From: a virus
Lineage: Duplodnaviria > Heunggongvirae > Uroviricota > Caudoviricetes
IMG/VR virus record: IMGVR_UViG_3300010280_000146
Strand: one strand, 5' to 3'
DNA length: 10,110 nucleotides
Positions 1-10,110 of the stretch are shown piece after piece (positions within the stretch are counted from its first letter, which is position 1; every line of letters starts with the position of its first letter). Under the pieces are notes generated by a model. That model had not been told where the DNA came from, did no database searches, and saw nothing but the letters and a program-made list of their open reading frames with translations. Both the position numbers and the translations under genes were made by a program.

Positions 1-1
1 A

Positions 2-121
2 CATCTGCCGTACGATTTCCTCGGTCGCGTTTCCAACCGCATTATCAATGAAGTGAATGGTATTTCCCGCGTGGTGTATGACATCAGCGGCAAGCCACCA
101 GCGACTATTGAGTGGGAATGA
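2..121 (+). CDS. guaA: GMP synthase, 3' end (partial; 5' part lies upstream of the window)
   Basis: Frame ending at TGA 119-121 translates to [39 protein letters not shown], which I recognise as the conserved C-terminus of enterobacterial GuaA (recalled from memory, not searched). Confidence 0.8.
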
Positions 122-167
122 TTAACAGCTAACTCATAGCAAGTCATTCCTATTCAGATGCTAATTC

Positions 168-200
168 AACCCTCTGTTTTTACAGAGGGTTTTTGTTTTT
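168..200 (+). terminator. Rho-independent terminator downstream of guaA
   Basis: Stem CCCTCTG (170-176) / CAGAGGG (183-189), 6-nt loop, followed by TTTTTGTTTTT (190-200). Confidence 0.6.
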
Positions 201-249
201 ATGTATTCATTTCTATTCACTCTACACCATATTTTTCGGCGGTACAGGT

Positions 250-285
250 GACGGTATTACCTTAAAGGTATACTCTCATACCGTC
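250..285. promoter_or_regulatory. Inverted repeat GACGGTA...TACCGTC enclosing a TTACC-N5-GGTAT operator-like site (257-271) upstream of int
   Basis: Arms at 250-256 and 279-285 are exact reverse complements; the inner 15-mer TTACCTTAAAGGTAT matches the palindrome found in the other promoter regions at 9 of 10 half-site positions. Confidence 0.35.
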
Positions 286-313
286 ATGAAAATGGTTTCT
301 ATACGGGTGAATT

Positions 314-1564
314 GTGCTTACCGATACAAAATTAAAAAACCTCAAGCCGCAGGACAAACTGTACAAGGTCTCCGATCGTGACGGGCTGTATGTAGCTGTT
401 CTTACGTCAGGCACGGTCTCGTTTCGCTACGACTACCGTATCAACGGTCGCCGCGAAACGCTGGTAATCGGGCAGTATGGGCGTGACGGTATCAGCCTGG
501 CAGAAGCGCGAGAAGAACTGATTGCTGCAAAGAAGTTGCTTAAAGCAGGCCAGTCACCGGCTGCGGCTAAACGTGACGGTATCAAAAAGATTCGTGGTGC
601 TGAGACGTTTGCGGTACATACCGACAGTTATATGAAACACGTCATCCTGGCTGAAAGTACCCGCGCAATGAAGCAGGCAGTGATCGACCGTGACATACTT
701 CCTGTTCTTGGCAACAAAATGATGGCTGAAATTACCACATCGATGGTTCGTGATTTGTGTGACCGGATTGTCGAACGCGGTGGCCGGGCAACAGCAGTGC
801 AGGCCAGGGAGATCATCAGCAGCGTATACCGTCACGCCAATGACCGTGGTCATGGTTTGTTTAATCCTGCAGCTGACATTAAACCTTCGTCTATCGCCAT
901 ATTTAAACCACGAGAGCGAACACTGACACCAGAAGAAATTGGCCTGTTCTTCCGCACGTTGGATGCCATTGGTGCTATGGGCACTATGAAAATGGCTTTA
1001 AAGCTGGTGCTTATCACTATGGTTCGTAAAGGCGAATTCACCAATGCAACGTGGGATGAAATAGATTTTAAAAAATGGACATGGACAATTCCTTCAGACC
1101 GCATGAAGGGAAGCCGGGCGCACGTTATTTACCTGCCTAAACAGGCACAGGATATATTGGTCGGGTTGCAGATGTGCGCTGGTGGAAGTGAATATCTGGT
1201 TCCTGGTCGTTACAATTTCCGGAAGCCATTATCTAATGCCGCGCTGAACTCTCTGATCGACAGAACGGTGAAAATAATAAATGAAGATGGTGAGCATATT
1301 CAGGACTTCACTGTACATGATATGCGCCGTACAGCCAGTACATTGTTGCATGAGGCTGGTTATCCTTCAGACTGGATTGAAAAGGCTCTGGCACATGAGC
1401 AGAAAGGTGTGCGCGCCGTATATAACAAAGCGGAATACGCTAGACAGCGCGCCTACATGTTGCAGCAGTGGGCCGATATGATTGATTCCTGGATTAACGG
1501 GGATCATACGGATCTGATTCCGTTCTCCCCGTCGAAGTTTGAGAAGTGGATGGCGGGGGAATAA
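314..1564 (+). CDS. int: Tyrosine recombinase / phage integrase, P4-type (N-terminal arm-binding DUF4102-like domain plus catalytic domain)
   Basis: 416-aa ORF with GTG start. N-terminus LTDTKLKNLKP...LYVAVLTSGTVSFRYDYRINGRRETLVIGQYG is typical of P4-like integrase arm-binding domains; C-terminal HDMRRT (HxxR box) and VRAVYNKAEY (catalytic Tyr region). Sits next to a host gene 3' end. Confidence 0.9.
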   Translation: MLTDTKLKNLKPQDKLYKVSDRDGLYVAVLTSGTVSFRYDYRINGRRETLVIGQYGRDGISLAEAREELIAAKKLLKAGQSPAAAKRDGIKKIRGAETFAVHTDSYMKHVILAESTRAMKQAVIDRDILPVLGNKMMAEITTSMVRDLCDRIVERGGRATAVQAREIISSVYRHANDRGHGLFNPAADIKPSSIAIFKPRERTLTPEEIGLFFRTLDAIGAMGTMKMALKLVLITMVRKGEFTNATWDEIDFKKWTWTIPSDRMKGSRAHVIYLPKQAQDILVGLQMCAGGSEYLVPGRYNFRKPLSNAALNSLIDRTVKIINEDGEHIQDFTVHDMRRTASTLLHEAGYPSDWIEKALAHEQKGVRAVYNKAEYARQRAYMLQQWADMIDSWINGDHTDLIPFSPSKFEKWMAGE

Positions 1565-1567
1565 CGT

Positions 1568-1762
1568 TTAATTATTCTGCTGATTTTCTTCCATCTCGGC
1601 TTCTGCTGCCAGTGATTCAATTTTATCTGCGAATATTGCTGACAGTGTTGCAAATTCAGCATCAGTGACAGCGGGAACAGGAACAAACCTGATCCCGCTG
1701 TGTGCAAGCATGTTTGCAGTTTCAAGGCATTTCCTTAAATCTGCTGGTGATGCCCTGTTCAT
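1568..1762 (-). CDS. Small hypothetical protein (64 aa), translationally coupled to the upstream methyltransferase gene
   Basis: Internal ATG of track ORF 1568..1882 at 1762..1760 forms an ATGA overlap with the methyltransferase stop (1761..1759). Product MNRASPADLRKCLETANMLAHSGIRFVPVPAVTDAEF... has an acidic tail. The track's N-terminal extension overlaps the methyltransferase in another frame and is rejected. Confidence 0.5.
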   Translation of the reverse strand: MNRASPADLRKCLETANMLAHSGIRFVPVPAVTDAEFATLSAIFADKIESLAAEAEMEENQQNN

Positions 1763-2409
1763 GCTGCACGCTCCCGTCCCTGGTTGTCTGTTGGTGACAG
1801 AGGAGCATTGCTGAATGCATTTGTTAATCCGCCAATATACAACGCGTATCCTGGGTGTAGTTGCACGGCCGGGTCTTCGCACTGATTACCCCAAACATCG
1901 AAGCCATGAGACGACTGGCGGGCGAACAGTTCAATGCGAGAAACATCGCCTAACAATTGCACAAGTTTTTCACGAACGATATCTGGTTTTCTTGAATGCT
2001 CAAGCCGCGGTGCGGTAAATGACTGAACGATCCCTGCATTAATGCGCGGAGGTAGTTTTCCCTTAACTGCAAACAGGCAATCTTCACTATTGGCGCGAGT
2101 CATGTGTCCCATACCCATAACCAGTTTATCTGGTTGTCGACTACCACATTTTATCCACGTGAAGCCCTTCATGGTCATCAGACGGAATCCCCAGGCTTCA
2201 ACAACTTTTAGCGCTTCGAGTGGTTGTGTTGGCACCCACCACATGGCCAACAGACAGTTTTCATCGGCCAAATCCCACACAGGAAGGCGGCAGATATCCA
2301 GCACACTCATAACCGGATATTTAAAACCGGCACCGCGATTACCATCTGCGGCTTTGTCCCGGTATACCCAGGGTGGATCTGCATAGATTAGTGTGTATTT
2401 CTTAGTCAT
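1759..2409 (-). CDS. MT-A70 family DNA N6-adenine methyltransferase (phage Dam-like, orphan)
   Basis: 216-aa ORF starting MTKKYTLIYADPPWVY; the DPPW catalytic motif near the N-terminus is characteristic of MT-A70-type amino-methyltransferases. No adjacent restriction endonuclease gene is visible. Confidence 0.85.
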   Translation of the reverse strand: MTKKYTLIYADPPWVYRDKAADGNRGAGFKYPVMSVLDICRLPVWDLADENCLLAMWWVPTQPLEALKVVEAWGFRLMTMKGFTWIKCGSRQPDKLVMGMGHMTRANSEDCLFAVKGKLPPRINAGIVQSFTAPRLEHSRKPDIVREKLVQLLGDVSRIELFARQSSHGFDVWGNQCEDPAVQLHPGYALYIGGLTNAFSNAPLSPTDNQGRERAA

Positions 2410-2701
2410 AAACCACCCCGCAACATCCTATACCGCTATAGTCGCCACGGCGAAGGCCGTTACCTTTTGTGATACATTGGTCCCTGCGAACCGCGATCCT
2501 TGCACGCTCAACATCACCAGAAGCAACATCCATACACTGAAGCCAAAGGTGAGCGGCAATGCGGAACTGCCCTTTTTTTTCTCTTTCAATCGCGCGTTTT
2601 TCGATCTCTATCGCCGCAGGAGTAACGGCGACAATCTTTGACGGACTGCGCATTGAAACCTTATTCATGTGATATTTTTCAAGTCGGCTTAACTTTCTCA
2701 C
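2402..2701 (-). CDS. Hypothetical protein; start uncertain (GTG 2701, ATG 2668 or ATG 2653)
   Basis: ORF ends in an 8-nt overlap with the methyltransferase start (GTTTATGACTAA), suggesting coupling. Charged region AIEIEKRAIEREKKGQFRIAAHLWLQ looks protein-like but the C-terminus is low complexity. No family recognised. Confidence 0.4.
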   Translation of the reverse strand: MRKLSRLEKYHMNKVSMRSPSKIVAVTPAAIEIEKRAIEREKKGQFRIAAHLWLQCMDVASGDVERARIAVRRDQCITKGNGLRRGDYSGIGCCGVVYD

Positions 2702-2810
2702 TTAATCCAACCCTCTCTGAAAATTAATGCCAGCAGATAAAGCCATGCTGAAACAGAGGCCAGGAATAAGTACCATCCTGACCATTTGCTCCAGTGCCTT
2801 AGCAGCGCAC

Positions 2811-3059
2811 TCATGCAGCGTTGCTCACGGGACGATATACACGTTGCTGAACAGGAGGTTTTTTACCCTGGAACTCTGCTGGGCTTGCTGCCTGACGTTC
2901 ATCAAGCCAACGTTCAACTTCATCACGGTTCCATGCGCAGCGTTTATCGGTGATATACCAGCGTTTGGGAAATTCCCCTGCGCGCTCCATACGGTCGATA
3001 GTGCTCCATGACAGTGGCACCACCGCCAGGAGTTCCTTCTTACCTAATGCACCTTTCAT
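2811..3059 (-). CDS. AlpA/Xis-like excisionase-family DNA-binding protein (MerR-type HTH)
   Basis: 82 aa; LSWSTIDRMERAGEFPKRWYITDKRCAWNRDEVERWLDE fits the AlpA/excisionase HTH_17 pattern (STIYR...G.FP.P......W...E...WL). RBS AGAGG lies 6 nt upstream of ATG 3059. Confidence 0.75.
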   Translation of the reverse strand: MKGALGKKELLAVVPLSWSTIDRMERAGEFPKRWYITDKRCAWNRDEVERWLDERQAASPAEFQGKKPPVQQRVYRPVSNAA

Positions 3060-3081
3060 AAATACCTCTTTTGGTTGCAGT

Positions 3082-3100
3082 GCGGCGCGCGTGGCGCCGC
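3082..3100 (-). other. All-GC stem-loop in the bet/xis intergenic region (candidate RNA processing or stability element, not a canonical terminator)
   Basis: GCGGCGC (3082-3088) / GCGCCGC (3094-3100) with 5-nt loop GCGTG. On the transcribed minus strand it sits 9 nt after the bet stop and just upstream of the xis-like RBS, with no U-run after it. Confidence 0.4.
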
Positions 3101-3108
3101 GGTGGTGG

Positions 3109-3990
3109 TTACATAGATGTTTCGTTTAATTCTTCCCGACGAACGCTGTAAACGTCGGTGGCTTTTGCCAGCAGTTCGTCATCATCTGAAAGTTTTTGTG
3201 CAATGTATTTGTAAGCCTTATCCAGTTCGGAGACAGTGCTGTAATTCATCGCTGCGCTGGTAAAGGCCATCAGCATTTCTTCTGGATCACGGCTATCCGC
3301 TTTACGCGTTTGCTCATCAGGCTTTTTCACTGGTTTAGCGTTGATCAGACTGTTCATTCCCGCAGCAGTGGTCGTTTGCGGAGTAATGTCTCGCTCAACG
3401 CGCGGTGCCGTTTCCTGTAATTCGTCTGGGGTGTAAACACCGAGAAGTACATCAGGAGCGTGCAGGCGAGCCCATCGTTTCGTGCAAAGATAGGCAAGTT
3501 GCTGGCGCGGATCCTGTTCCCACAATGGAGAGTTACGCACTCCGGCTTGCGCCATACTGATGGTAAGCTCACGGGGTTCTGCTTCTCCTTTAAGAACTGC
3601 TGACACAGTTACCGTCAGATTCGGTGATTTATCTGTTTTGCCGTTAACATTCGACCAGTCACCGCTCCAGCGATAATTCAGGCGTGTCGCTAGCAGGCTG
3701 GAAGAGGATACGACCGCGTTTACCAACTGTGCTTCGTAGCCTAACGTTCCGTTTACCACATGCGTTTTCTGCGCCACGGCGAAAGGGTTCATTCCCCACT
3801 GTGCCGCCTGCATGGTCACCGCCAGGCAATCGGCAGGTTTGCCTTCAAGATGTTTCGGTACAGTCGCTTTGCTTTGTGACATCAACTCCGCGAAACGCAC
3901 CAGTTGATTCATGCCATCGGGGCTGAAGATTGCCGCAGCAGTGCCCACAGTTGCGCCTGGTTGTGATGTGATTGCGATATCATTGCTCAT
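3109..3990 (-). CDS. Bet/RecT-superfamily single-strand annealing protein (lambda Bet-like recombinase)
   Basis: 293 aa; segments MQAAQWGMNPF, NSPLWEQDP...RWARLHAPDVLLGVYTPDE and ERDITP parallel lambda Bet motifs (QYGLNPW, TGPWQSHP...QCARLAFGFAGIYDKDE, ERDITP) as recalled from memory. ATGA overlap with the upstream exonuclease gene. Confidence 0.85.
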   Translation of the reverse strand: MSNDIAITSQPGATVGTAAAIFSPDGMNQLVRFAELMSQSKATVPKHLEGKPADCLAVTMQAAQWGMNPFAVAQKTHVVNGTLGYEAQLVNAVVSSSSLLATRLNYRWSGDWSNVNGKTDKSPNLTVTVSAVLKGEAEPRELTISMAQAGVRNSPLWEQDPRQQLAYLCTKRWARLHAPDVLLGVYTPDELQETAPRVERDITPQTTTAAGMNSLINAKPVKKPDEQTRKADSRDPEEMLMAFTSAAMNYSTVSELDKAYKYIAQKLSDDDELLAKATDVYSVRREELNETSM

Positions 3991-4808
3991 ACGTACATAT
4001 CCTGTTTACGTGCCCAGTCAGGGCGTTTAATAATTTCCACTCCGCCCCATTCATCGTTGATGCGGCATTCGTGGTAGGTATTCAGATCCCGGCGGAACAG
4101 AGCGTGCCCGGCATCGACATCTGGCGCATCCAGCTCGAACACGCGTACCGGATACCGACCACAATCAATGCTTTCGCTCACGGCAAGAAAGAAAAAACCA
4201 TGCGGCTGACCAGTAACCCTCATTGCGCCTTCGCGGTACATTGCGTCCTGCACGTGGTAGCGGAATTCCTCGATGTGGCGTGCAAAACGGTCCATATCCG
4301 CAACCTTTTTCACGTCGACGATCACGTTGTGCTCGTTCAGCCATTTGTCTGGACGAATTCGGCACAACTCACCCGTTTCTTCATCGTTCCAGTACATTGA
4401 TGCTTCGCAGTAACCAGGTGCTTCCAACATCCAGCGTGCCGCCGGATGAGCCATTGCGCTATCACGCATCAGCTCCAGTTTTCGCCACTGCTCGACATCA
4501 AGTACCGCAATACCCATATCCGTCACATCACGAAGAAATGCTTCTTCGTCAGCTTTACCTTGTTTTGTCCGACGATCGAATTTCGGTGAAACGATGAAGC
4601 GTTTGTCGAATTCTCCAGGTTCCAGAAGCAGGCAGTGCAATGCGGTTCCCATATCCAGTGCAGAATTTTTCTCTTCGTCTTCTGGTGCTGCCTGAATCCA
4701 TTTAAGAAGCGCCGGATTCTTGGCAACCATGTCCAGTTGCGACTTACTCACGCCGTCACCGGCGTGGTAGTCTTCGTTGCTGATGTCGAAATAAATTCCC
4801 GGTTTCAT
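3987..4808 (-). CDS. RecE-like PD-(D/E)XK exonuclease (exodeoxyribonuclease VIII-like; partner of the annealing protein)
   Basis: 273 aa; N-terminal GIYFDISNEDYH and the nuclease core RIRPDKW...VIVDVKKV (D...D/E-x-K) plus YHVQDAMY resemble RecE C-terminal-domain-type nucleases; directly upstream of and coupled to the Bet-like gene. Confidence 0.8.
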   Translation of the reverse strand: MKPGIYFDISNEDYHAGDGVSKSQLDMVAKNPALLKWIQAAPEDEEKNSALDMGTALHCLLLEPGEFDKRFIVSPKFDRRTKQGKADEEAFLRDVTDMGIAVLDVEQWRKLELMRDSAMAHPAARWMLEAPGYCEASMYWNDEETGELCRIRPDKWLNEHNVIVDVKKVADMDRFARHIEEFRYHVQDAMYREGAMRVTGQPHGFFFLAVSESIDCGRYPVRVFELDAPDVDAGHALFRRDLNTYHECRINDEWGGVEIIKRPDWARKQDMYV

Positions 4809-5104
4809 GCCGCGTCCCTCTGCCCATCAAGCTGATCTGCCAGATCCCAGCGGGCGATAATTGCCATTGCCTCTCGCCGGTAGGCATCCATTAGTTCTTC
4901 GAACTCAGGGCTGTCTTTAGCGGCCTCCAGTACTTCCTGGCGAACGCCTTTGCCTGTTACAACGTCGAAAGTTGAGGCCAGTTGATGAAGTCGGATGCTC
5001 TCAATCAGTTCAACTTGTCGGTCATATAGCTGTTCTGACAGGCGGTAGTCCTTGTCGAACGCCAGCATGATTTTTTGAAGATTTTTCTGCTGATTAACGT
5101 TCAT
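4805..5104 (-). CDS. Hypothetical protein (99 aa) first-in-line upstream of the exonuclease gene; function unknown
   Basis: Track ORF 4805..5119; preferred start is ATG 5104 because GGGAGG sits 7 nt upstream. ATGA overlap with the exonuclease start at 4805-4808. Product MNVNQQKNLQKIMLAFDKDYRLSEQLYDRQVELIESIRLHQ..., no family recognised. Confidence 0.6.
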   Translation of the reverse strand: MNVNQQKNLQKIMLAFDKDYRLSEQLYDRQVELIESIRLHQLASTFDVVTGKGVRQEVLEAAKDSPEFEELMDAYRREAMAIIARWDLADQLDGQRDAA

Positions 5105-5106
5105 TA

Positions 5107-5259
5107 TCAGCCCTCCCATATCTCGTTATCGTTGGCCACATCGCGAGCTTCTTTGCTGACGAAAGCCCACTTAATGCCTTCCTGTAAGGTGCGGAACTTC
5201 CAGCTCATGAATCCGCATGCAGTAACACAGTACCAACCGTTGATAATTTTCCACTGCAT
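5107..5259 (-). CDS. Unannotated small ORF (50 aa, Trp/Cys-rich) at the head of the leftward operon
   Basis: Hand-translated: ATG at 5259..5257 to TGA at 5109..5107 gives MQWKIINGWYCVTACGFMSWKFRTLQEGIKWAFVSKEARDVANDNEIWEG. Its stop is 2 nt from the next start (TGAtaATG) and its 3' end carries that gene's RBS. Below the 60-aa track cutoff. Confidence 0.35.
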   Translation of the reverse strand: MQWKIINGWYCVTACGFMSWKFRTLQEGIKWAFVSKEARDVANDNEIWEG

Positions 5260-5278
5260 AACTTGTTACCTCGGTCTG

Positions 5279-5293
5279 TTACCGTTGAGGTAA
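5279..5293. promoter_or_regulatory. Operator-like palindrome TTACC GTTGA GGTAA (leftward early promoter region, site 1)
   Basis: Perfect 5-bp inverted half-sites with a 5-bp spacer; overlaps the putative -10 and start-site region of the leftward promoter. Confidence 0.45.
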
Positions 5294-5321
5294 TAATTAT
5301 GCGTATCTGGTTTGATGTCAA
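5293..5321 (-). promoter_or_regulatory. Putative pL-like sigma70 promoter for the leftward recombination operon
   Basis: Minus-strand -35 TTGACA (plus 5316-5321, perfect consensus), 17-bp spacer, -10 AATTAT (plus 5293-5298); flanked by the two palindromic sites. Confidence 0.4.
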
Positions 5322-5340
5322 TAGATATGAGTTAAAAAAA

Positions 5341-5355
5341 TTACCCGTTAGGTAA
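5341..5355. promoter_or_regulatory. Operator-like palindrome TTACC CGTTA GGTAA (leftward early promoter region, site 2)
   Basis: Perfect inverted half-sites; centre is 62 bp from the centre of site 5279-5293. Confidence 0.45.
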
Positions 5356-5365
5356 TCGAATAGGC

Positions 5366-5390
5366 AATAAAAAAGCCGCCATAAGGCGGC
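5366..5390 (-). terminator. Rho-independent terminator of the repressor-candidate gene
   Basis: On the minus strand: stem GCCGCC / GGCGGC with loop TTAT followed by TTTTTATTG, 23 nt downstream of the stop at 5413-5415. Confidence 0.6.
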
Positions 5391-5412
5391 TTACTTACTG
5401 AAAAATATGATT

Positions 5413-5997
5413 TTATTGTTTGTTTTTTTCGTTCTGGTTGATGACAAATTCAATGTAACTTTCGATCTTTGCCTTCTCTGTTTCAGGTAACAATGCGTAG
5501 CGCGAGCGGTCATAGTTGATAGTTGCAGGGTCATGCGGATGAATCAGTAGTTCATATCCGTGACGCCCGAATGCAGATGCAACATTCTCCAGGGTGGAAA
5601 TGGAAACGCTGACCTCATTGTTTAACAGGCGGCTTATTGTCACCTGGGCGACGCCGGATGCGCGGTGAAGTTTTCCCTGAGTTGAAAGGTCGCGGCTTTC
5701 ACTCATCCAGCGTTCCAGGTTGTGAGCTGCCAGCTGACCAATGTCGCTTGGGCCGACAGGCTGAAAACCTTCCTGAGAAAGCGAGCGATCGATATCAAGC
5801 CAGTTACGGGGTTTATTGGCGGCAGCTTCAATTTTTCGCGCAACCTGGTCGCCGATAACCTTCTTGCCAAGAGCCCAGCGGTTTACCAGATTTGCCTGAG
5901 TTCCAAGTTTTTCTGCCATCCGCGTCTGAACACCATTGAATTCACGGTCGATCAAGTCGTTGAGATTTTGCCTGCGGACGTCCTGGATACTTTTCAT
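5413..5997 (-). CDS. Tandem helix-turn-helix (two XRE-type HTH domains) transcriptional regulator; candidate prophage repressor
   Basis: 194 aa. First HTH around GVQTRMAEKLGTQANLVNRWALGKKVIGDQVARKIEAA, second around LHRASGVAQVTISRLLNNEVSVSISTLENVASAF. No LexA/S24 peptidase motifs seen. Placed like cI, divergent from a Cro-like gene, with its own terminator. Confidence 0.75.
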   Translation of the reverse strand: MKSIQDVRRQNLNDLIDREFNGVQTRMAEKLGTQANLVNRWALGKKVIGDQVARKIEAAANKPRNWLDIDRSLSQEGFQPVGPSDIGQLAAHNLERWMSESRDLSTQGKLHRASGVAQVTISRLLNNEVSVSISTLENVASAFGRHGYELLIHPHDPATINYDRSRYALLPETEKAKIESYIEFVINQNEKNKQ

Positions 5998-6052
5998 TTT
6001 CTGGAAAATCGCCTCATATATGAATCAGTAGATGATTCAATTTAAAGCAATA

Positions 6053-6067
6053 TTACCCAACAGGTAA
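6053..6067. promoter_or_regulatory. Operator-like palindrome TTACC CAACA GGTAA (divergent promoter region, site 1)
   Basis: Perfect inverted half-sites between the repressor-candidate start (5997) and the Cro-like start (6152). Confidence 0.45.
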
Positions 6068-6069
6068 AT

Positions 6070-6084
6070 GCACCCCATAGGTAA
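6070..6084. promoter_or_regulatory. Degenerate operator-like site GCACC CCATA GGTAA (divergent promoter region, site 2)
   Basis: Right half-site perfect, left half-site 3 of 5; centre 17 bp from site 1. Confidence 0.3.
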
Positions 6085-6090
6085 CTATCC

Positions 6091-6127
6091 TTGATTTTTG
6101 TTACCTTATGGGTGAATATTTATTATC
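6091..6127 (+). promoter_or_regulatory. Putative pR-like promoter for the Cro-like gene (element assignment ambiguous)
   Basis: Candidate -35 TTGATT (6091-6096) or TTGTTA (6099-6104) with -10 TATTAT (6121-6126, 16-bp spacer from the latter); overlaps operator-like site 3. Confidence 0.3.
6101..6115. promoter_or_regulatory. Operator-like site TTACC TTATG GGTGA (divergent promoter region, site 3)
   Basis: Left half-site perfect, right half-site 4 of 5; overlaps the candidate rightward promoter. Confidence 0.35.
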
Positions 6128-6151
6128 TGAAATAAATATCAGGCAATAGCT

Positions 6152-6382
6152 ATGAGCGATAACGGACATTTCGATTTCAAAAAGCACTGGCTTGCACTTA
6201 CTCCGGATGAGCGTGAAGCCTTCGCACAGGAAGCCGGAACGACGAGTCACTATATCCAGACTCACTTAACAGGTAAGCGCAAAATGCCAGGTAAGGTATT
6301 GATGAATGGGCTTTTTAAAGCCTGTAAAACAAGACAATGGCTGCGCTCAAAAGCGGAACTGGCATACTTCTTCTACTCATGA
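6152..6382 (+). CDS. Cro/YdaS-like small HTH regulator
   Basis: 76 aa; LTPDEREAFAQEAGTTSHYIQTHLTGKRKMPGKVLMNGLFKACK fits Cro/CI-type and YdaS-like HTH proteins. Divergent from the repressor candidate and followed by a terminator. Confidence 0.7.
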   Translation: MSDNGHFDFKKHWLALTPDEREAFAQEAGTTSHYIQTHLTGKRKMPGKVLMNGLFKACKTRQWLRSKAELAYFFYS

Positions 6383-6403
6383 TATCTGGCAACAACCCTC
6401 TGT

Positions 6404-6427
6404 AGACCGCCATCCGGCGGTCTTTTC
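6404..6427 (+). terminator. Rho-independent terminator directly after the Cro-like gene
   Basis: Stem AGACCGCC (6404-6411) / GGCGGTCT (6416-6423), loop ATCC, then a short T-run (6424-6426). Confidence 0.55.
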
Positions 6428-6437
6428 ATATCTATTC

Positions 6438-6452
6438 GTACCTCAAAGGTAA
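6438..6452. promoter_or_regulatory. Operator-like site GTACC TCAAA GGTAA upstream of the replication operon
   Basis: 9 of 10 half-site positions match TTACC/GGTAA; lies between the cro terminator and the 66-aa gene, followed by a TTGATA -35-like hexamer at 6470-6475. Confidence 0.3.
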
Positions 6453-6532
6453 TAAAAAACCAAATCTGGTTGATATTTTTTTTGTGTCAGCACAAAATAA
6501 CCGTAATCCCAATACTAATAACAGGGCTTACC

Positions 6533-6733
6533 ATGGAAATCATTACACGTATTGATGCCGCAAAGCGCGGACTTAAACGCTACTACACCGGAAAACCATG
6601 TAAGCACGGACATGACAGTGAACGCTGGGTTTACAACGGACACTGTGTTGAGTGCACCATGGAATCAAACCGTCGCATCAGGGCAGAGATTAAGCAGATC
6701 ATGATTAATTCCTCCCCACAACATTCAAGCTGA
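6533..6733 (+). CDS. Small Cys/His-containing (putative zinc-binding) protein at the cII-equivalent position
   Basis: Preferred internal ATG 6533 of track ORF 6470..6733. 66 aa, MEIITRIDAAKRGLKRYYTGKPCKHGHDSERWVYNGHCVECT..., with a C-x-H-x-H ... C-x-x-C arrangement. The track's upstream extension is hydrophobic and lies in promoter DNA. Confidence 0.55.
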   Translation: MEIITRIDAAKRGLKRYYTGKPCKHGHDSERWVYNGHCVECTMESNRRIRAEIKQIMINSSPQHSS

Positions 6734-6748
6734 TAGCGGAGATTAATC

Positions 6749-7564
6749 ATGAGCAGACATGCAACAGATTGGGCCTGGGAGACAGATCCAGGTAGCTCGT
6801 CATTAAAGCTCATACTGCTCTCGATGGCTGACAGAGCCGATGAATATAACCTCTGCTACCCCAGCATAGAACGCCTCGTTAAAGACACTTGTCTGAATAA
6901 AAAAACCGTGCAGGCCGGGCTTATATCGCTCATGAAAATGGGGCTTATTTCAGATACCGGAGAGAGAAAGGGAGCGACAAAAAGAGTGCGGGTTTTCTCT
7001 CTTAATATAACCAAAAACGGGAACATTAAAGGCAACCGGGAGGGGGGCAATGAACCCGAAAACGGTAATGTTACCGAAAACGGGAATATACCCAAAAACG
7101 GGATGTTGAATGATCCCAAAAACGGGATGTTGAATGATCCCAAAAACGGGATCCAGAACCAGTCATATAACCGGTCATTTAACCAAGAGAGGGAGAGCAG
7201 GACAAAAAACGGGGATTCTGTGTCTCATGACCCCGGCGCAAACAACGCCGTGATGAATAACTTTGTTCCTCCTGGTGGGCCAGGGCAATTAGGCAAATTT
7301 GTCATGCATGAACAATGGCAGCCATCAGATGACTTTCTTCGGAAAAGCTCATTGCAGGGAATCTACCTGGATAGTCTGCCAACGGCACAGGAACTTGCAG
7401 AGTTCAGAATTTACTGGATGGCTGAGGGTAAGGCATACCATCAGGCACAGTGGGAGCAGAAGCTGGCAAGGCGGCTGCAGATTAGCAGACAGAAGCAATC
7501 AACATTACCTGATAACAACGTTCCGCACTGGAACAGCCCTGAAGCGTGGGAGGATTTCTTGTGA
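6749..7564 (+). CDS. Replication initiator (O-like): N-terminal winged-HTH domain, Asn/Gly-rich repeat linker, C-terminal DnaT-like domain
   Basis: 271 aa. N-terminus MSRHATDWAWE...LKLILLSMADRADE...SIERLVKDTCLNKKTVQAGLISLMKMGLIS (HTH_36-like). C-terminus WQPSDDFLRKSSLQGIYLDSLPTAQELAEFRIYWMAEGKAYHQAQWEQKLARRLQISRQ closely parallels the E. coli DnaT C-terminal region (WQPDADF...[29 protein letters not shown], recalled). RBS GGAG 8 nt upstream. Confidence 0.85.
   Translation: MSRHATDWAWETDPGSSSLKLILLSMADRADEYNLCYPSIERLVKDTCLNKKTVQAGLISLMKMGLISDTGERKGATKRVRVFSLNITKNGNIKGNREGGNEPENGNVTENGNIPKNGMLNDPKNGMLNDPKNGIQNQSYNRSFNQERESRTKNGDSVSHDPGANNAVMNNFVPPGGPGQLGKFVMHEQWQPSDDFLRKSSLQGIYLDSLPTAQELAEFRIYWMAEGKAYHQAQWEQKLARRLQISRQKQSTLPDNNVPHWNSPEAWEDFL
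7011..7150 (+). repeat. Iteron-like direct repeats inside the O-like gene (candidate origin of replication)
   Basis: Six copies of the core C(C)nAAAACGG(G) at 7011, 7055, 7075, 7091, 7115 and 7139, including two exact 24-bp tandem units CCCAAAAACGGGATGTTGAATGAT (7091-7114, 7115-7138); they encode the repeated NGMLNDPK linker. Confidence 0.6.
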
Positions 7565-8346
7565 ACAACGTTTTTACCGCGATACAAAACCGTGACGGAG
7601 AAGCCCTTTCTCGCATGTCAGGTTATGAGCATCAGTACACCAACAATGACAACGTGGTGAACATGTCAGCAGAGAGGCTTGTTGATGCCCTTTTCAAACA
7701 GCTGAAACAACTGTTTCCGGCGGCAGTGGTAACCAACCTGAAGACGCCAGAGCAGGAAGTTGCTGCAAAACAGCAGTGGATTGCTGCGTTTGCCGAAGGG
7801 GGGATCCGAACCCGTGAACAGGTTTCTGCTGGTATGCGCCACGCCCGCGCCAGTGAATCTCCGTTCTGGCCGTCGCCAGGGCAATTCATCAAGTGGTGTA
7901 AAGACAGCAAGATGGTTCTTGGCGTCACCATTGACGATGTGATGGCGGAGTTTCACCGGTACAGCAAGGAAAAAAGTTTATATCCTGGTGGTCCCGAAAG
8001 ATTCCCGTGGCGGCATCCGGTTATGTACTGGGTCGTATGTGATACCCGCCGTGCAATGTATCAGCGCCAGCTTAGCGAGATTGAGGTTGAGAAACACGCG
8101 CGCAGGCTGCTCGATGATTGGGCGAAAAAGGTGGCTTCCGGACAGCAGATACCCGATCCGGTGATCAGCATACAGGCAAAGCCAGAGCCCATGAGTACAC
8201 CTCCGGACACAGGGAGAGACGTTTACCATCCACCAGGGCGAAGTTTCGGGTGCATGCCTAACGCCGCCACTCTGGGGGGAATAACACCGGCGCAGTGGCT
8301 GATGGAGGAATACAGGCGGGGAAAGGCGGCAGGATTTATCAAGTAA
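7561..8346 (+). CDS. Lambda P-like replication protein (DnaB helicase loader)
   Basis: GTG 7561 with GGGAGG 7 nt upstream, overlapping the O-like stop (GTGA). FPAAVVTNLKTPEQEVAAKQQWIAAFAEGGIRTREQVSAGMRHARASESPFWPSPGQFIKWC parallels lambda P (FPASLANRDQNEVNEIRRQWVLAFRENGITTMEQVNAGMRVARRQNRPFLPSPGQFVAWC, recalled). The track start at 7546 is an alternative. Confidence 0.75.
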   Translation: MNNVFTAIQNRDGEALSRMSGYEHQYTNNDNVVNMSAERLVDALFKQLKQLFPAAVVTNLKTPEQEVAAKQQWIAAFAEGGIRTREQVSAGMRHARASESPFWPSPGQFIKWCKDSKMVLGVTIDDVMAEFHRYSKEKSLYPGGPERFPWRHPVMYWVVCDTRRAMYQRQLSEIEVEKHARRLLDDWAKKVASGQQIPDPVISIQAKPEPMSTPPDTGRDVYHPPGRSFGCMPNAATLGGITPAQWLMEEYRRGKAAGFIK

Positions 8347-8383
8347 TACCAGCGCGATAGCGCATTTTTTTACGCCTTGATAA

Positions 8384-8398
8384 TTACCTTTTGGGTAA
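8384..8398. promoter_or_regulatory. Operator-like palindrome TTACC TTTTG GGTAA downstream of the P-like gene
   Basis: Perfect inverted half-sites in the AT-rich intergenic region 8347-8463. Confidence 0.4.
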
Positions 8399-8445
8399 TA
8401 AAGTATTCTAAACTCTATTGATTTCGTGTCTTATGTGGTTTTTAA

Positions 8446-8460
8446 TTACCTCAGGGGTAA
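8446..8460. promoter_or_regulatory. Operator-like palindrome TTACC TCAGG GGTAA abutting the DUF1064 gene start
   Basis: Perfect inverted half-sites ending 3 nt before ATG 8464 and overlapping the likely RBS; centre 62 bp from site 8384-8398. Confidence 0.4.
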
Positions 8461-8463
8461 ATC

Positions 8464-8808
8464 ATGAGAAAACAGATACAGGCTCTTGGTCGACTCAAAA
8501 CAGGCCAGATGAACAAAACAGAATCTGCGTATTGCCAGCACCTTGAGCTGCGTAAACGTGCAGGAGAAATCGTCTGGTATCGATTTGAGGGTATCAAGCT
8601 GCGGTTAGCTGACAACACGTTCTATACGCCCGATTTTGCTGTGATGCTCGCCACCGGCGAGATGGAACTGCACGAAGTGAAAGGTTTCTGGACCGACGAC
8701 GCCAGGGTGAAAACCAAAGTCGCCGCAGATCAGTATCCGTTCCGAATCATCGGGGTAACGGTTAAACCAAAGAAAGCAGGTGGTGGCTGGAACATCGAAG
8801 AGTTCTGA
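8464..8808 (+). CDS. DUF1064-family phage protein (nuclease-like fold, function unknown)
   Basis: 114 aa; NKTESAYCQHLELRKRAGEIVWYRFEGIKLRL...YTPDFAVMLATGEMELHEVKGFWTDDARVKTKVAADQYP fits the DUF1064 pattern as recalled. Confidence 0.65.
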   Translation: MRKQIQALGRLKTGQMNKTESAYCQHLELRKRAGEIVWYRFEGIKLRLADNTFYTPDFAVMLATGEMELHEVKGFWTDDARVKTKVAADQYPFRIIGVTVKPKKAGGGWNIEEF

Positions 8809-8848
8809 ATCGACGATCTTTTTAGTTATCAATGTAATCAATAAGTTA

Positions 8849-8857
8849 TGTGGATAA
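8849..8857 (-). promoter_or_regulatory. Consensus DnaA box (TTATCCACA on the minus strand) upstream of the 187-aa gene
   Basis: Plus-strand TGTGGATAA at 8849-8857 is the exact reverse complement of the DnaA box consensus; a single copy, so chance cannot be excluded. Confidence 0.25.
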
Positions 8858-8869
8858 GCGAGGGTAAAG

Positions 8870-9433
8870 ATGGAAAGTAATATCAAAGGGTTAGTTGCCG
8901 CCGGGCATGAGATGGCTTCGGAACTGAAAGCAGAATGTGGTGCCGTTGATATGCGCAGCGTGGCAAAGCTGATCAGCGATTTGGCAACGCAACTGGAAGT
9001 GCAACTGGTGCGTGCTAATGCGCTGGCCGAAGACCAGCAGAAAGCGATTGAGTCAATTAAGCAGGCTGATGCGGCTGTTAAGTTGGCACACGAGAAGTTT
9101 TCGGCGCTGGCGGCGGAGAATGCGGGGCTGAAGTCTGGCGCTATGGACGAAATCAAGGTTATCAACCGTGGAGGGCAGGCATATTGTGTAAAAGATGGCG
9201 TGCAAGTTAATCCCATGTATGCAAGAGGGTGGAATGACTATCGCGCAAAGTCTCTGCAATCAGACCCCCCAGCCACCGATGCTTTCCTGGCTGAAATTGA
9301 ACGCAAAGCAATCCGCAAGTTCATTAACAGCATTGAACACATCCTGCGTGACAAGTTGTCACCGTATGACACCGAAGAGATGCTTGAGACTATGCGTATT
9401 TTTCTGGAAGAACAGGGAGGCGAGCAAAAATGA
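8870..9433 (+). CDS. Hypothetical protein (187 aa) with a predicted coiled-coil N-terminal half
   Basis: RBS GAGGG 5 nt upstream of ATG 8870; Ala/Glu/Lys-rich heptad-like N-terminal region; no family recognised. Confidence 0.6.
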   Translation: MESNIKGLVAAGHEMASELKAECGAVDMRSVAKLISDLATQLEVQLVRANALAEDQQKAIESIKQADAAVKLAHEKFSALAAENAGLKSGAMDEIKVINRGGQAYCVKDGVQVNPMYARGWNDYRAKSLQSDPPATDAFLAEIERKAIRKFINSIEHILRDKLSPYDTEEMLETMRIFLEEQGGEQK

Positions 9434-9732
9434 CAATCACAAAACAACGAGTAGAAAAAATCATATATCGCCATGAAATGGGACTGAACAGCGATGTCAC
9501 TGCCGAAGAGGTTTATGACCTGGCTGTACTGGCGCTGAATTTATCAAATATCGCAAACCTGAAGCGATACGAGCTTGATATGGGTGGTTGTGACTCGTTC
9601 GGTCAGGATTGTGGCGCTGACATGACTGAAGATTCTGATGGCGATTATGTCCTGTTTGATGACGTGGTTAAGTTGTTTGAGCTTGATACATTCGAAAGCC
9701 CAGCAAAGGAGGCAACCAGTGAGCAAGATTGA
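9430..9732 (+). CDS. Hypothetical acidic protein (100 aa)
   Basis: ATGA overlap with the upstream gene stop at 9430-9433; acidic C-terminal half (DSDGDYVLFDD...); no family recognised. Confidence 0.5.
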   Translation: MTITKQRVEKIIYRHEMGLNSDVTAEEVYDLAVLALNLSNIANLKRYELDMGGCDSFGQDCGADMTEDSDGDYVLFDDVVKLFELDTFESPAKEATSEQD

Positions 9733-10110
9733 CTATCAGGCACTGCGTGAAAAGGCAGAGCGTGCAATTCCGGCAATGGAACGCCTGTTAATGTTGCCAG
9801 TTGATGATGATCTGATAAGCGAACAGGAACTTAAAGATTACGGTGTGGATATTGATGCGCTCAACGCCTTCAAATTTCTGACCGGACCAGAAACCGTGCA
9901 GGCGCTGCTGGATGAACGGGAAAGAAACCAGCAATACATCAAACGCCGTGACCAGGAGAACGAGGATATTGCGCTAACGGTTGGGAGGCTGCTAATCGAA
10001 AACGGCCAGCTTGTTGCCGATACGCTACGCCACTTAGCTGATAACGAAATCGACTCTGATTATTTTGCTATCACCTCAACGAATGAGAACGGTACTGAAA
10101 TTGATCATGA
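9719..10110 (+). CDS. Hypothetical protein, 3'-truncated by the window edge (not in the ORF track because no stop is reached)
   Basis: GTG 9719 with AAGGAGG (9706-9712) 6 nt upstream; open frame to the window end, hand-translated as MSKIDYQALREKAERAIPAMERLLMLPVDDDLISEQELKDYGVDIDALNAF.... Start overlaps the previous gene by 14 nt. Possible resemblance to Ead/Ea22-like N-termini is only a weak recollection. Confidence 0.5.
   Translation, partial: MSKIDYQALREKAERAIPAMERLLMLPVDDDLISEQELKDYGVDIDALNAFKFLTGPETVQALLDERERNQQYIKRRDQENEDIALTVGRLLIENGQLVADTLRHLADNEIDSDYFAITSTNENGTEIDH

Follow-up and report, generated by a model that had tools for sequence, protein, structure and literature searches.

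The C-terminal domain of the Escherichia coli primosomal protein DnaT forms a cooperative filament around single-stranded DNA (PMC4132743, PMC13377028), and the residues that contact this DNA are F124, Y127, W128, K133, F135, K143, R146, S147, I150 and G151 (PMC4132743). An acidic linker with Asp66 and Asp70 docks on PriB (PMC13377028). The way in which DnaB–DnaC is delivered to the restart primosome is described as unknown in PMC4132743 and PMC13377028, the latter of which tentatively credits the N-terminal domain of DnaT with this delivery. Related domains occur in phages as well: in phiV10 (Uetakevirus) the genes p43 and p44 have already been annotated as members of the DnaT family and of the lambda P family, respectively, and in hundreds of E. 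coli genomes the NCBI pipeline names such a pair "DnaT-like ssDNA-binding domain-containing protein" and "replication protein P". A literature search found no paper on phage DnaT-like initiators linked to P loaders.

The DNA analyzed here (the window, 10,110 nucleotides) carries at 6749–8346 two replication genes that belong to a phiV10-like prophage or temperate phage of E. coli. The nucleotide identity of this pair to phiV10 p43/p44 amounts to 98% across the whole pair, and also to 98% for the first gene compared with p43, so the pair itself is not new. It is carried, under the annotated names given above, by 537 of 5,426 complete E. coli genomes and thus is an ordinary constituent of E. coli prophages, found in about one complete genome out of ten. 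Both proteins of the original prediction, an initiator with a DnaT-like C-terminus and a lambda P-type helicase loader, are present in the window, and profile searches, phmmer and structure comparisons support both assignments with similarities far beyond chance.

The first gene (ORF1, 6749–7564, plus strand) encodes a replication initiator of 271 residues that comprises a winged helix, a linker, a DnaT-like domain and a short tail, and matches phrog_1032 ("replication initiation protein", 9.4e-108) over its full length (residues 1–269 on profile positions 1–276 of 281). The winged-helix (HTH_36) domain (residues 1–90, 6749–7018, plus strand) is presumed to bind iterons. It is recognized by the Pfam profile PF13730 (residues 18–67, E 1.8e-10), is modelled by AF2 with pLDDT 87–98 and an H-H-H-H-E-E topology, and finds wHTH regulators and the N-domains of plasmid initiators (4pql, 4pt7) in Foldseek; PHROG families of the "replication initiation O-like" type match residues 1–154. 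The following linker (residues 91–178, 7019–7282, plus strand) is rich in asparagine, glycine and proline (N20, G13 and P8 among 88 residues), is not acidic and is predicted to be disordered (pLDDT 41–50). Inside the DNA coding for this linker lies an iteron array (7003–7213) with seven copies of AAAACGG(G), starting at 7014, 7059, 7077, 7095, 7119, 7143 and 7206 and including a perfect 24-nt tandem at 7091–7152. The motif CMAAAACGG is observed four times against 0.26 expected (0/200 shuffles), and in relatives the copy number ranges from 4 to 9 and tracks the protein length of 250–295 residues. By its likeness to ori-lambda, which is located inside gene O, the array is presumed to be the origin. 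Next to the iterons there is no clear AT-rich unwinding element, and 50-nt windows reach at most 60% A+T.

The second gene (ORF2, 7561–8346, plus strand) encodes a protein of 261 residues that is, judged by its sequence, a true homologue of lambda P and is predicted to bind and open DnaB. The Pfam profile PF06992 (Phage_lambda_P) covers it with positions 2–162 of 162 (E 1.5e-56, 191.1 bits against a cutoff of 26), phrog_109 ("P-like helicase loader") matches with 2.4e-92, and the solved lambda P chain 8v9t_V with 1.4e-31. The identity to lambda P itself is 31% over residues 1–204 (E 2e-36), and this alignment begins at residue 1 when GTG 7561 is taken as start. An earlier in-frame start in the program-made list of reading frames, GTG 7546, was rejected in favour of GTG 7561, since the lambda P alignment, the Shine–Dalgarno spacing and the phiV10 annotation agree on the latter. 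With this start the two genes overlap by GTGA (GTG 7561–7563, TGA 7562–7564), as had been noticed before, and a GGAGG Shine–Dalgarno sequence inside the end of ORF1 (7549–7553, plus strand) stands 7 nt upstream of the GTG. Overlap and ribosome-binding sequence together support the coupled expression that had been deduced from the overlap.

The DnaT-type three-helix bundle of ORF1 (residues 181–252, 7289–7504, plus strand) is detected by Pfam (PF17948, residues 184–252, E 1.2e-15, 57.4 bits with the cutoff at 25), by phmmer against the PDB (residues 180–265 without gaps on E. coli DnaT 85–170, E 7e-21) and by structure comparison. The AF2 model of this region (pLDDT above 92) superposes on DnaT84–153 (4ou6) with TM 0.90–0.94 and an rmsd of 0.6–0.7 Å, and Foldseek returns TM 0.86–0.94 and an rmsd of 0.6–2.5 Å for 4ou6 and 6aeq. 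Eight of the ten residues that contact single-stranded DNA in DnaT are identical in ORF1, including F219, Y222, W223, K228, K238, R241 and I245; changes concern F135, which is conservatively replaced by Y230, S147, which is replaced by arginine, and G151, which is replaced by serine. The NCBIfam equivalog model of DnaT (NF002770) matches ORF1 only at profile positions 86–169 and with 85.3 bits does not reach its cutoff of 201. The homologous region of DnaT starts at residue 85, and the acidic PriB-docking linker with Asp66 and Asp70 is absent from ORF1. These data bear on the possibility that the DnaT-like domain connects the origin of the phage with the restart primosome of the host via PriA, whose loading of the helicase would then supplement or replace the P-dependent one. 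Such a role would fit the 52% identity between the bundle and DnaT 85–153, the binding of the DnaT C-terminal domain to a hydrophobic surface of PriA where it nucleates its filament (PMC13377028), and the fact that SPN1S-type relatives manage without any phage-encoded loader. Nevertheless, we consider it improbable, as ORF1 lacks both the N-terminal domain of DnaT and the PriB-binding linker and instead has its own dsDNA-binding domain, iterons and a translationally coupled gene for a dedicated loader.

The DnaT-like domain is a movable module, which has been joined to N-terminal domains of at least four kinds. In a diverse set of 81 proteins with this domain, HTH_36 was found in 20, DUF1376 in six, DnaD_N in three, and Phage_rep_O and RP-C in one each, besides others, and the adjoining genes code for P-like loaders, for DnaC-like loaders or for no loader at all; a 93-residue C-terminal fragment used as sole query of a protein search gave seven matches. 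The gene pair can be read as a natural experiment, in which the same ssDNA-binding module is used by host DnaT and by many phage initiators together with varied partners. Since the module is combined with different origin-binding domains as well as with different loaders, it becomes possible to tell the part that holds the DNA from the part that picks the loader.

We suggest that origin, initiator and loader of this cassette most likely carry out a lambda-style initiation that is built from different parts, and we assign to this reading a probability of roughly 55%. The winged helix of ORF1 would bind the seven iterons within its own linker-coding DNA, so that several initiator molecules would gather at the origin. 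Their DnaT-like bundles would line up on single-stranded DNA and keep the melted origin open in the way the DnaT filament does, and the acidic C-terminal tail would dock the N-terminal part of the P-like protein, which in turn would bring the host DnaB, open its ring and set it on the exposed strand. Translation of ORF2 coupled to that of ORF1 through the overlap and the internal Shine–Dalgarno sequence would keep the two partners in proportion.

With respect to the recruitment of P, the original prediction implied an analogy in which the DnaT-like domain takes the place of the C-terminus of lambda O that recruits P. This mapping is probably wrong, because the domain also occurs together with DnaC-like loaders or without any loader and because P-like loaders also accompany initiators without it, such as lambda O. 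A three-helix bundle that itself binds P and so corresponds in function to the C-terminal domain of lambda O, with the tail being incidental, would agree with the genetic definition of the P-binding region in the C-terminal part of lambda O (PMC6022878) and with the bundle being the only folded C-terminal element of ORF1; moreover, phrog_15931 (482 positions) matches both the bundle and the core of P, which hints at natural fusions of both. But closely similar bundles stand beside DnaC-like loaders (DnaT/DnaC, Aeromonas pAEv1818), SPN1S from the same phage genus possesses a similar bundle without a phage loader, P-like loaders mostly adjoin initiators lacking a DnaT-like domain, the C-terminal region of lambda O is not detectably DnaT-like, and conservation in the bundle concerns those residues that contact single-stranded DNA. 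Binding of P by the bundle thus seems unlikely to us. What the window initiator and lambda O have in common is a short Trp-containing tail.

In ORF1 this tail (residues 253–271, 7505–7561, plus strand) comprises 19 residues, is acidic, contains tryptophan, ends in LPDNNVPHWNSPEAWEDFL and is modelled with low pLDDT when taken alone. It is our candidate docking peptide for the P-type loader, a role that we infer from the co-occurrence of its class with P-like loaders. Two types of tail can be distinguished. Tails ending in IPPGFRG are found in DnaT itself, in YdaU of the K-12 Rac prophage and in SPN1S and go with DnaC-like loaders or none, whereas acidic Trp-containing tails, as in lambda O (NTDWIYGVDL) and in the window (HWNSPEAWEDFL), go with P-like genes. 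Among 385 loci, the tail of the first type (A, IP.GFRG) was followed by a DnaC-like gene in 82 cases, by a non-loader gene in 52 and by a P-like gene in none; after the second type (B) a P-like gene came next in 241 of 244 cases. The number of independent lineages behind the loci is small, clustering at 70% identity giving 29 groups and at 60% fewer still. Most loci from scans based on the domain were near-identical ones of the phiV10 type or of chromosomal dnaT, and diversity was supplied by separate queries, ten representative look-ups and two motif-anchored scans, the latter being chosen on tail motifs and hence independent of the DnaT-like domain. With IPPGFRG as anchor (114 loci) the next gene was DnaC-like in 56 and a loader was absent in 57, P-like genes again being missing (0), and with LDxxNTDWI a P-like gene followed in 104/107 loci. 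Prospective look-ups of six proteins with B tails found a P-like gene next in four.

The same picture emerges from a two-by-two comparison in which the C-terminal region is of the non-DnaT type in either case: K-12 Rac YdaU combines it with an IPPGFRG tail and the DnaC-like YdaV, lambda O with an NTDW tail and P. These data suggest that the short tail after the DnaT-like domain, and not the domain itself, decides on the partner loader. On the side of the loader, the variable N-terminal part of the P-like protein (the first ~100 residues, 7561–7869, plus strand) co-varies with the tail of the initiator, and its counterpart in lambda P is taken to bind O (PMC6022878, PMC12661323). The N-termini of P proteins group by tail type, TL-2011b being 51% and the window 35% identical to lambda. 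Compared with TL-2011b gp13, ORF2 is 43% identical over the first ~100 residues and 100% over the following 105, and nucleotide identity to TL-2011b begins only at query position 1068 (window position 7816). In a natural chimera (L079) the exchanged unit consists of the tail and the first ~90 residues of P.

The codons of the tail adjoin the loader gene, and much of the described association would therefore arise if both were simply inherited together by linkage. Tail codons and the 5' end of the loader gene could form one recombination block without any physical contact of their products, and both the chimera and the comparison of the window with TL-2011b show the exchanged block as one contiguous stretch. 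The small number of independent lineages points in the same direction, as do the exceptions: one protein with an A-type tail has a short P-like gene (125 residues) 300 nt downstream (P0155), another ends in DTSWGD and is followed by Dam and no loader (P0189), and a third adjoins a 153-residue protein of no assigned family (P0205). The window tail (HWNSPEAW) resembles that of lambda O (NTDWIYG) only loosely. Against mere linkage, chromosomal DnaT of many genera and initiators without an adjacent loader gene have retained the IPPGFRG tail, which is thus conserved where no phage loader is linked to it. Very divergent initiators retain Trp tails (HWNSPEAW, LDWNNTDW, LDCTDW, NNTDDW, NDTSW) in unalignable surroundings, and the mutation Oam29, which cuts only the last five residues of lambda O, abolishes O activity (PMC6022878). 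Linkage as the sole cause has therefore little probability in our opinion.

The proposed docking by the tail leads to a more general but tentative proposal, which we hold to be somewhat less probable than its opposite. A two-letter tail code may tie bacterial and phage initiators to their loaders, EPD..IPPGFRG specifying DnaC-type partners of host or phage and acidic Trp peptides (NTDW, HWNSPEAW, LDCTDW) the N-terminal part of P-type partners, irrespective of the remainder of the initiator. If this were true, the conserved C-terminal tail of E. coli DnaT would bring DnaB–DnaC to the restart primosome. The association of tail and loader offers cheap and direct tests of both the hold of lambda-type O proteins on P and the delivery of DnaB–DnaC by DnaT.

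Among known systems phiV10 and its prophage relatives are closest to the window. They share the 4-nt overlap of start and stop and the gene order (integrase, methylase, RecT/exonuclease, repressor, cro-like gene, small ORF, initiator, P, DUF1064). The phiV10 initiator has 275 residues compared with 271 in the window, which is caused by the number of iteron/linker repeats, and the phiV10 record shows one fused RecT/exonuclease gene where the window has separate reading frames. YdaU of the prophage Rac-SA53 likewise combines a DnaT-like domain with a Trp tail (LDCTDWRDD), and its gene is followed by one for a P-like protein. This P-like protein is short, however (153 residues, profile positions 51–161), and YdaU itself has DUF1376 as its N-terminal domain and about 80 additional residues in front of the tail. 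The idea that these additional residues represent the missing N-terminus of the short partner found no support in BLASTP. K-12 Rac YdaU has the same N-terminus as its Rac-SA53 counterpart but differs in C-terminal region, tail and loader.

With lambda O/P and ori-lambda the window shares, besides the Trp tail and the P homologue, the arrangement of an initiator gene with its own iterons in the linker, a 4-nt overlap and the loader gene. It differs by HTH_36 in place of Phage_rep_O, by the DnaT-type bundle in place of the O C-terminal region and by the low identity of the first ~100 residues of P given above. The profile PF04492 (Phage_rep_O) finds lambda O with 5.7e-36 and gives no match to ORF1 in Pfam, and by BLASTP ORF1 and lambda O share no significant similarity in either domain. 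A hidden DnaT-like domain in the C-terminal region of lambda O was also considered and rejected after negative results from BLASTP, Pfam at E≤1 and hhalign (probability 0.1%). E. coli DnaT, finally, resembles ORF1 in the three-helix ssDNA-binding domain at the C-terminus, in its fold and DNA-contact residues, and in the position of a helicase-loader gene directly downstream. In contrast with DnaT, ORF1 has a winged-helix dsDNA-binding domain at the place of the N-terminal oligomerisation domain, its tail is HWNSPEAWEDFL instead of EPDSQIPPGFRG, and the downstream loader, which is DnaC in the dnaT–dnaC operon, is of the P type in the window.

The 10.1-kb window covers the early region of a phiV10-like E. 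coli prophage (Uetakevirus) and shows 96-98% identity to phiV10, phiv142-3, PAS61 and others from base 107 on. Bases 1-106 lie outside this similarity and, because it starts only at base 107, are probably host flank at the attachment site beside the integrase gene (314-1564). This gene is followed by that of an adenine methylase and, on the minus strand, by those of RecT (293 aa, 3109-3990), a YqaJ-type exonuclease (273 aa, 3987-4808) and a double-HTH repressor (5413-5997). Then come a cro-like gene (6152-6382), a small ORF (6515-6733), the pair under study, i.e. ORF1 (initiator, 6749-7564, 271 aa) and ORF2 (loader, 7561-8346, 261 aa), and a DUF1064 gene (8464-8808). RecT and the exonuclease (3109-4808, minus strand) are encoded by two distinct, overlapping ORFs, whereas the phiV10 record has at this position one 1,761-nt gene annotated as “RecE-RecT fusion”.

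The module is known, common and already named, and as a feature it contains nothing new. The original prediction of a DnaT-like initiator combined with a lambda P-type loader is correct and was anticipated by the annotation of phiV10 p43 (“identified by similarity: HAMAP MF_01061 (DnaT family)”) and p44 (“Pfam PF06992 (Phage lambda P family)”). In other phage records the pair is named primosomal protein I and replication protein P, and in RefSeq, where it is present in 537 of 5,426 complete E. coli genomes, DnaT-like ssDNA-binding domain-containing protein and replication protein P. A literature search found no paper on the working mechanism of such a pair.

Profile searches run for both proteins support the two assignments. 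ORF1 matches HTH_36 at residues 18-67 (E 1.8e-10) and the DnaT DNA-binding domain PF17948 at residues 184-252 (E 1.2e-15, 57 bits, cutoff 25), and it is matched over its full length by PHROG 1032 “replication initiation protein”. The NCBIfam DnaT equivalog covers ORF1 only with its C-terminal positions 86-169 and at 85 bits stays well below its cutoff of 201. In a search of solved structures residues 180-265 aligned without gaps to E. coli DnaT 85-170 (E 7e-21), with 52% identity over DnaT 85-153. An AlphaFold2 model, computed from an alignment of 81 diverse homologues, comprises a winged helix (residues 1-90) and a three-helix bundle (181-252), both modelled with confidence, a disordered linker between them (91-178) and, at the end, a tail of low confidence (253-271). 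The modelled bundle superimposes on the DnaT84-153 crystal structures with a TM of 0.90-0.94 and an rmsd of 0.6-0.7 Å. The C-terminal region is DnaT-like, as had been proposed.

In E. coli DnaT, ssDNA is bound between adjacent bundles of this domain, which assembles into a helical filament (PMC4132743). Eight of the ten contact residues given in that work are identical in ORF1, including F219, Y222, W223, K228, K238, R241 and I245, and DnaT F135 is replaced by Y230; W190, F219, W223 and W235 are invariant columns among the 81 homologues. By analogy the bundle probably binds ssDNA in ORF1 as in DnaT. In the mature preprimosome the DnaT filament takes over the lagging strand from PriB, and the acidic linker of DnaT is the PriB docking element (PMC13377028). 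Neither this linker nor the DnaT N-terminal domain was found in ORF1 with the equivalog profile and the structure-chain alignment. Since both are missing, ORF1 is not a DnaT orthologue; it is an initiator whose ssDNA module is borrowed from DnaT or held in common with it. Recruitment of PriA by the bundle would be another way of using it, which we regard as unlikely.

ORF2 is homologous to lambda P, matching PF06992 (1.5e-56) and phrog_109 (2.4e-92) and sharing 31% identity with lambda P over residues 1-204. The predicted GTGA overlap is present as well, with the start GTG of ORF2 at 7561-7563, the stop TGA of ORF1 at 7562-7564 and a GGAGG 7 nt upstream of the start. An in-frame GTG at 7546, taken from a mechanical ORF list, is a less likely start because the lambda P alignment begins exactly at 7561 and phiV10 is annotated likewise. 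Around the start of ORF1 a perfect 11-bp inverted repeat (TCATGATTAAT / ATTAATCATGA) with additional CCUC/GGAG pairing occurs at 6699-6752. In the predicted RNA hairpin (-17.2 kcal/mol, z -3.25) both the GGAG Shine-Dalgarno sequence (6738-6741) and the start codon AUG of ORF1 (6749) are buried, and the 5' arm lies within the end of the small ORF. As translation of the latter would open the hairpin, initiator synthesis may be translationally coupled or controlled in this way.

When all 1.8 billion representatives were scanned, 164 proteins had a DnaT-like domain; they fall into a DnaT-sized (~180 aa) and an initiator-sized group (240-580 aa) that carries the domain near the C-terminus. In the initiator-sized group the N-terminal domain differs from protein to protein, being HTH_36 in 20 of 81, DUF1376 in 6, DnaD_N in 3, Phage_rep_O in 1 and RP-C in 1. 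The downstream gene encodes a full-length P-like protein in phiV10, TL-2011b, Tyrion and Klebsiella phages, a short P-like protein in Rac-SA53, PPompW and Citrobacter Chris1, and a DnaC-like protein in Aeromonas pAEv1818 and chromosomal dnaT-dnaC; SPN1S, of the same phage genus, has no loader downstream. In the C-terminal region of lambda O no DnaT-like domain is detectable. The domain is thus not tied to a P-type loader, and that the bundle itself binds P seems improbable. The short P-like proteins (125-153 aa; L393:3794-4171, L003:2943-3404, L009:3000-3410) correspond only to positions ~51-161 of the Pfam P profile, about two thirds of it at the C-terminal side, and lack its N-terminal part. 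The unannotated phrog_15931 (482 positions) matches the DnaT-like domain of ORF1 at 200-268 and the P core of ORF2 at 354-452, which suggests, at the profile level, that single-chain fusions exist; none occurred among 81 representatives scanned. Seven proteins of 1,600-2,400 aa (P0136, P0141, P0177, P0249, P0257, P0265, P0269) show 3-9 weak DnaT-like matches, which may be chance matches to repeats; at least one has a signal-peptide-like N-terminus.

What the loader goes with is the tail. The last ~15 residues of the initiators are of two kinds. Type A ends with ...EPD..IP.GFRG (E. coli DnaT, SPN1S, pAEv1818). Type B tails, which are acidic and contain one or two Trp, end the window initiator (HWNSPEAWEDFL), Rac-SA53 (LDCTDWRDD) and lambda O (LDLTNTDWIYGVDL), and are found in TL-2011b (LDWNNTDWIEGVWDEI...). 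Among 385 loci gathered via the DnaT-like domain, type A was followed by a DnaC-like gene in 82 cases, by a non-loader in 52 and never by a P-like gene; behind type B the next gene was P-like in 241 of 244 loci and never DnaC-like, no downstream ORF having been found in the other three. Domain-independent, motif-anchored scans of IMG/VR (120 loci each), most of whose loci lack the DnaT-like domain, gave for IPPGFRG-stop 56 DnaC-like neighbours, 57 loci without loader and no P-like gene (0/114), and for LDxxNTDWI 104 P-like neighbours out of 107 and no DnaC-like one. With predictions set down before looking, type B had a P-like neighbour in four of six look-ups, the others showing a 153-aa neighbour without assigned family and Dam without loader. 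Of four type A look-ups, one each gave a DnaC-like fragment, a locus without loader and a counter-example, in which 300 nt separate the IP.GFRG-tailed initiator from a short P-like gene downstream. K-12 Rac ydaU-ydaV (L396:1620-3230) and Rac-SA53 (L003:1880-3404) share the DUF1376 N-terminal half and differ in C-terminal halves and loaders. In K-12, YdaU has a C-terminal region unlike DnaT and the tail ...SAIPPGFRG, and YdaV is DnaC-like; in Rac-SA53 the DnaT-like domain precedes an LDCTDW tail, and the “YdaV” is P-like and 153 aa long. Each tail is seen both with and without a DnaT-type C-terminal region, and in this two-by-two comparison the loader goes with the tail. Initiators that have the IPPGFRG tail but no DnaT-like domain frequently precede the gene of a conserved protein of ~140 aa, whose N-terminus is winged-helix-like and which has the motif CxxC...QRVLAFYQG in its C-terminal part; this is seen in L397, L401, L418 and about 40 similar loci, in which there is no loader gene.

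Since the tail codons adjoin the loader gene, linkage alone would give rise to an association; this is the main weakness of our reading, and the loci represent few independent lineages (29 clusters at a threshold of 70% identity, merging fast at lower ones). Two findings speak against linkage as the sole cause, which we consider doubtful: chromosomal DnaT keeps the IPPGFRG tail in different genera, as do initiators without a nearby loader gene, and Trp-containing tails persist among otherwise unalignable initiators.

Tail and P N-terminus also co-vary. Between the P proteins of the window and TL-2011b (gp13) identity is 43% over the first ~100 residues and 100% over the 105 that come after the PSPG motif; nucleotide identity starts at 7816. 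To the lambda P N-terminus TL-2011b shows 51% and the window 35% identity, and the partner initiator in TL-2011b has a lambda-like tail. L079 (IMGVR_UViG_7000000370_000053) is a natural chimera with a window-type DnaT-like domain, TL-2011b-type tail and P N-terminus, and a window-type P C-terminal half. From both comparisons the exchange unit is therefore a block made up of the tail and the ~90 N-terminal residues of P.

Seven AAAACGG(G) copies, among them a perfect 24-nt tandem repeat, lie in the linker-coding DNA (7014-7213), the presumed origin; the 9-mer CMAAAACGG occurs four times (0.26 expected). Base composition around 7003-7213 revealed no clear flanking AT-rich segment. In close relatives (loci L010-L090) copy number varies from 4 to 9 and protein length with it (250-295 aa), altering the linker by steps of 4-8 residues; database homologues have 271-311 aa. 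We favour (probability about 0.55) a model in which the winged helix would bind these iterons, the bundles would coat and stabilise the opened strand, the tail would dock DnaB-carrying P by its N-terminal part, and translational coupling would set the ORF1:ORF2 ratio. Tails may form a general code for loader choice; if so, the unexplained C-terminal tail of DnaT would be a DnaB-DnaC recruitment element. For lambda P, binding to O is ascribed to the N-terminal part and binding to DnaB to the C-terminal part (PMC6022878, PMC12661323), and loss of only the last five O residues in Oam29 abolishes O activity (PMC6022878). Lambda has the same layout, with iterons within the initiator gene between its two domains.

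Follow-up and report, generated by a model that had tools for sequence, protein, structure and literature searches.

Gene map and palindromic sites of the window

On sequence comparison, the window (the whole stretch of 10,110 bp analyzed in this study) is a phiV10/epsilon15-type (Uetakevirus) E. coli prophage, which is a common type. Over positions 5000-10110, it shares ~97% identity with the region for immunity and replication in Escherichia phage phiV10 and other Uetakevirus (epsilon15-like) phages. Of 5426 complete E. coli genomes, 531 (about one in ten) contain the region 8300-8560, mostly at 95-99% identity. Phages of the phiV10 type serve as O157 reporter phages. The features of the gene map are as follows:

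314-1564: integrase gene (int)
Between integrase and repressor in the gene list, leftward: genes for an MT-A70 methylase, a PerC-like protein, RecT and a PDDEXK exonuclease
5413-5997, minus strand: Rep repressor, 194 aa, matching PDB 5D50
6152-6382, plus strand: Cro-like small repressor (PHROG 35, transcriptional repressor, E = 5.6e-13)
6404-6423: strong terminator after the cro-like gene
Between the terminator at 6404-6423 and position 6749: small gene
6749-7564: DnaT/HTH_36 initiator (Pfam)
7546-8346: lambda-P-like gene (Pfam)
8464-8808, plus strand: DUF1064 gene, the first gene of a putative operon (Pfam PF06356; PHROG 190 Holliday junction resolvase, E = 7e-43)

The DUF1064 protein encoded at 8464-8808 is probably a Holliday junction resolvase. 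In epsilon15, Tyrion, Superficieibacter and Erwinia dacicola, a RuvC-like resolvase fills the DUF1064 slot after the same promoter; the finding that one slot can hold either resolvase suggests that the DUF1064 and RuvC-like genes are functionally interchangeable. Within the DnaT/HTH_36 initiator gene, we also observed six direct repeats of ~24 nt (GAATnnnCCCAAAAACGGGA) at 7003-7155, spaced 18-45 bp apart, which by analogy with lambda O are probably origin iterons.

The original prediction for this locus placed two perfect TTACC-N5-GGTAA palindromes downstream of the P-like gene, with a spacing of 62 bp that repeats the spacing of a leftward pair, and every detail of it was matched by our motif search. 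The two sites of this right pair and the fifth perfect site of the window are:

8384-8398, no strand assigned: distal palindrome (site 1), TTACCTTTTGGGTAA, a perfect TTACC-N5-GGTAA read from the sequence
8446-8460, no strand assigned: proximal palindrome (site 2), TTACCTCAGGGGTAA, a perfect TTACC-N5-GGTAA read from the sequence
6053-6067, no strand assigned: fifth perfect site, found by the TTACC-N5-GGTAA search

The start-to-start distance is 62 bp in the right pair (8384 and 8446), as it is in the left pair (5279-5293 and 5341-5355). The 10,110-bp window thus has five perfect sites (5279, 5341, 6053, 8384 and 8446), compared to a mean of 0.00 and a maximum of 0 in 200 dinucleotide-preserving shuffles of the window. 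With up to two mismatches allowed, 11 sites were observed in the window versus 3.0 expected, and the additional ones are grouped at 6070, 6101 and 6438. Between the end of site 2 at 8460 and ATG 8464 lies only ATC, a gap of 3 nt. The purine run AGGGG at 8453-8457, the sole Shine-Dalgarno candidate of ORF 8464-8808, lies inside site 2, so that the predicted overlap of the second site with the likely ribosome-binding site (RBS), 3 nt short of the start codon, was confirmed.

Predicted promoters and terminators associated with the sites

A conserved promoter between the two sites of the right pair and a terminator upstream of them had been missed in the earlier reading of this DNA; together with the sites, they would form a separate operator-bracketed transcription unit. 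The elements predicted at the right pair, at the left pair and between rep and the cro-like gene are:

8352-8371, plus strand: weak intrinsic terminator after gene P, a GCGC-GATA-GCGC stem-loop followed by T7 (RNA fold, conservation)
8418-8423, plus strand: -35 hexamer TTGATT, part of the conserved CTATTGA, 19 nt past site 1
8441-8446, plus strand: -10 hexamer TTTAAT, 17-nt spacer from the -35, read from the sequence with a register uncertain by 1 nt
5279-5355, minus strand: PL-like promoter with operators 5341-5355 and 5279-5293 (motif search, promoter scan, alignment)
5321-5316, minus strand: left promoter -35 TTGACA (promoter scan)
5298-5293, minus strand: left promoter -10 AATTAT, overlapping site 5293-5279
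6053-6115, no strand assigned: OR cluster between rep and the cro-like gene, with sites at 6053 (perfect), 6070 and 6101

The terminator at 8352-8371 has a predicted RNA fold of -7.4 kcal/mol (z = -2.9; 0 of 200 shuffles equally good), is recorded as a putative rho-independent terminator in the phiV10 record and is kept as GCGC-N4-GCGC-T7 in all lineages compared. Downstream of it, site 1 (8384-8398) is followed by 19 nt, TTGATT (8418-8423), 17 nt and TTTAAT, the last T of which is the first base of site 2 (8446-8460). The promoter scan of the window did not call TTGATT-17-TTTAAT, whose -10 has T instead of A at position 2; its hexamers are conserved, and its -10 and +1 are overlapped by site 2. 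Two calls that the scan did make in this region were rejected. The first, TTGATA(8377)-16-TAAAGT(8404), would place site 1 in its spacer, and its TTGATA is not kept in phiV10, epsilon15 and Tyrion; the second is a minus-strand promoter-like match at 8432-8405 with a -10, TAGAAT, that is not conserved.

With the -10 ending at 8446-8447, we infer that transcription starts at ~8452-8455, inside site 2, and the predicted transcript leader would be only 10-12 nt long. Site 2 is centred on this predicted +1 and site 1 at about -62; site 2 overlaps not only the -10 hexamer and the predicted +1 but also the Shine-Dalgarno sequence AGGGG. The left pair has the corresponding order on the minus strand, i.e., site 5355-5341, 19 nt, TTGACA, 17 nt and AATTAT overlapping site 5293-5279. 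When the left and right layouts of six phages were compared by ungapped alignment, with the register set on the first site, both showed the identical geometry of a site, 19 nt, CTATTGA, 17 nt and a -10 overlapping the second site. The CTATTGA sequence was near-invariant among 59 unique right-type and 54 unique left-type sequences. The right pair is therefore part of a full putative unit of terminator, distal operator, promoter and proximal operator, the last of which also holds the RBS. Given the terminator before the right pair and the promoter layout shared with the left pair, the right pair appears to mark a promoter of its own, under repressor control, for the resolvase (DUF1064) gene and the downstream accessory "nin-like" block.

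In the OR cluster, the site at 6070 has two mismatches, and the site at 6101 has one and sits in the spacer of TTGTTA-17-TATTAT; the spacings of 17 and 30-31 bp within this cluster are kept in relatives. Just past the terminator of the cro-like gene, a further site with one mismatch (GTACCTCAAAGGTAA) was observed, followed after 17 nt by TTGATA-17-CAAAAT. This layout at 6438-6498 is common to phiV10, Tyrion, Kp4865-1, epsilon15 and SPC32H and looks like a fourth operator/promoter, which would serve the replication genes together with the small gene and has no more than a half-site at its -10/+1. Upstream of int, TTACCTTAAAGGTAT at 257-271 also matches the motif with one mismatch and is kept in prophages of K. 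pneumoniae and Scandinavium. It lies within a larger inverted repeat (tgacggtat...ataccgtca), and integrase-binding sites are annotated in the equivalent region of epsilon15; we rejected it as a Rep operator for int and consider it probably an Int site.

It was also proposed originally that, in the RNA, the palindrome covering the RBS might fold into a hairpin and so occlude translation of the DUF1064 gene. The Shine-Dalgarno sequence does lie within the palindrome, the isolated 15-41-nt stretch folds at minimum energy into a 5-6-bp hairpin, and the terminator upstream is weak (-7.4 kcal/mol), so that read-through RNA with both arms probably exists. The hairpin of site 2 has, however, only 5 bp and -3.5 kcal/mol on its own (-3.5 to -4.3 kcal/mol overall), its z-score in a 41-nt context is -0.29, i.e., it folds no better than shuffles, and the 70-nt context has a minimum-energy fold that lacks it. 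Folding of the 5' UTR thus spoke against the proposal. Moreover, the motif also occurs at four other places without an RBS, and its arms never vary, so that covariation gives no support. As the conserved promoter is predicted to start transcription at ~8452-8455, inside the palindrome, its own transcript would lose the 5' arm, and only RNA reading through the weak terminator could form the hairpin. An RBS-occluding hairpin is accordingly very improbable.

Conservation of the sites and the proteins that may bind them

The sample for the conservation analysis was picked by Rep or DNA homology and not by the motif, as a guard against circularity, and covered 12 lineages, including phiV10, epsilon15, SPC32H, Tyrion, Kp4865-1 and six species genomes from a Rep-profile search with one genome per species. 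The motif is common to the window and the five named phages, in which Rep identity ranges from 42 to 100% and the right pair is found at exactly 62 bp between the terminator of the replication genes and the next gene. The six species genomes with full-length Rep homologs (41-75% identical), those of Superficieibacter, Erwinia dacicola, Klebsiella pneumoniae, Citrobacter werkmanii, C. braakii and Scandinavium, all contain the right pair and the OR cluster as well as the left pair, which is spaced by 61-63 bp. Thus, the right pair was present in 12 of 12 lineages with Rep identities of 41-100%, spaced by 62 bp in 11 of them and by 61 bp in Scandinavium, and the conservation in relatives that the original prediction called for was found for the sites as well as for their spacing. 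In the same species-genome search, four distant homologs that share the Rep N-terminal domain only were associated with no such sites. The mean pairwise identities of the segments in the 11 lineages aligned at 62 bp are:

Half-sites (20 nt): 100%
N5 centre of site 1: 46%
N5 centre of site 2: 60%
19-nt gap from site 1 to the -35: 76%
-35 hexamer: 82%
17-nt spacer: 72%
-10 zone: 85%
30 nt downstream: 41%

Scanning IMG/VR with the motif pattern yielded 120 loci, which were selected for perfect sites and were used for spacing and flanks, not for site conservation. The distances between consecutive perfect sites in these loci were 62 bp (117 times), 63 bp (19 times), 76 bp (9 times) and 17 bp (25 times). 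Among the 59 unique right-type sequences, the terminator, CTATTGA and the -10 zone were near-invariant, and ATCATG directly followed site 2 in 42. The N5 of site 2 is purine-rich in the right-type pairs (TGAGA, TCAGA, TAAGG and similar), whereas that of the proximal site in the left-type pairs is TCAAC or similar. This difference implies that the centre of site 2 appears to have been selected to double as a Shine-Dalgarno sequence.

The palindromes might in principle be chance repeats, or non-regulatory sequence shared at the boundary of a recombination module. A mosaic junction does lie here, as the gene downstream varies among relatives (DUF1064 or RuvC-like). But no perfect match is expected from the shuffles, the half-sites are fully conserved although their centres and flanks diverge, and the motif accompanies full-length Rep homologs only. 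Such an origin is effectively refuted by these three lines of evidence, and we assign it almost no probability.

The sites have in part been annotated before. The epsilon15 GenBank record AY150271.2 carries "protein_bind: repressor (lysogeny)" features, one of which (35906-35922) aligns in register with 8384-8398 of the window. Three of its repressor sites lie left of rep, and others, at 12-27, 2931-2947 and 19895-19911, are in the late region. The second site of the right pair is unannotated in the epsilon15 record, the phiV10 record has no operator features, and no mention of the 62-bp bracket around the promoter was found in the records and texts consulted. The right pair therefore belongs to a known repressor system, already partly annotated in epsilon15, and does not reveal a new kind of system. 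The same palindrome is also seen upstream of the terminase, portal and tailspike/ant regions, both in the epsilon15 annotation and in several IMG/VR loci; given these palindromes in the late region, Rep may act genome-wide, beyond the immunity region.

Rep (5413-5997) matches PDB 5D50, the Rep of SPC32H, over its full length (residues 1-190, E = 4e-42) and is 100% identical to phiV10 p40 and ZX5 ORF21. It is predicted to consist of an N-terminal DNA-binding domain followed by dimerisation and tetramerisation domains, and its N-terminal segment NLVNRW..G.K.IG..AR.IE is invariant despite an overall identity of 42%. Kim and Ryu (in 2013) reportedly found that induction does not cleave SPC32H Rep, which is inactivated by an antirepressor instead. 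Pfam placed HTH_3 at residues 106-147 of Rep and matched the N-terminal domain to a YdaS-like domain below threshold only; for the SPC32H homolog, the region matching HTH_3 is named a dimerisation domain in a citing paper. Overexpression of ZX5 ORF21, the identical Rep, blocked the lytic cycle, stopped the production of free phage and lowered holin transcription by 99.97%; operators were not mapped in that study (PMC9782041). According to PMC9638917, SPC32H Rep binds palindromic DNA as a tetramer that draws the members of each DNA-binding-domain pair from different dimers; the antirepressor Ant disassembles this tetramer. PMC9986798 describes the C-terminal tetramerisation (TetDloop) fold of SPC32H Rep as resembling that of Rco of pLS20, a DNA-looping repressor that loops DNA between operators 75 bp apart. 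Ant homologs, whose locus lies beyond the 10-kb window, are ~88% identical in phiV10 and other phages with the identical Rep.

The main reader of the sites could also be not Rep but the Cro-like protein (6152-6382), which would then turn down the early promoters in lytic growth. The Cro-like protein belongs to PHROG 35, a transcriptional repressor family, and its identity of 76-84% across lineages whose Rep is only 42% identical matches the unchanging half-sites no less well than Rep does. Yet the N-terminal domain of Rep is strongly conserved as well, and its invariant segment fits the invariant half-sites. In lambdoid switches, both repressor and Cro proteins share operators, so a role of the Cro-like protein is more likely an addition than an alternative. 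Furthermore, the annotators of epsilon15 assigned its sites to the repressor, and a Rep homolog is the reported binder of palindromic sites in PMC9638917. A predominantly Cro-like reader is hence unlikely; Rep and the Cro-like protein probably both use the TTACC-N5-GGTAA sites, and sequence comparison cannot separate the two.

Between the phiV10-type and the SPC32H/epsilon15-type phages, identity is ~42% for Rep, ~88% for Ant and 76% for the Cro-like protein, and the operator half-sites do not differ. Given that Rep diverges while the half-sites do not, the immunity classes in Uetakevirus may not differ in DNA specificity. Covariation of repressor specificity with operator sequence was considered as a line of evidence and set aside as uninformative, because the half-sites are equal in every immunity class.

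Proposed repression of the right promoter and comparison with known systems

We consider it likely, with good confidence, that the right pair is the Rep operator set of an independent early promoter, with the binding, the start site and the repression predicted from comparative evidence. The original placement of the downstream block under the same putative repressor stands to the extent that the right pair is of the same operator family as the left pair in all relatives sampled, a support that is comparative in kind. In the mechanism that we propose, transcription of the replication genes would largely end at the weak terminator (8352-8371), and a sigma-70 promoter (TTGATT at 8418-8423, -10 at ~8441-8446) would start a new transcript at ~8452-8455 that encodes the DUF1064 resolvase and the downstream accessory genes, independently of read-through from the replication operon. 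In the lysogen, the N-terminal domain of Rep would occupy both palindromes and shut out RNA polymerase, and polymerase would be excluded from the leftward promoter in the same way. Once Ant inactivates Rep, the right promoter would fire, and the Cro-like protein may share the sites during lytic growth.

The spacing of 62 bp corresponds to 5.9 helical turns at 10.5 bp/turn, which places the two sites in phase on one face of the DNA, and a spacing of 61-63 bp is kept in all lineages at both promoters. Sites on the same face at about six helical turns fit cooperative binding, possibly with bridging by a single tetramer that has two DNA-binding-domain pairs. That one Rep tetramer clamps the palindromes at -62 and +1 and bends the roughly six turns of promoter DNA between them is a tentative, rather doubtful proposal drawn by analogy; if true, it would account for a spacing that stays constant within 1 bp at two promoters across the Enterobacterales. 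A variant in which the left and right pairs are laddered together by tetramers across 3.1 kb, in the manner of lambda CI at OL/OR, appears less likely.

A somewhat stronger candidate, though still short of an even chance, is that Rep binds each site alone, with neither cooperativity nor bridging of the DNA, and that the 62 bp are a by-product of having sites upstream of the -35 and over the -10/+1. Of the 47 intervening bases, 28 are set by the hexamers and the 17-nt spacer, which leaves only the 19-nt gap free, and the constant spacing could come from the fixed position of each site relative to RNA polymerase. Single sites do occur, as at the replication promoter (6470-6498), which has an upstream site at a 17-nt gap and no full proximal site. 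On the other hand, the free 19-nt gap is kept within 1 nt at both promoters while its sequence is only 76% identical, and the repressor family is tetrameric with two DNA-binding-domain pairs, as described in PMC9638917. Overall, the right pair is an ordinary, well-conserved operator/promoter module, of which the conserved 62-bp bracket is the one feature that merits an experiment. A resolvase/accessory block with its own repressor-bracketed promoter would give a compact map of prophage silencing, in which the early operons each follow a terminator and have a promoter and operators of their own, in place of lambda-style antitermination.

The closest known systems are epsilon15 (AY150271.2) and the Rep/Ant switch of SPC32H (PDB 5D50 and 5D4Z). 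They share with the window the same 15-bp TTACC-N5-GGTAA palindrome, the same site positions (left of rep, in the gap from rep to the cro-like gene, and past the replication genes) and a homologous repressor (E = 4e-42); phages of the phiV10 type also have a homolog of Ant. They differ from the window in that Rep is only 42% identical and, for epsilon15, in that the gene downstream is RuvC-like and not DUF1064.

The arrangement also resembles the OL/OR control of lambda by CI and Cro: early lytic operons have a core promoter overlapped by a palindromic operator, a cluster of three sites separates the divergently oriented repressor and cro-like genes, and early operons run both ways. In contrast to lambda, in which the operators are adjacent and ~24 bp apart, the operators of the window bracket the promoter at about -62 and +1, and a third and a fourth early promoter after terminators replace N-type antitermination. 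In addition, the repressor of the window is not a self-cleaving S24-peptidase protein, and its SPC32H homolog is inactivated by an antirepressor.

With LacI O1/O3, Rco (operators 75 bp apart) and PrgX, the window shares two operators that flank a promoter at a distance of whole helical turns, and the Rep family is described as tetrameric, its tetramerisation fold being common to Rco. Bridging by Rep would be an analogy to these looping repressors, in which 62 bp lies at the short end of known loops, and the sites of the window are single palindromes, not direct-repeat arrays.

Follow-up and report, generated by a model that had tools for sequence, protein, structure and literature searches.

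At the right end of the window, by which we mean the whole 10,110-nucleotide stretch of viral DNA analysed here, lie three closely packed genes, ORF1, ORF2 and ORF3 (Table 1). The stop codon of ORF1 overlaps the start codon of ORF2 in an ATGA at 9430-9433, and ORF2 and ORF3 share 14 nt (9719-9732), with AAGGAGG at 9706-9712 lying 6 nt 5' of the GTG that starts ORF3; each element of the coupled arrangement described in the original prediction is present in the sequence. ORF3, which had been noted as truncated, is indeed open to 10110, and a contig identical to window positions 8401-10110 (L169) completes it as a 264-aa protein ending in AAGIRIKGE. All three are genuine genes and not chance ORFs, because their PHROG or Pfam matches are strong, their homologues number in the thousands, RefSeq annotates the identical set of three CDSs in an E. 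coli prophage of 97% identity, and dN/dS is low. Purifying selection acts on each of them, with pairwise dN/dS of about 0.1-0.25 compared to 0.11 for the neighbouring DUF1064 gene. No Rfam RNA family matched in the window, and no significant repeats were found in 8800-10110. A minus-strand ORF at 8605-9216 carries no RefSeq annotation.

The window belongs to a phiV10/epsilon15-like prophage adjoining guaA and is not lambdoid in the strict sense. ORF1-ORF3 follow O-like, P and DUF1064 genes on the rightward strand and lie outside the exo-xis region; the placement after the replication genes was read correctly in the original prediction, which nevertheless passed over the intervening DUF1064 gene. 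The same order and position are seen in phiV10 (p46 eae-like, p47, p48 ead-like), while P22 has the order eaE, orf45, eaF, eaD. Many E. coli prophages carry annotated genes almost identical to these three, and the trio was already annotated in phiV10 years ago; pieces of 9430-10110 were matched in 2,612 of 5,426 complete E. coli genomes. A terminator scan of 8300-10110 detected none, and a short hairpin with a T-run lies 3' of the P gene. A promoter-like site at 8377-8404 is weak and no better than chance expectation, and no separate promoter for ORF1-ORF3 stands out in the sequence scan. Coupled translation together with the absence of a scan-detected terminator is consistent with expression alongside the early-right genes.

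Table 1. Genes, modules and sequence features at the right end of the window.
Feature	Position	Strand	Details
DUF1064 gene	8464-8808		between replication genes and ORF1
ORF1, 187 aa	8870..9433	+	ATG 8870, TGA 9431-9433; GAGGG at 8860-8864
ORF1 coiled-coil segment, 84 nt (28 aa, four heptads)	9020..9103	+	absent from common 159-aa variants
ORF1 middle module, about residues 91-131	9140..9262	+	predicted three short strands and a helix
PATDAFLAE junction motif, ORF1 residues 134-142	9269..9295	+	links the variable modules on its 5' and 3' sides
ORF1 C-terminal module, residues 143-187, Oad2-type	9296..9430	+	predicted helical hairpin
ORF2, 100 aa	9430..9732	+	ATG 9430, TGA 9730-9732; GGGAGG at 9415-9420
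ORF2 core, about residues 44-80, LKRYELD..CDS.GQDCGADM.ED.DG.YVLFDDV	9559..9669	+	C54 and C61 near-invariant
Gene-boundary sequence AAGGAGGCAACCAGTGAGCAA, conserved	9706..9726	+	ead RBS and start; doubles as code for the C-terminus of the upstream gene
ORF3, 5' part, 392 nt, 130 codons	9719..10110	+	GTG 9719; open to window end
Ead/Ea22 conserved core, ORF3 residues 59-91, VQALLDERERNQQYIKRRDQENEDIALTVGRL	9893..9991	+	common to lambda Ea22, P22 EaD and phiV10 p48

None of the three genes had been assigned to a nameable family, a reading that does not hold for ORF3 or ORF1; the trio falls within known, extensively shuffled accessory families that occur in prophages of E. coli and Salmonella. 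By homology, ORF3 is a member of the Ead/Ea22-like family: its window fragment matches Pfam PF13935 (Ead_Ea22) with E 5.5e-24 and 85.7 bits, compared to a gathering score of 27, and the completed 264-aa protein scores 85.5 bits. Over residues 1-94 it shares 51% identity with lambda Ea22, and its identity to the Nord1 ead gene is 94%. Like lambda Ea22, P22 EaD and phiV10 p48, it has the (I/V)(D/N)YQALRE N-motif and the LLDERERNQQYIKRRDQENEDIALTVG core (dN/dS 0.11 among 45 distinct sequences), and the completed gene also has the AAGIRIKGE end. Family members consist of a brief N-terminal part, a coiled coil in the middle and a C-terminal domain that varies but closes with this conserved sequence; of this three-part architecture the N-motif and core lie in the window, and the C-terminal domain and AAGIRIKGE come from L169 only. 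ORF3 differs from its Ea22 relatives in the insert between N-motif and core, in its GTG start and in its post-replication location, and its post-core and C-terminal domains bear no relation to the lambda Ea22 domain solved by NMR. Although ORF3 lies outside the exo-xis/ea leftward region by which Ead/Ea22 genes are located, this is a matter of context and not of homology, because its position is the usual one in phiV10-type phages. Ea22 is a tetrameric, coiled-coil protein (PMC10834534) that is pro-lysogenic in lambda and an Stx phage (PMC7093339, PMC10834534).

ORF2 is, as had been described, a small acidic protein of 100 aa (pI 4.08, 23 D+E versus 8 K+R). It matches PHROG 3126 and no Pfam family, and it has 220 close relatives and 90 cluster representatives. 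An apparent fast rate of evolution (dN/dS 0.61) proved to be a frame artefact of a one-codon indel, and splitting the variants gave 0.13-0.20. The ORF2 core recurs at varied positions within longer EaA-like mosaic proteins, and a Pfam search with 10 proteins carrying it returned no match. The leader of ORF2 (MTITKQRVEKII...LAVLAL) resembles the MTTITKERIE...ARIALASL leader of P22 EaA and DUF551-type mosaics; however, ORF2 stands alone, with neither the AAMLQG-linked downstream domains nor the DUF551 of the P22 EaA-type proteins, and it resembles P22 EaA itself only weakly (E 0.02).

ORF1 matches PHROG 492 (E 5.5e-45) and PHROG 614 (E 4.1e-34) and has 7,665 relatives in the database. Judged from its sequence, it is an EaE/Oad2-family mosaic protein made up of a head, a coiled coil, a middle module, a PATDAFLAE joint and a 45-aa tail. 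The coiled coil of the original prediction is supported by an AlphaFold2 model with one helix over residues 28-90 (low confidence; pLDDT 62.8) and by natural variants with an in-frame, 28-residue (four-heptad) indel inside that helix, as seen in an alignment and the SF-468 comparison; GCGCTGGC stands at each end of the segment concerned. Predicted secondary structure elements in the middle module are E96-100, E103-108, E111-113 and H115-129, and such modules are interchangeable, with at least six types and with alternatives in loci L028-L031 and L049-L054. Across ORF1, Oad2, HK75_28, P22 EaE, phiV10 p46 and the Nord1 'HNH' protein, PATDAFLAE forms the only block of consecutive invariant columns, and it is also found in the ORF2-fusion variants P0034 and P0047. 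AlphaFold2 places helices at residues 136-162 and 165-183 of the C-terminus, and the C-terminal module has a dN/dS of 0.13.

Structure-based and database searches added little to these assignments. The AlphaFold2 models of ORF1 and ORF2 (pLDDT 55.1 for ORF2) were built from shallow alignments, in which all sequences share 70% identity or more, and are too weak for a fold to be inferred; Foldseek searches with them against BFVD gave no match at E <= 0.001. Sequence and profile searches of the PDB returned nothing meaningful for ORF1, the ORF1 family, the ORF2 family or full ORF3, and no match for an ead protein from another locus (L001). NCBIfam returned nothing for ORF1, ORF2, the ORF3 fragment or the ORF3 C-terminal domain.

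The closest lead to function comes from Oad2 (HK446 gp27), a direct binder of the P2 OLD nuclease that suppresses both the toxicity and the defence activity of OLD (bioRxiv 10.64898/2026.07.10.737580). PHROG 614 is the best match for Oad2, P22 EaE and phiV10 p46 alike. ORF1 and Oad2 are 27% identical over 182 aa by BLASTP (E 4e-13), and hhalign relates them with 98.1% probability (E 1.2e-13). When the ORF1 C-terminal module was compared by Smith-Waterman with 11 module types, only that of Oad2 was significant (score 60, z 9.9, 0 of 1000 shuffles), and the remaining ten scored at chance. In addition to PHROG 614, the two proteins have in common a coiled coil with LAAENAG(L/M)KS, the PATDAFLAE joint and a related tail of about 45 aa, and the Oad2 head, MKQM(S/T)LIEMDGFLKGKC.., is also carried by many ORF1-family variants. 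ORF1 nonetheless differs from Oad2 in its low overall identity, in the head found in the window and in an unrelated middle module. The loci differ as well: the Oad2 gene lies in the leftward recombination locus beside xis, with no ORF2 or ead downstream, whereas ORF1 follows the replication genes. The gene-boundary pattern in Table 1 is present in 37 of the 173 loci retrieved, including at the 3' end of oad2, and reads ..KEATSEQD before a stop in one frame and ..RKGGNQ before a stop in another; 'LRKGGNQ' and 'KEATSEQD' were rejected as functional motifs, since both are one DNA boundary (RBS and ead start) in two frames. P22 EaE and phiV10 p46 share PHROG families and the joint motif with ORF1, and p46 also shares its first 50 residues and its position after DUF1064. 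Both differ from ORF1 in their middle and C-terminal modules, and P22 eaE lies in the leftward ea region.

An HK75 homologue that is 54% identical to Oad2 was reported not to be sufficient for OLD inhibition (bioRxiv 10.64898/2026.07.10.737580), and OLD inhibition by ORF1 is therefore not to be assumed. In our alignment, Oad2 and HK75_28 have a near-identical head and coiled coil and differ in the middle and tail modules; specificity should therefore reside in these modules.

From the 'ea' gene identity, families, mosaic architecture and purifying selection seen in the analysis, we infer a mechanism in which three coupled accessory genes, drawn from a shuffled 'ea' pool of enterobacterial temperate phages, would be expressed early after infection or induction and would act via protein binding and not catalysis. 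By analogy with Oad2 and P2 OLD, ORF1 would most likely be a stoichiometric inhibitor of an immune protein of the host or of a rival element, with its target specificity set by the middle and tail modules. ORF3 would most likely form a coiled-coil oligomer displaying its C-terminal domain and tilt the phage to lysogeny, as Ea22 does in lambda and Stx phage. We give this account, mechanistic steps included, an even chance of being correct.

Alternatively, the three proteins may, as the lambda exo-xis genes do, only tune lysis-lysogeny or host physiology and play no part in bacterial immunity, with the likeness of ORF1 to Oad2 reflecting scaffold ancestry and not a common job. Pro-lysogenic activity is the sole published Ead/Ea22 phenotype (PMC7093339, PMC10834534), and the reported insufficiency of the 54%-identical homologue, the different middle modules of ORF1 and Oad2, and P22 EaE, which has no known function, all fit such a role. 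We nevertheless consider it somewhat unlikely: the sole biochemically characterised member of the ORF1 family is an immune inhibitor, and ORF1 specifically has the tail type of that active protein. Swappable modules would also suit changing targets, although dN/dS values of 0.13-0.24 give no sign of accelerated evolution.

ORF2 and the ORF1 tail may instead form a functional pair, either a complex or an inhibitor with its helper, and for this reason never be separated. ORF2 lies directly 3' of the ORF1-type (IERKAIRKF-type) C-terminal module, with the ATGA overlap, in 45 of 45 distinct loci that span at least six head/middle combinations and two genome positions, compared to 0 of about 49 loci with other C-terminal modules. 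The converse fails: among 80 ORF2 loci, an unrelated small membrane-protein gene precedes ORF2 in at least 42 and other EaE tails precede it in two, so that linkage between module and downstream gene does not run strictly both ways. The two N-terminal variants of ORF2 pair equally with one tail variant (13 versus 14), and Oad2, despite its related tail, has no ORF2 downstream. The association may merely reflect the absence of a recombination joint between module and ORF2, and we regard a functional pair as unlikely.

The locus had been put forward as an accessory or defence locus, of which the accessory part is correct. Defence genes are frequent in prophage accessory regions, and the pairing of a variable C-terminal module with a small acidic protein encoded just 3' of it has a superficial resemblance to a polymorphic toxin and its immunity partner; even so, it is very improbable that the cassette protects the lysogen as an anti-phage defence or toxin-antitoxin system, and a host-defence role is unsupported. 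In PADLOC-DB 2.0, neither ORF1, ORF2 nor the window fragment of ORF3 had a match at E < 0.01. No promoter of their own stands out for the genes, which are coupled to the early operon. The C-terminal domain of full-length ORF3, which lies outside the window, does match a PADLOC 'DpdH' profile (E 3.9e-36). We rejected this match as evidence of defence and judge the profile to be a mislabelled sub-profile: it has 127 positions, genuine DpdH/I is described as BrxC-like, and no Dpd genes lie nearby. Among the best 120 of the 1,876 homologues of this domain, names are only ead/Ea22-like, 'prophage protein' or 'hypothetical', never DpdH. A toxin-immunity pair was likewise rejected, because ORF2 is also found where the ORF1 tail is absent, and unrelated or varied genes lie 3' of other tails; the tail itself is a predicted 45-aa helical hairpin with no enzyme motif. 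The data do allow phage counter-defence, which points in the opposite direction, and such a role for ORF1, modelled on its relative Oad2, is plausible but unproven.

That the genes are decaying mosaic filler is the least credible reading: mosaicism is extreme, truncated or frameshifted copies are frequent in genomes and no biochemical function is assigned, but dN/dS of 0.11-0.24 is comparable to that of the DUF1064 neighbour, the reading frames are unbroken, their RBSs are good and translational coupling is preserved, and thousands of intact homologues exist. The original prediction had named homology to ordinary lambdoid accessory proteins with no phenotype as evidence against itself; such homology is essentially what we find, but the relatives do have phenotypes, as Ea22 is pro-lysogenic and Oad2 inhibits OLD.

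A more specific and rather doubtful extension of the proposed mechanism is that ORF1 serves epsilon15/phiV10-like prophages in counter-defence and, through its Oad2-type hairpin and possibly with ORF2, inhibits an OLD-family or related ABC-ATPase/TOPRIM nuclease other than the target of Oad2. The middle and tail modules of EaE proteins would then be combinatorial inhibitor specificities, swapped at the PATDAFLAE and RBS joints.

Taken alone, ORF1-ORF3 have little significance. However, a biochemical role, OLD inhibition, is now defined for one member of the EaE family, which provides a testable lead for very common 'phage dark matter'. If the module-swapping picture is true, the EaE-like genes of Enterobacteriaceae prophages, which number in the thousands, might be interpreted as exchangeable immune inhibitors.

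The window corresponds to the left arm of a prophage organised like phiV10/epsilon15, and an E. coli 90-3040 prophage adjoining guaA matches it at 97% identity across its full length. The three overlapping right-edge genes, ORF1, ORF2 and ORF3, lie exactly where the original prediction placed them, with the lengths and overlaps it described, including the 14-nt ORF2/ORF3 overlap, and with the AAGGAGG ribosome-binding site (RBS). All three are also annotated as CDSs by RefSeq in the 90-3040 prophage. ORF2 is acidic as foreseen (pI 4.08), and the truncated third gene does continue off the window; we completed it to 264 aa from L169, a contig of assembly GCA_023885065.1 with a single-base difference from the window in 6,681 and full identity over 8401-10110. 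The coiled coil expected in ORF1 is borne out by a 63-residue helix, predicted at low confidence, in which natural variants differ by an in-frame indel of 28 residues (four heptads). The 84-nt segment concerned is missing from the commoner 159-aa variants and has GCGCTGGC at each end, pointing to its loss or gain through short-repeat recombination.

Features of the prophage left arm and its right-edge genes (window coordinates)
Feature	Position	Strand	Remarks
Integrase	314-1564		window start
Leftward early block	after integrase		MT-A70 methylase, PerC-like, HTH, RecT, PD-(D/E)XK exonuclease
DUF1382 gene	1568-1762	-	RefSeq annotation of 97%-identical prophage
MT-A70 DNA methyltransferase gene	1759-2409	-	RefSeq annotation of 97%-identical prophage
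PerC-family regulator gene	2402-2701	-	RefSeq annotation of 97%-identical prophage
Repressor	5413-5997	-	
cro-like gene	after repressor, before DnaT-like O gene		
DnaT-like O protein gene	6749-7564		
Tandem repeats in O gene	7054-7152		
Lambda-P homologue	7546-8346		
Hairpin, T-run and weak promoter-like site	8352-8404		after P gene
DUF1064 gene	8464-8808		between replication genes and ORF1
ORF1	8870-9433		187 aa; GAGGG 5 nt upstream
ORF1 coiled-coil indel segment	9020-9103		84 nt, 28 aa
ORF2	9430-9732		100 aa; ATGA overlap with ORF1
ORF3	9719, past window end		GTG start; AAGGAGG at 9706-9712, 6 nt before start

DUF1382, in the leftward operon beside the integrase with the MT-A70 DNA methyltransferase and PerC-family regulator genes, is the family that RefSeq gives to lambda orf63, an exo-xis gene; some lambda exo-xis genes thus occupy their classical place, and the ea22-like gene lies in the right arm. 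About 1.5 kb past the window end, a fourth ea-type gene (L169:7292-7894) encodes an EaA-like 200-aa protein (MTTITNKK...PPQEVNRG), bringing EaE-, EaD- and EaA-type genes together in the post-replication region of the prophage. Within the O gene, a 24-nt unit CCCAAAAACGGGATGTTGAATGAT is repeated in tandem (2.6 copies, 100% match) beside an 18-nt repeat; these encode Asn/Gly-rich PKNGMLND repeats in the O protein and, by comparison with lambda O, are probably the origin iterons. For the DUF1064 gene, not mentioned in the original prediction, the match is to PHROG 190 'Holliday junction resolvase' (E 7e-43), with weak similarity to endonuclease I and TnsA-like nuclease families.

The original prediction could name no family with confidence for these genes, a view that did not survive profile searches: ORF1-3 are very probably ea-type accessory proteins. 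ORF3 belongs to Pfam PF13935 (Ead/Ea22-like; 85.7 bits versus a gathering score of 27), shares its N-terminal motif and LLDERERNQQYIKRRDQENEDIALTVG core with lambda Ea22, P22 EaD and phiV10 p48, and when completed ends in AAGIRIKGE as does the Ead/Ea22 family. Its C-terminal domain is of a very common type, with 1,876 homologues. ORF1, for which we found no Pfam family, matches PHROG 492 (E 5.5e-45) and PHROG 614 (E 4.1e-34), the latter being the best match of P22 EaE, phiV10 p46 ('eae-like') and HK446 gp27. ORF2 is PHROG 3126, with no Pfam or NCBIfam family found and only 90 cluster representatives in an exhaustive representative search. It starts with a leader similar to the one in P22 EaA-like proteins, and its core (LKRYELD..CDS.GQDCGADM.ED.DG.YVLFDDV), which holds two near-invariant cysteines, recurs at varying positions inside longer EaA-like mosaic proteins, in none of which does it have a Pfam assignment. 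Gene order agrees: phiV10 p46-p47-p48 repeats the series eae-like, small gene, ead-like at the same position after DUF1064, and P22 eaE-orf45-eaF-eaD echoes it. In E. coli Nord1, ORF2 and ORF3 homologues are found at the classical site, with recT on one side and xis/int on the other, so the same modules shift between genome positions.

Alignment of relatives showed that the ORF1 family is strictly modular, running from a head of several types through a coiled coil ending in LAAENAG(L/M)KS, at least six kinds of middle module and an invariant joint, PATDAFLAE, to one of many mutually unrelated C-terminal modules. The endings ..LRKGGNQ and ..KEATSEQD, found in many upstream genes, were rejected as protein motifs: they are one DNA boundary, AAGGAGGCAACCA(A/G)TGAG(C/T)AA, read as ..RKGGNQ* in one frame and ..KEATSEQD* in another. 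The RBS and start of the next ead gene make up this boundary, which also encodes the C-terminus of the gene upstream. It occurs in 37 of 173 fetched loci (for example, window 9706-9726 and L168:8505-8525, minus strand), among them the 3' end of HK446 oad2 with no ead gene following. What look like 'conserved C-termini' are joints of recombination and translational coupling.

According to a July 2026 preprint (bioRxiv 10.64898/2026.07.10.737580), the HK446 gp27 protein, called Oad2, interacts directly with the P2 OLD nuclease and blocks both its toxicity in recB-deficient cells and the defence it mediates; Oad2 is a relative of P22 EaE and is at times fused to HNH or EaD/Ea22 proteins. An HK75 homologue of Oad2, 54% identical to it, reportedly does not suffice for OLD inhibition. 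ORF1 aligns with Oad2 over 182 aa (27% identity, BLASTP E 4e-13; hhalign probability 98.1%). Oad2 and its HK75 homologue HK75_28 are almost identical in head and coiled coil and completely divergent in the middle and C-terminal modules, from which we infer that specificity for OLD would reside in the latter two. We compared the ORF1 tail (residues 143-187, excluding the shared joint) with eleven tail types by Smith-Waterman alignment and 1000 shuffles, and found the Oad2 tail to be its only relative (score 60, z 9.9, 0/1000 shuffles); HK75_28, P22 EaE, phiV10 p46 and seven other tails scored at chance level. The middle modules of Oad2 and ORF1 are unrelated.

We propose that ORF1-3 would be small non-enzymatic binding proteins synthesised early. 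Because of the Oad2 analogy and the Oad2-type tail, ORF1 might bind and inhibit an immune protein stoichiometrically, a specific role that we favour at low confidence. Lambda and Stx Ea22 are coiled-coil oligomers that promote lysogeny (PMC7093339, PMC10834534); by analogy, ORF3 would form a coiled-coil oligomer displaying its variable C-terminal domain and would favour lysogeny. The alternative closest to this proposal is that the genes purely tune the lysis-lysogeny decision and have no immune role, a reading to which the Ea22 precedent lends itself and the Oad2-type tail does not. As to timing, ORF1-3 are translationally coupled and downstream of the early-right genes, and a scan of 8300-10110 found no terminator and promoter-like sites no more numerous than chance; this layout would suit use by the phage after induction better than use by the lysogen. 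By eye, a short GC hairpin with a T-run behind it (GCGCGATAGCGCATTTTTTT) could be seen after the P gene, ahead of a weak promoter-like site (TTGATA, 16 nt, TAAAGT), and phiV10 has a putative terminator annotated at the equivalent spot, so DUF1064 and ORF1-3 might be a unit that is regulated separately or depends on antitermination.

The IERKAIRKF-type tail carried by ORF1 was followed directly by an ORF2 gene, with the ATGA overlap, in 45 of 45 distinct loci, regardless of head, middle module or genome position (Nord1 included), and ORF2 followed other tails in 0 of about 49 loci. Elsewhere, the gene before ORF2 often encodes an unrelated small membrane protein or carries a different tail, Oad2 has no ORF2 after it, and the two N-terminal variants of ORF2 occur without preference beside the same tail variant; the linkage is therefore one-way only. 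Tail and ORF2 may be a functional pair, or there may merely be no recombination joint between them. A toxin-immunity reading is not supported, since ORF2 also occurs without the tail.

A role in host defence or as a toxin-antitoxin system fares less well. Of the 'accessory or defence locus' originally suggested, the accessory part holds, given the ea-type families, and the defence part does not: PADLOC matched neither ORF1 nor ORF2, nor the part of ORF3 inside the window. Past the window end, ORF3 residues 153-251 (L169:6746-7042) match PADLOC 'DpdH' PDLC02890 (127 positions, E 3.9e-36). We treated this profile as mislabelled, since genuine DpdH/I is BrxC-like by description, no other Dpd genes lie nearby in the 90-3040 prophage or L169, NCBIfam gave no match for the completed C-terminal domain, and the best 120 of its 1,876 homologues are ead/Ea22-like, 'prophage protein', 'hypothetical' or unnamed, none being called DpdH. 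Given the BrxC-like description of the genuine proteins, PDLC02890 was probably built from prophage Ead-like proteins, and it could give false 'Dpd component' matches in prophages.

That the genes are non-functional filler is very unlikely: pairwise Nei-Gojobori dN/dS over fetched homologues was 0.19-0.24 for the ORF1 N-part, 0.13 for its tail, 0.13-0.20 for ORF2 and 0.11 for the ORF3 core, compared to 0.11 for the adjacent DUF1064 gene, and ORF1-3 are functional genes. An initial ORF2 value of 0.61 was spurious, caused by a one-codon indel.

ORF1-3 are genes of known kinds with standard family assignments; they share at least 95% identity with genes annotated in several complete E. coli genomes, and of 5,426 such genomes 2,612 contain matches to parts of 9430-10110. 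What the analysis adds is the assignment of an Oad2-type tail to ORF1, the placing of Oad2 specificity in its middle module and tail, the one-way linkage from the ORF1 tail to ORF2, and the explanation of conserved protein ends as an RBS/ead-start boundary.
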